Below, piece after piece: positions 1 to 64,000 of a DNA stretch of 64,000 nucleotides (positions are counted from its first letter, which is position 1; the number at the start of each line of letters is the position of its first letter). The translations under genes and the position numbers were made by a program. Under the pieces are notes generated by a model, which worked only from the letters and a program-made list of their open reading frames with translations, ran no database searches and was not told the origin of the DNA. This stretch comes from Tetramitus jugosus (Eukaryota; Protista; Heterolobosea). The stretch covers positions 372,001 to 436,000 of the forward strand of contig OW569366.1 of assembly GCA_937625935.1 (NCBI GenBank), written 5' to 3'.

Positions 1-1344
1 CATTTCTGTCTTGTACATCAATGGATCTGATAGCCTTGATAGATACCGCAGTCCATAACTGTTTGCTTTGCTACTGAATGCATCATTCAGCAGTATCAGC
101 GTAATGAATACGAAGAGAATCGCTGAGATGAGCGTCGATAGAATCCAGGACGTGTTTGAAGACCACGAGTAGCTAAAGATCACAGAGATCACTGCTATGG
201 GAACAAGTATCAATATCGGAGTACAAATGGCGATGGCTACAGCAGTCTTTGAGGACAAGTATCTCAACATCACAATCGTCTTCCTCAATGATTCGTTTGG
301 TTGGACATAGTGATCATAAATAGCTTGATAGTACCGTCTGGCGGCAATGAATCTAAGTACCTGTACAATGTATATGACACACATGCATATAAATGGCAAC
401 GGCCATGCAATAGAGTACAATAGCAAGTTATACTGACTCACATCCAACATGTTAGACAGAGCGTAGAGATTCTTCGATGTTTGCTTATAGTTTCTCGACA
501 ACATGGTCAGAGAAAATACTCTCTGAAACAATAGGGCTACTGATCCAAGCATCAATCCAACATATCTCGGTTTTATGCGTCTCTTTCTTCTCATTACAGT
601 TAGCATGAACGTATGTACTAAACAGAGCAATGAGGAGATGCTAACGACCACGATCGGAAACACCTTGATTTTTCTGTTGTACTTCCAGTAGGCCACCGTA
701 GCTTCAGTGACATTTGGAGCACTGTTCAAGCATCTCAGTGGCATTGACTCTTGCGAGAGATCAATCGATAGAATCGATACATTTGTTGGCATTTCCAGTG
801 TTTGTTCTTTGGCCCCTGCTCTAATTTCTTCGAATGAGTGACTCAACACGATCAATTTGACAATTGATACCTTGTGGTCCCATTCCTGATGATGCCTCAA
901 GTTACTCAATCGAAACATTCGATACTTGGAGAGAGGAGACCAAGTGTCCAATCTGCCACTTTTTGCCACACTCACATTCAGATTCAAATTCCGAACCAAC
1001 GGCAACAGCTCATCATCTCCCATGTCAGCAGCATTCAATGACGGAGTCACTTCAGCTTCGAACAATTCTTCTCTCATCTCAAGCTTATAGTGACTCCTAA
1101 ACACATGAAAGAGGCTACTTGTTGTCGATGAGTTCTGCGACGAGAGATGAACACTGATCCAACCGTCTGGAAAAGGCTTTTTTACAATAAATATGAAGGA
1201 GTTCGGATTAATATCGCTCCAGTGAAATTCCATTCGATTATTCATCAAATGAACACACTTTGGAGACACGTAGCTCATAACAATCAACAACAACAGGAAA
1301 ACATGCACCACAACAAATGAGGTCCTCCATGACAGATGTGGCAT
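1..1344 (-). CDS. Signal-peptide, multi-TM (7TM-type) receptor-like protein, partial; C-terminus runs off the window
   Basis: Manually translated stop-free frame from the ATG at 1344 (MPHLSWRTSFVVVHVFLLLLIVMS...) to position 1. An ectodomain is followed by several hydrophobic helices (FPIVVVSISSLLCLVHTFML; LLYSIAWPLPFICMCVIYIVQV; AVAIAICTPILILVPIAVISVIF) and ends ...SDPLMYKTEM, like the DP(L/Y)xFR motif I associate with Naegleria 7TM-RGS proteins. It is missing from the ORF track because its stop lies outside the window. Confidence 0.7.
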   Translation of the reverse strand, partial: MPHLSWRTSFVVVHVFLLLLIVMSYVSPKCVHLMNNRMEFHWSDINPNSFIFIVKKPFPDGWISVHLSSQNSSTTSSLFHVFRSHYKLEMREELFEAEVTPSLNAADMGDDELLPLVRNLNLNVSVAKSGRLDTWSPLSKYRMFRLSNLRHHQEWDHKVSIVKLIVLSHSFEEIRAGAKEQTLEMPTNVSILSIDLSQESMPLRCLNSAPNVTEATVAYWKYNRKIKVFPIVVVSISSLLCLVHTFMLTVMRRKRRIKPRYVGLMLGSVALLFQRVFSLTMLSRNYKQTSKNLYALSNMLDVSQYNLLLYSIAWPLPFICMCVIYIVQVLRFIAARRYYQAIYDHYVQPNESLRKTIVMLRYLSSKTAVAIAICTPILILVPIAVISVIFSYSWSSNTSWILSTLISAILFVFITLILLNDAFSSKANSYGLRYLSRLSDPLMYKTEM

Positions 1345-1484
1345 GTTTTCTGTTGCAATTTTTGTTCGGGATTTTACGGGAGAACGAAGACGGACAAATA
1401 AAAAATGGCGATATTATTTCAGTTATTGCCTCGAATCGTTGTGAATGAAAGTTTACGATTTTTTACTGTCCTCGATGAATTGAC

Positions 1485-4400
1485 TTAGTGTTCATAAGCG
1501 TAGGAGAAGAGTCCCTTGTCCTTCTTTTGCTTCATTTGGATGAACTCTGGCTGCATGAGGAACGCAGACTTGTTCATACCAAACACCTTTTCAAACTCAG
1601 CATCAGACAAGTATTGCTCTCTCTTGTCACCCTTGACATCAGATGGAAGCTCGCTTGATTTCTTGTCCTTGAGTTCTGCGTACGTGTAGGTCTTCAGATT
1701 TTGTTGTTCAATCTGTGGGCCAGAAGCAGTCTTGGACTTTCCGGCAGTGTCAGTCAATGAGTCGAGCTTGGCTCTGAGCACAGGTGACACCATCTTTGAT
1801 TTCATTGCTTCGAACTTCTTGTCATCTTCATCTGCTTGAGATGGTTTCTTGCCCCATTTCTTGTCTCCTTCAGATGACTTTTGCCATGTTGGGATATACA
1901 TTGAGTCGAACTTTGGACCTTGAGTGGCGTAGGATGGCTTTGGTTGATCACCTCTTCTTTCAGCGGCCTTCAAGTAACTGCCAAAGTTCAATTCCCATGG
2001 ATTGACTCTGTTGTGAGCAAGACCCCATCTGGTCTGTTCAGTGAATCTGTGACCAACAAATTGAGCGTATGGAACTTCGAATTTCCATCCTCTTAGATTG
2101 TTGATGGCAATGACAGCTTCTCTCTTCTTTTCTCTGACTTCACTGGCAGATGCATTTGGATTTCTTCTTAACCAGTCAAGTAAATCTTCAGCGTAATCCT
2201 TTGCAGTTTGTCTGTCCTTTTCAGACATGGCTCTTCGCACATCCTTGTTATGTTCCAGAACCTTGAGAACCTTTTCGGCGTAATCCTTCAAGTCCTTGTG
2301 TGCATCTTGGTTATCCAGCATTTCGTCAATAAATCTCTTGAGTTCGTCACGCTTTCTGGCAACTGCTTCCTTGGTAGCATTTGGATTATCTTTCAACCAT
2401 TGTGCAATCTCGTCCAACTTCTTGTTAACAAGATTTTTCTGAGCGTCTGACAATGAAGCAAATCTATCATCATTCTTCAACATTTGTCTGTAGTCTGTCA
2501 ATTCTTTTTCAAGTTCCTTCATTAATCTACCACCAGAGAGAATTGGCAATGCAACCTTCTCGAGTTCCTTCTTCTTTGCCTCGATTTGTGCCTTGGATGC
2601 CTTCTTATTCTTTTCTAGCCAATCGACAGTATCTTTGCAAGCATTAATAATCTTTTCCTTGTCTTGCTTGGAGAGATTATCTCCCATCTCCTCAGTTTCT
2701 TGACTCAAGCTGTTTGCTAGACTCTTCAAGTCTCCGTGACTTTCAGCTCGCTCAACCAATGGTTGAATGACAGCTTCACCTTCCTGCTTCACTCTCTTGA
2801 TTTCAGCTACGGATGCGTTTGGATTTGCCTTCACCCAGTTTTCAAGCTCAGTACACTTATTATTGATGATTCTCTTCTCTTCATTGTCGAGAATAGACAT
2901 TCTATCATCCTTCAGCAGCTTGTTCTTTGTTTCTTGAGCGTAGTCAATAAGTTCCTTCTTTTGGTATCCTCTGGTGATTGTAGGGCTAATCTTTTCTTCG
3001 AGTTCCTTTCTCTTTCCAACAGTCTCCAGAAGTGGAGCATGCTTATTCTTTGATACCCAATCCAACGTCTTGTTGGCTGCGTCTCTAACTTCTCGCTTTT
3101 CAGCTTCAGAGAGATGATTGCCCAGAGTATCAATATCTTGCAGTGCCTCCTTAGCATAGTCTTCAAGCTTGTTCAGCTCATCAACTCTGTTAATGATAGG
3201 ATCTAATGCCTTGCGAATTTCCGCTTCCTTGTTGTGAAGTTCAGCCAAAGTAGCATCAGGGTTGTTCTTCTTCCATTTTGCAGCTTCTTCGAGCACTGTT
3301 CTGATTCGGTCGGCTTCTTCTCTCTTAAGCTTGGAATTGAAACGAGGGTCATTGTCGAGCTTATTCTTCACATCGTTCATGTAGTCTTCCATTTGTTTCT
3401 TCTTCTCAGCTCTATCCAAGATTGGTTTCAACTCCTTTTCGAGTTCACGCTTCTTCTGAAGAATTTCTGATTTCGAGGCAGTCTTTTCGTTTGCCTTCAA
3501 CCAGTCCATAACTTGCTTGGCTGTATCGACAACCTTTCTGGCTTCTTCCTGTGACAATTCATTCTTGAGTCTGGTGGCATCATCGATACACTTGGTGGAG
3601 TAATCCTTGAGGTCATTGGCGGCCTCTGCTCTTGATACAGCAGGGTTGACAGCTCTGTCATGAGCAGCTCTCTGCTTCTTGATATCCGAAACGGAGGAAT
3701 TTGGATTATTAGCAACCCAATTTTCAGTGTCAGCGCAATGTTTGGTCACATCGGATTGTTCCTTGTCAGTGAGAGCTGAGAGTTTGGAGTCTTGATCGAC
3801 TCGTCTCTTCAAATTGGCTGCATCATCTTCAAGCGCATTCAATTCGTCGATACGATCCATCATTGGTTTCAAAACACGATCCAACTGAGCTTTGTTGTGG
3901 TCAATTTGGGCCTTGTTTGCACTGTGCTTGTTCTTATCCAACCAAGCAAGGGACTCTTTGGCGGCATCACGAATCTTCTTCGTCTCAGCCTCACCCAGTC
4001 TTGATGTCAAACGACCATCTTCCTCTAATCTCTTCAGTGCATTCTCAGCAGTTTGCTTGAGAACTTGGCTGCTCTCAGCCTTATTCAACAGTGGTTCAAC
4101 AATATTCTTATAACTGGCATCCTTTTGGTTCAATTCCTTTGCTGAGGCGTTTGGATTCTTGGCCAAATAGTTGAGCATATCATCAGCGGCAGCAGTCAAG
4201 CGCTTCTTTTCGTCCTCTGTGAGTGCGAAGAGTGATGGATCATTTTGAACTCTATTCTTGATGTCCTTTGCATGATTTTCGAGCGATATTCTGTGGTCAG
4301 TCTTCTTAACTGTTGGCTCCACAATATTTTGCAGCTCTGCTCTCTTCTCATCGATCTCGCTGCTGCTCAAATTTGGATTGGCCTTTAGGTAGTTCAAAAC

Positions 4401-7400
4401 ATTTTCAGCACTTGCTGCAACTTGATCTCTCTCCTTTTGGCTTGAATGCTTGTTGAACATGTCATCAGAGTTCACTCTGTTCAAAAGATTTTGAGCTTCA
4501 GTGGTTAGGTTGTGTCTATTCTCAGCCTTCTTAACCAAAGGTTCAATAACATTCTCAGCATCCTTTCTCTTGGCCAATATTTCACCAGAGGTAGCATTTG
4601 GATTTTCATGCAACCACTTATTGACAGCTGCCAGTTTGTTGACAATCTGTTGCTTCTCTGCATCAGACAAGTTGGTCAACTTTTCATCTTCGTTCAATCT
4701 TCTGTTCATTTCATCGCAGTAGTCCTCCAAAGAATTCTTCTCTTCGACTCTCTTGATGATAGGTGTTGTCAAGGATTCGAAATGCTTCTTCTTCTTTTCA
4801 ATTTCATCAATAGATGCATTTGGATTCTTGTTCAGCCAATCTAAGCAATCGTCGCAAGCCTTTGCTAACTGTGATCTCTCAGCAGCTGACAGACCAGATT
4901 TCAATCTATAATCATCAGACAATCTGGATTGCAAATCAGCAACACTTTGTGCAAGAGCATGATGGTTCTCTGCTTTTGTTACAAGTGGGTCAATATTATC
5001 TTCGGCTTTGTGTTGTTCTTGAGTCATTTGTCCGATGGTGGCATTTGGATTCTTCGCCAAGAAACCTAGAGCATCATCCGCCTTCTTGTGAATGGCATCA
5101 CGCTCTTGCTTGCTGAGAGAAGACAATCGTTCATCAAATCTGACGTCATCTTGTGCATTCTCAGCGTAGACAGCCACATCACTTCTCTTCTCAGCTCTCT
5201 CAACAAGAGGATTGATAATCTTAGCCATTTGTTTTCTCTGCTTGTCCATATCTCCCTTGGAAGCAGCAGGATTCGACTTGGACCAATTGAGCAAATCATC
5301 GCATTGCTTCTTGATCAAGTTTCTTTCTTGGTCAGAAAGAGAGACGAGTCTCTTGTCCTCATCTACTCTTCTCTTCAAGGCAGAAATAGATTCATCAAAG
5401 TCATACTTGGACTCAGCACGGGTCATCAAAGGATCAACAATGTTGTTCAAATCTTGGTGCTTCTTCAAGATATCGGATAGAGAGCTCTTTGGATTCTGTT
5501 CAATCCACTTGAGCGTGTCATCGCATTGTGAAATAATTTGGTTGCGTTCTTGGTCGCTCAAAGAAGCGTACTTTGGATCATTCAACACTCTCTTCTTGAT
5601 GTCGTTCGCATGATCAACGAGGGCATTCTTAGCATCGACACGGTCAATGATTGGTTTCACTTCCTCCAACTTGCGGAGTGCTTGTTGAATTTCTTCAGTT
5701 GTAGCGTCAGGATTCTGCTTCAAGAACTCGATTGCGTTCTCTGCAGCATCACGAATCTTGTTCTTTTCATCATGTGACAAATTGTTAAAGAGTTTGTGAT
5801 CATTGTTCACTCTGTGAAGGTATTCATTGGCTTTGGTTAGCAACTCATCTGCCTTACCAACCTTGTTGAACAATGGTTCAATCACGTCTTGAGCTTCACG
5901 CAAAACGGCAATGGCCTTTGCTGTGTCAACGAGTTCATCTGCCAATCCATCTCTGCTCTTGGCTGCCAATTTTTCTGCAATGGCTCTCTTTTCGGCAATC
6001 TCCTTTTCGAGTTGCTTCTTTTCACTTTCTGACAAATGGACCATCTTTGGATCATTATTATATCTGTTAGTCACGTCGTCAATGTATTCGATCAAATTGT
6101 TGATTGCGTCACCCTTGTTTACAATTGGTACAACTGCAGATTCAAACACATCCTTTGCACGCAGTAATTCCTTTTCTGTCATATCCTTGTTTTGAAGCTT
6201 CTTAACCAGGTCATCACAAGCATCAATGATATTCCTCTTGTCCTTCTCACTTAATGAATGAGCAAACTCACCATTGTTCAAGCGCTTCTTCAGATCTCTG
6301 ACGTGATCTTCCAAATCACCACGCAAGTCAACTCGTGAGAGAATATCGGAAGTGTTGGCGATCAGTTCATTCTGCTTCTTGGCCATTTCAGAGATCTTGG
6401 CATCTGGGTTCTTGTTCATCCAATTGATAACATCATCACATTGTTGTAAGATGTGAGTTTTATCAGCATCGGAAAGACCGGCCAATCTTCTATCGTTGTA
6501 AACTCTATTTCTCATATTTGAAACAAAGTCTTCGAGTTCAGTCTTCTTCTCAGCACGGGTAATAATTGGATCAATAACATGGCTCATCTTCTCCTTTTCA
6601 GCGAGAATTTCAGCGGCAGAAGCATTTGGATTCTTCTCCAAGAATGACAAGGCATTGTCACAGGCGATTTCAATTTTTCTCTTCTCGTCTTGTGACAAGT
6701 TATTGGCGAGTCTGGCATCTTCGTTGAGTCTTCTGCGCAAATTCATAACTTCATCTCTCAAGTTGGATGCATATTCTGCTTTGTTAACAAGAGGATCCAC
6801 AACACGCTCAGCTCTTCTCTTCTGTTCAGAGATTTCGGCAAAGTTTGCATTTGGGTTACGTTTCAAGAAATCAAGAGCATCTTGGCAAGCGTCTCTAATT
6901 TGTTTCTGCTCTTCCTTGCTGAGAGATGCAAGTCTCGGATCATCTTCGACTCTTCTCTTCATTGAGCGGCAGTATTCTTCAAGTTCGACAATCTTGTCTG
7001 CTCTCTTGACAATATCATCAATATCCTTCTTCATGTCCTTCTCAATCTGATCTACATCAGCATCAGGATCTGCCAATGAATCTTGCACACGCTTATGTAC
7101 ACGCTCCAATTTCTGTCTATCAGATTCGAGAAGAGCAGCCAAGTAGGCACCACCTCTCATACGATCTCTAATGCCATTGATGGCATCACGAAGTTCGTTT
7201 CTTCTCTCAACCTTTCTGAGTGCTGGATCACCAACGGCCTTCAATTGATCTCTCTTTCCCTTAATCTCGTCTAACCAAGATGTAGGATTCTTTACTGACC
7301 AATCAATTGTTTCGTTGGCCTTGTCGACAACATTTTGCTTCTCACGATTTTTGATAGAATTTGCCAATAGAGGATCTTGAAGCATGTGTCTCTTAAAATC

Positions 7401-10400
7401 TCTTGACAACTCTTCTAGATCATCCAAGGCATTGAGACGATCCACAATTGGTTTGACATTTTCGTCGTACTTCATTTGTAGCTTGGCAAGATCATCGAGA
7501 GTGGCATTAGGGTTGTTTCTGAGGAAATCAAGAATTTCGTCACAAGTGTCTTCGATTAACTTTCTTTCCTTGTCACTTAAGTTGGCAAATCTGTCATCGT
7601 TCTTCAAGGCTCTCTTCAAAGCAGAAGCCGTATCTTCCAAAGTCTTGCGGGTTTCAGCTGTATGAACAATAGGATCGATGATATTGTGCACCTTATTGAG
7701 TTGTTCCTTCAATTCATCCAAAGAGGCGTTTGGATTCTTGGCCAACCAATCAGCAGAATCATCCAACGCCTTTTGAATGAGCTTACGATCAGCATCGGAC
7801 ATTGAGAGCAATGCAGGATCCTCTTGCAATCTCTTTCTCATTCCACTAATCAGATCAGTCAACTCCTTCTTCTTGGCCAAACGACCTAGAATTGGTGCGA
7901 CAGCATCTTCGAGTTCACGTCGCTTTTGATCAATTTCAGCAGCAGATGCATTAGGATTCTTATTCAACCAATCAACGTTTTGATCACAGCCGAAAAGAAT
8001 GGTGTTTCTTTCATCATCTGTCAATTGACGCAAGAGCTTATCATCATCGTTCACGAAATCTCTCAACATTTGATCTCTATTATTGAAGCGTTGGAGAGCT
8101 TCAGCAGCATCGCTGGATGGTTTGGATACAACGTCATCTTCCCAGATGAAGTCTTCATCATCAACACCTCGGCGAGTCTTGTGCTTGTAAGCCTCCTCCA
8201 TCTTTTGTTTCATGGCTTCTTGTTCAGCGAGCAACTTCTTCTTCTCTTCTTGCTCTCTCTTAATACGCTCAGCTTCTCTCTGCATTTCTTCTTCTGCCTC
8301 TTGTCTGAGTCTTTCTTGCTCACGCAACTGTCTCTCTTCTTCCTCCTTGCGTTTTGCTTCTTCTTCTGCCTTCTTCTTCTCTTCTTCAATTCTTCTTTGT
8401 TCTTCTTCCTCTCTTCTTCTTTCTTCTTCTCTTTGTTTTCTTTCTTCTTCGAGTCTCTTGGCACGAGCTTCTCTTTCCTTTCTGTCTGCCTCTTCTCTTG
8501 CCTCGTCTTCTTCCTTTTGACGTTGGGCATTGATTGCTCTGTTGTGATTGACAGCTGCAGGGTCTTCTGCCTGGAGTCTGGCCAATCTTCTAGCAATGTT
8601 CAGTGGTCCAGCAGCGATCAGAACCTTACCCTTTGGAAGATCATCTTCCTCGCCATGTTCGCCCAAACCGAAACGGTGATCTCTTGGCTTATCATTAACC
8701 TGAACGTTAGGTTCATATTCACCTCTTATCTGTTTGGTTGGCGGAACTTCAGCTTCAGCCTTCTCGAGAGCATCTTGATACTCTTCATCGGAAATAGTTC
8801 TTTCTGCTTCGCTCTTTGGTGGATTCTTACCGCCACTCATTGCATTCAATAGTGGTTTCAAAGCACCCAAGTTCTTCAAGATAGCCTTGTTCTTAGGATC
8901 AACAGATGACATATTCCACAAAGCACCGGCAGCATTAGACTGAATGGCCTGATTTGGATGTGAAAGACATGCGACCAAACCTCTGATACCATCTTTCTCT
9001 CTAATCTCAGTACAAACTTTCTTACTGGCTGAAATGTTCAAGAAACATGCAGTTGTCTTCTCCAAAATGTTCTCGCTATTATGACCCAAGAAATTCTTGA
9101 TCAACAATTCGACGACACCACTCTCAACCGTGTCATCTGCAGTGTCTTTGTCATAACCAAGAACGGCAACAGAGATCACAGCAAACAAGCTCAATTTGGC
9201 CTTCTTTGGATGCTTCAAGCATGGCTTCAAGCTATCAAATCCATTCATGCTTCTAAAGTCTTCTGAAACAGCAGGATTACTTCCGAGAGTCAACAAGGCA
9301 CCACAAACCTTTTCCATCACTTCAGTGTTGCCTTGATTGGCATCCAAAAAGTTCAGAATCTTTTCTACGATTCCCATCTTTTGGAATTCGTCCTTGTTCT
9401 GAGGTGTATGAGACAAGTTCCATACAGCAGCAATTGCAGCAGTTGCAACACCATTGTCAGGGTCTTCATCCTCGTTGAAATAGTCTACCAAATCGGCCAC
9501 TAGGTTCAATCCATCCACATCTTTCACCAACTCTCCTACCTTGCGACTAGCAGACATGACAGACAAGGCCATCAACAAATTAGAGAGTGTTTCTGGTTGA
9601 TGATCGTCCTCTTGCTTCAACAGATTCACGATTTGATCCACTGCACCAGCCATACTCAACGCTTCTCTCACTGGATCACCGCAGGATGACATGTTCCAAA
9701 CAGCACCTGCCGTTCTCACAATCACATCCTCATCACCACTCTCCAAGCATTCAATAATGCGATAGAATTGATCAATTTGCATCAATTGATCCACAATCCC
9801 TGCACTCAACACCAATGCGGCAAACGCACCCATCGTATTCTTTTGCACTTCAATATTTTGAACATGGAAACAATCATACATGATTCGAACACCATCGAAT
9901 CTCTTGTCCGATATTTGATCTCTCGCTTCATCACTATCACTGAGATTCATCACTGCACCGACCAGATTTTCAATGGTTCTCTCAATGTTCTCCTTTCGTG
10001 CTGGAGTGAGCTGAACAACAACCTTGTTCTCCTCTTCTTCACTTGCACCACCAATGCCCAACTGATTCAACAAAATATCCAAATGTCTCAACAGTTTTGG
10101 TACGGCTCCACTCTGCACAATTTGATCTCTACCTTCAGGCTCAATCGCCATATTCAACAATCCTCCTGCAGCAGTCTTTACAATCTCTTCCAACAATTGT
10201 CTCATTTGAGAAGAGAGATTGCTCTTTTCTTGTTCGTCAAATGTGTCCAAACAGTTGACAACGGGAGGGATACATCCCATCTTGTACAATTCAGTTCTTG
10301 CTTCAACATCGGCCGACATGCTAGAAATGCTGTTCAAGGCAGACAATCGCTTGTTCAAGTCACTGGATTGTGACAGGTTTTGGAACAGGTCAGAATTTGC

Positions 10401-10409
10401 ACTAGACAT
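1485..10409 (-). CDS. Giant 2974-aa protein: ARM repeats + charged single-alpha-helix + 27 Hsp70-lid-like repeats + villin headpiece
   Basis: Uninterrupted ORF with first ATG at 10409. ARM motifs (AAGGLLNMA, TAGAVWNMS, AAGALWNMS), an E/R/K-rich segment, 27 units of about 74 aa (LSxxEKxxIxxxxDxxLxWLxxNPNASxxEIxxKxxELxxxVxPI), and C-terminal REQYLSDAEFEKVFGMNKSAF...KKDKGLF. Confidence 0.9.
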   Translation of the reverse strand: MSSANSDLFQNLSQSSDLNKRLSALNSISSMSADVEARTELYKMGCIPPVVNCLDTFDEQEKSNLSSQMRQLLEEIVKTAAGGLLNMAIEPEGRDQIVQSGAVPKLLRHLDILLNQLGIGGASEEEENKVVVQLTPARKENIERTIENLVGAVMNLSDSDEARDQISDKRFDGVRIMYDCFHVQNIEVQKNTMGAFAALVLSAGIVDQLMQIDQFYRIIECLESGDEDVIVRTAGAVWNMSSCGDPVREALSMAGAVDQIVNLLKQEDDHQPETLSNLLMALSVMSASRKVGELVKDVDGLNLVADLVDYFNEDEDPDNGVATAAIAAVWNLSHTPQNKDEFQKMGIVEKILNFLDANQGNTEVMEKVCGALLTLGSNPAVSEDFRSMNGFDSLKPCLKHPKKAKLSLFAVISVAVLGYDKDTADDTVESGVVELLIKNFLGHNSENILEKTTACFLNISASKKVCTEIREKDGIRGLVACLSHPNQAIQSNAAGALWNMSSVDPKNKAILKNLGALKPLLNAMSGGKNPPKSEAERTISDEEYQDALEKAEAEVPPTKQIRGEYEPNVQVNDKPRDHRFGLGEHGEEDDLPKGKVLIAAGPLNIARRLARLQAEDPAAVNHNRAINAQRQKEEDEAREEADRKEREARAKRLEEERKQREEERRREEEEQRRIEEEKKKAEEEAKRKEEEERQLREQERLRQEAEEEMQREAERIKREQEEKKKLLAEQEAMKQKMEEAYKHKTRRGVDDEDFIWEDDVVSKPSSDAAEALQRFNNRDQMLRDFVNDDDKLLRQLTDDERNTILFGCDQNVDWLNKNPNASAAEIDQKRRELEDAVAPILGRLAKKKELTDLISGMRKRLQEDPALLSMSDADRKLIQKALDDSADWLAKNPNASLDELKEQLNKVHNIIDPIVHTAETRKTLEDTASALKRALKNDDRFANLSDKERKLIEDTCDEILDFLRNNPNATLDDLAKLQMKYDENVKPIVDRLNALDDLEELSRDFKRHMLQDPLLANSIKNREKQNVVDKANETIDWSVKNPTSWLDEIKGKRDQLKAVGDPALRKVERRNELRDAINGIRDRMRGGAYLAALLESDRQKLERVHKRVQDSLADPDADVDQIEKDMKKDIDDIVKRADKIVELEEYCRSMKRRVEDDPRLASLSKEEQKQIRDACQDALDFLKRNPNANFAEISEQKRRAERVVDPLVNKAEYASNLRDEVMNLRRRLNEDARLANNLSQDEKRKIEIACDNALSFLEKNPNASAAEILAEKEKMSHVIDPIITRAEKKTELEDFVSNMRNRVYNDRRLAGLSDADKTHILQQCDDVINWMNKNPDAKISEMAKKQNELIANTSDILSRVDLRGDLEDHVRDLKKRLNNGEFAHSLSEKDKRNIIDACDDLVKKLQNKDMTEKELLRAKDVFESAVVPIVNKGDAINNLIEYIDDVTNRYNNDPKMVHLSESEKKQLEKEIAEKRAIAEKLAAKSRDGLADELVDTAKAIAVLREAQDVIEPLFNKVGKADELLTKANEYLHRVNNDHKLFNNLSHDEKNKIRDAAENAIEFLKQNPDATTEEIQQALRKLEEVKPIIDRVDAKNALVDHANDIKKRVLNDPKYASLSDQERNQIISQCDDTLKWIEQNPKSSLSDILKKHQDLNNIVDPLMTRAESKYDFDESISALKRRVDEDKRLVSLSDQERNLIKKQCDDLLNWSKSNPAASKGDMDKQRKQMAKIINPLVERAEKRSDVAVYAENAQDDVRFDERLSSLSKQERDAIHKKADDALGFLAKNPNATIGQMTQEQHKAEDNIDPLVTKAENHHALAQSVADLQSRLSDDYRLKSGLSAAERSQLAKACDDCLDWLNKNPNASIDEIEKKKKHFESLTTPIIKRVEEKNSLEDYCDEMNRRLNEDEKLTNLSDAEKQQIVNKLAAVNKWLHENPNATSGEILAKRKDAENVIEPLVKKAENRHNLTTEAQNLLNRVNSDDMFNKHSSQKERDQVAASAENVLNYLKANPNLSSSEIDEKRAELQNIVEPTVKKTDHRISLENHAKDIKNRVQNDPSLFALTEDEKKRLTAAADDMLNYLAKNPNASAKELNQKDASYKNIVEPLLNKAESSQVLKQTAENALKRLEEDGRLTSRLGEAETKKIRDAAKESLAWLDKNKHSANKAQIDHNKAQLDRVLKPMMDRIDELNALEDDAANLKRRVDQDSKLSALTDKEQSDVTKHCADTENWVANNPNSSVSDIKKQRAAHDRAVNPAVSRAEAANDLKDYSTKCIDDATRLKNELSQEEARKVVDTAKQVMDWLKANEKTASKSEILQKKRELEKELKPILDRAEKKKQMEDYMNDVKNKLDNDPRFNSKLKREEADRIRTVLEEAAKWKKNNPDATLAELHNKEAEIRKALDPIINRVDELNKLEDYAKEALQDIDTLGNHLSEAEKREVRDAANKTLDWVSKNKHAPLLETVGKRKELEEKISPTITRGYQKKELIDYAQETKNKLLKDDRMSILDNEEKRIINNKCTELENWVKANPNASVAEIKRVKQEGEAVIQPLVERAESHGDLKSLANSLSQETEEMGDNLSKQDKEKIINACKDTVDWLEKNKKASKAQIEAKKKELEKVALPILSGGRLMKELEKELTDYRQMLKNDDRFASLSDAQKNLVNKKLDEIAQWLKDNPNATKEAVARKRDELKRFIDEMLDNQDAHKDLKDYAEKVLKVLEHNKDVRRAMSEKDRQTAKDYAEDLLDWLRRNPNASASEVREKKREAVIAINNLRGWKFEVPYAQFVGHRFTEQTRWGLAHNRVNPWELNFGSYLKAAERRGDQPKPSYATQGPKFDSMYIPTWQKSSEGDKKWGKKPSQADEDDKKFEAMKSKMVSPVLRAKLDSLTDTAGKSKTASGPQIEQQNLKTYTYAELKDKKSSELPSDVKGDKREQYLSDAEFEKVFGMNKSAFLMQPEFIQMKQKKDKGLFSYAYEH
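2090..8090 (-). repeat. Coding tandem array of 27 units of about 222 bp (Hsp70 C-terminal lid-like helical bundle)
   Basis: Counted 27 recurrences of the (W/F/Y)LxxNPxA...PI core in the translation; three units are degenerate. Boundaries are approximate. Confidence 0.85.
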
Positions 10410-10629
10410 TCTTGTTGTGTTTTCCGAATGCAAAATCTGTTGTTGATCTTTAAAATATACAAATAAAAGTAGTTTTTGTGTTTTGTTTTGTGGATGGATG
10501 TGATGGGAAAATGAGAAAAACGAGAGATTGGCGATTCACCACCAGATCATCACACCGGTTTTTTTGACGTGTGACAAGAAATGACAAGCGATGATGGGAA
10601 TCATTTACAGACATTGAACTAACCAAGGA

Positions 10630-12504
10630 TTAGCATCGCAAGATATGCTGGGCATGTTCAATGGCATCATTGATGTAGGTTTCCAATTTTTGTAGGTCCA
10701 CTCTGCAATCTCTGTCTCTCAATCGTTCAAACATTCTAAAGTTCAATCCTTCACTGCTTGTGAGTTCTGCTGTTAACCTTGTGTCATGATCAAATTCCAT
10801 GTAGTCAGAATCACCCTCGCAGTTGTCCAAGGGTATGTTGTATCTCCAATATCTCAATCCGACGAGCTCAGCAATACCAAAGTACAAGTTGTCGTGGATG
10901 GATTCGTGCTGTAACATGACAGCAGTCGATCCCAAAGGATTCATCCACAATAAGTGTGTAAATGTAGCGCCATACATACTTACGAACACCACACCAGGTC
11001 TTGAAAGTGCATGGATTTGTTCCAATGGAGTCATTGCTCCAAAATCAACGAAGTGAACATATTTCGCATACTTGTACATGCCACGGTTCGAAAAGTATTC
11101 CTCCACATCTTTTTGATTAATGATTTGTCTACCTCTGATAATATTTCCTGAACTTCTTGAAGAAATATAAACTATAGGTTCAACAATGGCAGAGGGAGTA
11201 AGGTATCTTTGCACAAGGGAATCTGTTAACAATGGAGGTATGTTCTGTCTGACAAAGGAGGAAAACAATCGGAAGTATCTCCTCTTTGTTCCAGAATATT
11301 CTGACTTGCTTTCTAGGAACAGAGGTAAATACATTCTGTTTGATACACCTACTACCACTCGCCGGAAACATGACTTTGTTTTACCTTCGGTTAGATCTTT
11401 CAATAGAGTGATGGGACTGTCAGAGAACAAGTTCAGTAAGAATTTTTCTGGGAAGTGATCACTATCGAAATCAGTGTTAGGTTTCAGTAGAGCAATCTGT
11501 ATTCGATTTTTCCTCATCCTCATATTTTCAAAATCGAACAACTCGGGTGCTGAATCCATGATACTGGCAAAGAGAGTTAGTATAGCACCATGAATGCTAT
11601 GATACAAGTTGTACCTCTGATCGGTGCTCATTGCATATCTATCATAGATGAAAGTAGTTCGTTCGATCATTTTCTTACAACCTTTCTCGTCGTAAATGGA
11701 GCTAGTGGGTACAATGTAGTTGGGGCTAAGGCCTCCTCCACCTTTCTCCAGTGCAGAACAATACGGGAGCGTTAAGGGATGCCGTTGAAAGGTAGGAAAT
11801 GTCTTTGAGTGGATTGTATTGGTTGAGAACCTTGGTATTTGTTTGAATTGGAAATGTTCTGGTGCATGAAACATGATAAAATAGTCTTTTCCTCTATGAA
11901 CAACAGTCACATTCTGGATCACGCAGTACCGATTTTCATGATATTGACAGTTTCTTGTCATTATCTTGCTAGAAATGCAATCAACAATAGATGAAGGTTT
12001 CGAACTCTCACTCCAAACATAGTTTGTGCATTGACAAGAATCAGAAGAATATGGTCCATCTGGATCCATGTTTCTATACTGCCATTCGGAACGATTGCAT
12101 ATGCTTAACTTACTTACTGGAATCTGTGTTTTCGGCTGACCAAACTTGTAAGCTAGAGGACAGTTCCTGTGTTTTAACCCAAGTTTACTGTCTATTCCCC
12201 TTGTGATCGGCAGTGATGGACTGACGGCTGTCTCCTCTATTGTCGCTTCTACTTTCACTTGAATTTCGTCTCTTTTAGCTATTGGTTCAGCATTAACAAC
12301 ATCTGGCACTTTCGAAATTTCATTTTCTACACATCTTCCCTTGAAGGAACGAAACCAGAAGAGCGTATTGAGCAACAACAATGACATCAAGAGAACGATG
12401 AATAGTTTTGTTGAAAGCTTTGAGAGTGGCCAACAAGAAGCTACTTGATCTTTTCTACTCTTGCCATTATTCATGCATTGTTGTTGTTGTTGTTTCAGTC
12501 TCAT
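10630..12504 (-). CDS. Type II membrane glycosyltransferase, GT61 family (EOGT/xylosyltransferase-like)
   Basis: N-terminal TM anchor; YNLYH, CFRRVVVG, GRQIIN, MTPLEQI and the HGA-equivalent motif SMYGATFTHLLWM. Confidence 0.75.
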   Translation of the reverse strand: MRLKQQQQQCMNNGKSRKDQVASCWPLSKLSTKLFIVLLMSLLLLNTLFWFRSFKGRCVENEISKVPDVVNAEPIAKRDEIQVKVEATIEETAVSPSLPITRGIDSKLGLKHRNCPLAYKFGQPKTQIPVSKLSICNRSEWQYRNMDPDGPYSSDSCQCTNYVWSESSKPSSIVDCISSKIMTRNCQYHENRYCVIQNVTVVHRGKDYFIMFHAPEHFQFKQIPRFSTNTIHSKTFPTFQRHPLTLPYCSALEKGGGGLSPNYIVPTSSIYDEKGCKKMIERTTFIYDRYAMSTDQRYNLYHSIHGAILTLFASIMDSAPELFDFENMRMRKNRIQIALLKPNTDFDSDHFPEKFLLNLFSDSPITLLKDLTEGKTKSCFRRVVVGVSNRMYLPLFLESKSEYSGTKRRYFRLFSSFVRQNIPPLLTDSLVQRYLTPSAIVEPIVYISSRSSGNIIRGRQIINQKDVEEYFSNRGMYKYAKYVHFVDFGAMTPLEQIHALSRPGVVFVSMYGATFTHLLWMNPLGSTAVMLQHESIHDNLYFGIAELVGLRYWRYNIPLDNCEGDSDYMEFDHDTRLTAELTSSEGLNFRMFERLRDRDCRVDLQKLETYINDAIEHAQHILRC

Positions 12505-12657
12505 GATTCATCAAATCAAGAAGGGATCCCTAGGCTAGCTTTTGAATTTCTGTTTTCGTAGTGCGGAGTAGACGGAACAAAAACAATATTGCCGCCTTCC
12601 TGATTTTGATGACAACGAACTCTCCAAAGAGTGAAAACACAGAAAAACAAAAAAAAA

Positions 12658-15167
12658 ATGCAATCAACAACAACGACATCAACAACAGCAACAGGACCAG
12701 TATTACGAACACCTCCACAGAAATCACCACCAGCGATCCCTTTCTCACCTCCTCCCTTTCTTCACCTCTCAAAACCACTGCAAGATTTTTCACACTTGTC
12801 CCTATTGAACAATAATATTACTCCGACTACTACTACGAGTGACAATGACAATAATAACAATAATGCAGCGATTGCATCAAGCTATTCGTGGGACAATGTG
12901 AGTCAACAATTATTGAAAATTACAGATAATTTGATTCATATCATACCTATTCATCACACACCAATGTCAATGATGACATCAGACGAGGAATTTGATTCCA
13001 TGGTGGACAAGAGTCATCCTCCAGTGCCCGTTGTTGTGTATGTTGTCAATTGTCTTTATAAGCAAATTTTTTTTGCTTGTTTTTTTGTGCTTTAGCTTTA
13101 AACTTTAGCTCTGGAAAACGGAAACACTCATGGTTGTTTTTGTTTTGGTTGGTGTGTGTGTAGTGTGCCACAGTCATTGTGTGATTTCAAGATTGAAAAG
13201 GCAAAATTGTCTCCCAATCGATCCAAACTGGTCATGTATGATCATAATAAGCGAATTGTAAGTGTACTTGTTGGTTCACACACATTTATTGTTCATTCTT
13301 TAGTTTTTCTCATGTTTATATTGTGTGTTTTTTTTACTAGTTATTGTACAATGTCGAAGATCAATTGCTTTTGCCTTCACAAGATCAATCAAGCAATGAA
13401 AATGTGGCTGCTGCCGCCTCTACGACAACAAAGAGAAGTGCTGTGATTGTCACGTGCAAGGATCCAAACGATAGAGTATTGGCAGTGTACTGGATGAATG
13501 ACTCTCACTTGTTGTTGGTGTTGACAACATCGATACAAATCATGTCTGTTCGAACCACGGTGGTCACCAATCCACCTGTATCGTCATCCGCCTCCCCTAC
13601 TACTTCCACCATTCTCCAATCCAAAACGGTGAAAAAAGTGCCATTGAATATTCGATTTCATGTCTATTCACCAGAGCACGGTCTCTTGTTGATTGCACTG
13701 GAGGGGGATGACAGTGGATTGATACCGTTCAAGGTGTTGGATTTGGTGCGATTGAATCGATTTCAAGTCATTCCGTCGGTGCCCATGGAACCATGTGTTC
13801 AGGAGAATGAAGTTCAGTTGGTGACACTGTATGGCAAGTGTTGGTGCGTGCACGTGAGTATATATCGGAGAGAAATGTCCATTTACAAGATGAATCCGGA
13901 CAATAATTTTGTGAAATTGCGCGTTTTTAATGTGTATAATCAGGGTATGCCGCACATTACCGTGGTGGACTCGCTCTTGATATTGAACCACAGTGAAGAC
14001 AAACTCAGTACAGCATATGATATTTTTGCAAAGCAGGATGCTCCTGTTTCGCCTCCCATGTCAATTGGCTTTGGCAACAATGACCCATCTACTACTTTGC
14101 TGTACTCACCGAATTGGCTCATTCTCAATCCAAACTATATTGCTGATTTAGATAACGGCTTAATTTATGAATTGACAATCAGAATTGAGCAGATGCCAGT
14201 GAGTATTCGAAACAAGTCAGATTTGATTAAATTCCTATTCAGAAGAACAAGCTCCAAAATGGTACTTTTGAAAAAGGTGAAAACATTCATAACGGATCAC
14301 AAGGAGACCTTGCGTTCGATATCTTCTATTTTCAAATTAGTGAATCGATATTATTTGAGCGTTTTAATTAAGCGAGATTCCGATCGAATGAAACGTCAAT
14401 CGATACCGCCACCAAACCAAGATTCGCCTTATCGAAGCCGCACACTGTTCAGTTCTGTATCCGACGCATCACTATCTGACGCAGGGAACGTGAGTCCAAC
14501 GAGAGTTTCTCAAACAGATGAGAGCAGCACTGTCTCCTCAATCGGATATCCGATCGTTGAACAAATGGATATGTATATGCATGTGTTCAATCCTTTGGAT
14601 GAGGAATGCACTGGTGAGGGATCGTTCAAAGATGGATCAGTGACGACAACTGAACTTATTGCACTCGTTGTAGAGTATATCAGAAGTTTGCGAGTGTGCG
14701 GCATACCTATCCAGCACTTGCTCCAAAAGTTTTTGATTGACCTTCTGGTTAAGAACGACGATTACCATCTGCTCCACCAATACGTTCAGTACAAGGTCAT
14801 AGATGACACCATTCCTGTTGCCTGGCAGATTTTGCGCATATCTGCTCAATATGAGCCTGCGTACCAAATTGCTCTAGATATGATGAGCAGATTGCAAGCA
14901 TACGAGAATATTTGTGAGATTTTAATCAGCCGGAAGGAAGTGTCTCAAGCCCTGCAACTCATGTATCGACACCGAATCTCAAACATACCTCACAGAGTCA
15001 TACTTGAGATTGTCGTGGCAATGAACGATCCAACTTTGTTCTATAACACCATGGAAATCCTCACAAAATGTAACATTAGAAATCGAGGAACTTCTGTTTT
15101 TACCCAAGAAGACAAATGCGAAGAATTCGTTGACTTGTATAACAAAATGTTTGGCAGAATTCATTGA
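12658..15167 (+). CDS. RMC1: RMC1/Mic1 (C18orf8-like) regulator of Mon1-Ccz1, 3 exons
   Basis: C-terminal Mic1-type region (VVEYIRSL...LIDLLVKNDDYHLLHQYVQYKVIDD...QIALDMMSRL). Frame-consistent introns at 13038-13163 (GTATGT..TAG) and 13258-13340 (GTAAGT..TAG) join three ORF-track pieces. Confidence 0.8.
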
Positions 15168-15462
15168 GAATCATGATCATGCATCCATCATTAAACATGC
15201 ATGTTGTCCATCCTATGATCAGTCATTCAATCTTTTTCTCGTCGGATTTAATCATGTTGAATCCTTTATACCTTGGTGTTTAGATTATTCCTGGGGGATG
15301 AGAATAAATCCGAGCTTACTGTACAGGGCGGGTCAACGGCTTCCCATATCCCGTGAGCGAATCCCAAACAGTTTTTGTTTGCTTTGGATGGGTGCAAAAA
15401 CAGAAGTATACCTTTATAGCTAGCACGGCATCCATTTCCTTACCCTACAACAAAAAACAATC

Positions 15463-16356
15463 ATGAAGAGTCTTGACGCCAATGATCCATCTACTCTGCT
15501 GTTAGCTCGAGCACGATCGTCTTCCGGTGATCAAACTAGTGTAGGAAAGAAGGGCACGCCAGGAAAGGACTCATATCTGGACGATAATGACGAAGAAGAT
15601 GACGAGACGAGCAACCTACTTAGAACAGATGAGATTAACAATTGTAGACAAATATTTAAAAAGTATCAATCTTCACTGAATTTTGGTCGAATATCACTGT
15701 GGGATTTGAGAAAAGCTCTCAGAGAACTGGAGATTCAACCTGCAGAGGACGAATTGTTTAAAATTATAGAGTCGATACAGGAACAGGAGATGAAACCAGT
15801 TTCACCGTCTGCATTTCCTCATGACATACAAGTGAAGAAGCTACCACTGTTCACACTACAAAAGACAGGAACCATCGATTTCGAACAGTTTCTCAGCATT
15901 GTGGTCAGTCAGAAGAAGCAAGACCGACCCATTCACGACAATGAAACATGTAAGTCTTGAGCTTGTTATTTGTTTGGCGAAGTAGAATTTTTTGAACATT
16001 GTTTTCTCACATACGACTAAGTATCTGCATTTGTGGCCATGGGAGGCAACAGTGATCGGACAGGAGCGATACAAACAGAGAAGCTCACTGCTGCTTGTCA
16101 AGAATTCGGATTAACGATAGACATTGACGCTCTCATTAGAGAAGTGGACGATGACGGCAACGGAACAGTGGATTTTGATGAGTTTACCATGATGATGAGC
16201 ACGAGTAAGTTTGGAGAAGAAGATGATGATTATCATTCTCACGATATGGACTATTACGAGAAGAATTTGCGAAGATTGGACGACGCGGGAGGAGCAGACC
16301 AAGTAGTCGATGAAGAACAAGCTCTAAGTCCTGAAGATGAACAAGAATCGAACTAG
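15463..16356 (+). CDS. EF-hand protein resembling outer dynein arm docking complex subunit DC3, 2 exons
   Basis: Intron 15950-16021 (GTAAGT..AAG) gives ETLSAFVAMGGNSDRTGAIQTEKL...EFGLTIDIDALIREVDDDGNGTVDFDEF, matching the DC3-type AFVAxGGNxDxxG pattern. Confidence 0.75.
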
Positions 16357-16570
16357 CTTGTGTGTCAACACCTTGATCACTTCTCCTCTGTACATACGGA
16401 GGAATTTGACTCGTAAATGCTTTGCCACTCCTTCCTTATTTGGAGTAACTATTCCGAGCACAGCTCAAGAAACGGAACTTTTTCTCCGGAAATTATAGTC
16501 CGATAATTAGAACGGAACTTCCTGACAATGTTTCCGCAAATCTTCCAATGGTTGAATACATCCGCACGAC

Positions 16571-16578
16571 TATAAAAG
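16571..16578 (+). promoter_or_regulatory. TATA-like box upstream of the RING gene
   Basis: TATAAAAG 78 nt before the ATG at 16649, preceded by two copies of AACGGAACTT (16471, 16511). Confidence 0.4.
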
Positions 16579-16648
16579 CTTTTCCACCATGATCAAGAAA
16601 TGTAAAACCAACCAACTCTGAAAACAGGAAAAAGCAAATACAACAAAC

Positions 16649-17710
16649 ATGTCAGACCAACAACAACAGCAACCAACAACGAACGCTGGGCCTCAACAGC
16701 CACTACAATTCCACTTTCATTTTTGCTACTTTATTCCCACTACAACAACAACTACAACAACTACAGCTTTTAGCTCTCACTCCAACCATGATCAACAACA
16801 ACAAGAACGATCTCAGTATCAACAACCAGGCAATTACATGACCAATGAAATGTTCAACCAATTCTTGGCTCAAATGTTTCAAGCTCACATGAACACTGGT
16901 AGCAATAACAACCAAAATCAAGTCAAGGCCACTAAAAAGTCCATTTTGAGTCAATTACCAGTGTACTCTTGTGACACAAGTGATAGCTATCAATCCCAGT
17001 TTGGTGACTGCACATGTGAGTGCTCCATTTGTCTCAGTGACAGTGAACAAGATGAAAAATTGATGAAATTGCCCTGTACGCACACATTTCACAAGGATTG
17101 TGTTCTTCCATGGCTCCAAAATCATCATTCATGTCCAGTGTGTCGCTTCGAACTACCTATTGAAGTCGTCCATCACCACAACCAACCTTCCAATAACAAC
17201 AAATGGTTGAATGATAATATGGATGATGAAGAAAATAGAGGAGTCAAACAGAGAATGATGGAACAGTATGGTCCAGAGAGCTTACAATTGATGGAAATTG
17301 GATCAGATATCCAAAGATCGTACTCTGAGTTGCAACAATGGGAAAAAGTGAAGAATCATGCTGAAAATTCAAAGGATGAACCATCATCATCATCGTCTCA
17401 TGTGACATTGAACTCACTTGAAATTCAATTGAATAGGAGTATGGATAAGTTGGATGGATTAATCATACCATCTTGTTCATCCTCATCACAGGGACCTGAA
17501 CACAGTGAACAAAGTGTGGATGAAGATGGAGATGAAAGAATGTCAACCAGTGAAGAGAACAACGATGAATCTTCAACAACCAGCAACATTCCATCTCGCA
17601 AGTATTCATGGGACTGGACAAAGATTAGACAAATGAGAAGACAACTCATTCATCGGATACAGGCATTGCTCACAAGGATCGATCGACTTAGGACAGTTGA
17701 CAGCCTTTGA
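16649..17710 (+). CDS. RING-H2 E3 ubiquitin ligase with a C-terminal BAG-like domain
   Basis: CSICL...LPCTHTFHKDCVLPWLQNHHSCPVCR (C3H2C3); C-terminal LEIQLNRSMDKLDGL...IRQMRRQLIHRIQALLTRID. Confidence 0.85.
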   Translation: MSDQQQQQPTTNAGPQQPLQFHFHFCYFIPTTTTTTTTTAFSSHSNHDQQQQERSQYQQPGNYMTNEMFNQFLAQMFQAHMNTGSNNNQNQVKATKKSILSQLPVYSCDTSDSYQSQFGDCTCECSICLSDSEQDEKLMKLPCTHTFHKDCVLPWLQNHHSCPVCRFELPIEVVHHHNQPSNNNKWLNDNMDDEENRGVKQRMMEQYGPESLQLMEIGSDIQRSYSELQQWEKVKNHAENSKDEPSSSSSHVTLNSLEIQLNRSMDKLDGLIIPSCSSSSQGPEHSEQSVDEDGDERMSTSEENNDESSTTSNIPSRKYSWDWTKIRQMRRQLIHRIQALLTRIDRLRTVDSL

Positions 17711-17880
17711 GATTAACAAGAATGGAACAACGAGAATTTGTAAATAAAGTAACTAGGTAACTTATTCTTGAAACAAAATTATCTACAATCTTCTCCTGGG
17801 CTAGACTCTGGCAAGAAAACGGTGCCCATGCACAACACCTAAAGCAAGAGCACCTTTGGATCTGTTCCATGGAGGCAAAA

Positions 17881-17999
17881 GCCTACATTACTGAGGGTTC
17901 TCGAGTAGTCTCCTATCTCAATACTAACTCAGCCAGATGGTGCTTAACTTCTCTATTCGAAATGGGAAGAGGTGGTTCCACCATTGTATGAACGTAGAC
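17881..17999 (-). rRNA. 5S rRNA
   Basis: 119 nt GTCTACGTTCATAC...GAAGTTAAGC (box A)...GTTAGTA...GTAGGC with complementary ends, followed by the TTTT Pol III terminator (17877-17880). Confidence 0.93.
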
Positions 18000-18117
18000 A
18001 TCTATCCTGTTTTTTCACATACTTTGGCCGCTTCTGGTGCCACAAGTAGATGCCGGAGCGCGCAAAAGCGGGCAGTAACAGCACTTGTGCAGATTTTAGC
18101 ACCCTAATGGTCCATAG

Positions 18118-18729
18118 ATGACTGAAGGCAGGAAAGGTGTGGGAAAATCTGAAGAGGATGGATCAGCGTACTCTTGGGGTTCAAACTTTTGTGGGTTTGA
18201 CTCTCTTTCACCGGAAGAATCAGTTACTAGCCCCGCTTTGGTATGTGGTATTCCTATATCTGAGAAACTTGTCGATGCAAGATGTGGTCGTAGCTTTACA
18301 GTTTTTCGAACAGAGTCAAACAAGTTTTATGGTTGTGGAGAGAACGGCCATGGAGGTTTGGGACTTCCTCTCATGGACAAACAATTAGTTGTCAGTGAGA
18401 TCCCTCTGCCAATGGGTACAGTGCTCGATTTCAGTTGTGGAGCAAACTATACTGTGTTTACAACAAAGGAGGGAGGCATCTACGCATGTGGTGGAAGAAG
18501 GTGGGGCTTTAGTTCCTATTCCTCGCAAGCTCGAGATGGTGAGCTGATTGAAGTTTGTTTGCCCGAAACTTCTTACGATCCCACTCACAGTGAATTACGT
18601 GTGGCTTGTGCTCAGAACGGCTATCATACCCTTTTGTATAGCGTCACGAAACCTAATTCAACCATGTCTTACAAGTTGTTCACTGCTCAACAAAACGGAA
18701 GACTTTGTGATGTTACTGTTTTTTGGTGA
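18118..18729 (+). CDS. Short RCC1-repeat protein, possibly a fragment
   Basis: YSWGSN, ARCGRSFTVF...YGCGENGHGGLGL, SCGANYTVF...IYACG; only about 3-4 blades. Confidence 0.65.
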   Translation: MTEGRKGVGKSEEDGSAYSWGSNFCGFDSLSPEESVTSPALVCGIPISEKLVDARCGRSFTVFRTESNKFYGCGENGHGGLGLPLMDKQLVVSEIPLPMGTVLDFSCGANYTVFTTKEGGIYACGGRRWGFSSYSSQARDGELIEVCLPETSYDPTHSELRVACAQNGYHTLLYSVTKPNSTMSYKLFTAQQNGRLCDVTVFW

Positions 18730-19162
18730 AGACAATAAACATTGAAAAGTGGATGTGATTGAGAACTGGTGTTAATCAACTCGCAGCAGCTCAAGTCAAC
18801 TCCTCTGAATAAAGTCGGGAGTGTGGGAGTGCGGAATGTCGGCGAAGTGGAGATGAACTCCGTTAAAGCTGAATTTGTCCTGACTCCGGACATTCGTGTG
18901 ACGCTTGGGAAAATTGAGTGCACATATTAAAACGGAAGATTTCCACGTGAGTGTCAAAACTTGAGCCTAACCAACAACAAATACCTTTGTGCTTTTCGCG
19001 TATTTGTGAACCGAACTGACCTTCCAAATGGCGGGGTATGGAGTTGGATTTTGGAGTTCAACTCCTTGGTGGACGGAATTATTGCAATTTAAAGAAGTTA
19101 AAGTCGTGCTTCTACCATTCTTTTTCTCATACCACAAACAAAAACAAAGATATATCTTACAG

Positions 19163-20104
19163 ATGTTTAAATTATCTGCACTTCTAATCGCCTTATTCTG
19201 CTTGATTGGCGTTGCTTTCTCTGCTATCTCATTGAATGACCCAGAATTGATTCACACCATCAATTCTCACCCTACTGGTGCTTGGAAAGCCACTTCTTAT
19301 GCCAAATTCGAAGGAAAGACCTTGAGTGATGTTGATCACATGTTTGGTGCCTATTTGACAAATTCTGTCAGACCATCCATGTACGCTGTTGCACAACCAA
19401 CAAACCAACGTTCTTTGAGACAACTCCCAGACAGCTTCAATGCTCGCGACAAGTGGTCAAAGTGTGTTCACCCAATCAGAGACCAAGAATCCTGCAGCAG
19501 CTGCTGGGCATTCTCATCCTCTGAGATGTTGAGCGATCGTTTCTGCATTGCATCCAACGGAACCATCAACACTGTTCTCTCTCCTCAATTCATGGTCAGT
19601 TGTGACAAGTTTGATGCGGGATGCAAAGGTGGAAACATGGACAGTTTGTGGAAATTCTTGACCACAACTGGAACTGTTGAAGATTCCTGTTGGCCATATG
19701 TTTCTGGTGATGGAGATGTTCCAAGTTGCAGAAAAACTTGCGTCAATGGTGAAGCAATGAAGTTCTACAAGGCAAAGTCTGTCAAGAACTTCCATCCAAA
19801 TGATATCGAATCAATGCAACATGAAATCATGACCAATGGACCAATTATGTCAGGATTCATGGTTTACCAAGACTTTGTGCAATACACATCTGGTGTCTAC
19901 CATCACATCTCTGGAGCTTTCATGTCTGGTCATGCCATCAAGATTGTTGGCTGGGGAGTCGATTCTCAATCAAAGTTGCCATACTGGATCGTTGCCAACT
20001 CATGGGGGGTTGATTGGGGAATGAATGGCTTCTTCTGGATCAAGAGAGGTTCCAATGAATGTGAGATTGAGGAGTACATGTACACTGCTAACGCTCAATT
20101 ATAA
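19163..20104 (+). CDS. Cathepsin B-like papain-family cysteine protease (pre-pro)
   Basis: Signal peptide from MFKLSALL; LPDSFNARDKW, QESCSSCWAF (catalytic Cys), GHAIKIVGWG (His), WIVANSWG (Asn), IKRGSNECEIE. No His-His occluding loop. Confidence 0.93.
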   Translation: MFKLSALLIALFCLIGVAFSAISLNDPELIHTINSHPTGAWKATSYAKFEGKTLSDVDHMFGAYLTNSVRPSMYAVAQPTNQRSLRQLPDSFNARDKWSKCVHPIRDQESCSSCWAFSSSEMLSDRFCIASNGTINTVLSPQFMVSCDKFDAGCKGGNMDSLWKFLTTTGTVEDSCWPYVSGDGDVPSCRKTCVNGEAMKFYKAKSVKNFHPNDIESMQHEIMTNGPIMSGFMVYQDFVQYTSGVYHHISGAFMSGHAIKIVGWGVDSQSKLPYWIVANSWGVDWGMNGFFWIKRGSNECEIEEYMYTANAQL

Positions 20105-20148
20105 ACCCATTCACATTAATATACAAAATTGTTATTGAAAAGACTCAA

Positions 20149-20520
20149 TCATTCAAGGTCTAAATGTTCGTAGCTCTGATACGCTTTCTTGATTAGAGCA
20201 TTGTCTATTCCGCTGTTACGCCAATTGAGAGTGCGAATACCCTTCAAATTGAAGAATGAATCCTCTGTGATCAATTTTGGACTGCATCCATTCATGTACA
20301 GCGAGTCAATACCACTTAAATATGGAAATGCTTTTGCCTGCAACAACTCATATCGAGCGTGAATGCCCTTCAAGTGAGGGAAAGCTTTGTCCATGATTTG
20401 ATTGCAACGAATCATAGAGTGTGTGAATGCCAGCGCAGTGATAAAATGCATTATCTGTAATGTGACTACACTCAATCAAATAGAGTGTATGAATGCCAGT
20501 CAAATTAACTGTTTTACGAT
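20149..20520 (-). pseudogene. Frameshifted leucine-rich-repeat gene remnant
   Basis: Repeats LTGIHTLYLIECSHITDNAF / CNQIMDKAFPHLKGIH / LSGIDSLYMNGCSPKLITEDSFFNLKGIRTL are split across two frames with no clean start. Confidence 0.65.
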
Positions 20521-20641
20521 GATCGTGCATTGCCAAAAATCTTTGTTTATTACGATAAAATGGTCGAATGGAAGGCTTTAGCTCTTTAGGTTGTTCCCTG
20601 GTGTGTATTTACAATGACTTTCGCCGACCCCTCGAATAAGA

Positions 20642-21124
20642 TTAGAACACAGGGCATTGAGAACCAACTGGTCTCAAGTTACCACCTTGACCTGGAGCAC
20701 CTGGGCAGCATTGGAATTGTTGAGATGAATAACAAGCTCCATTGCAAGACAATGGAGCATTAACAGGACAGAGTTGACGAGCTGGAGCTCCGGTGGATGG
20801 TTGATTGTTTACTGCACAAATATGGATGGCAGTATCATAACAAGCCTTGTTGCAGCATCGAAGACCAGCAGGACACAAGCATGCATCACCGACTGACAAA
20901 TCAGTAATGCAGTTATACTGAGTACTGCTGTAGCATTGCTCTTGAGTTGGAGTTGGAACGCCTCTCACTGGCGGAGGAGTCCATCTGCAACACAACGGAG
21001 TGTTTGGTTGAGCAGCGCAGAGTGCAACCTTCTGTTGGCAAGTACCAACACCTGTTCCTTGAACACTCAATGTTCCCAAAAGGCAAATGAAGAGGCAGCA
21101 GGCAAGAATGTTAAAGACTCTCAT
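20642..21124 (-). CDS. Small secreted Cys-rich protein with three CxxxCY...C modules (CBM52-like)
   Basis: ATG at 21124, signal peptide MRVFNILACCLFICLLGTLSVQG; QCYSSTQYNC, CNKACYDTAIHIC, CNGACYSSQQFQC. Confidence 0.8.
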   Translation of the reverse strand: MRVFNILACCLFICLLGTLSVQGTGVGTCQQKVALCAAQPNTPLCCRWTPPPVRGVPTPTQEQCYSSTQYNCITDLSVGDACLCPAGLRCCNKACYDTAIHICAVNNQPSTGAPARQLCPVNAPLSCNGACYSSQQFQCCPGAPGQGGNLRPVGSQCPVF

Positions 21125-21644
21125 GTTAGATGATTGATTGTTAGTTTTGTTTGTTTGTTGTTTGAGTTCAGTGGAAAGCAACAACTTCTCATCCTTTTAT
21201 CTGTGCACCTCTGGGTTATATTAGACTCTGGGTTAATTGGCAGTTGATATTTTTCATTTCATCAGGTTGAATTCTTTGATTTTGTGAACAACAGCTGTGG
21301 CAGAAATCTGGTCCACAAGATAGATCTTGCGGCCCAAACCAGAATTGCCCCAAGAGGAAGAAACGATCCCAAGAAGCTCGAAAAAAATGAACAAAAAAGA
21401 ACTGTCGTCTGACAAATTGCAGGAGCATTCAGATCGGGCTGAGGGAGTATTTTCAAACTGATTCCTGACATCCTATCAACTAATTGTGGATGTCATGATC
21501 TACTATTATTTTTGCTCATCCCAGTTGAACTGGACCTTTCATGTTCAAGTTATCTATCGATTGATTGAAAGTGTGAGAATACCAGTTACATGTTGTCATC
21601 CACCTCCTTCATTTTTTCATTCTTTTCATGAGTTAGAACTTTCA

Positions 21645-23342
21645 TCACCGACCCTGAGCTAAGTTTTCTGCATTTGGCATTTTCACAACATGGTCAATGG
21701 AAAGAATCATGCAAGCTGCTTCCGTGGCCACCTTGATCGCATGTTTCTTAACAACACTGGGCTCATACAATTGTAGTGTTTCCATACTGTCCACTCGTCC
21801 AGTGTCAATATTAATTCCAAATCGATCAATGTTATCCGTGTGTTTCCGTTGATGGTGTATGTGATTCAGGTCAGATATGATATCTGCACTATCAACATTG
21901 CAGTTTCTAGCTAAAGTTACAACAAGATCCTCTAGTGCATCTCCAAAAGATCTCATGCACTCTGCTATTTGACTCTGATGATACAGAATACTTGCTTGTA
22001 CAAAGTCATTTGCAGTTTGTGTCGTAACCTCTTTCTCTAGCTCACTACAATGGTCAATAAGGCGAGTTTTTAGTGCCATTTCAGTCGCACCTCCACCATA
22101 GAGATACGCTGGATATTTCAGCGCGTTGCAGAGACAACAGATTGCATCATGAAGACTTCGATGGGCCTCTTGAATAATTTCCTCGGAAGATGCTCTCAAA
22201 ATAAGTGTGAAGTGCTTCTTTTGAGGAGTGCCAGAGAGAACACAATACTGCTCATCGCCTATTGTCATCTCTTCAAACTGAGCGCAACTGCCATAGACTT
22301 GCTTTGCAGTTGAGTCAGATTCCTTTGGTAGGTCCTCAAGTGTGGATAGTATTGTTGCATTAACACTATTGGCTATCATTGTCATCGTGTGATAATCAAT
22401 ACGGCTAATGTTTGTAATATTCCTCTGAACAAAGTACTGAGTGGCCAAATCACCAATTCCTCGAGAATCTAGAATTAAATTGCATCCCGTATCGCAAATT
22501 TGATCCAATTTTCGTTGCACAATTTGCCACTCTGTATTGACAAATTTGTCATAATTTGTCACTTGATCAATCACGACATGAGCGTACTCCTTTTGATGTT
22601 TGAGTTCAATCTCTTGGTCCAATAACAGTATCTTAGGACTAGAGATTCGTTTTCGTTGTTGTTCATATCCAGCATACGTGAACGTCCTCTCGAACACGAG
22701 GCCATCCACCATGTAAGAATCAGTCAATGATCCACCAGGCACGCTCAATATTGAGATGCTATCCATATCAAACGACTGCCCGCTCTGTAATATCGCATCC
22801 ATTGCACTTATAATCAGTTGAGAAAAGAATTCCTTGTCATACGTAAGAACTTTGCTGTTCAACGGAACTTGAATCACTCGTTTTAAAACGGAGCTATTGG
22901 CGTTCATGGAGTCCACTTCGAATGACCTCTCCAACTTATTCATCTCTTGCAAGACAAAATCACATGCCATTTTATAGCCTCGAATGATAATGTGCGTGTG
23001 GAAGCCTCGATTGACCAACTCGCAAGCTCTTTCACACAAGTGAGCTGTAAAGAGAACAACACCAGTCGTTCCATCACCAATCTCCACATCTTGACTCACA
23101 CTTAAATTCACCAGTAACTGTGCAATAGGCTGCTCTGGTTTCAATAGCTTCAACACCGTAGCTCCATCATTGCTAATGGTAATTTCTCCGCTCTCTGAAT
23201 CGTAGATCAATTTATCGCGCCCTCTTGGACCATAGGTGGATCGAATCTGATCAGCCAACGAAACTGCAACTTTCAAATTGTGTAACACTGCTTGCGTTCC
23301 ACTGATTGATCCAACAGGCAACACGGTATCATAGTTTGACAT
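21645..23342 (-). CDS. Divergent group II chaperonin, CCT7 (eta)-like
   Basis: GPRGRDKLI, ISNDGATVL, GDGTT, GGGATEM; CCT7-type TFTYAGYEQQ, IGDLATQYF and RSLHDAI. First ATG at 23342. Confidence 0.85.
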   Translation of the reverse strand: MSNYDTVLPVGSISGTQAVLHNLKVAVSLADQIRSTYGPRGRDKLIYDSESGEITISNDGATVLKLLKPEQPIAQLLVNLSVSQDVEIGDGTTGVVLFTAHLCERACELVNRGFHTHIIIRGYKMACDFVLQEMNKLERSFEVDSMNANSSVLKRVIQVPLNSKVLTYDKEFFSQLIISAMDAILQSGQSFDMDSISILSVPGGSLTDSYMVDGLVFERTFTYAGYEQQRKRISSPKILLLDQEIELKHQKEYAHVVIDQVTNYDKFVNTEWQIVQRKLDQICDTGCNLILDSRGIGDLATQYFVQRNITNISRIDYHTMTMIANSVNATILSTLEDLPKESDSTAKQVYGSCAQFEEMTIGDEQYCVLSGTPQKKHFTLILRASSEEIIQEAHRSLHDAICCLCNALKYPAYLYGGGATEMALKTRLIDHCSELEKEVTTQTANDFVQASILYHQSQIAECMRSFGDALEDLVVTLARNCNVDSADIISDLNHIHHQRKHTDNIDRFGINIDTGRVDSMETLQLYEPSVVKKHAIKVATEAACMILSIDHVVKMPNAENLAQGR

Positions 23343-23452
23343 TTTCTCTTCAAAGCTTTTCTCTCGAATGCAGGTTCGGTGAAATTTTTCATTGTTCCGC
23401 TTCTCCTCCAAAAAACGCTCGAACAAGAAATTTTCATAACGATCAAAATGAT

Positions 23453-26344
23453 ATGATGCAAAACAACCAACGGTCTCCCAGTGCTTGGGGCAACCAACAA
23501 CAACAACAACATGCCGAGCAAAATCAACAAAAGAAACATATGCTCAAGCAATTGCTAACCACCTGCCCATCCATTATTCCCCCTTCTTCCTTTCCTATTT
23601 TTTTGCCGCCAACCGCGAAATTTGAATTTCCCCGCTCTTCTACAGTTCCACTCTTGCCTCCGACAAGATTATCACCATCGTCATCCATACGTCCAGTGCA
23701 CACATATCAACAACCTGTACAGATTGTTGCCTCTCAACCACATCCACCACCATCACTCATTCATCAACATCATCTCCACCATTCATCACAACATCAACCA
23801 TCAAATGCTCTTCCACCATCACAACATCAACAATTTTCATCCACCACACCAGCTTACTATCCACAGCATACACATCAAACAGTAACGCCATTGCCTACCT
23901 ATGCCATCAACCATGCATCTCAACAACCCATTCAACAACAACAAGCTTTGCCACAACACTACACTTACTCTTATTTTTCATCACCTTCTTCCATTGGTCA
24001 ACAACAACAACACGTGAACAATCAGAACAACGTGCAGGCATTGAAACAGTACATTGACCAATTGTTGATGGAGAGGGAAGAGTATCAACGAGAGAAGCAA
24101 AAATTGTTAGCTGATAAAGCAGACAAGTTACAGCGCATTGATGCACTTGCAAAACAAGTTTATTCATTGAGGAAGCAAATTTCAAATGAAATTTGGCAAA
24201 AACAACTTCAATCACCAAACAATAATATCAATATCAATAACAATATCAATAGTAATATGAATCAGAATATTCATGATAATACTCATTCAAACAATAGAAT
24301 AGATAATGGTGATAAAGGGGAAGTCAATGATGGTGATAATGAAGAAGAAGTGATTGAGATTGAAAGTGATTGTGAAGTGAGTGATCAACATGATGAAGGA
24401 AAACATCAAAAACAGCGCAATCAAAGACATGTTCATGGGAAAACACATTACAAAGATCATGTAGAAACAACTCATCATCGCAATCATCGTTCCTCCACAC
24501 ATTCAAACTCCAAAGAAAGGTCATATTCTCGCAGCAGTTCTTCTTCACGCGAATTTGATGATGATCGAACGATGATTTCGACTGGTAGGAGACGAGAATT
24601 GGATACTACACGATTAGTGAATGATTTGATGCGTCAAAATGATGATCCATTTCTCATGATGAAGAAGACAATGCTAGAGTTGGATTCCATACCTGCATTG
24701 TCGTCTCTGTCGTCATTATCGTCGTCTCGCGATGCCTCATCATCAAAGGACAGGGAGACGAAAAAACCAAAATCCAAGAATTATCGTCGGAATCGTCATC
24801 TTTCTTCGGGTGATAGTAGTGATGAGAATGACGATGAGGACGATGATGATTATGTCGATGGCGCGGATCACGATGATGACAACGATTCCATCATACGAAG
24901 TTTGAATATTGGACGACACACTCGTATGCGTCATCGAACATTGATTCATCAATCACTGACGAAGCCAAACCAACGAACGCGCAAAGTTACTCTGACCTCT
25001 CGTTCCTCTGATCGAAAAAAGGCAGCATTGAAACTGCGAACGAATTTTGCAATTAGTTATCGTTTTAGCAAAAAACGAAACAAAAGAATTGGAAGACGAC
25101 CTACCTCGATCAAAAACTATTTATTGGGTCCCTCCAATTTGGTCAATCGTCATCAAAAGCGTGCAGTCAGTCGAATATTTCTTGTTCGTAACATGATTGG
25201 ACGGTGGAATAATTCCACAACAACAACAACAGAAGATCATCACAAGGAAGTGAAACACCACAGAGTGAAAAATGTGTTTCGATTTGCAACTCCAGTAAAA
25301 CATTCAGGGGCCGATCAAAAGATTGATGACACCTCTGATGATGCAGGACTCCCTGTTTCTTCTGTGTCTGACAGTGATAAGGAAGGTGATCATGTTAATG
25401 TCACGTTGCGACACCAAGAACAAGAACACTCTGTGTCTACCCCCAGCCATCCGAGTAACAAATCAAATCCTATTGCACAACATCAGGAAAGTCTTGACAC
25501 TTTACCCCCAGCGAGCCAGAATATAACGAGACGCAAAATCTCATTAACATCTTCATCTGCTCCTGATGAAGCTGTTACGAAGGCCAAACCACCTAGAATT
25601 CAATTGGGTAATCCCAATCGCCGTGTTCAGCCCAGAAATATTCGTTCGACCACTGGTCACTCCTCGCCCAACCAAACAACGAGCAAATCTGGTACTACCA
25701 AACGAAGTCATTCACAACTTAGTTCGTCATCGTCCTCTCCACCTTCATCATCAGCACTTCCATTTTTTGCTGAAGATAGAACATCACGAAAGGTGGCTCG
25801 ACGAATGAGCGACACTTTAATCTCATCCATGGAAAAGGCGATACCTTCTAGAGCATCACCACGCTCATCTCCAAGCAACGCACAGCCACCACTGCTTGTC
25901 GACAGCAAACACAATATCAAGATTATGAACCGAGTAGAAAGTGCAGAGAGTCCATCACCTACGATGAGTCAAATGCTGGGTGTTGATTTTGGAGCTCTAC
26001 CACAACCATCCACGAGCAGCATAGGGTCAAATAATGCTCGAGCAAAAATCCCGGCCAAGAAGGACCGGTTTGCTCATTTGTTTGATGACAGTGATGGTGA
26101 AGGAGAGAGTGATGAGCTGAATTCAAGTTCTCGCAGTGCTAATAAGAAAGATGACAGTCGTACCACAACAGATTCATTGTGGCAATTCCAGCAGCCTTCT
26201 GTTTCTAGTCCTGCTTCCTCGATTCCTCTCTATTCCTCTTTGTCATCCTCTGATACCGTGATGAACCGTTCTCAGGTGCGCACTGACGCCCAATCCAGCC
26301 AGAAATCCATCTATGACATGGCGGATGAGATATTTGGATGTTGA
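23453..26344 (+). CDS. Large low-complexity, likely disordered protein with one coiled coil; function unknown
   Basis: About 960-codon open frame with Q/H/P-, N-, acidic, basic and S-rich tracts; no recognisable domain. Confidence 0.65.
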   Translation: MMQNNQRSPSAWGNQQQQQHAEQNQQKKHMLKQLLTTCPSIIPPSSFPIFLPPTAKFEFPRSSTVPLLPPTRLSPSSSIRPVHTYQQPVQIVASQPHPPPSLIHQHHLHHSSQHQPSNALPPSQHQQFSSTTPAYYPQHTHQTVTPLPTYAINHASQQPIQQQQALPQHYTYSYFSSPSSIGQQQQHVNNQNNVQALKQYIDQLLMEREEYQREKQKLLADKADKLQRIDALAKQVYSLRKQISNEIWQKQLQSPNNNININNNINSNMNQNIHDNTHSNNRIDNGDKGEVNDGDNEEEVIEIESDCEVSDQHDEGKHQKQRNQRHVHGKTHYKDHVETTHHRNHRSSTHSNSKERSYSRSSSSSREFDDDRTMISTGRRRELDTTRLVNDLMRQNDDPFLMMKKTMLELDSIPALSSLSSLSSSRDASSSKDRETKKPKSKNYRRNRHLSSGDSSDENDDEDDDDYVDGADHDDDNDSIIRSLNIGRHTRMRHRTLIHQSLTKPNQRTRKVTLTSRSSDRKKAALKLRTNFAISYRFSKKRNKRIGRRPTSIKNYLLGPSNLVNRHQKRAVSRIFLVRNMIGRWNNSTTTTTEDHHKEVKHHRVKNVFRFATPVKHSGADQKIDDTSDDAGLPVSSVSDSDKEGDHVNVTLRHQEQEHSVSTPSHPSNKSNPIAQHQESLDTLPPASQNITRRKISLTSSSAPDEAVTKAKPPRIQLGNPNRRVQPRNIRSTTGHSSPNQTTSKSGTTKRSHSQLSSSSSSPPSSSALPFFAEDRTSRKVARRMSDTLISSMEKAIPSRASPRSSPSNAQPPLLVDSKHNIKIMNRVESAESPSPTMSQMLGVDFGALPQPSTSSIGSNNARAKIPAKKDRFAHLFDDSDGEGESDELNSSSRSANKKDDSRTTTDSLWQFQQPSVSSPASSIPLYSSLSSSDTVMNRSQVRTDAQSSQKSIYDMADEIFGC

Positions 26345-26469
26345 GCAGATTAGAGTTGTAAATGTACGATTTAAAACAGCAGCTATTGCCCCGTGTTCTC
26401 ACTATTAAATCATCTGTTGCAAATCAGAGAATGTTTGTTCTTTATGTCACAGTCAGACAAAATGGTGAT

Positions 26470-26552
26470 CGCACTCTGTAGGATTTGAACCTACGCACGG
26501 TTTCCCGTACCTGATTTCTAGTCAGGCTCCTTGACCGCTCGGACAAGAGTGC
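26470..26552 (-). tRNA. tRNA-Ser(AGA)
   Basis: GCACTCT/AGAGTGC acceptor stem, CCTGA-CTAGAAA-TCAGG anticodon arm, long variable arm, GGTTCAAATCC T-arm, discriminator G. Confidence 0.93.
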
Positions 26553-26812
26553 TTACATTGAGGGAGCAATTTTTCAATTTTGGCGCCAAACTCACACGTT
26601 TTGAGTTCTCCTTGTTGTTGTTTGTTTTGGTTGTTTGTTGCTTGGACAAACCTGTCGCAGGTCAACTTTCAGTTGATCAAGGGTGCCAAAATTCTGTTTT
26701 TAGTTCGCTGCGAACTTCGGAGATCTGAAAATATCAAGCGAACAGAAAATTGGTTGTTGATGTCTGCTGGTTCAGAGTTCATAAGCAACAAACCTGAAAC
26801 GAAACAAAACAT

Positions 26813-28015
26813 ATGAACAAAATTAACAAACAACAGATTCTCACATGGTTGACACGATATCCATATCTGTCTCGTCAAGCCAAGGTCAACTTGCACCAGT
26901 ATCACTACGTCTCAAGTGATGCCTCCTTTATGAGTCAAGTACTGAATCCATTTTGGGAAAAGTGTGCTCAATTGTTGCCCAAGAACATGGCACCCAACAT
27001 GGTTACCTTTCTCGGTTTCATTGGTGTCATTCTATCCTTTGTGATCACAATCATATTGAATCCAAAGTTGGATCGTCCAGTGAGCAGCTGGGTGTACGTC
27101 CTGAGCGCATTTTGCATGTTCTTTTATCAGACAATGGATGCCATCGATGGTAAACATGCGAGAAACATTAAGGCTGGATCCGTTTTGGGTGAGCTTTTTG
27201 ATCACGGTGTCGATGCTGTGGTCACACTGTTGATGGCTATCGTAGCGTGTGGAACGTTCCAATCTGGTGCGACCTACAGCACTGTCATTGTTATTTTTAT
27301 GCTGTATTTTGCTTCCTTTATGATTATATGGGAAGATTATTTGACTGATACTCTGAGATTTGGAAAGTACAATGGACCAACAGAGGGCATTTTGTTTGTT
27401 GTGGGTATTTTGTTGTTGACAGCGCTTGCTGGACCAGGTATTTGGACCTTTTCTGTCATGTACAGTGTTCGAATCAACACCTTGTTTGTCGTTCTGTTTT
27501 GTGTGGGTAGTATCTCTGCGATCGTAGAAGCAGTGAAGATGGTGAAAACAGTGTCTCAAAAGGTGCCTCCAGTCGAGAGATTCAAGGCCATTAATGGCTT
27601 AGTGGGAGCTAGACAATCGGTGCTTCCTTTTGTGGTACAACTCGTGTTTTTCACAATCTATGCATGGTTCGCATCGAACATTGTTTACAATCATCCAATC
27701 AGTTTGGCCATGAGCTATGGATTGTCCAGTGCTTACATTCAAACACGATTAGTGTTCGCCAGAGCTACCAAGGAAAGAACACCAGAATGGTACGTGATTC
27801 AACTACCTCTACCACTGTTGGTATTGAGTGCCATCTATTTCCAGTACGGATCACTGTTCCTACACTATTCCTACCTGTTGTATATCATCGCAGTGTATGC
27901 TCACTTTGTTTACAATGGAATTGTGGAGTTGACCAAGGTTTTGGGTATTGAAGCCTTCTCAATTGTCAAACATCCACCTGTTCCTGAAGGATTCGGAGAG
28001 ATCAAATGGACTTAA
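26813..28015 (+). CDS. CEPT1: Choline/ethanolamine phosphotransferase (CDP-alcohol phosphotransferase)
   Basis: APNMVT, YQTMDAIDGKHAR...LGELFDHGVD, GPTEG; multi-TM. Confidence 0.92.
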   Translation: MNKINKQQILTWLTRYPYLSRQAKVNLHQYHYVSSDASFMSQVLNPFWEKCAQLLPKNMAPNMVTFLGFIGVILSFVITIILNPKLDRPVSSWVYVLSAFCMFFYQTMDAIDGKHARNIKAGSVLGELFDHGVDAVVTLLMAIVACGTFQSGATYSTVIVIFMLYFASFMIIWEDYLTDTLRFGKYNGPTEGILFVVGILLLTALAGPGIWTFSVMYSVRINTLFVVLFCVGSISAIVEAVKMVKTVSQKVPPVERFKAINGLVGARQSVLPFVVQLVFFTIYAWFASNIVYNHPISLAMSYGLSSAYIQTRLVFARATKERTPEWYVIQLPLPLLVLSAIYFQYGSLFLHYSYLLYIIAVYAHFVYNGIVELTKVLGIEAFSIVKHPPVPEGFGEIKWT

Positions 28016-28224
28016 TTAAAACTGCTCCTCTATCTGTACAAATGGATGACACAACACACTTTTTCCTCTTTTTAAGTTTCCTTTCAAAGATTCATTGGAA
28101 ATATTTTTTGGCGGAAAACCACGTGTCCTGAATTCTCTTTGATTCCGACATACCTTGTTGTGCCCGACACGAAGACGAAAAAACAATCAACAACAACAAT
28201 CAAAACACACACTATATTTTCATC

Positions 28225-29334
28225 ATGTCAACAACCAAAAACAATCGCTCCTCTCTGTTGCTATTGTTGTTGACCATCACACTTGTTCTCTCAACAGCAA
28301 CAATTGTATACTGCTCCACTGACTACTATAGCATACTAGGTATCGCAAGAAATGCATCACCTGATCAGTTACGAAAAGCTTACAATAAGATGACAATGAA
28401 GTATCATCCTGATCGTAACAGAGGCAACAAGGAAGCAGCAGCCAAGTACACTGAAGTCAATAAGGCATATGAAGTGTTAAAGGACGAGAAACAGAGAGCC
28501 ATTTATGATCGACACGGTGAAGAAGGATTGAAGCGTGGTGCTGGTGGTGGCGGCGGAGGCGGAGGTTTTGGTGATATTTTCTCCGATATTTTTGGCGGCG
28601 GTGGCGGAGGCGGAGGATTTCACTTCAATTTTGGCGGGGAAGAGGCTTTTGGCGGGAACGACGGTTCCTCTACGGAAGAAGAATTTAGAGGTGAGGATTT
28701 GAAGCTTCCTCTCGAAGTAAGCTTGGCTGATCTCTATTCTGGAAAAATGCTTAGCTTTCATCGTGTGAGAACAGCTCACGAGGATGAGTCAACACCTCCC
28801 AAGCCATGTCAATGCAGAAACCGTGTGATACGGATGGAGTACGTCAATGGTGTCATGAGACGTGTGGTTGACAACAATTGTCCAGAGTGCCAAAATCGGT
28901 TCGACGTGACTCAAAAAACATCTGATTTGACCATTGTGATCGATCGGGGAATGAAGGACGGAGAATCGCTTACTTTTTACGGTGAGGGAGATGCGACAAC
29001 GTCGGCCAGAGCAGGAAACTTGGTGTTTGTGATTCGTGCGTTGCCTCATGCGGTCTTTACTAGAAATGACAATGATTTGAAGATGAAGATGGACATTTCT
29101 CTCAAGGAGGCACTTGTTGGTTTCACGAGAGTTGTCAAGAAGCTAGATGGCACTGATTTGGAAGTCAAGATTGACACGATTATTCGCCAGGGAGAGATCA
29201 AGAGGATTGCTGGTGAGGGAATGCCATTGAGAACAGATCCATCCAAGAAGGGTGATCTCTACATTGAGTTCAACCTCTTGTTCCCAACATCTCTGACAAA
29301 CGACCAAAAGGCACAACTCTCACAGATTTTGTAA
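28225..29334 (+). CDS. DNAJB11: ER-lumenal DnaJ, ERdj3/DNAJB11-like
   Basis: Signal peptide, J-domain with HPD, G/F region, reduced Cys region, DnaJ C-terminal domain (ISLKEALVGF, GEGMP). Confidence 0.85.
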   Translation: MSTTKNNRSSLLLLLLTITLVLSTATIVYCSTDYYSILGIARNASPDQLRKAYNKMTMKYHPDRNRGNKEAAAKYTEVNKAYEVLKDEKQRAIYDRHGEEGLKRGAGGGGGGGGFGDIFSDIFGGGGGGGGFHFNFGGEEAFGGNDGSSTEEEFRGEDLKLPLEVSLADLYSGKMLSFHRVRTAHEDESTPPKPCQCRNRVIRMEYVNGVMRRVVDNNCPECQNRFDVTQKTSDLTIVIDRGMKDGESLTFYGEGDATTSARAGNLVFVIRALPHAVFTRNDNDLKMKMDISLKEALVGFTRVVKKLDGTDLEVKIDTIIRQGEIKRIAGEGMPLRTDPSKKGDLYIEFNLLFPTSLTNDQKAQLSQIL

Positions 29335-29346
29335 CTTTATATAAAA

Positions 29347-30041
29347 AATTTCCTTTACTACAACATAAAATACAATTGGACTCGAATCCAGCCACGAAAG
29401 CAGCTGCATTTGCCACATCCTCCACTGTTGCAAAATCGCCATTGACAGTGTCCTTGAGCATAATCTTTTGAACCACTTCTTCCTGAGTCAACACAAAACC
29501 AGGACAAATGACATTAGCACTCACATTGTGCTTTGCAGCTTCCTTGGCAACCGTTCTGCGCAATCCCAAGACACCATGCTTTGCACTGACATAAGGTGCC
29601 TTCAATGGAGAGGCAGTCTAACTATCTACGACGCTTGAAATGTGCTGCACACCAGCATTGGTGCAATCAAGCATCTTCCATACTTTTCAATGATACACTC
29701 CATGCCATAATTGACCTGTTTCGGGTCAGTCACATCCATTGGCACAGCGAGATGACCTCTACCCCCAATTTATCGAGTGTGAGACTGGCAGTCGCGAGCC
29801 TTAAATCGCTGCCAATTTCTTGCAAATGCCTGACCTCTCCGATGCCTGATCCTCCACCGGTCACTAAACAAACCTTGCCCTTGGGGTTACCAATCGAAGG
29901 ACTAATTGGTGCTTCTACTGTTTCTGTTGTTTGATTTTGTCTCATTTGTTGTTGTTGGTTGGTCATGTTGGTAAACAAGGGATTCTTCTGATGAGAAATT
30001 GCGCTTCTTATGTATAAGTTACACCAACATCTGCTGGTCAT
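29347..30041 (-). pseudogene. Decayed duplicate of the 3-hydroxybutyrate dehydrogenase gene at 36413-37342
   Basis: Near-identical blocks (QNQTTETVEAPISPSIGN, KAPYVSAKHGVLGL, ATVEDVANAAAFVAGFESN, plus the 3' flank TTCCTTTAC..AAAATACA) interrupted by several deletions and frameshifts. Confidence 0.9.
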
Positions 30042-30551
30042 TCTGTGAATATCAAAAAGAAAGAGCTACGCATAAAAACGAACATCTCCTGGAAAAAAAA
30101 CGTGCATGAATTATTAGTTTTATAGACCCACGTTTCACTTACTTCGTCGAGAGACATCATGTCGATATCATCAACCATTAACCAAAACATGCTGTACTTA
30201 TCTATTCATTGACTCAAGGTAACTAGTGTGTCTAGATTGAAGATTTCTAAGCAATTCTCTACTTACATGCTTTTGATCTATGGACTTGTATGTTTTTGCA
30301 ACAATGCAACAACCCTTTACTTTTCTTCCCTCTACCATTGACGTTGTTGGCGGAACATCTCAGAGAATATATTGAATGATGTTTCACTTAATCTTTGAGG
30401 GAACACTTATGTTGTTTATTACCAAAAAGGTTGTCAATGGGGTTTGTTTTGCTGCCGCTGATTGTTGTTGCATGATAAAATTCATCTCACTCCCCTACAC
30501 ATTTGAATATCATAACTCACCGATCCAAAAAACATTGTATTCGCGAACGCA

Positions 30552-30863
30552 AGGTTGGCCAGTGTCAAGTCAGGTGCTCTCTGACTAGGACTACGGGACA
30601 ATCTGATCTCACTTTCAAGAAAATATGTGGAGCAGAACAACGAAGAACAAACACAACCTGGCCGGAATCTTGTTGGCAGTTGTGTCAGCAACGGGGACAT
30701 GTGCTGATCTCTGTAACTCGCTTTCTGGGTTACTGAGATCCAACTCAACAGGATCTTTATCGGTGGTTGTGCTTCTTGCACGACTCACCATGATTACTCG
30801 GACAGCAATCTACTTCTTGGCTGGAACACCTCGGAGGAACTCAATACTAGCTCGAGGATTGCT
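30552..30863 (-). mobile_element. Most decayed copy of the ORF1-only retroposon, with an inverted 3' segment
   Basis: 30655-30863 aligns with 31843-32085 in the same orientation; 30552-30612 matches the reverse complement of about 31775-31848. Confidence 0.75.
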
Positions 30864-31530
30864 CTTTTTCCATACAACCATGTGTGCTTGAACAGTCAGC
30901 ACACGCTTGCTCATTTATTGACTTGTTTTGTGAGTGACGTCCCGTAGGGCGTCATTCATTCTTCTCTTGTTTTCTCCGACGCTGCACCTACAGGTTGAAA
31001 GAATCACTCTGGTGAGCGTTTTTGTTGATTCCCTTCATCAAAGGGGGTAGCCTTGTAGTCACGTCGATGGACGCAGAGTCATCTGTTGTTGTTTTCTTGT
31101 TTTGGGCCTTGTTGCTCATCAGATCACCCAGTGTGATCCTAGCACTCCTCTTCTAGTTGTCATTGAGTTGTGGACTTTGAATCTCCTTTTCGGAGTCTGT
31201 TCTTGTGGCTCCCCTAGCTCAGTAGCAATGCTTTGGGTAACTTCTTGTTCCGGTATTGGAACCGGTTTGTTGCCCACTTGACCCTTTGTCTTTCCCAATT
31301 CCTTGGTGAGTTCTGTGACCTGTCGACGCAGTCCGTCAACCACCATCAGCATCTCCTCGTACATCTTTGTCAACCTCTTGTTGACAGCCTTGAGAGGGTC
31401 CCAGTAGCTTCTTGATGTTGTCCACTGACATGTTCTTCATGCCATGGACGACCACCTTTCTTGTGCAATCGACACTGAGCTTGGGTGCAGCAGTGCTGTT
31501 GCCAGTCCTCCTCTCTTTGTTGAAGAATGT
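30864..31530 (-). mobile_element. 5'-truncated, frameshifted ORF1-only retroposon copy flanked by 14-bp direct repeats
   Basis: GCTCGAGGATTGCT at 30850-30863 and 31531-31544; short A-tail; peptides VDCTRKVVVHGMK and KAVNKRLTKMYEEMLMVVDGLRRQV are homologous to the ORF at 31675-32862. Confidence 0.8.
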
Positions 31531-31543
31531 GCTCGAGGATTGC

Positions 31544-32940
31544 TTTTTTTTAATACAACAAATGGTGCTCACGCACCACGTTGCGGAACTTTTATTTTTC
31601 TTTTGCGTGAGAGCAGGCTTGCCTGCTCTCAATTGTCTAACATGATGTGGTGTTTGCCCAGTGGAGTGGCAGGCCTACGCAACAGGATTCATTCTCTTCT
31701 TGGAATGTTGTTTTGATCCCTTCTTCAGGGATTCGTTGCGAGGGCCTCCACTACCATCTGGAGCACCACTGATGAGGTCAGATGGCTCCGTAGTCCTAGC
31801 CAGTTGGTAGGACCTACGGAGAGCACCTGACTTGATACTGGCCAACCTGGCCGGGATCTTGTTGGCAGCAGTGTCACCAACGGTGACACGTGCTGATCGC
31901 TTCTTGTGTTCGTTGAGTTGGGGACTCTGTAACTCACAGTCGGGGTTACTGAGATCCAACTCAACTGGATCTTCTTCGGTGACTGTGCTTCTTGCACGGT
32001 CCACCATGATTGCTCGGGCAGCAATCTCTTTCTTAACTTTCTTGAACACCTCGGAGGTGTTCAATACTAGCTGGAGGATTGCTCTGTTACGAGCATCCTC
32101 ATCAATGGTGTTGTTGGTTGGCTCTTGGGTGACTGCAGTTGGAGTGGCGGGATGGGATTCCGGCATGATCGACTCCCAGTCATCGTTCGTAGAGGGAGTC
32201 GAAGGTTCGAATTCGGAGATTCGCTCCGGCGTCCTTGGAGACGGGGATGCGAGGGGAATCCGATTGACGGAAGCCATGTCTTTTAACACACTGACTTGGT
32301 GGCGCAGGTCGTCCACCACAGCCAGTAGCTCTTGGTACATCTTGGTCAGCCTCTTGCTGACAGCCTTGACCGGATCACGTGGGCGTGGAAGGAAGCGCTT
32401 TGCTTCCACCTCCACTGGCATGGATTGAACGTTCCGAAGCAAAGCTTCGACATACGTTTCGGACTCCATCACAACAAAGGCGGTGTTGTGCTTCTTGAGC
32501 ACGTTCTTGACCTTTGTTGTGCCAAGCATGACCTTGATGTCGTCCTCCGTCTTACCTTTGACACCGTGGAGGATGACCTTCTTGGCACAATCTACGTTGT
32601 GCTTGAGTGCTGCCTTGCAGCCACTCATCTTCTTGTTGCGGTTGAAGGATTCAACAAACGGGTAAATGTTGTCATCAACAACAGTTACCCACGCAACAAA
32701 CCTCTTGGGGCCCTTCTTGATGACTTGGACCCTGGTGAGCAAATCACCAAAATCCAAGCCAATCTTCTTGGCCAAGGCAGCCTTGGGAGAGTCATCACAC
32801 TTTCCAGTGATGATGACCTCCTTGCTGCTTGGCGCAGTTCCTCTTGGCGCTGTGGTCCACACAGCATAGCGTGGATTCTCATACTCACGAACAACAGGGG
32901 TGTGTGTTCGTTTTTCTCCAGGTGTTGCTTGTAAGTTGAT
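31544..32940 (-). mobile_element. Best-preserved ORF1-only retroposon copy, abutting the 5' flank of tRNA-Val
   Basis: Open frame 31675 to beyond 32940 with no initiating ATG at its 5' end. Two RRM-like segments plus a coiled coil; 3' UTR with hairpins, AATAAA and an A8 tail (T-run 31544-31551). Markedly more GC-rich than its flanks. The 5' boundary is approximate. Confidence 0.75.
31675..32862 (-). CDS. Element-encoded ORF1/gag-like nucleic-acid-binding protein, 5'-truncated
   Basis: At least 395 codons; KEVIITG...FVAWVTV and KKVILHG...TAFVVM (RRM-like alternation); heptads LTKMYQELLAVVDDLRHQVSVL; basic tail. No RT or endonuclease motifs. Confidence 0.6.
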   Translation of the reverse strand: MWTTAPRGTAPSSKEVIITGKCDDSPKAALAKKIGLDFGDLLTRVQVIKKGPKRFVAWVTVVDDNIYPFVESFNRNKKMSGCKAALKHNVDCAKKVILHGVKGKTEDDIKVMLGTTKVKNVLKKHNTAFVVMESETYVEALLRNVQSMPVEVEAKRFLPRPRDPVKAVSKRLTKMYQELLAVVDDLRHQVSVLKDMASVNRIPLASPSPRTPERISEFEPSTPSTNDDWESIMPESHPATPTAVTQEPTNNTIDEDARNRAILQLVLNTSEVFKKVKKEIAARAIMVDRARSTVTEEDPVELDLSNPDCELQSPQLNEHKKRSARVTVGDTAANKIPARLASIKSGALRRSYQLARTTEPSDLISGAPDGSGGPRNESLKKGSKQHSKKRMNPVA

Positions 32941-32955
32941 GGAAAATTCCCAAGA

Positions 32956-33028
32956 GCAGGCGTAGATCAGTGGTTAGATCGTGGCCTTCACACGGCCGAG
33001 GTCGTGGGTTCGATCCCCATCGTCTGTA
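32956..33028 (+). tRNA. tRNA-Val(CAC)
   Basis: GCAGGCG/CGTCTGT acceptor stem, TGGCC-TTCACAC-GGCCG anticodon arm, GGTTCGATCC, followed by TTTTT. Confidence 0.93.
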
Positions 33029-33399
33029 ATTTTTAACTCCATGCTTGGGGATGCGAAGGGTTCATACCTTTTTTCTTGCTCGTTTAATAAAATGAAACTC
33101 TTCCGCACACTGTATATTACACAGAGATGAGATCGGATCAACAGAATACCAACTGCCGAATAATTGAATCAATTGAGAATGGTGTTCATGTTGATGGTAT
33201 TCCTCCAAAACCAATTCTGATCTCTGTCTATTTCTCCGTTAAAAAACGAATTCACTCACAATGCATTCAATGTTGCCAAAAAAATCACTTAAGAAGTTTG
33301 TGACAAGTGTTGCTTATGGAATGGGAGAGAAAGTCAAATGCAGTATTACAAAATGAATAAATGGGCGTTCACTTTACAAATCTGGAGGCAAGAAACCCG

Positions 33400-34886
33400 G
33401 TCCCATTTAATTATTGACAATGTTATCGCATGGTATTACTAATTTCAATCCTCAAGAGAGAGTAGTGTTGTTGTCATCAAACACTATTGAAGTAAAAAAT
33501 TTGTTCCTCGGATTTCTTTTGCGTCACACAGTCAATAAAAGGCTTCAGTCAACCCAAAAAAAGAAAAACAAAATAACGGAAATACTTGGATCCAAACACA
33601 ATCGTTCTTTTAGAGTTCTCTGGTTCCACTTGTCGATTGTAGTGATTGATGTGAAGGATGATAATACTCGGTCTTGCAAAATTGATTTGTTCTGCAGGTG
33701 AGAATGCGAGTACATTGTGGATGAGAACGTTTGTTTTGTTCAACAATTAACATAGTAAAAAACGCTAATGTATTCTCTCGATAGAGAATGGAAGTTGTTG
33801 TAGTTGCAAAACATTTTTTTAATGTAAGATAAATTTTTTAAAAAACAAGATGAAGTCCAATGAGAGGAATGGAAACTTTAAACAAAGATGAAAAGGTATA
33901 TATTGTTGGCATAGAAATAGTGTTTCTAGTCGAAGAGCTGCAAATTTTAGGTTCCTAAATTTACTCCACATTTTTGTGTGGAGAAATAATCTGCTACGGA
34001 ACACTCTGATTATCGAAAAGATAACAGAAGTCTAAAATTGGGAATAAGCATCAAATCCTTCTCTGTCATGCAAAATATGATATTGAGAGTCTTCGATTCT
34101 CTTGCATTGGAACGATAATGATCGAAAATTTATTTAGAATAGTTCGACATGAACCGATATTTCATCATTGCTAACTACTGTGAGTCATTTACCAAAGCAT
34201 GTAGATAGTGTTGTTCCCAGAGTACAATTTATTTAGCTGAATTGGATACGGAAGAAAGCTAAGTTTAGTTAATGAAATCCATTGTTGTATGAAGTCTGGG
34301 AAGGTAACCTAGGTGGCACAATTTCATTTGATTTTAGTCGAGATGAAACTTCTCAGATTTCCATGGACTTAGATGATATGAGAGAATCCCAGAAATGTAT
34401 CAAGAATTCGCACTTAAACAATATGGAAGCTTTGAAATAGATTGAAAAACAAGGGTCCAAAACACATTGCTCGGGCGATTGAAAGTCAGGACATTGCGCG
34501 CAACTGGTTAAAAAGCACTTCTTTCCCTAGAGTAACTCTCTTTTGTTGTGCTGTGATTGGAGCAAATATTGAGGTGTTGAATTGGTTGTATGACAACGAA
34601 GTTGTTTCACGAGAGCGCATCCAAACCAAACTACCACACACAGATTTGGTTGTGCATAACCTTGATACACGTGCAAGAATGACAAAATCAAATGTTGTCA
34701 CAAAAACAAATTCCCTGTTGGAGATTTTGCCATAAATTATTCAATCCGGTCTGGAAGCAAGTGTTGGATTGGCTCGAAGAGAGGAAATTGAACGGGTCCG
34801 TTGATGAACCAGATATCGCAACGACACACAACAAAGTGATTAACAAATGGTTGATAGATCATGGCTATATTCCAAAGCAATCTTAA
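33400..34886 (+). pseudogene. AT-rich, heavily decayed gene with ankyrin-like xLxWL repeats
   Basis: Broken frames giving CAVIGANIEVLNWLYDN, QVLDWLEER and VINKWLIDHGY; many stops. Boundaries are approximate. Confidence 0.45.
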
Positions 34887-34972
34887 TAAAAACTTTGTTC
34901 TGGCATTCATTCATTGCACGATTCATATTAGAAACAATAACCCTTCCCTATTTTTTATTGCAACATGTCGAA

Positions 34973-35848
34973 TTAAGAACATCCTACTCCATTGGAAATG
35001 CCTTGGTTTTGGCCAGCAACACATTGATTTGCACCTTGGACTAAACCACTGCTTGCGGCGGTGGTACCACAACAACTATAAACAGCAGTGCTAAAGCAAG
35101 CACTTTGTCCTGGACAGTAATTTGGAGCAGCGCAATTGCACAAATGATTTCCAGTCAAACACTTGTATGCCGATAGTGCATAACATTGACTGCCACAGAG
35201 AGCTTGACCCGTACCACAAGAGGAAGGTGGTGGAGGAGGGATAGAAGGTGGGGGAGGTGTACTTGTGAGCAGAAGCACTTCACCACCAACACATCCATGG
35301 GTTACCGGATTATAGCATGAAATTCCACACAGTTGAGAACCAGTAGGGCAGACTGTAGTTCCACCCAAGCAGGTGTGAGTAGCAGAACTGAAGCACAATC
35401 CTTGTGTACCACATGTTCCTGTTCCGCACGTTCCACATGTTCCTCCTGTAAGTGGGGTGATCACACCAGCAACACATCGGAAGAGGGTAGGGTTGTAGCA
35501 GGTAGTACCACAAAGACCAAATGAAACTGGACAGAGTTGATTGCTTGGTGAGAAACAACGTTCAGTAGTGGGGTTGTAACAAGTAGAGCCACAGAGACGG
35601 AACGAAACTGAACAAAGCTGATTGCTTGGTGTAAAGCAGCGATGTGTAGTTGGATTGTAGCAAACAGATCCACAAAGACCAAACGAGATTGAGCAGATGT
35701 GATCACCTGGCTGAATACATCGATGAGTCAGTGGGTTGTAGCACAGAGTACCGCAAGCCACTCTTCCTGTTGGACATGTGGTTTGGGTTCGAGCATAAGC
35801 AAACATTGCTACAAGAGCAATGACAAACAAGTAAATTGAGAATTTCAT
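34973..35848 (-). CDS. Secreted Cys-rich protein with eight CGxxCYxPxxxxC modules (CBM52-like) and a Pro linker
   Basis: Signal peptide MKFSIYLFVIALVAMFAYA; 27-aa period over the first four modules (CGTLCYNPLTHRC, CGSVCYNPTTHRC, CGSTCYNPTTERC, CGTTCYNPTLFRC); TPPPPSIPPPPP linker. Confidence 0.85.
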   Translation of the reverse strand: MKFSIYLFVIALVAMFAYARTQTTCPTGRVACGTLCYNPLTHRCIQPGDHICSISFGLCGSVCYNPTTHRCFTPSNQLCSVSFRLCGSTCYNPTTERCFSPSNQLCPVSFGLCGTTCYNPTLFRCVAGVITPLTGGTCGTCGTGTCGTQGLCFSSATHTCLGGTTVCPTGSQLCGISCYNPVTHGCVGGEVLLLTSTPPPPSIPPPPPSSCGTGQALCGSQCYALSAYKCLTGNHLCNCAAPNYCPGQSACFSTAVYSCCGTTAASSGLVQGANQCVAGQNQGISNGVGCS

Positions 35849-36412
35849 TATTGGTTGGTTTGGTGGTTAAGTGGTTAAGTGCATTTAAGACCAAAATCTG
35901 TGACTTTTATAGTGAGGTTTATGATGGATCGATCTTAACTCTTCGGAGGTCGATCAAAGAAAGTCGGATCAGCATGATACCAATTCAACATATCGGACAA
36001 AAAAGTCCTTTTGTGTTTCGATCGACTACTGAAAAAAGCCAAATTGAATTTCTGAAAATGGTATCAATCTGCACAAATGTCCGAAATTTTGCGGCGAGTT
36101 GGCTATTGGCTACCCGTCAAATTCACTTATTTCATCACACTGCCGATGAGAAAGATAAGTTTGGTCGCTGGGTGTGCGAATCTGAGGTAAAATTCTGATT
36201 CCCTTGCAGCAACGAACCAGTCACGAAGATTGTTGGTGAAAATTATGTCCTTGGTGTTGTGATCCTTGGACATATCCCATTATGTTGTGTGTTAAAAATT
36301 TTATTGACTGTTGTATTATAAGTAGCAATTAACCAACACCGCAAGGCATCTCAAAAATAGGATCGAGATATCCAATTCCTTTACAACACAAAATACAGAT
36401 GAGATTTTACAT

Positions 36413-37342
36413 TTACTCCATGAACCATCCATTGGAAACAATAAAGGATTGACCAGTCAAAGCATTGGACTCGAATCCAGCCACGAAAGCAGCAGCATTT
36501 GCCACATCCTCCACTGTTGCAAACTCGCCATTGACAGTGTCCTTGAGCATAATCTTTTGAACCACTTCTTCCTCAGAAATGTTCAACTCCTTGGCTTGTT
36601 CAGGAATCTGTTTCTCAACCAATGGAGTCAACACAAAACCAGGGCAAATGACATTCGCACTCACATTGTGCTTTGCAGCTTCCTTGGCCACAGTTCTGCA
36701 CAATCCCAAGACACCATGCTTTGCACTGACATAAGGTGCCTTCAATGGAGAAGCAGTCTTGGAGTGAACACTACCAATATAAATGACCTTTCCAGATTTT
36801 TGTTCGTACATGTGCTTCAAAGCAGCCTTGGTGCACAAAAATGGCGCGTCCAAGTGAACGCTCAAAATTTTGCGCCAATTTTCAAACTCCAAATCTACGA
36901 CGCTTGAAATGTGCTGCACACCAGCGTTGCAAACAAGCACATCCAATCTTCCATACTTTTCAATGATGGAGTTCATTCCCAAATTAACTTGATTCTCATC
37001 AGTCACATCCATTGGAACAGCATAATGATCACTACCTTCTAACTTGTCTACTGTTTGAGTGGCAGCCAAGTACCTTAAATCTCCGACAACGACTTTGGCG
37101 CCCATAGCGGCGAATTTCTTGCAAATGCCCTCTCCGATTCCTGATCCTCCGCCAGTCACAAAACAAACCTTGCCCTTGAGGTTACCAATCGAAGGACTAA
37201 TTGGTGCTTCTACTGTTTCTGTTGTTTGATTTTGTCTCATTTGTTGGTTGGTCATGTTGGCAAACAAGTGGTTCTTCTGATGAGAGATTGTGCTTCTTGG
37301 GAGAAGGGTTTTGGTGGCAATGGTTCTTGAGATTCTTTGCAT
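36413..37342 (-). CDS. bdhA: D-3-hydroxybutyrate dehydrogenase (bacterial BdhA-type SDR) with a putative mitochondrial presequence
   Basis: TGGGSGIG, NAGVQH, GSVHS, PLKAPYVSAKHG, CPGFVLTPLVEKQIP. ATG at 37342 gives the R/T/S-rich leader MQRISRTIATKTLLPRST and agrees with the extent of the duplicate copy. Confidence 0.9.
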   Translation of the reverse strand: MQRISRTIATKTLLPRSTISHQKNHLFANMTNQQMRQNQTTETVEAPISPSIGNLKGKVCFVTGGGSGIGEGICKKFAAMGAKVVVGDLRYLAATQTVDKLEGSDHYAVPMDVTDENQVNLGMNSIIEKYGRLDVLVCNAGVQHISSVVDLEFENWRKILSVHLDAPFLCTKAALKHMYEQKSGKVIYIGSVHSKTASPLKAPYVSAKHGVLGLCRTVAKEAAKHNVSANVICPGFVLTPLVEKQIPEQAKELNISEEEVVQKIMLKDTVNGEFATVEDVANAAAFVAGFESNALTGQSFIVSNGWFME

Positions 37343-37689
37343 GATTTGATTCAGTTTGGTTTTTGTGATCACTGCTTTTATAGTGTTGTTTTTTTGTGGG
37401 TGGTGAGAACAAGGAAGGGTGAAGATGTTTCGTTGGGTTTGGGAGCTGAATCGGAATTGTGATGCTGCCAGCAACTTGACCGCACGCGCATGCGCTGAAG
37501 CGCTTTTGCGCAGCACATTTATCAGAACAGCCCCAGGTATTGAGAGATGAGAGATATCTGCCGTGTCGGCGTCACACGTGGAGATCCAATATTGTACATG
37601 TCTCGAACAAGGAGAACGATTGAGATATGTGTCCACTTGAGATCTCCTGATCTGGGGAATGCTTGAGATATTCATTTGTTTGCATATTC

Positions 37690-39276
37690 TTATCCACTAA
37701 TGTCACATCCAGGGCAATTGTGTACATCGTTGTGAATGTACGAATCGCACTCGATACAAAACACTTTTTGACATTGGAGGCACAGTAGTCGAAGTGTACT
37801 TTCTTTTGGCAGATGCTTCATGCATGAAAAACAGGCCAACTGTTTCTGAGTAGTCAGTTCTCTCAGCTTTGGAATTTGCATGGTTTGTGCCGATTGTTCA
37901 TTCAGTTCAATGAATGGTTTCACGGGGAACAAGTGATGATAGGATCGAGCCAAATGAGGCGAAGAAACCAATGTCAGACCACAGACTTTGCACTCTGTTG
38001 GTAATTCACAATATTTGCTCTTGCATTTTGGACAAATGTAGCCTCCTGATCTCACTTCCTGATGACAAGCACAAACACTGAAATAGCTCTCTGATTTCTT
38101 CTGTGGGAATCCCATACGAATCAGCGAAGCAGTTGTCGATCTTGTTTGCTTGGTGGTCACAGGTGGTGGCGAAGCGAAATCAAACAGGCATTCCTTGAAA
38201 TTCTCAGTGTTGAGAGGCACAGAAATGTTACCATTGGTCTCCTTGGCAATACACTTGAGAATGTGCATCTCTGCGTCCAATGAAACCACAGAGCATCGAA
38301 TATTGTTGTCTTTGAGTTCCTTAATCGTCTGGAATATATCTCCCGGGTCACAAGTGCTCAAACTAGAGTACACAATCAAAATTTCCTTGCTTCCATAGCT
38401 CGGTATCTGACTCAGTGACGCCATTCCTAGTTTAAGTGCATTCTGAAGCGATGCCTCACCTCCCATTTTCTTACTTCTCTGTTTTTCCATTTGTTGCATG
38501 CTCTCCAATGACTTATCACTCGGATCCATGAACAAGAATTGTTCCTTGAGTGCTCTCAACAATTGATTGACTGATCCACTGAGCTCCGAACACTTGTCCG
38601 CAATTGAATTTCTCGTCGCAATCAATCCCATCTGAGACAACGGATTCTGATCAAAGTACTCCTTGACATATTCAGCACAAGTCTCATGAACAATCTCTAG
38701 ACGTGCAGTTCTTGATCCATGCTCCATTGGTTGCATAATACCATTGCTCATATCCACCACAAGGTACAAGTATCGGATAATTCCCTTTCTAATAATAGAA
38801 ACAGGAGCTTGTTGAACAGAGAGATCAACAATGTCAGCCGATGTGGTTGTGCTTGAGATGGCTTCTCCAGTAGGTGTCAATGTAGATGTTGTGACTGTTG
38901 ATTTTTGAGCCAAATAGTGAATCGTGTTCTGCAACAAATAATTCTTATTTTGTGAAATTCGCGCTCTTTTTCTCCGCTCCTCCTGTAGACGCAATTGTTG
39001 AAGTTGAGCCAATTTTTCTTCTTCGCTGGATGCGTCACGGTCGAGTAAATCAATCTTGAATTGTTTTTCCCAAGTGTATCCTCTGCCAGTGGATGACTTG
39101 TGTTTGCTGTAACCGTAAATGTCATCGTCTGCTTGATCATCATCGTGATCGCCTTCATCAATGCGAATAATGTTGTTTTTTTGTTGTTGTTGTGAGGAGG
39201 AGGAGGATGCTTGAGCAGCTTGTTGTTGCTGTTGTTGCTGCTGTTGAGCAATTTTTTGAAGTCGACTGATGAACAT
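37690..39276 (-). CDS. GTF2H2: TFIIH subunit p44 (Ssl1)
   Basis: GYTWE, GIIRYLYLVVDMS, YFDQNPLSQ, SLSTCDPGDI, GYICPKCKSKYCELP, SSPHLARSYHHLFP, C-terminal C1-like finger. Confidence 0.96.
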   Translation of the reverse strand: MFISRLQKIAQQQQQQQQQAAQASSSSSQQQQKNNIIRIDEGDHDDDQADDDIYGYSKHKSSTGRGYTWEKQFKIDLLDRDASSEEEKLAQLQQLRLQEERRKRARISQNKNYLLQNTIHYLAQKSTVTTSTLTPTGEAISSTTTSADIVDLSVQQAPVSIIRKGIIRYLYLVVDMSNGIMQPMEHGSRTARLEIVHETCAEYVKEYFDQNPLSQMGLIATRNSIADKCSELSGSVNQLLRALKEQFLFMDPSDKSLESMQQMEKQRSKKMGGEASLQNALKLGMASLSQIPSYGSKEILIVYSSLSTCDPGDIFQTIKELKDNNIRCSVVSLDAEMHILKCIAKETNGNISVPLNTENFKECLFDFASPPPVTTKQTRSTTASLIRMGFPQKKSESYFSVCACHQEVRSGGYICPKCKSKYCELPTECKVCGLTLVSSPHLARSYHHLFPVKPFIELNEQSAQTMQIPKLRELTTQKQLACFSCMKHLPKESTLRLLCLQCQKVFCIECDSYIHNDVHNCPGCDISG

Positions 39277-39364
39277 TTTGTGTTTGTTTTTTTTCTTGTT
39301 GTGATCAAAGAAAAATTGCGTTCCATTTTTTATGCGAACAATGTTTTATCTTGGGAATGTCCGA

Positions 39365-41116
39365 CTATTCAATAATCTTGTCAATTTTCAATAATGTGCA
39401 TGTCATTTCGGTGGCAAGCCGAAGTATGCTGCTCTTCATCTTGAGGGTTTCAAATACTTCCAGTTGAGTCATATCCATGGATTCGACCTGATACTCAGAG
39501 TTTGTTCCCACACCATAGCTCCGATACTGCTCACCACCTGAGCGGTGCAACTGTAACAAGTCCTGTACATAGCCTACACTATTGGCCGCACCATTATTCT
39601 CAGCCAAAGCAAGAGGGATGCACAACAGACTAGATATCCAAAACTCGAGCACATCAACCAACTGGTACAAGCGATTGCTTTGCAATTCACTGACAACATC
39701 GTTCTTTTGCATTTCTTGTTCTCGCTCCTCGATGTACTGATCAGCCCATTTCCTCATCCGTAGATGCAGTTCGCATTCTGTTGCACCTCCACCAATGAGC
39801 ATATCACTGTTCATCATACAGTCTCTCACACTACACATGGCATCAAATAGTGAGCGTTTTATGTCCTCGGCTACTAACTGATTGATCGCATGGATCAATA
39901 TCGTACAGACTCTCGGATTGGTGCATCCCTCTATGACAATCACAGTACTCGAGCTGTTAGAGCTATTGGGATTCTGTTTTTGGAAGATGTGTTCCGCGCT
40001 TCCTATCATATCCGATGTCAAGTCCGTAATTCGCGAACAGATCGTTGCTCCAACAGCCATCGCTACTCTTTCTAATTCATGGCCAGGCACCCAACGAACA
40101 GCAACCATGTTGTTCTGATAAAGCCATTCATTAACCTCATGATCCATTCCCCACTGACATATCACAGTATTTACAGATAGTTCAGATAATTTGTCAAATA
40201 TTTGTTCAAAATAGGATTGTTCTACTCGCTTCAACTCATCAAACTCTCCTCTATTCGTAATCTGAATCGTATGTTTTGTTTTCAGCCTTGGTGGTTCCAA
40301 CGCACAAGAGAGAACAGCAATACGAGCATTCTTCATTTCATTCGGCATGTTATCATGCGAAAAGCTCTTCTTGAGACTGACACCTCTCACAAGCTCAGCA
40401 CAATGAAAATCTGCTTGAACGTCATTTGACACGTAATCATGTTCCAAGTGCTCCATAGCAATATATCGCAATTGAATATCCAACTTGTTGTCCGATGAAT
40501 GAGATGAAACGAGTTGTACAGCATCCACACACAACGAAGACAAGTATTCCCTATCTCTGCTCACCAATTTTGTGCTCAGACTTGTTTTCGCAGCATTATG
40601 AATCGCACGATTGACTCCTCTTGTTGCATCACCAGTACACAACAACTGATTCAACTCACGGATCGCAAACTCTGATGCAATCTTGTACCCTTCGATCACA
40701 GTCAACGGATGAATTCCTCTCTGCATGAGCTGCACAGCCTTGTAACACATTTCCCCACACAAAACAACCACACTCGTGGTTCCATCACCACAGGCAACAT
40801 CTTGATTCTTGCTCAATTGGACCATGAGATGAAAAATGGGTCTTCGAGGAGGCAAACTAAGTGCACCACCATTTTCACTCTCAATTCTCTCATTCAAAAC
40901 ATTGGATTGATACTGGTTGGCACTCTTCTTTTGAAAAATTTGTTCAAGCATCGTTCGACCATCACATGTGATCAACAGCTCACCACTGGGACGCACAATG
41001 AGCTTATCTCTGCTCACAGGACCTAGAGAAGACTTGATCAATTGGGAGACTTGATAGGCACAGGACAAGTGATGGATCTCATTGTGGAACTGTGCAAATG
41101 GCGACAATGTTGTCAT
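39365..41116 (-). CDS. Divergent group II chaperonin, CCT5 (epsilon)-like
   Basis: GDGTTSVVV, GGGATE; CCT5-type LEPPRLKTKH, VICQWG and AVRWV. Likely ATG at 41116 (MTTLSPF), just beyond the PIGZ stop. Confidence 0.85.
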   Translation of the reverse strand: MTTLSPFAQFHNEIHHLSCAYQVSQLIKSSLGPVSRDKLIVRPSGELLITCDGRTMLEQIFQKKSANQYQSNVLNERIESENGGALSLPPRRPIFHLMVQLSKNQDVACGDGTTSVVVLCGEMCYKAVQLMQRGIHPLTVIEGYKIASEFAIRELNQLLCTGDATRGVNRAIHNAAKTSLSTKLVSRDREYLSSLCVDAVQLVSSHSSDNKLDIQLRYIAMEHLEHDYVSNDVQADFHCAELVRGVSLKKSFSHDNMPNEMKNARIAVLSCALEPPRLKTKHTIQITNRGEFDELKRVEQSYFEQIFDKLSELSVNTVICQWGMDHEVNEWLYQNNMVAVRWVPGHELERVAMAVGATICSRITDLTSDMIGSAEHIFQKQNPNSSNSSSTVIVIEGCTNPRVCTILIHAINQLVAEDIKRSLFDAMCSVRDCMMNSDMLIGGGATECELHLRMRKWADQYIEEREQEMQKNDVVSELQSNRLYQLVDVLEFWISSLLCIPLALAENNGAANSVGYVQDLLQLHRSGGEQYRSYGVGTNSEYQVESMDMTQLEVFETLKMKSSILRLATEMTCTLLKIDKIIE

Positions 41117-41205
41117 TGTTTCTTGATGAATGAAAAGCTTTTCTTGTTTTCTTGTTTTCTTTGCATTTTTTATTGAGCAGGACAAGCTGTTATCAGGAAG
41201 GCCAT

Positions 41206-42837
41206 TTAGCATGTCAAGGAGAGGATATAGAGGTGAAATTGAGATTGAATGGAAGAGGCTAGATCCTCTGTACTGATATGAGGGAACAGGGAGTGAACAA
41301 TGGGTGCACACTCACTGTAACGATTTGTGATGAGCAAATGTCGAGATAAAGTGTCATTGCTCTGTGAACATACTCTCTTCAGGAGCTGATCACAACTCAA
41401 GTCACTCATGGAACCTCTTTCGTCAGTTAGTTGTAACCGCGAGTCGCTTCGGTTCGCTAATAAGAGGTACATTGGAGGCATGTACGTTCCTTCAAATGTC
41501 ACATGAAGTTTCTCCAAGGGTTTGGTGTTGCGAAGTTCAGATTGGACTCGAAAGAGTGATGATAGGACTCCAGCTTGATGGAAAAATCCAAAAAACAAGG
41601 CAACGATCAGTGCATAGGCAAATATGGACTTGGTCTTGAACAAGAAGAAGCTCTTATTGGGCGGATCATCTCTCGTCAAGTAATAGTACAGGACGACGAG
41701 TGGTAGAGTGCACGGCAACAAAAACCTTGGTTCCTGATGAGGTGCCAAACTCAGGAATCCCACGCCCATAATCACGGACAATAAGCTTGTCCAGAATAAA
41801 CTTGAGCGATAATAGCGTATCTGATTACACTTTTGAATCAACTTGCATACTACGGCAAGTAACAACGGCCCGTACAACATTGGCAAATTTACCAACGAGT
41901 GCAAATAACGTGGATGCAATGTATGAAGGGACAAATTCTCTGTTTTCATATTGTAGAGTAAATTATTGAGTGGAGTAATAGTCCACTGACCGTAGTAAAC
42001 ACTGTCACACCACACGCACACAAAACTCATCCCACAAAATCCAACTAACCAAAACAATGATCTCCGAATCACTTCCCAAACATACTTGACTCCTCTGCTC
42101 TTTCCGCTCTTATTGTTCTTACTCCACGTCCAACTTTCAACAAACAAGTAATAAGCTACGAATGAAAAAGCAAACATGGGAAAAGTAAAGCGAACAAACA
42201 ATCCCACTGCACATATCACACCCACAACAATCGAATGAATCCACCTTGTTTCTCTCCTTGAATTATCGCAACAATATCCACATAGACAAACCAAAACAAA
42301 CGCTTCGAGCGTATTGGAAAACGTTCTTGTGTGAAACAGCAAAACAGGCCACAAACAAGCATAAATCACCTTGATGCGTTGTCCAGTCGCACTTGCATTC
42401 TTAGCAGTCTCTTTTTCTGATTTTCCTCCTTTTCCTCCTTGTTCCTCATTGTCAATCAACCGAGCTACACAATGATCCACAAACAGAGACACAATAAACA
42501 ACAACAACCGAGGTGCAAACAACAAGGCATAAACTAAGGATTCCTCACTCAACACTCGCCCCACCAACCACTCACGAATCACATAAAAGGGCACTCCACT
42601 GACCAGCATTGGAAACAACACACATCTTTGTTGCTCCTTGAACTCCCACGGTATCATATTACTTTTATGAACAAGTGTTTCATTGGATCGAAAGATGATT
42701 GTCGAGGCAATCGAAGGAGATTGAAAGAATTCATCTGGATGGATATATCCCGTAGTAAAGATGAACACAAATCTCAAAACCAGGAGAGAAAAATAGATCA
42801 AACGTTCATGATATCCACGATTATTTTGTTTTGTCAT
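41206..42837 (-). CDS. PIGZ: GPI mannosyltransferase 4 (Smp3/PIG-Z)
   Basis: GYIHPDEFFQS, RTFSNTLE, TPLNNLLYN, HPRYLHSLVNLPMLYGP, PHQEPRFLLP, FHQAGV. Confidence 0.92.
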   Translation of the reverse strand: MTKQNNRGYHERLIYFSLLVLRFVFIFTTGYIHPDEFFQSPSIASTIIFRSNETLVHKSNMIPWEFKEQQRCVLFPMLVSGVPFYVIREWLVGRVLSEESLVYALLFAPRLLLFIVSLFVDHCVARLIDNEEQGGKGGKSEKETAKNASATGQRIKVIYACLWPVLLFHTRTFSNTLEAFVLVCLCGYCCDNSRRETRWIHSIVVGVICAVGLFVRFTFPMFAFSFVAYYLFVESWTWSKNNKSGKSRGVKYVWEVIRRSLFWLVGFCGMSFVCVWCDSVYYGQWTITPLNNLLYNMKTENLSLHTLHPRYLHSLVNLPMLYGPLLLAVVCKLIQKCNQIRYYRSSLFWTSLLSVIMGVGFLSLAPHQEPRFLLPCTLPLVVLYYYLTRDDPPNKSFFLFKTKSIFAYALIVALFFGFFHQAGVLSSLFRVQSELRNTKPLEKLHVTFEGTYMPPMYLLLANRSDSRLQLTDERGSMSDLSCDQLLKRVCSQSNDTLSRHLLITNRYSECAPIVHSLFPHISTEDLASSIQSQFHLYILSLTC

Positions 42838-43400
42838 TCTGTTTTTTTGGTTTGTTGATCTGGGATCTGCCAAGCAAACAACTGTTGTTTTCTATCCCAG
42901 CAGATGAGGTTGGTTTCTTCTCAGAACAACAAAGAAGTCCCAATGAATGTGAAAATCTCGGATGGTGAGAGCCAGGAGCACCTTTCTTCTTTTACGACTA
43001 CGGATGACAAACTATACACTGTCGGGCGATTCAAACAACATGACAACAGAACCTGTGCGAAGATAGGCATATGATGCCATTGCCGTTTTTGGTGTAGTAG
43101 GCGACGAATTCCTTGTCTTTCAGTGCAGCCCAAAGAATGGAGATCAGGTGTATTCTATGGGAACGAACAACCATAATATTAAGTTGGGAGAAATGGGAGT
43201 TAACTCCAATTTTTCCGTTGTTGTAAGAGTGGAGTGACTTCTATCCAACAGATAATTATTGAATGGAAGCTCCTTTTCATTAAGGACCTTCTAATATTAA
43301 TTATGTGCGATATTCCTGACAAGTTATACGATCAACAGTCATTTGAGTTAAGGACATTGTGTTCCAGGTCAATTGTTTTCAATTACTATTTACTATTGGT

Positions 43401-45089
43401 CTATACATATGAATAATGTGGAACGTTTTCTGGATCAAGTATCTTGTACTCAAATACAGGCTCAGTTCTTGCCTTGATGCGTTGTGAGATACGGTTCAAC
43501 TCTTCATAGAAATATTGGATAGGATGACGCACATCTGTCTGAAGAGAGAAGGCAGCATTTCCGAGCTGAATACTTGGTTCTAGCAATTGTTCAAATACTC
43601 CAGCTTGCCTGATTTGAAGTAGAGATGTCTCAAGGTCTGGTAGCCAGTCTACAATATTGTCGACTTCTCCCTTGCTTGTTGGTAGTGGTTGTCTAAAGAG
43701 AAGTGGATGCATTGGTAGTACAGTGGCATAGTTGTAAACAACGAAGGTGTTTGAAGAATGGTGCTGGACAGTGCATAGGAATATGATCTGGGTCACAACC
43801 CTCATCAACTCTTCTCTTGTTCTTATTGTGGATGGGAATCCAGTGACTAAAGAAGACGCCTCTTGAATCCATGCATTCAGTTCTCTATCGTTGATTATAT
43901 CATCGTTGGAGCAGTAGTATGACTTGATGTATAGAAGAACGAATTGGTGGATGGCAGCGAACAAAGACTCTGCGTCTTCCATGTATGTATAGTCTGGAAT
44001 ATTTCCTACTCCTCTTCTTTCCTTATCTATATCTGGGTAGTGTTCTGAGAAGTTGTAATTAGCTTTCAGATACTCTAGATAGTCAGTTCCTCCCTCACCT
44101 CCAAAAGCGAATATTCTATCAAAAACAGTTCCGTTCTGATATAGTAAATTGATAGTGGCAGGTGGAATTCCATATTGGTAATCCAGATGGTGTTGTAGAA
44201 GTGGATATAGTGGATGGACATTGGCAACGTTTCTTTCAAGTGCCAATCTTACTGTTACCATAGATGAATGTGTCCACATGACATGGTCTCCTTGCTGCGC
44301 AAAAACTGCTGCTGCATTCGCCAATAGTTTAGCTAGCAACCAGTCTTTTGGATCATCAGTATACGAGTACACTATATCAGTCTCTGGAACATAGATTGCT
44401 AAAGGCATTAGCAAATCATTTTCGTCAATATTGAACAGAGTTGCTGGAGCTGAAAAGTATCCATGTCTCACAGGAATGAAATTCAAGTAAGTATAGTCTT
44501 CAATGAAGAGTATTCCAGATTCAATCAATTCATTCAGATCTGTACTATTGTCCAGACCTTCAATTCTAGTCACATCAAATGGAATATCATCCAGACTTGT
44601 CACCTGTTGTAATCTGTGTGGAAACACAGTTAATCTTTCTCTTCCAAAGTATTCATCACTTGTGATATTCGCCTGTAAAGCTTTTGGTTTAGGGAATAGA
44701 GTGTATAGCGAAAAGTAGTCATCAAACTCTTCCAGAACAAGTCCAGATTCCAATGTACTTTCAATTCGTTCTCCCAATGCAGCAGCTTCAACTGAGAACC
44801 TTGTAGCAAGAATAACAAATTCTGATTGTTCATTGGATCTTCCGAACGGACCATCAGGAAGTGGAAACCATGAATCAGCATGAGTTTCATTATCATAACC
44901 CCACAATACATGCTTTCTTGCAAGTTCTTGTTGTCTTGTCAAGTGGAATGAACCTCTTGGTGGAGATCTCTGAGGGATCGATAGTATGTTACCATTGGGA
45001 CACACATGACAAAGAACAATAGTAATAGCACTTGATAGTAGTAGTAATGTGAAGAGTAGCTGTGATGGTACTTGGTGATACTGTTTCAT
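43401..45089 (-). CDS. Secreted lipoxygenase
   Basis: Signal peptide; SDEYFGRERL, DWLLAK, HVMWTH (H-x4-H), HPLYPLL, QHHSSN, C-terminal ...HYSYV. No PLAT domain. Confidence 0.9.
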   Translation of the reverse strand: MKQYHQVPSQLLFTLLLLSSAITIVLCHVCPNGNILSIPQRSPPRGSFHLTRQQELARKHVLWGYDNETHADSWFPLPDGPFGRSNEQSEFVILATRFSVEAAALGERIESTLESGLVLEEFDDYFSLYTLFPKPKALQANITSDEYFGRERLTVFPHRLQQVTSLDDIPFDVTRIEGLDNSTDLNELIESGILFIEDYTYLNFIPVRHGYFSAPATLFNIDENDLLMPLAIYVPETDIVYSYTDDPKDWLLAKLLANAAAVFAQQGDHVMWTHSSMVTVRLALERNVANVHPLYPLLQHHLDYQYGIPPATINLLYQNGTVFDRIFAFGGEGGTDYLEYLKANYNFSEHYPDIDKERRGVGNIPDYTYMEDAESLFAAIHQFVLLYIKSYYCSNDDIINDRELNAWIQEASSLVTGFPSTIRTREELMRVVTQIIFLCTVQHHSSNTFVVYNYATVLPMHPLLFRQPLPTSKGEVDNIVDWLPDLETSLLQIRQAGVFEQLLEPSIQLGNAAFSLQTDVRHPIQYFYEELNRISQRIKARTEPVFEYKILDPENVPHYSYV

Positions 45090-45475
45090 TTTGTTTTTTC
45101 TTCTTTGTTAATTAGATCCAGATTCTTTTTCAACAAATTCATTAATTGATCCGGACTTCGGATCTTGTTCAATCTGGATGGAGGGAAAAGGAGGTGTTAA
45201 AAAATCGATCAGGATCCACTTGATCTCCTCCACCTAGCGCATATTGCTTTGCTGCCGGTCGTTGACACTCATCCCTGGACAAATCTATCTTTATCGGTAT
45301 TCTTCTCTTTGGCCTTTGTGAGTAACTCATGGAGGGATATCCCTAGTTGCTGATAGTTGTTCTGCCATTTTTTTATTGTTTGTTTGATTCCTTTGTTTAG
45401 TTGTTTATAAGTCCCTGGTTTTATTTGAATTTATCCAAAAATACGTATTCGTGTAATCACATTGCTGTGGTGATA

Positions 45476-45697
45476 CTGACCTGTCGACGCAGTCCGTCAA
45501 CCACCGTCAGCAGCTCCTCATCTTGGTCAACCTCTTGTTGACAGCCTTGAGAGGATCATGTGGTCTCTCGACGTATCGAGTGACCGTGGCCTTGATCTTG
45601 TTCTCTCCACTGAGCACTGCTCGCACATAGGTTTCATCACCCATGACCACGAATGCAGTGTCACGCTTCTTGAGCACTGCCAACCTTCTCAGGCCCT
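45476..45697 (-). mobile_element. Fragment of the same ORF1-only element upstream of tRNA-Asp
   Basis: Translates to VLKKRDTAFVVMGDETYV...PHDPLKAVNKRLTKM/EELLTVVDGLRRQV, versus VLKKHNTAFVVMESETYV...PRDPVKAVSKRLTKMYQELLAVVDDLRHQV in the long copy. DNA at 45478-45553 closely matches 31317-31397. Confidence 0.85.
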
Positions 45698-45817
45698 ATG
45701 TTCTTCACTTGGCGCAGATCCTTTCCGTGTAGTAGTCCACAATGCATAACGGCTTTTTGTGGCTATTCAGTTTTGGGTCAACTGGGCAAAATATATAAAG
45801 CCGGAAGATTAACAACA

Positions 45818-45888
45818 TCGGTCATGGTATAGGGGTAGCATTCCAGACTGTCACTCTGGCGACCCGGGTTCGATTCCCGGTGATCGAG
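45818..45888 (+). tRNA. tRNA-Asp(GTC)
   Basis: TCGGTCA/TGATCGA acceptor stem, CCAGA-CTGTCAC-TCTGG, GGTTCGATTCC, downstream T-runs; TATATAAA about 26 nt upstream. Confidence 0.9.
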
Positions 45889-45943
45889 GTGTTTTGTCTT
45901 TTCTTTTGAATTCTTCCGGTCGAAATTTCACACGAAGAAAAAC

Positions 45944-47051
45944 ATGCAAGCAAAGCTCTCACGAACCACTCTTTGCATGAAGAGAAGCTTGGCAGCAAAC
46001 TTGCTACACAACAAACGCCCACTCCAATTATCCACCATCCAACAACCTCCTCCTCTTGGTTGTTTCCACACTTTCTCTTGTTCAACCACATACTCCAACA
46101 ATAACAACAACAACTATAACAACAACAAGACTGAAAATGCTTCTTCTTCTGCTGAAGAACAATATCATCAAAAACAACCATTTATCATTACGACCAAGGA
46201 AGAACAACGAGCGAATCCCAATGGTATCTTGCATGAAAATTTTCGGTTCATGATACCCATGGAAGAACAATTGTCTGCCATGAAAAGAGGCGAACGAATG
46301 GGACCTCATGACAAGCAGTATGTGTGACACGATTGTCGTTTTTTTTTGTTGTGTCTTGTCTCTTGTCTGTCGGCCAAACACAGCTTGTCTGACCTTTTCA
46401 TGATGATGATCATTTATTCAAACATCACACAAAAATCAAAGTTTTTTGAATTTGACCAATGGTTTACAGATGATTCATGAAGAGAAGGATGATCAACTAC
46501 CCATGCCCATCAATCAAATGCAATTTGTTCGAATGCAAAGTACGCATCTCGAAGCCAATCGTTACGACTCATTCTTGGAAGAATTGGATCACAATTTATT
46601 GATGCATTTGGCACTTGGTTATCGTTGTTTCATTTATGATTATGGTAGTCGAAAGATGGATAGTATGGTAGGGCAGGCGAGAGCACTGTGGCAAGGTGTG
46701 CTGTGGACACGGTTCGCACTCAATCGAATGTGGCTCGATCGGTTGACTGATGAAGACCCTGTTTATTATTTGGATCCGGAGCAGAGGTTTGCGAGAAGCA
46801 CGGATTTTTATCCGGATTTTAGGAGACAAATGGTGCCTTGTCTGAGTACAAACAAGGTGTTGCGTCGACGTGTCAAGTATTATTCAAAGTTTGTGAATGC
46901 GGAGGCAATGCCCCATGGAATTCAATTGTTTGGTGTGTTCAAGTATACGACAAAGGATGGTAATGAGCCTTATTATGTGGAATGTGCCAAGGAGTATCAT
47001 GCTAGAGCGGCCAAGATGCATAGTCAGAAGGAGCCACTTGCAAAGCAATAA
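45944..47051 (+). CDS. Conserved-looking uncharacterised protein (NLTNG / RxQST / YDYGSR / RALWQG motifs), 2 exons
   Basis: Intron 46318-46441 (GTATGT..AAG) restores HDKHFLNLTNG and joins the two ORFs; the N-terminus resembles a mitochondrial presequence. Confidence 0.65.
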
Positions 47052-47175
47052 ACGACAGCTGATACCAAGAAAATGATGACTGTGTGCGCGTATATTGTAA
47101 TGGGATCATTGATTACTGGAGTAGTGGTGGTGATGAGAGTACTAATTTCATGTATGTACATAAGGAGGTGATAAC

Positions 47176-48033
47176 TTATTCGAAACGCATTGTTTTGAGT
47201 CCATGCGATGACTTTCCAGGAAATTCCAAGCTCGGTAACCAACCATAGTCATGAGAGGTGAGCTTTCGATGATTGTTGTATCTAGTGTGGGGTGAATCTT
47301 TCCGGAACTGTGTTTTTACCATATCTTCCGCATGTCTTACAATATGGCTATCATCTTTCAATGATTTCTCCTTTTCATGCGATTCAATCTCTCTATTCCT
47401 CCTCTCGCGGTTCTTCTCGAGTTCATACTGATAGAGGTCGCTTCTTTCGAATGCTTGATGAGGATTAAGACTGAATGTCTTCCGGATTGATTCATCAATA
47501 TCATGCTGAAGCATTGCCCGGTGGTCCTTTACTTGACTAGGTATTGTTTTGTTGGGTGGAAGATTTTGGTTATAGTACTTCAACATCTTACTATTCGCAT
47601 TATGTCGTGCGGGATCCTGCTTCATGTAATATTTATCTCTCAAACCCCTTCGCTGTGGAGGTTCTGGTACCAGTGTCAACTCTGAAAAGTGTGGATCTCC
47701 GCCGCCGCTCGTGCTTGGCCTTGCTGTTAATGTTTTTCTACCATTCACTCGAGATTCTGCACTAGTGTAAGGTCTTTGCTGTCTCTCGGTTCTTCTCTGC
47801 ATTTCACAATTGATCATTAGTGGACGACTGTCGCTACTAGAACAAGCAAACGAGGTACATACTTGATCATCTGCCTTCTCTGCGATTCTCTTCTTCTCCT
47901 CGGGTACCAGATAGTCAAAGTTTCGAGCCCATTGTCTCGCTCTAGTCTTCTCGTTGTGACAGCTGATTCGCCATATTTCGTCCAACACGGTATTAACTTC
48001 ATTCCTCGCGGCAGATGTTCCTATCTTGCTCAT
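47176..48033 (-). CDS. Probable ciliary microtubule inner protein (C20orf85/CIMIP1-like)
   Basis: NTVLDEIWRISCHNEKTRARQWARNFDYL resembles the C20orf85-type DEIW...W..NW motif; C-terminal TSHDYGW; probable in-frame intron at 47797-47862. Confidence 0.55.
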   Translation of the reverse strand: MSKIGTSAARNEVNTVLDEIWRISCHNEKTRARQWARNFDYLVPEEKKRIAEKADDQVCTSFACSSSDSRPLMINCEMQRRTERQQRPYTSAESRVNGRKTLTARPSTSGGGDPHFSELTLVPEPPQRRGLRDKYYMKQDPARHNANSKMLKYYNQNLPPNKTIPSQVKDHRAMLQHDIDESIRKTFSLNPHQAFERSDLYQYELEKNRERRNREIESHEKEKSLKDDSHIVRHAEDMVKTQFRKDSPHTRYNNHRKLTSHDYGWLPSLEFPGKSSHGLKTMRFE

Positions 48034-48259
48034 ATCCTCTCCTATCTGACTCTAACACTCGAAATTCTATTCTAAGGGCCTAAACTACTCGAGTTCTAAT
48101 TCTTTTCTGTTGACGCAAGGATGCAACATTCTCTCTGTAGATTCAGTAACCGCCTTTTTCTGGCGCGAAGATTGCTGTTCACCATGATTCCTTCGAGCAA
48201 AAATTGATGAACGAACGCTCCTGTTATCACAGAGTCAATAATAGATAGAGACACCAAAG

Positions 48260-51200
48260 ATGGATGATACAGACATAGAGCTGAAGAGACTATTGGCCGA
48301 ACAGCGAAGGGACAGAGCTGCGAAAATTGCAAAGAAATTAGAAGAATTAGAAGAAAGAAAGAGAGAAGAGCTGGTTGCAAGAATGAACGAAGATAAAATT
48401 CACTTCGAACAAACGATTCATGCTGCAAAGAAAGCTCGTAAGCAAGCAATAGAATTCTTGAAGCATTCTAGGCGGAAACACGAGAGTAGGAACACTAAGA
48501 AGCGAGAGAAGGAGGAATTTGAAGCCAAGCGAACACAATCGATGAATCAACTGATGCAGAATGTTGAAAAGACAAAATCTGACATTCGAGCAATCAATGA
48601 GAAAAAAGACAAGAAGCGAGAGAAAGAAGAAATTATGTTAAAAGAACAGATGGCTATGATATCAAATCAGGGCGGAAATCCTTACGAAGTTTTGAGAGAG
48701 AAAGAAGAGCGAGAGAAACTGAAGGAGAAGTTAGGTAGAGCTAAGAGGAAACAGGAACTGAAGAGAGAAGAAATATTGAAGCGTTTAGACTTCGAACAAA
48801 CACGAGAACTAAAACAGAGAGACATCGAAAATGAAAAGAAGATAACCCAACGAGAATACAATAAGCAGGTACATTCTCAAATCGTCAAAGAACAAAAATT
48901 ATCTGAATATATTCAATCAAAAACATTGGCCGGAACAACAATCATTGATCCATTGGGAAGAGAACCTCAACTCTTTCCTTCAAAATTGGTGGATCCAGGA
49001 ATCAGAGAACGACGGTTTGCCACAGTGAGTTTGTACAAAACGACAAAACAAGTGACCCAAGCGTCTCCCTTTGATGATTACGCTTTTAGAAAGCTAGATC
49101 TTCGAGATTCGAGTGATGAGGAGGGAGATAACAAAGATTTGGAGAATCAACTAGACTACCCTACGACCCGATCAGCCCCGGAGACTGCCCGAGCGGTCAA
49201 AGAGCTGGAAAAGCTTCAACTTCGGAAATTATCCACGATGGAGAAGAATACACTTCAAAATGCTCGAGAGAAAGCGAGGAACAACATTACGAAAAAACAA
49301 ATCATTGGAGGAAAAGAGTTTAGAGGTCAACCATTTATCGCAGCTCCAGCAATTGTGTCGTTTCCTGACTTTGAACTTGGAAAAACATACACATGCATTG
49401 TAGAACTTACGAATGGTTCCTTCACGTTCAATACTTTTAAACTTCTTCAATTGCATGATGGAATCAAAGATCTCTTTGAACTAACCTATCCATTCCCTGG
49501 TCGAATGTCCGCTGGAACAACTTGCAATATTACTATCAAATTTACTCCAAAAACACTCCAGGGAATAGAAGATGTTATCCCATTTCTAGCAGAAACAGGT
49601 CCGTTCGAAGTGCCCATTATGTGCAGTCCGAAGAGAGTAGAAATAGAAATAGAACCAACTAATAGACGAATTGATTTTGGAGATGTGATCATAGCTGAGG
49701 AACTATCAAAATCTTTAAAGATATACAATCGAGGTTCACTGGACACTCATTTCATACTCAGGGGACCAGCTGTTGAATTTCATAGTATAGTTGGTGACTT
49801 GACACCCGATGAAAGGCTGAGTGGTAATAGAGTACTATCACTCTCTACCATTGAAGGATTAATACTTCAACACTCAAGTGTAACAATTCAAATTAATTAC
49901 GCTCCAACGAAAGCCACAGAGCTCGAAACTGAATTGTTCATTCAATTCGACGACGAGAATGTTGGAGAAATACCACTTCTTGTCACGGGTAGAGGGAAAG
50001 ACGTTTCCATATATGTTAAGAAAGAAACTGTGGATATGAAGTGTTGCTGTCTAAATACACTATATAGAGGATCTATCGAAGTATTCAACAGAGGAACTAA
50101 CGCAATGAGGTGCGAGATTAAAGTTCCAAGATGTATCCGCAATCACATGGAGTTTGTGCCAGCATTGGGTTTCGTTCAAACCTATCAACCGCTCCCATTC
50201 CAGCTCAAATTCAAACCATTAGACTCAATTTATCAAGATTGTCCTCAGTATTTCCATCCTGATACAGGGGAACTAGTAGTACCCATTCAAATTGTTGTCC
50301 CCGACCAAAAAATGAAAGTTATCTTTGATGTCAAAGCAGTTGTGACATCCTCAAAGCTCTTTATCGATCCGAGCATCATCGATTTTGGAGATTGCTCAAT
50401 AGATGAGCGAGTATCAGTCCCTATTACACTACGAAACGAAGGGATACTGCCTCTGAATTTTGGATTCATAAATCTGCCACCAGAAATTGAAGTTGAACCA
50501 GATGATGGATATGGGTGTTTGCTGAGCAATGAAACTCGAGCAATGCGGATTCTCTTTTCTCCCAAAGCTGCCATTGATTACTACTTCAAAGTCTTGTGCA
50601 GAACAGATCGAAATGATACCTATGTAATATCGTGCTCTGCAGTAGGGATTCAGCCTCCTCTGAGGTTCTCAGCCTCCAATCTGAAGTTCGCTTCTGTGGC
50701 AATAGGCGACAGTGTATCAAAGGTAGTTACTCTCAGCAACATCTCTAAACATCCTCAAGCATTCCGGCTAGTATCTCCTGATGATTCCTTTTTCAAATTT
50801 AACCCCATATCAGGCAGTATTAAGTCAGGAGGGTGTTTGGACATCGAGGTCAAACTAGCAGCTCCAAAATGTACAAAAAGAGAAGAACCAACTCCAGTCG
50901 TGGAAGAAATCACGACTCAGATTGCGTCTACGAAACCAACTGGGAAGAATGGAAGAAGACCTGAATCGAGATTGTCAAACAAGTCACCAAAGAACACTAA
51001 GACACCTAAGAAGAATTTTGAGAAAGAAATAATCGAACCGCCTCCAATCGAAGAACCGAAGAAGTTGACTCCAGATGAAGAACGTGATATCGTTTATGAC
51101 AATTGGGAAAAGAGTGAAATCAATGAACCTTGGAGCAGGCACAAAATATGGGATATTCCATGTATGATCCGGGATTACACTCGCAGTTGTATATATCTAC

Positions 51201-52654
51201 AGGTACACGCAACAGTGGTTCTACCATCTCTTCTGCTGGAGTGCAATGGAATGGAAGTCGATCTAATTGATTTTGGTGATACCCCAGTGCGGCACTGCGT
51301 TTCTCGTGTCGTAAGAATTTTTAATAAGAGTGGCAATGATACCCAGTTGTTATTCCGTCATCCTTCTAAAAGCCCAGAATCCAATAACATGAGTGATGAT
51401 GATTGTCCTTTCAGTATTGTTGCTAAATCTCACAGACTCCGACAATCCGAATACTTGGAAATAGAAATTAAGTACAAACCGCTATTTCCTGTGGAGGATA
51501 AGGACTATTCTGTCCAAATTCTCTCCACAGCCACCAACAATGCCACAATTCACTTGAAGGGAAGTGGAAAGATTGCACAATTTGAAATCGATATTCCTCA
51601 GTCAGTATCACCACCATTTCTCGATTTTGAGCACGTACTGCTCTCAACTAGCTCCTCCTCCGAAGAGAAACAATCCACGCAGCGTATCATTTTGCGAAAC
51701 TGTTCTGAAAGTGTCTCTATCCCATTTAATATTTTCATTCCCCCAAAACTTAGTCATCCATTGAACAAGAGCGGAAACTCTCCTTTCTTAGCAATTCCTG
51801 GATCTGGAACTCTTAAACCTGGTGAGTCATCTGAGGTTACTCTGTTGTTTAGACCTGATTACAGTAGTGACTACTTCTTCACAGCAAATTGTGAGATTCA
51901 CTACGCCAGTATGAGCGAGCCCAGAATCATACGGATGAGATCAGCATGCTGGTCACCTGGTGTGTATGTGGTGTTTGATGATAATCCTCGACCAACCCTC
52001 CAAGCAGCTCCACCAGAACCAAAGCGTCTTCCCTCTGCGAAGAAGAGACCAAGTTCCGGTAAAACGACACCATCTCCAATTCCTCTTGAAGTATCCACTC
52101 CAAAACTATTGGCACCTCCTCGAAGACCGACTGTGCGAGAAACACTGGGATTATTCTCTCAGAAAGATCCATTCAAATTTCTTTATGTTCCAAAATCAGC
52201 TCTATTCAAGTCGAACAACATTCGAGACAGATACGAGTACACATTGGACAACACAATCGTCGGCCAGATTCACAAATTCGAATTCTATGTGGCCAATAGC
52301 AAAACAGAAAGCGAGAGGGGCGAGATAGAGTGCGTGATGACGGGACAGTCAACCGGACAAGGATTTAAATTCTTAAACTCTGCTACACCAACCACACTTA
52401 AATTTGCCCTGGAACTAGGAACTAAGAAACCCATAACTATACAATTTGAACCAAAGGAACCACCTGTACTGGAAATGTTACGCAAGAACAACCTGCTAGT
52501 AGATTTGGGACAGAATGACAAGGAATTGGTTGGAACACAGTTTAAGGATCACTTTTTCGCTCGGTGTGACATGAAATGCACCATCAAAGACACATCTTCA
52601 TCCGAAACCAAGACATTCCTCGTTGTTCTGAACTCCCATGTGTTCGTGTCCTAA
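48260..52654 (+). CDS. CFAP74: CFAP74 central-pair protein (coiled coil + ASH/Ig-like domains)
   Basis: N-terminal coiled coil with NPYEV, then PFIAAPAIVSFPDFELGKTY...PGRMSAGTTCNITIKFTP and repeated IDFGD...I.N ASH-type motifs. The start may lie further upstream. Confidence 0.85.
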   Translation: MDDTDIELKRLLAEQRRDRAAKIAKKLEELEERKREELVARMNEDKIHFEQTIHAAKKARKQAIEFLKHSRRKHESRNTKKREKEEFEAKRTQSMNQLMQNVEKTKSDIRAINEKKDKKREKEEIMLKEQMAMISNQGGNPYEVLREKEEREKLKEKLGRAKRKQELKREEILKRLDFEQTRELKQRDIENEKKITQREYNKQVHSQIVKEQKLSEYIQSKTLAGTTIIDPLGREPQLFPSKLVDPGIRERRFATVSLYKTTKQVTQASPFDDYAFRKLDLRDSSDEEGDNKDLENQLDYPTTRSAPETARAVKELEKLQLRKLSTMEKNTLQNAREKARNNITKKQIIGGKEFRGQPFIAAPAIVSFPDFELGKTYTCIVELTNGSFTFNTFKLLQLHDGIKDLFELTYPFPGRMSAGTTCNITIKFTPKTLQGIEDVIPFLAETGPFEVPIMCSPKRVEIEIEPTNRRIDFGDVIIAEELSKSLKIYNRGSLDTHFILRGPAVEFHSIVGDLTPDERLSGNRVLSLSTIEGLILQHSSVTIQINYAPTKATELETELFIQFDDENVGEIPLLVTGRGKDVSIYVKKETVDMKCCCLNTLYRGSIEVFNRGTNAMRCEIKVPRCIRNHMEFVPALGFVQTYQPLPFQLKFKPLDSIYQDCPQYFHPDTGELVVPIQIVVPDQKMKVIFDVKAVVTSSKLFIDPSIIDFGDCSIDERVSVPITLRNEGILPLNFGFINLPPEIEVEPDDGYGCLLSNETRAMRILFSPKAAIDYYFKVLCRTDRNDTYVISCSAVGIQPPLRFSASNLKFASVAIGDSVSKVVTLSNISKHPQAFRLVSPDDSFFKFNPISGSIKSGGCLDIEVKLAAPKCTKREEPTPVVEEITTQIASTKPTGKNGRRPESRLSNKSPKNTKTPKKNFEKEIIEPPPIEEPKKLTPDEERDIVYDNWEKSEINEPWSRHKIWDIPCMIRDYTRSCIYLQVHATVVLPSLLLECNGMEVDLIDFGDTPVRHCVSRVVRIFNKSGNDTQLLFRHPSKSPESNNMSDDDCPFSIVAKSHRLRQSEYLEIEIKYKPLFPVEDKDYSVQILSTATNNATIHLKGSGKIAQFEIDIPQSVSPPFLDFEHVLLSTSSSSEEKQSTQRIILRNCSESVSIPFNIFIPPKLSHPLNKSGNSPFLAIPGSGTLKPGESSEVTLLFRPDYSSDYFFTANCEIHYASMSEPRIIRMRSACWSPGVYVVFDDNPRPTLQAAPPEPKRLPSAKKRPSSGKTTPSPIPLEVSTPKLLAPPRRPTVRETLGLFSQKDPFKFLYVPKSALFKSNNIRDRYEYTLDNTIVGQIHKFEFYVANSKTESERGEIECVMTGQSTGQGFKFLNSATPTTLKFALELGTKKPITIQFEPKEPPVLEMLRKNNLLVDLGQNDKELVGTQFKDHFFARCDMKCTIKDTSSSETKTFLVVLNSHVFVS

Positions 52655-52886
52655 TTATCAGATCACAACCGGTCAGTGAAATTTCACAACAACAACAACA
52701 ATCGAACAACCAACCACTACACTTACGATAATAAATTAAGTATGTGTACACCAATTTTAATAATAATAATAATAACAATGATTGTTCGACTCGAGACAGG
52801 ACAAATAAACTGCAGAGCACAACTTTTGAGAATCGCATTGTGTGCATGTCTGTCTATCCACCACAAAATACAGTCTCTCTGATAAG

Positions 52887-53627
52887 TTACTTTGACAATA
52901 GATTCTCCCTATCAATCACACTCTTATCAAAATCAATCAAAAACACCGTATAGTCTCTATTCTCTGTAAAAACGACACGAACCGTTGCAGGAAACTCTGC
53001 CGCATTCAAACACCCCAAAATCACTCCCGCCGTAAAATAACTACAGTGCAACAATCCATTCAAATTCTTGGGCAGAGAAACAAATCGATTCTCCAATGGA
53101 TCTCTCTCGTACAACATGTATCGACTCTCCATTTTTTGATCCTTTTCCAATGCATCAGCAGGCTTGCCATACAACATTCTCCACACTGTCCCTGAAATGT
53201 ACTGCAAAATATTGGCTCTTCGAATTTCTCTCTTTGAATTCTTGTCTCTGAAAACGCACAAATCAAGACTTCGTTGTCCAATGCGTTGACCCATTTCTGA
53301 TAATTTTTGTTCGAGTTCCGATCCAGTAGTCACTCTGCTCTGACAATACTGTACCATTTCTGAGAAGAGAAATGAAAATGAACTGAGAGAAACTTCTTTT
53401 TTGCCTTTGCTGATGGGTTGATCAAGTATACTACTACTCAACATGCTATATTGTTGTTGTTGAGAAGTAGTCGTGGTGGTGGTGGTGGTTAATGTAGCAA
53501 TGCTTGATGATGGCATGGTAGTGGTGGTGATGGGAGAAGATGGATTGTTGGTGTTGGATGGGTTGGTGGAGAGAGACATGTTGCTCATGCCAGAGTTGAG
53601 TGTGTTGGCACTGGTGACACGATTCAT
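52887..53627 (-). CDS. TRAPPC5: TRAPP complex subunit 5 (Trs31)
   Basis: EVSLSSFSFLFSEMVQY, KREIR, LYGKPADALEK, FTAGVILG, FPATV, VIDRE. Confidence 0.95.
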   Translation of the reverse strand: MNRVTSANTLNSGMSNMSLSTNPSNTNNPSSPITTTTMPSSSIATLTTTTTTTTSQQQQYSMLSSSILDQPISKGKKEVSLSSFSFLFSEMVQYCQSRVTTGSELEQKLSEMGQRIGQRSLDLCVFRDKNSKREIRRANILQYISGTVWRMLYGKPADALEKDQKMESRYMLYERDPLENRFVSLPKNLNGLLHCSYFTAGVILGCLNAAEFPATVRVVFTENRDYTVFLIDFDKSVIDRENLLSK

Positions 53628-54742
53628 TTATTTTTGTTGATTGTTTTTGTTGTTGTTGCTGTTTTGGTTGTTCTTGTGGTTTTTGATTTTTTTTGTGTGG
53701 CGCCAAAAAAGTAGCAGAAAAACTACAAGTTGTCCTGCCTGAACACTCGTAAGTTGTTTCCTTTGAAATGGGATTGTAGATGATACTATCATGCATGAAT
53801 GCAATGTACTTGTTGGTTTCACTTTTTGTTAAATTAATATCGTAAAGCTCTCCAAGTTTTATCCTTCGAAGTTGCATTTCCATCTCACTAAAACTGCGTT
53901 CCTCTGTTCCTGAATGTATAAATCTTCTCGTAGCAGCGAGAAGTTGATATGCATAACGAGTGTCTTTCAAAGCGAGCAATAACAAGTTTCTTCCAGTATT
54001 CAGTCTGATGAACATCGAGCTTATCCTTCTTCCTCTTTTTGTTACTTGGTTGTTCGGTGGTGCACCTTGTCCTCTTTCCAGATGTCTCCTCCTTCTCCTT
54101 CTTATGCGGCGTCACCAACCTCTCCGTCCCGTCCACCAACCACAGTTCCCCATCCATTGTCTCTTACGTGCTTCTCTGAAGTTTCGAGCTTCACCAGGAA
54201 CTCATTCATGGATGGCCAGTTGAGTTGAGTCACAGTTTTCCAAGTCAAGAATGTACTACTCTGTTGTGTCGTGCCATTCCTTGTTCAACAGAGTAGTTCT
54301 GGAGTAAATGTCGCTAATGGTGTGAATTTCTTTTCAACGAGAGAATTTGATAGGCCTAAGGTTTTTGAGGAGCAGGTTCTAAACGCGAACATGTTTCGCT
54401 CAAGGTTTATTTACAGTGCAGTAAGCGCCAAGTGAGTTCTCTGACCTAGACGTCTCGTTTGTTGCCAGTTACGAACTGTGATCCATGTGAGAATAGGAAG
54501 AGTGACGTGAGTGTAAATTCGAAGAGGATTTTGGTCAAGAGTCGATTTGATAAACAACCGTAAGAAGCTCCACCATTGCTTCCACTGACCACTCAAGATG
54601 AGAGATAGGATGGAAGTGGAGAATGGTGGTTCTTCCTCATTGCGTCGTGGTCTTGATTGGCGCATTTTTTCGAAGAGTCACTCGGACAAATTTTTATCGG
54701 CCAATTTTATCTTGGTTCAAGAAAAAACAAAAGTAAAAAAGA

Positions 54743-55051
54743 ATGGCTGGCCGAGTGGAACATGTTGTGTTCTTCATGTTGAAGGATTTGTCTGATCAAG
54801 AACGTCAAGAACTGCAAGATCAGGTCTCTGTGATCAGATCAAGTGTACCAGGTGTGTTGGAGATCTCACTTGGCAAGAACATTACAGAGGGAAGAAACAA
54901 TGGCTACACCTATGGTCTCAGAGCACTCTTTGCCGACAGAGAAACAATCAAGGTGTATGCAGAACATGAAGAGCACGTGAAATTGGTCAAGATGCTCAGA
55001 GCTGCCTCTTTGCCTAATGCAACACCAGTGTGTTTGGATTGGGAATTGTAA
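54743..55051 (+). CDS. Dabb / stress-responsive A/B-barrel protein
   Basis: VEHVVFF...VPGV..ISLGKN...GYTYG...YAEHEEHV...CLDW. Confidence 0.88.
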   Translation: MAGRVEHVVFFMLKDLSDQERQELQDQVSVIRSSVPGVLEISLGKNITEGRNNGYTYGLRALFADRETIKVYAEHEEHVKLVKMLRAASLPNATPVCLDWEL

Positions 55052-55162
55052 GATCATAAGTGAATTTTACTACTAATAAAAACAGGTTCAAAAGAGAATT
55101 TAAGATTTGAAAATCAGCTCCAAGCTGCATCGCGAGTGTCCTAGAAGATTGATGCCACACCT

Positions 55163-57456
55163 CTACTGGCGTGACCTTTGTTGGTCTGCTGTGTTTCTCC
55201 ACAGTGTTTCAGCCTTGTTGTAAATATTGTCTCGCTCGTCTCTCGATATCGAAGACATCATGGGTGAGGATAGCAAGGAGGTGCTTGGTGGAGATTGCAA
55301 TAGACCAAGTGGACTTAGTAATATGTGGTTATGGTCAACTGAAGTCGTGCTCATGTTCAGATGGTTATCGTCATCCGACAATGATCTATTCAGGTTAATG
55401 CTTCTTGGGGTCATCGATGCAACTCTGGAGTTCCTTGGTGGTGTACTGAGAAGATAATCGCAGTCACCAAGACTGCTAATACTCATGTTTAAGCTTGTGT
55501 TCAACTTGTTAGACGCATTGGAGGTGCCACTTGGTCCTATTATGATTCTCTTTCCGGTCGAGCCGCCACCAAAAGTAAAGTTAAAGTTGCTTGATGACTG
55601 GGAGCCAAGCTTCTTTCGATCGAATGGTGTCACAGTTATTGAAATCTTGCTGGCACTCGTAACCATAGGACTGTCGGCAGCAACATTCCTCATTTGAGGA
55701 GGACTCATCAGATCAATGTTTGACGTGGAAGCAAAGTCACCAGAAAAGTCCAATTTCTTGGGCACCTTTTGAGGAGTTCTGATCGGACTCGAGAAAAATT
55801 GAGACGGCGAAAGATTGGGTGAGACGATAGGGGAGCACGAGAGTCTCTTGCTTGGTGTCATTTCCTCTAGGAAATTATCATGTCGAGCTCGTTTTCTGAG
55901 GATAGCTGGTGAGTACTTTGGACTTGCAAATGGGGAGAAGAAGTGCCTCGAGGTTGTTCTTGGAGGACTAAATGCCAGATCCAAGTCACTAATGTTCATG
56001 TCATTGGCATCCAAATGATGTGATCCCAAGTCCATACCATTCAAGTCTGGAGTGTATTGTACAGTATTACCGTGTAGTTGGGAGGTGCTAGGATCTAGAC
56101 TACCTTGTGTCATATCCATCATCTCAGATGATTGAGACGCCTTGGACGAGTCTGTTTGAGAAACTTCCTCCTCTTCCTTCTGCTCCTTCTTTTTTCTCTT
56201 GGTGTACTTTCTCTTTGGCTTTGGTTGTTCTGGGGCTCCGGCCTCCTGGCTTTCTGGGCCTGTTGCTGGTGCGGCCGCATGCTTCTTGCCCTTCGCTTTC
56301 TTTTCTTCTCCATTCTTTTCCTTTAGTATCTTTCTTCTCATTGTAGAATTCCAGTGATTCTTGATGGCATTGTCTGTTCTACCAGGGAGAAGTTTTGCAA
56401 TTTGAGCCCACTTGTTTCCAAACTTGGCATGGGCATCTCTAATGAGTTTATCTTCGATATCAGTCCATGGACCCTTGTTGATATGAGGGTTCAAGTGATT
56501 GTGCCAACGTTCTCTGCACTGCTTTCCGATTCTTCCAGGCAAGTGTTGGGCAATGAGAGACCACTTCTTGGCTCCGTATATCTCAACCAGCTCCATCACC
56601 TTTTGATCTTCCTCTTGGGTCCATGGACCCTTGACGACATCTGGGTTGAGAACTTTTTGCCACCGATGGAGACACTGAACATCTGTCCGGTCAGGGAAAT
56701 GCTCAGCAATCTTCTTCCAGTTCTTTCCTTCATGAAGCATGACAGCAGATTGTAGTTTGCAGTCCTCTTCCTTGGTCCATTTTCCCTTGCTGCCCTTTGA
56801 GTCCTTTGATCCATCGTCCAAATCACTCATGGAATTACTAGCACCGGACAATGCAGGTGAGATAGACATTTGTGAGTCATCCTTGGTTTCGGATTCTTGA
56901 CTATAGGTGAATGGAGCACCTGGTGTGCTCATTCCAGGACTTCCTACGGTAGCACGGAAGGATGGTGAGCCGGCATGAAGGATGTGAGTTTGATTACCTT
57001 GGACAGGAGTGCCAAAAGCAGTGAAAGAGTTTGCAGTGCCAATTCGTGCACTGAAGAGAGAGTTGAATGGGAAAATGGCTTGACCAGCAAGCTCATCTGT
57101 CGTTCCCTTCTTTAGTTCACCATTGTTATTGTTATTGGTGTTGCTTGATGAAGATGAGACAACTACATTGTGTGTGAGTATGATGAACAGGTCGGATGAG
57201 AAAAAAATGGTTGTTGTGACATACGTGATGCAAATGCACTTTGTTGTGCAGGTTCAGCTGTAAAAAAGCTCAGTGTACTGCTCGTGGTTAACAAGGCAGG
57301 ATTGGTAAGGTTTGACTCACTAGAAAAAAAAACAGTAATAAAGGAATGGTTAGCTCAAGCCTTTCTATAGACACAACAACCAAAAAAGGAACCAAAAAAA
57401 ACTGACTGCCCAACTTGCACTGTGTGAACAACATACGATTGTTGATTTGAGTTCAT
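55163..57456 (-). CDS. Three-repeat (R1R2R3) Myb transcription factor, 3 exons
   Basis: [46 protein letters not shown]; many S/T-P sites. Frame-consistent exons 57456-57437, 57319-57225 and 57162-55163 with GTATGT..TAG introns. Confidence 0.92.
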
Positions 57457-57750
57457 AATTTTTTTGTTATTGGTGTTGTGAGATTGTCAATTATGATGAG
57501 GTAAAGCTTTGTTGTTGTTTGGTTGTTCTAATACAGTGTAGAGCAGCTTAGACAATTTATCATTAGGTGTTTGTTTTGACGGCTTTGAGGAGAGTTCTTG
57601 TAGAGAGGTTGAGAAGAAAAAGGTCAATGTAGTTCCACACGGTCAATTTCTTGATAATGGTACCAAGGGCGTGTGTTTAAGGAAAAGTGAGGTGTTTGCC
57701 GAAAGATGTTTGATGAGTTTTTTTTCAGGCGAAAGTTTTTGCAAAGTGCA

Positions 57751-57781
57751 CAACGGGCCGATTTTCAATTTTGGCGGGAAA
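57751..57781 (-). promoter_or_regulatory. E2F site + CHR-like element + Myb/MSA core upstream of the 3R-Myb gene
   Basis: The minus strand reads TTTCCCGCCAAAATTGAAAATCGGCCCGTTG, about 300 nt before the ATG. Confidence 0.55.
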
Positions 57782-58283
57782 CATAACAAAAAATTTTGTA
57801 ACGAGAAGCGGAGAAAGGTTCAACCAAGTACGGTAAACTGAGCAAGGGGTTGAGCGAAGAAGACTCGTTGTTTGGTTTGGGCACTTTTTTGTGGTATTTT
57901 ATCAGTGACATTGTTGTGAAAAGACATGCATATTGAGTGAATAAGTGTATCAGAAGACTCTTGGGTGAACGAAGAATGAGGGTGCACCAGTAAGTTGTGC
58001 ACTCTGTTTTTTCATGTAAGATTGATACTTTGATTGATTTTGTTTCTTAGAATGCAAAATTGTTGTGCCAAAACGTGGTAATTAAATTGTGTAACGACAA
58101 TAATATGACAGTTACAAAAAAGCAGAGCATAAGTAGCGGCATACTTACTCACGAAAACGGCGAAACCTTTCAGCATTCGGAATTATACCCGCCAAAAAAC
58201 TTTCCTTCAACAAACGAAATTGAACTCTGATCTTCAAGAAACAAGTCTCCGTCAAAGACAACAACAAACGAACGAACGAAAGA

Positions 58284-61088
58284 ATGCAAACAGACTGGTG
58301 GGACGATCTTTATCCAAGTGATGACAACTATGAAGATGAAACACCATATGGTGGCAGTACAACCAAAAGAAGACGCACCAATGATGATTTGAAAGACAAG
58401 AACAAAAATTTGGTGCCGAATCCTGCAGTGTACCGAAAACCAATACGATTTGTTTCGAGTGGGGTTCGAATTATTGGAGATAAAGTATTGAATGCAGAAA
58501 CAAAAGATGAGAAACAGCAGCTACAGCAGCAGCAGCTGAGAAGAAAATCGACCATTGATGAAGAATTACAAATATTGAAAATGTTTGAAATGTCGTCTGA
58601 GGAAACTGATGAGGTTGAATCAAATGACATGGAAATTGAAAATGAAGAGGAAGAACAAGTAGAAGAAGCAAAAGAAGAAGCAGTAGCAGTAGCAGAAGAG
58701 CCAATTGAACAAGCTGAGAAACCCATGTTGTCCAATGCTGATTTTGCTTCAATGTTTTTTGATCAACCTGTTCAACAACAAACAACAGAAGCACCTGTAG
58801 ACAAGAAGAAGCAATATGAACACAAGAAACAACCAGAGAAACTCCCGCAACAACAACAGCAGCAACAGAAGCAGAAGAAGAAGAATTATATTATTACGGA
58901 ATCGAAGCGAAAAGTAGAGGAAAAAGCTGGTACTTTTGCTCAATCTACTGAAACGAAGAAGGAGATTGAAGTGAAGAAGGATAAGCAATTTGGTGCATTT
59001 CTGGATGATATCGTGGGAAACAACGTGGTTAAGATGATGAAGAATATGGGGTATGATTTCTCTGGTGGTTTGGGAAGAGAGGGCGAAGGTATCGTCAATC
59101 CGATCAAGGTCATTCACACTGGTAAGCATCAAGCTGTTATTGTGAGTGATCATCATATTCAGAAAACCAAAACGATGAGCAGAGACGAGGAGGAGCAAGA
59201 TGAAACACAAAAAACGGAGAATGAACCAAAGAAAAAACGATGGAAGAAGGATCTTGTTGCTGAAGCGCGAGGAATTAATCGAAAACAAAAGACGATATAT
59301 CAAACAGCCGAAGAATTGTTGAATAAGCAGCAAAGGCAGGCTCAAAGAGGTGGCATAAAGGCTGTGCCGTATGAGATTATTGACATGACAGGTGCAGAAG
59401 CACGGGTGCTATCAAGTTTGAACGAATTGCGCGTAAATGGTCCAGTTTCTGGCAGTGGTGCAACTTCTAGAGTTTTGCCCGAGCTACAGTACAATATTCG
59501 AGAGTTAGTGGGCATGTCTGAGGCGGCGATTCAAGACTTGGATCGCAAGGTTAGACACGAGAAGGACAAGTTTTCTCAATTGGATCAACAACGAGCAAAA
59601 TTAGAGGAGACGACCAAACGTCAGCAAGAAACAGTGTCCTCCTTTCGTGAGGTGCTCAATATTGTGTCAAAATGTTTTGAGCGGTTGAGTTCAACTGACA
59701 ATCAACTTTCCTTGGACACATTGCACGAAGTGTTTCAAATGATTCAGAATAAGCATCGAGATATTTATTTCAAATATGATATTGGTCAGTGTGCAATTGC
59801 ACTGGCTGGTCCCCTAATCAAGCATCGGTTTGAAAATTGGAATCCATTTGAGAATCCAACACTGAATATATCACTCGTAGAGAAATGGAAGCAATTGCTA
59901 TCGGCACAACCAGATCAAAAAGAAGAGAAGAAAAAGCACAGCTGGAGAAAGGATTTACTTCAGCAAACAAAACCTGAGAAGGAGGATTACTATGAAAAGT
60001 TGGTCGAAGATGTAATATTACCGAAGGTTAGATATGCATTCAAATATTCGTGGGATCCTATTCATCAATGTGATCAAGCTGTAACACTTGTGGAGCAGTT
60101 TATCATACCTCTATTACCTGAGCCAATGATGAAACACATTATTGACCACTTAGTTCTGCCAAAGATTGCTAGCACTGCGGAGAATAACTGGGAGAGTTAC
60201 GATCTACCTTTGATCCATACATGGATTCACCCTTGGCTACCAATATTCCGCCTCGAGTACAAATCGAAAATGGAGCAGTTCGACATTTTCCCAACCATCC
60301 GGCGGAAGATCAACAAATCACTTCAAAACTGGAACCCAGCAGATCCAATGGCTCGCAAGCTATTGGCTCCTTGGAGGTCTGTCTTTGATTCAAAGGAAAT
60401 TACAGGGATACTGACACAGATGATATTACCTCGCTTAACAACAGCTCTTCGAGACAAGTTTGAAGTTGATCCAGCAGATCAAGACTTGACGGCATTCCAA
60501 CAGGTAATGTCCTGGTCTGATGTTCTTCCCAGTCAGTACATGGTTAGTCTGCTTGAGAATGAATTCTTCCCCAAGTGGAACATTGTTCTGTATGAATGGC
60601 TGTGTCAACCAGAGAAAGATTTTCAACAAATACACAGCTGGTATCATGGATGGAAGAGCATGTTCCCACAGAATGTAGCAGACAGCAGAAAAGTTCAAAT
60701 GCAATTCGCTCGGGCAATGGATATGATCAATCAAGCATTCTCTGGCCAAGAAATCATACCATCACACACGTTACCACCACCTTCCACTGTAATTCAGAGC
60801 AAGTCGAAGAACAAGACAAAACAACCACAGAAACAACAACAACCAGTGGCTCAATATTATGAACTGTCATTCAAAGAGCTCATTGAACAATTTGCTGCTC
60901 AAAATGACTATGTATTTATGCCAAAAGAGGGAAAGGCCAATGGAAAGCAGTTGTACAACTTTGCAGGTCTGTCTACGTATATCGACAATGATTGTCTCTA
61001 TTTGAAGGATGCATCGAGTGGAGTTTGGAAGCCTGTGACCCTCGAGGAATACATTCAACGTGTTGAAGAAAAGAAAAAGGCAAAGTAG
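58284..61088 (+). CDS. TFIP11: Tuftelin-interacting protein 11 / Ntr1 (G-patch spliceosome disassembly factor)
   Basis: KPIRFVSSG, G-patch KMMKNMGY...GLGREGEGIVNPI, IIDMTG, LPELQYN, IHTWIHPWLP, FFPKW, WYHGWK. Confidence 0.95.
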   Translation: MQTDWWDDLYPSDDNYEDETPYGGSTTKRRRTNDDLKDKNKNLVPNPAVYRKPIRFVSSGVRIIGDKVLNAETKDEKQQLQQQQLRRKSTIDEELQILKMFEMSSEETDEVESNDMEIENEEEEQVEEAKEEAVAVAEEPIEQAEKPMLSNADFASMFFDQPVQQQTTEAPVDKKKQYEHKKQPEKLPQQQQQQQKQKKKNYIITESKRKVEEKAGTFAQSTETKKEIEVKKDKQFGAFLDDIVGNNVVKMMKNMGYDFSGGLGREGEGIVNPIKVIHTGKHQAVIVSDHHIQKTKTMSRDEEEQDETQKTENEPKKKRWKKDLVAEARGINRKQKTIYQTAEELLNKQQRQAQRGGIKAVPYEIIDMTGAEARVLSSLNELRVNGPVSGSGATSRVLPELQYNIRELVGMSEAAIQDLDRKVRHEKDKFSQLDQQRAKLEETTKRQQETVSSFREVLNIVSKCFERLSSTDNQLSLDTLHEVFQMIQNKHRDIYFKYDIGQCAIALAGPLIKHRFENWNPFENPTLNISLVEKWKQLLSAQPDQKEEKKKHSWRKDLLQQTKPEKEDYYEKLVEDVILPKVRYAFKYSWDPIHQCDQAVTLVEQFIIPLLPEPMMKHIIDHLVLPKIASTAENNWESYDLPLIHTWIHPWLPIFRLEYKSKMEQFDIFPTIRRKINKSLQNWNPADPMARKLLAPWRSVFDSKEITGILTQMILPRLTTALRDKFEVDPADQDLTAFQQVMSWSDVLPSQYMVSLLENEFFPKWNIVLYEWLCQPEKDFQQIHSWYHGWKSMFPQNVADSRKVQMQFARAMDMINQAFSGQEIIPSHTLPPPSTVIQSKSKNKTKQPQKQQQPVAQYYELSFKELIEQFAAQNDYVFMPKEGKANGKQLYNFAGLSTYIDNDCLYLKDASSGVWKPVTLEEYIQRVEEKKKAK

Positions 61089-61101
61089 GTATGCATGAAT
61101 C

Positions 61102-62470
61102 CTATGTGCTTGCGGGAGGTTCTTGTAATTCTGCGTTTCTCAGTGCTTCAATGCATCGATCCAGTGCTGTTTTAAATTCAGCATGGCTTGAGAATGCCTG
61201 CGAAATATAATCTGGATAGTCTTCGGTTTCAAATAGGAATGCTTCAGATTCATATCGAATGGAATGAAGGTCAATCTTGAATTCCTGAGGTACCTTATCC
61301 TCATTCTCAAAAAATTCCTGCACAGTAAGATCAAGCAACGTCTGACATTCAAATGAAAGTTAGTACAGCAAACACAAAAGTTATTGTAAGATATTGTAAA
61401 CTAACCTGTGAACATTTTTGCTCATCATCCGCATGTTCAGTCATGATGGCGTATTTTCTAGTCCAGTCCATTATCGATGAGGCCTCTGGTATCCGATCAT
61501 CACCGACGATTGCATGTCCCATTCCACGAAGATGGCAACGGATTTGGTGAGTCCTGCCTGTAATTGGCTTGCACACCACAATACTCTGGTTTGTCGTTGG
61601 ACAGTAATGCAATCCAACAGCCTGTGTATAGGCATCCACTGGTTCCTTGTCTGTTGTGTCTCTATTGATCACTGATTGCACAATTTGTCCATTGACAATA
61701 GGATCCCAGAGACCTCTTCTCTGACTAATCATCACCAAAGGGTATTGAATGTGATGAACAGCAGGTTGCTGTTCACTATCCAATGAAACAACATTTGGAA
61801 ATCGTCCATTCACTCTGGCCAGATAATACTTTGACACAAGATTCTTGGTTGACATATCATGATACAATCGCACAGCATCCGTGCTCGTACCACATATCAA
61901 AACACCACTCGTACACTTGTCCAATCGATGAACAAAACGAGTCTTCAAATTGTACTCGTCCTGAAGAATAGCACTCAAGCTGTTTCGAATAAACTTACCA
62001 ACCGCATGGATCGGAATTCCATGTGGCTTCTGGATCGCAAAGAAACTAAAGTGAACCAAATCGGCACCTGGTTTCAAATTCGGCAACAACCGAATAGAGT
62101 CAAAGTGCAGCACTGGCTTCTCAACAATCATGTCCCGTGTGCTCAGAACATCCTGTGGACGTATAACGTAGCTCGGATCCACTTTTTGATCATTTATCAA
62201 AATGTGTCCATTGTTCAACATGTCCAAACAGACTTGATCTGGCACTGAGAACTCGAAAGTGTAAGCAGAGAGGATATCCTTGTTTAACCAACGTTCTTTG
62301 GCAAAGGTTTTTCGATTCTTGAGATATGGCTTGATAAAACGGAGGCCCGAGTGAATGACATAGTGTGCTCTGGGTAGCTTATGGTTTGGCAACAAAAGTT
62401 GTGACTTGTTCATAAAGTGGTTCGCGCCCAATTGCATTTTATCAGTTTCGATTTTGTGATTCTCCTTCAT
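61102..62470 (-). CDS. RluA-family pseudouridine synthase, 2 exons
   Basis: KPHGIPIH, HRLDKCTSGV, KYYLARV, TGRTHQIRCHL, IVGD; intron 61342-61405 (GTTAGT..CAG) adds the DLHS-containing exon. Confidence 0.9.
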
Positions 62471-62582
62471 TTCGCGAAATTATGTTTGTTTGAAGGTGAA
62501 AATGAAGTTCGCTTCAATGAAAGTTGGCGGAATAATTTATACAATGGGGTTTTGAATGGTTCAGGCGGTTGTGCTTGCGCGG

Positions 62583-63347
62583 TTAGTAAGATTTCATCTT
62601 CTTTCTGTTTTCAAGAAATTCTTCTCTGTTTGTTGTCACTCTGGATGGTAACTTTGCGGGTTTCTTGTACGACAAGTAACCAGGGTTCTTCTCTGCGACA
62701 ATGTCATCTGTTTTGTCACCAGTTTCCCTAAAGATAAACTTTTTGACATAGAACGCACACAGTGCAAATAATAGTACATGCCTCCAAAGAATTCCGTTGG
62801 CCATCTTATACATTGTTTGCAAAACAATCGTTAGACATCAAAAAGATTAAGGTGGTGCTGATCACCTTCCAAAAATACATACCTTTTCTTTAATATTCTT
62901 CATTTGAGAGCGAGGGTTACTATACTCTTCGTATTCAGGATTTTGATTACTTTTGTCAGAACCATCATTGTAATAGTAAGAAGTCTTGCTGGTGTTGTTA
63001 CTGTGGTTATTTTGATATTGTTGACTCCAGAATTGATCACTTCCGTGATACTTTCGATTATATTGAGCATTCCGAAATGCTTCAGATGAGTAGGAACTCG
63101 ATGAAGGAGTTGATGACGAAGAAAACATGGATCGGTCATAGTCATTTCTCTTGGATTCATCAAACAACACAGAGTACGCTTCTGATATCTTCTTAAACTC
63201 TGCTTCTGCAAGTTTCTTGTGATCCGTGTTGACTTCAAAATCTGGATGATGCTTCTTCACGAGATGAAGATAGGAACTTCGAATGGTCTTCCGACAGGCA
63301 GTCCGGGAGACGCCCAGAATTTCATAGTAGGTTTTAGTGGTGTTCAT
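62583..63347 (-). CDS. J-domain protein with a C-terminal TM segment, 2 exons
   Basis: YYEILGV...HHPD...EAYSVL; intron 62805-62882 (GTATGT..CTAAC..AAG) joins to MANGILWRHVLLFALCAFYV. Confidence 0.8.
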
Positions 63348-63501
63348 GTGATTGATATTGTGGTATGTTGTAGTTGGTTCAAGTCTATGTTCTGTTTTTT
63401 TCAGATGCTGAAACTGTTTTTGCTGAGCTATTATTCTATTATTGGGCCCTGTTCTGATTGGGTATGTCACACGTCATCACCGGTAAATTGTATCTACAAC
63501 T

Positions 63502-64000
63502 TCATGTTTTATTCGGTCCTTTGAAGTTGACTTTTGGAGAATATCCCAATAATTGGGCAACATAGTTGGCAATTGCCAGTGAGCTTGTGAGACCAGGAGA
63601 TTCGATGCCAATCAAGTTGATGAATCCAGGAAACCCATGACCGCTTTCTTCTTGGATTATAAAGTCCCTGAAGTTTGTATCTCCATCAGGGTTCAGTTTA
63701 GGTCTCATACCAGAGTAATCGGGTTGTAAATCTGCCAATTGAACATTGCGAAGATACTTGCTGACACTCGAATGAAAATTAGTAGCCTTTTTTGTATCCA
63801 CTCTGTAGTCAAACACTTCTTCCCTTCGAAATAGTTCATCACTCTGATTGTTGAGTTCCCAATCTGAGAATGCTGGTTTCTCAAACAAAGAGTCTGGTCC
63901 AAATTTGATCTTATTATTCATGTCGAGTGTTGCATGAACACCTAGTCCGATAAGACCTTTTTCTGGCACTGGGTATATTAATCGGTTTATCGAGCACTTG
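63502..64000 (-). CDS. L2HGDH: L-2-hydroxyglutarate dehydrogenase, C-terminal part (N-terminus beyond the window)
   Basis: LIYPVP, GLGVHATLD, FGPD, PDYSGMRPKL, GIESPGLTSSLAIA. Confidence 0.9.
   Translation of the reverse strand, partial: KCSINRLIYPVPEKGLIGLGVHATLDMNNKIKFGPDSLFEKPAFSDWELNNQSDELFRREEVFDYRVDTKKATNFHSSVSKYLRNVQLADLQPDYSGMRPKLNPDGDTNFRDFIIQEESGHGFPGFINLIGIESPGLTSSLAIANYVAQLLGYSPKVNFKGPNKT

What the first reader, a model, noticed from the sequence alone, without database searches (positions are those of the whole stretch)
1485..10409. Giant spectrin-like protein whose rod is 27 tandem Hsp70 lid domains, capped by ARM repeats and a villin headpiece
Seen: ARM region (~8840-10400), E/R/K-rich helix (~8190-8520), 27 units of about 74 aa (~2090-8090) and a C-terminal headpiece ending KKDKGLF. 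Established: the Hsp70/BiP C-terminal lid follows the pattern R...N.LESY...LK......KLS..DK..I..A.....WL......A....F..K.KELE....PI and normally occurs once, after the ATPase and beta-sandwich domains. Unit 25 here (ERAESHGDLKSLANSL...DNLSKQDKEKIINACKDTVDWLEKNKKASKAQIEAKKKELEKVALPIL) fits it closely, yet the protein has no Hsp70 ATPase or substrate-binding domain. Units abut so that the last helix of one runs into the first helix of the next, as in spectrin repeats. Inference: a chaperone sub-domain has been co-opted as the building block of an elastic rod tethering an ARM-bound partner to F-actin, convergent with dystrophin or spectraplakins. I know of no described protein with this architecture.
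Basis: partly seen in the sequence, partly recalled or inferred. Interest (0 to 1): 0.92.

Follow-up and report, generated by a model that had tools for sequence, protein, structure and literature searches.

The report
Giant rod of Hsp70 lid repeats
A soil amoeba and its relatives, including Naegleria fowleri, make a giant protein whose long rod is built from 22 to 39 copies of the small helical 'lid' of the Hsp70 chaperone, apparently a chaperone part reused as a spectrin-like strut for the actin skeleton.

Summary
Confirmed. Window 1485-10409 (-) is one stop-free, single-copy ORF of 2974 aa. It holds about 11 ARM repeats, a 115-aa E/R/K helix, 27 abutting ~74-aa units, a disordered tail with a conserved RWG...GSYL motif, and a villin headpiece. 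The units are homologues of the eukaryotic Hsp70/BiP C-terminal lid: the top 16 PDB profile hits are all Hsp70s (E 2e-17 to 5e-11), an Hsp70-only profile finds 25 of 27 units, spectrin does not align and FIVAR is weak. AlphaFold (pLDDT 96) joins units through shared 41-residue helices, the spectrin-like principle. The core is kept and Hsp70-specific surface residues are lost, which points to structural co-option. Full-length orthologues in Willaertia and two Naegleria species have 22 units; Acrasis has a partial one; a metagenomic contig has at least 39. The N. fowleri orthologue is detected in trophozoite proteomics. Lid arrays also arose independently elsewhere. No description found in 10 literature searches. 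Function as an ARM-to-actin strut is inferred, not shown: the headpiece has W64F and K65I, and elasticity is untested. The scan had noted this only on the same DNA. The genome is probably Tetramitus jugosus.

The parts
1485..10409 (-). Whole gene: single ORF, 2974 aa, about 339 kDa, single copy in the genome
8805..10382 (-). ARM-repeat head, aa ~10-535, about 11 repeats with a conserved W/L-N ladder; about 32% identical to the Naegleria/Willaertia heads; no specific known ARM family assigned
8520..8804 (-). Linker, aa 536-630, partly conserved (a GEHGEE-like motif and a short hydrophobic stretch before the charged helix)
8175..8519 (-). E/R/K-rich segment, aa 631-745, with the composition of a single alpha-helix; 70-100 aa equivalents in all full-length orthologues
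   Evidence: local computation only
2079..8099 (-). Rod: 27 contiguous Hsp70-lid-homologous three-helix units (aa 771-2777) joined by shared 41-residue helices; weak A/B alternation; unit 10 has an insertion; unit 27 is the positionally conserved terminal unit
1947..2096 (-). Conserved motif straight after the last unit (FEVP...RWG...GSYL; RWG at aa 2794, GSYL at 2810); RWG and GSY invariant in 9 orthologous tails and 2 small headpiece proteins of this genome
1698..2078 (-). Predicted disordered tail, aa 2778-2904 (pLDDT under 50)
1506..1697 (-). Villin headpiece (full HP67-type domain); villin W64 is F, K65 is I, K70 and F76 are kept
1488..1505 (-). Six-residue C-terminal extension beyond the headpiece's last Phe, aromatic and acidic, present in all 9 orthologous tails and absent from the other six headpieces of this genome

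Best explanation
A heterolobosean-specific giant cytoskeletal linker. SHOWN: its rod descends from the C-terminal three-helix lid of a eukaryotic (cytosolic or ER) Hsp70. An in-frame duplication joined the lid's last helix to the next lid's first helix, so that helix D of unit n replaces the N-terminal half of Hsp70 helix B in unit n+1 and forms one 41-residue shared helix (predicted with high confidence). The array has since grown and turned over by lineage (22, 23, 27, at least 39 units), keeping the hydrophobic core and helix caps and losing Hsp70-specific surface residues. INFERRED: the rod is a passive strut or ruler, about 3 nm per unit and about 85 nm for 27 units if straight, extended by a ~17-nm single alpha-helix. 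The ARM head grips an extended peptide on a membrane or organelle partner, and the headpiece with the disordered RWG...GSYL tail holds F-actin. The protein would thus tie the actin cortex to a membrane or organelle at a set distance, like dystrophin or the spectraplakins but with non-homologous repeats, in amoebae that lack interphase microtubules.
For: PDB profile search: 16 of 16 top hits are Hsp70/BiP lids, best non-Hsp70 hit E 0.11. Hsp70-only HMM finds 25/27 units at >=15 bits and none in the reversed rod. hhalign 98.6% and 97.9% to this genome's own cytosolic Hsp70 and BiP lids, 0.1% to its alpha-actinin spectrin repeat. Model pLDDT 96.2 with four 41-residue shared helices; best structural matches are Hsp70 lids, Z 11.6-12.5, rmsd 1.4-1.8 A over one unit, and BiP 529-629 aligns over 100 residues across a unit junction. 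Core kept, N540/E543/F547-equivalents lost. Same domain order in five full-length orthologues. N. fowleri orthologue A0A6A5BE73 detected in trophozoite secretome proteomics beside actin and a CH-domain protein (PMC12089049). Naegleria amoebae lack interphase microtubules (PMC7594500). This genome gives one Pfam spectrin-repeat match, an alpha-actinin-like ORF (a lower bound). An unrelated contig couples lid-like units to a CH actin-binding head (P0064).
Against: No binding, localisation or mechanical data exist. The headpiece keeps 2 of the 4 villin bundling residues in this species (W64F, K65I) and F76 is no longer terminal. The ARM ligand is unknown; its nearest hits (ARMC4, Vac8, SmgGDS, ARMC8) are generic. 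Proteomic rank is by unique peptides, which favours large proteins.
Confidence: 0.55

Rival explanations
1. An actin-independent spacer or self-assembling filament: the headpiece has been repurposed, and the RWG...GSYL motif or the C-terminal aromatic extension binds the ARM groove of the same or a neighbouring molecule (autoinhibition or head-to-tail polymer). The two small RWG-headpiece proteins would be adaptors for the same site.
For: W64 is replaced throughout the family and in both small RWG proteins, while four other headpieces of this genome keep W-K. RWG and GSY are invariant yet lie in a region predicted disordered, as binding motifs do. The ARM W-N ladder is conserved.
Against: K70, F76, the REQYLS segment and (in most orthologues) K65 are conserved over the whole family, and W to F is conservative. 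No direct evidence of self-association.
Confidence: 0.2
2. The lid array keeps a chaperone-related role: a multivalent platform or decoy for Hsp70 partners (ATP-state Hsp70 NBD, CHIP, J-proteins), or a holdase, which the headpiece parks on actin.
For: Units remain clearly recognisable as Hsp70 lids. CHIP has been solved bound to the Hsc70 lid-tail (4kbq). Some independent arrays are still attached to an Hsp70 (P0021, Styela proteins).
Against: The positions nearly invariant only in Hsp70 lids (N 95%, E 97%, Y/F 92%, K 92%, E 95%) fall to 30% or less in the repeats. No EEVD or HDEL tail, no NBD, no beta-sandwich. Units are only 27% identical and their number varies.
Confidence: 0.1
3. A flagellar-apparatus fibre protein (rootlet or basal-body connector) of the flagellate stage.
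For: The best PDB match of the ARM head is ODAD2/ARMC4 (E 9e-11). These amoeboflagellates build a striated rootlet (PMC2111796).
Against: The ARM match covers about 200 aa and is generic. The Naegleria rootlet protein is 170 kDa and is made de novo during differentiation, whereas the orthologue is 299 kDa and is found in trophozoite cultures. A headpiece points to actin.
Confidence: 0.1
4. The likeness to Hsp70 is convergent and the units are FIVAR/GA-type or generic three-helix bundles.
For: Single units hit FIVAR (3 of 26, best E 1.5e-4) and DUF1542 (1, E 5e-6) in Pfam. Ebh and Embp appear at Z 8.3-8.6.
Against: FIVAR units score 10-12 bits against 60-66 for Hsp70 lids; hhalign 64% against 98-99%. 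Motifs match Hsp70 column by column. P0050 shows a fresh lid duplication with the same junction.
Confidence: 0.03

Closest known systems
Eukaryotic Hsp70/BiP C-terminal alpha-helical lid (SBD-alpha 10-kDa subdomain; PDB 2lmg, 2p32, 4kbq, 6asy)
   Same: Homologous sequence and fold: one unit superposes at 1.4-1.8 A; hydrophobic core, L[ST]xxEK cap, WLxxN and P-I motifs are shared.
   Different: 27 copies in a chain instead of one; no NBD, beta-sandwich or EEVD/HDEL; Hsp70-specific surface residues lost; fused to ARM repeats and a headpiece.
Spectrin superfamily (spectrin, dystrophin, alpha-actinin, spectraplakins)
   Same: Long chain of three-helix bundles joined by a shared helix, between two different binding ends, one probably for actin.
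   Different: Repeat is 74 aa, not about 106 aa (length from own knowledge; the Pfam model has 105 positions); no sequence similarity; headpiece instead of CH domains; ARM head.
Staphylococcal Ebh/Embp (FIVAR-GA) and EzrA rods
   Same: Tandem short three-helix bundles forming a rod; they appear among the structural neighbours (Z 7-8.6).
   Different: Bacterial; weak sequence match only; the overall path differs (rmsd 16-25 A over long alignments).
Headpiece proteins without gelsolin repeats (dematin, abLIM type)
   Same: C-terminal HP67-type headpiece preceded by a disordered segment.
   Different: W64 replaced, six-residue C-terminal extension, 2000-aa rod and ARM head.
Hsp110/Grp170 (Sse1, HYOU1)
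   Same: Hsp70 relatives with more than one lid-like bundle (this genome's Hsp110-like ORF gives two matches).
   Different: They keep the NBD and act as chaperones; few bundles, not a contiguous long array.

Membership tests
Hsp70 chaperones | Actin-like ATPase domain | tested here: not met
   No HSP70 or MreB match for the full protein in Pfam; PDB hits cover only the lid
Hsp70 chaperones | Beta-sandwich peptide-binding subdomain | tested here: not met
   No match; the models of the rod are all-helical
Hsp70 chaperones | Alpha-helical lid | tested here: met
   27 homologous units
Hsp70 chaperones | C-terminal EEVD or H/KDEL tail | tested here: not met
   The protein ends in a headpiece plus six residues
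Spectrin superfamily | Spectrin repeat (PF00435) | tested here: not met
   No Pfam hit in the protein; the genome-wide PF00435 search misses this gene; hhalign 0.1%
Spectrin superfamily | N-terminal CH actin-binding domains | tested here: not met
   The N-terminus is ARM repeats
Spectrin superfamily | Tandem three-helix bundles joined by a shared helix | tested here: met
   Predicted: four 41-residue shared helices in five units, pLDDT 96
Spectrin superfamily | Elastic rod that links actin to membranes | not testable with these tools
   Needs force spectroscopy, electron microscopy and localisation
Villin/headpiece proteins | Headpiece domain | tested here: met
   PF02209 E 3e-11; villin HP67 E 9e-10
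Villin/headpiece proteins | F-actin residues W64, K65, K70, F76 (human W815, K816, K821, F827; PMC7525818) | tested here: inconclusive
   F, I, K, F here; F, K/R, K, F in most orthologues; F76 not terminal
Villin/headpiece proteins | Gelsolin repeats (villin proper) | tested here: not met
   None in Pfam
FIVAR/GA (Ebh, Embp) | Sequence match to FIVAR/GA repeats | tested here: not met
   Only 3 of 26 units hit FIVAR weakly; 10-12 bits per FIVAR unit against 60-66 for lids
ARM-repeat proteins | Tandem armadillo repeats with a conserved W/N ladder | tested here: met
ARM-repeat proteins | Orthology to a named ARM family (ARMC4, Vac8, SmgGDS, catenins, importin-alpha) | tested here: inconclusive
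   Only partial, generic matches; no tree built

The most novel reading that the evidence does not exclude
The Hsp70 lid is an unrecognised free-standing repeat module that eukaryotes have polymerised into rods several times. In Heterolobosea it builds the main long-range cortical linker, a non-homologous replacement for spectrin or dystrophin in amoebae without interphase microtubules, with unit number setting a spacing of about 70-120 nm.
Probability: 0.3. Interest if true: 0.88.

Novelty: new variant of a known kind. Interest (0 to 1): 0.74.

Why it matters
It is an unusually clear case of a sub-domain of a universal chaperone becoming the repeat of a giant structural protein. Donor and product are still alignable, and independent arrays of different ages are available for comparison (a four-copy array with nearly identical units, Hsp70s with seven or more lids, the old 22-39-copy family). 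That makes the question of how helical-bundle repeat rods arise from globular proteins directly testable. It also gives a concrete candidate for long-range cortical scaffolding in Heterolobosea, whose amoebae lack interphase microtubules. The orthologue is a real, expressed 299-kDa protein in N. fowleri that databases label only 'HP domain-containing protein', and one metagenomic orthologue is mislabelled DnaK.

Tried and rejected
Transcript continuity is therefore untested. RNA runs hold 61-78% of the gene's sampled words, which shows presence only. (2) Chance, low complexity or misassembly: rejected (74-aa period, units only 27% identical, only short DNA-level matches of 23-90 nt, same order in five other genomes). 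(3) Spectrin or FIVAR identity: rejected. (4) The 170-kDa Naegleria rootlet protein: size and stage do not fit. (5) Donor paralogue, cytosolic Hsp70 or BiP: unresolved. The BiP profile scores higher in all orthologues, this genome's cytosolic lid scores higher in hhalign, and the 76-column tree has little resolution (five insert-bearing units were left out). No DnaK appears in the PDB profile hits. (6) The Hsp70 lids used for the reverse HMM were picked from hits to the repeat profile, so that test is partly circular; the PDB search is not. (7) Hidden in-frame introns in two N-terminal inserts: none possible in the first, weak candidates only in the second. (8) Ten literature searches found no description of the protein or the repeat; the only mention by accession is a proteomics table. 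The 'villin-1' upregulated in virulent N. fowleri (PMC4082629) cannot be tied to this gene. (9) No expression data by stage were found. (10) Neighbouring genes are unrelated.
Full report
1. Observation. The - strand ORF from ATG 10409 to stop 1485 encodes 2974 aa (about 339 kDa) without internal stops. Pfam finds armadillo repeats and a villin headpiece, and no HSP70 or spectrin family. Autocorrelation peaks at 74 aa, and a unit HMM tiles 27 abutting units from aa 771 to 2777 (window 2079-8099) with 27% mean identity. Residues 631-745 are 69% E/R/K with charge pairs peaking at i+3/i+4 and few hydrophobics, the signature of a single alpha-helix. The gene is single-copy; the only other matches to the unit profile in the genome are Hsp70-family genes. 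The assembly (26.35 Mb, 56 contigs) fits Tetramitus jugosus CCAP 1588/3C (26.3 Mb, 55 scaffolds plus mitochondrion; PMC11106597). That identification is inferred from size and from the relatives found.

2. The units are Hsp70 lids. A 26-unit profile against PDB sequences returns 16 eukaryotic Hsp70/BiP lids at E 2e-17 to 5e-11, aligned over the whole unit; the first non-Hsp70 hit is at E 0.11 and no DnaK is listed. A profile built only from Hsp70 lids finds 25 of 27 units at 15 bits or more and nothing in the reversed rod (partly circular in how the lids were chosen). hhalign gives 98.6% and 97.9% to this genome's cytosolic Hsp70 and BiP lids, 64% to the best-matching FIVAR protein's unit and 0.1% to the genome's own spectrin repeat. 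AlphaFold on five units gives pLDDT 96.2 and pTM 0.79, with a 20-residue middle helix and four 41-residue helices that each span the last helix of one unit and the first of the next. The best structural matches are Hsp70 lids (Z 11.6-12.5, rmsd 1.4-1.8 A over one unit). BiP 529-629 aligns over 100 residues across a junction, so the preceding unit's last helix takes the place of the N-terminal half of Hsp70 helix B. Ebh, Embp and EzrA follow at Z 7-8.6 with large rmsd. Z of about 12 alone is not decisive for helical bundles; the sequence evidence carries the claim. Column by column, the repeats keep the core and caps but lose positions nearly invariant in Hsp70 lids, such as the N540, E543 and F547 equivalents. 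From my own knowledge these lie on the helix-B face that closes over the beta-sandwich; the paper I read places N540-E543 in helix B but does not confirm that contact.

3. Family. Five full-length orthologues have the same order of domains: Willaertia magna KAL9651896.1, N. lovaniensis KAG2381860.1, N. fowleri KAF0976163.1 and one ENA protein with 22 units each, and a metagenomic one with 23, labelled DnaK. Acrasis kona KAL0479471.1 is a C-terminal piece with 10 units and the tail. A metagenomic contig holds at least 39 units before the family tail. Units are collinear between Willaertia and Naegleria (39-70% identity). Between deeper lineages the last unit keeps its place (SH-aLRT 96) while most others do not, and 12 units of this protein form their own group (96). 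The A/B alternation noted earlier by the scan (s1-551141) is weak but real here (permutation p = 0.001; even units are often one residue shorter in the first loop, with a Pro) and absent from four orthologues. This suggests re-expansion of a two-unit block in this lineage. Among the best 150 matches in 1.84 billion representatives, the long contiguous arrays with this tail that carry a name are heterolobosean; protists are thinly sampled, so the range is a lower bound.

4. Lid arrays arose more than once. P0050 ends in four nearly identical lids joined in the same register and nested among true Hsp70 lids. P0021 is an Hsp70 fragment with seven lids. Styela clava Hsp70s carry many spaced lid-like units. 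P0018 has LRRs plus eight units and P0064 a CH actin-binding head plus about 11.

5. The ends. The ARM head is conserved (about 32% identity) with a W/L-N ladder, but matches to ARMC4, Vac8, SmgGDS and ARMC8 are partial and generic. After the last unit comes a conserved motif with invariant RWG and GSY, inside about 130 residues predicted disordered. The same motif occurs twice in each of two small headpiece proteins of this genome, a lead from s1-545524 that I confirmed. The headpiece aligns to villin HP67 without gaps. Of the four residues needed for bundling by villin (W815, K816, K821, F827; PMC7525818), this protein has F, I, K, F and most orthologues F, K/R, K, F, always followed by six more residues. 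F-actin binding is plausible but not assured.

6. Expression. Soil metatranscriptomes and an oligo-dT run hold 61-78% of the gene's sampled words. The N. fowleri orthologue (A0A6A5BE73) was identified in trophozoite secretome samples of two isolates with 23 and 9 unique peptides, beside actin, EF1-alpha and a CH-domain protein (PMC12089049). The paper's Table 1 calls this list conditioned medium while its supplement files the same rows under vesicles, and peptide counts favour large proteins.

7. Mechanism. Most likely (0.55) a strut between an ARM-bound partner and F-actin. Naegleria amoebae lack interphase microtubules (PMC7594500), and this genome shows only one spectrin-repeat match, which leaves room for such a linker. 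Rivals: actin-independent spacer or head-to-tail polymer (0.2), retained chaperone-partner platform (0.1), flagellar fibre (0.1; the known rootlet protein is 170 kDa and differentiation-specific), convergent bundles (0.03). Elasticity is untested.

8. Novelty. It is not an Hsp70, a spectrin, a villin or a FIVAR protein by their defining features, but it probably works like a spectrin-family linker. Ten full-text searches found no description of the protein or of tandem Hsp70-lid rods; the library omits most subscription papers, and automatic domain annotation may already flag the repeats (not checked). Verdict: new variant of a known kind, interest 0.74.

Noticed in passing
L017:1501-2046 (-) and L019:1411-1986 (+) (G000 C48, C28): Two small (181 and 191 aa) headpiece proteins, each with two copies of the RWG...GSYL motif found once in the giant protein's tail. 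Relatives of L019 were found only in metagenomes.
   Followed up: partly
L071:1-8832 (JGI 3300030532, 28% GC): At least 39 contiguous lid units followed by the family tail motif, cut at the 5' end. Five frame changes were not convincingly explained as introns.
   Followed up: partly
P0050 / L060:2-3388: Predicted multi-pass membrane protein ending in four nearly identical, abutting Hsp70 lids with the same junction register; a recent independent duplication.
   Followed up: partly
P0021; Styela clava XP_077967405.1, XP_039268143.1, XP_039268132.1, XP_077966879.1: Hsp70s or Hsp70 fragments followed by several to many extra lid-like units with spacers; independent animal expansions.
   Followed up: partly
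P0018, P0019, P0069 (EukProt and JGI): LRR plus 8 contiguous lid units, and relatives. The units resemble the heterolobosean type, suggesting reuse in a second architecture; organism not identified.
   Followed up: partly
P0064 / L072:71-5182 (Logan SRR30197293): CH actin-binding head, about 11 lid-like units (11-40 bits) and a cytidylyltransferase-like domain in one 1703-aa ORF.
   Followed up: partly
P0024 / L057:3001-11847: 2948-aa protein with 17 spaced lid-like units (period about 91 aa) between coiled-coil ends, no Pfam family, on a gene-dense 33% GC contig.
   Followed up: no
L049:1414-3030 (-) (G000 C40): 538-aa Hsp70 that appears to lack most of its beta-sandwich but keeps the ATPase domain and lid.
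   Followed up: no
window 10630-12504 (-) and L059:24855-26348: A GT61 glycosyltransferase lies near this gene in both this genome and N. fowleri, on different sides; probably chance.
   Followed up: no
L059:10001-18351 (N. fowleri): The orthologue's introns all lie in the 5' ARM part; one 2290-codon exon carries the whole rod and headpiece.
   Followed up: yes
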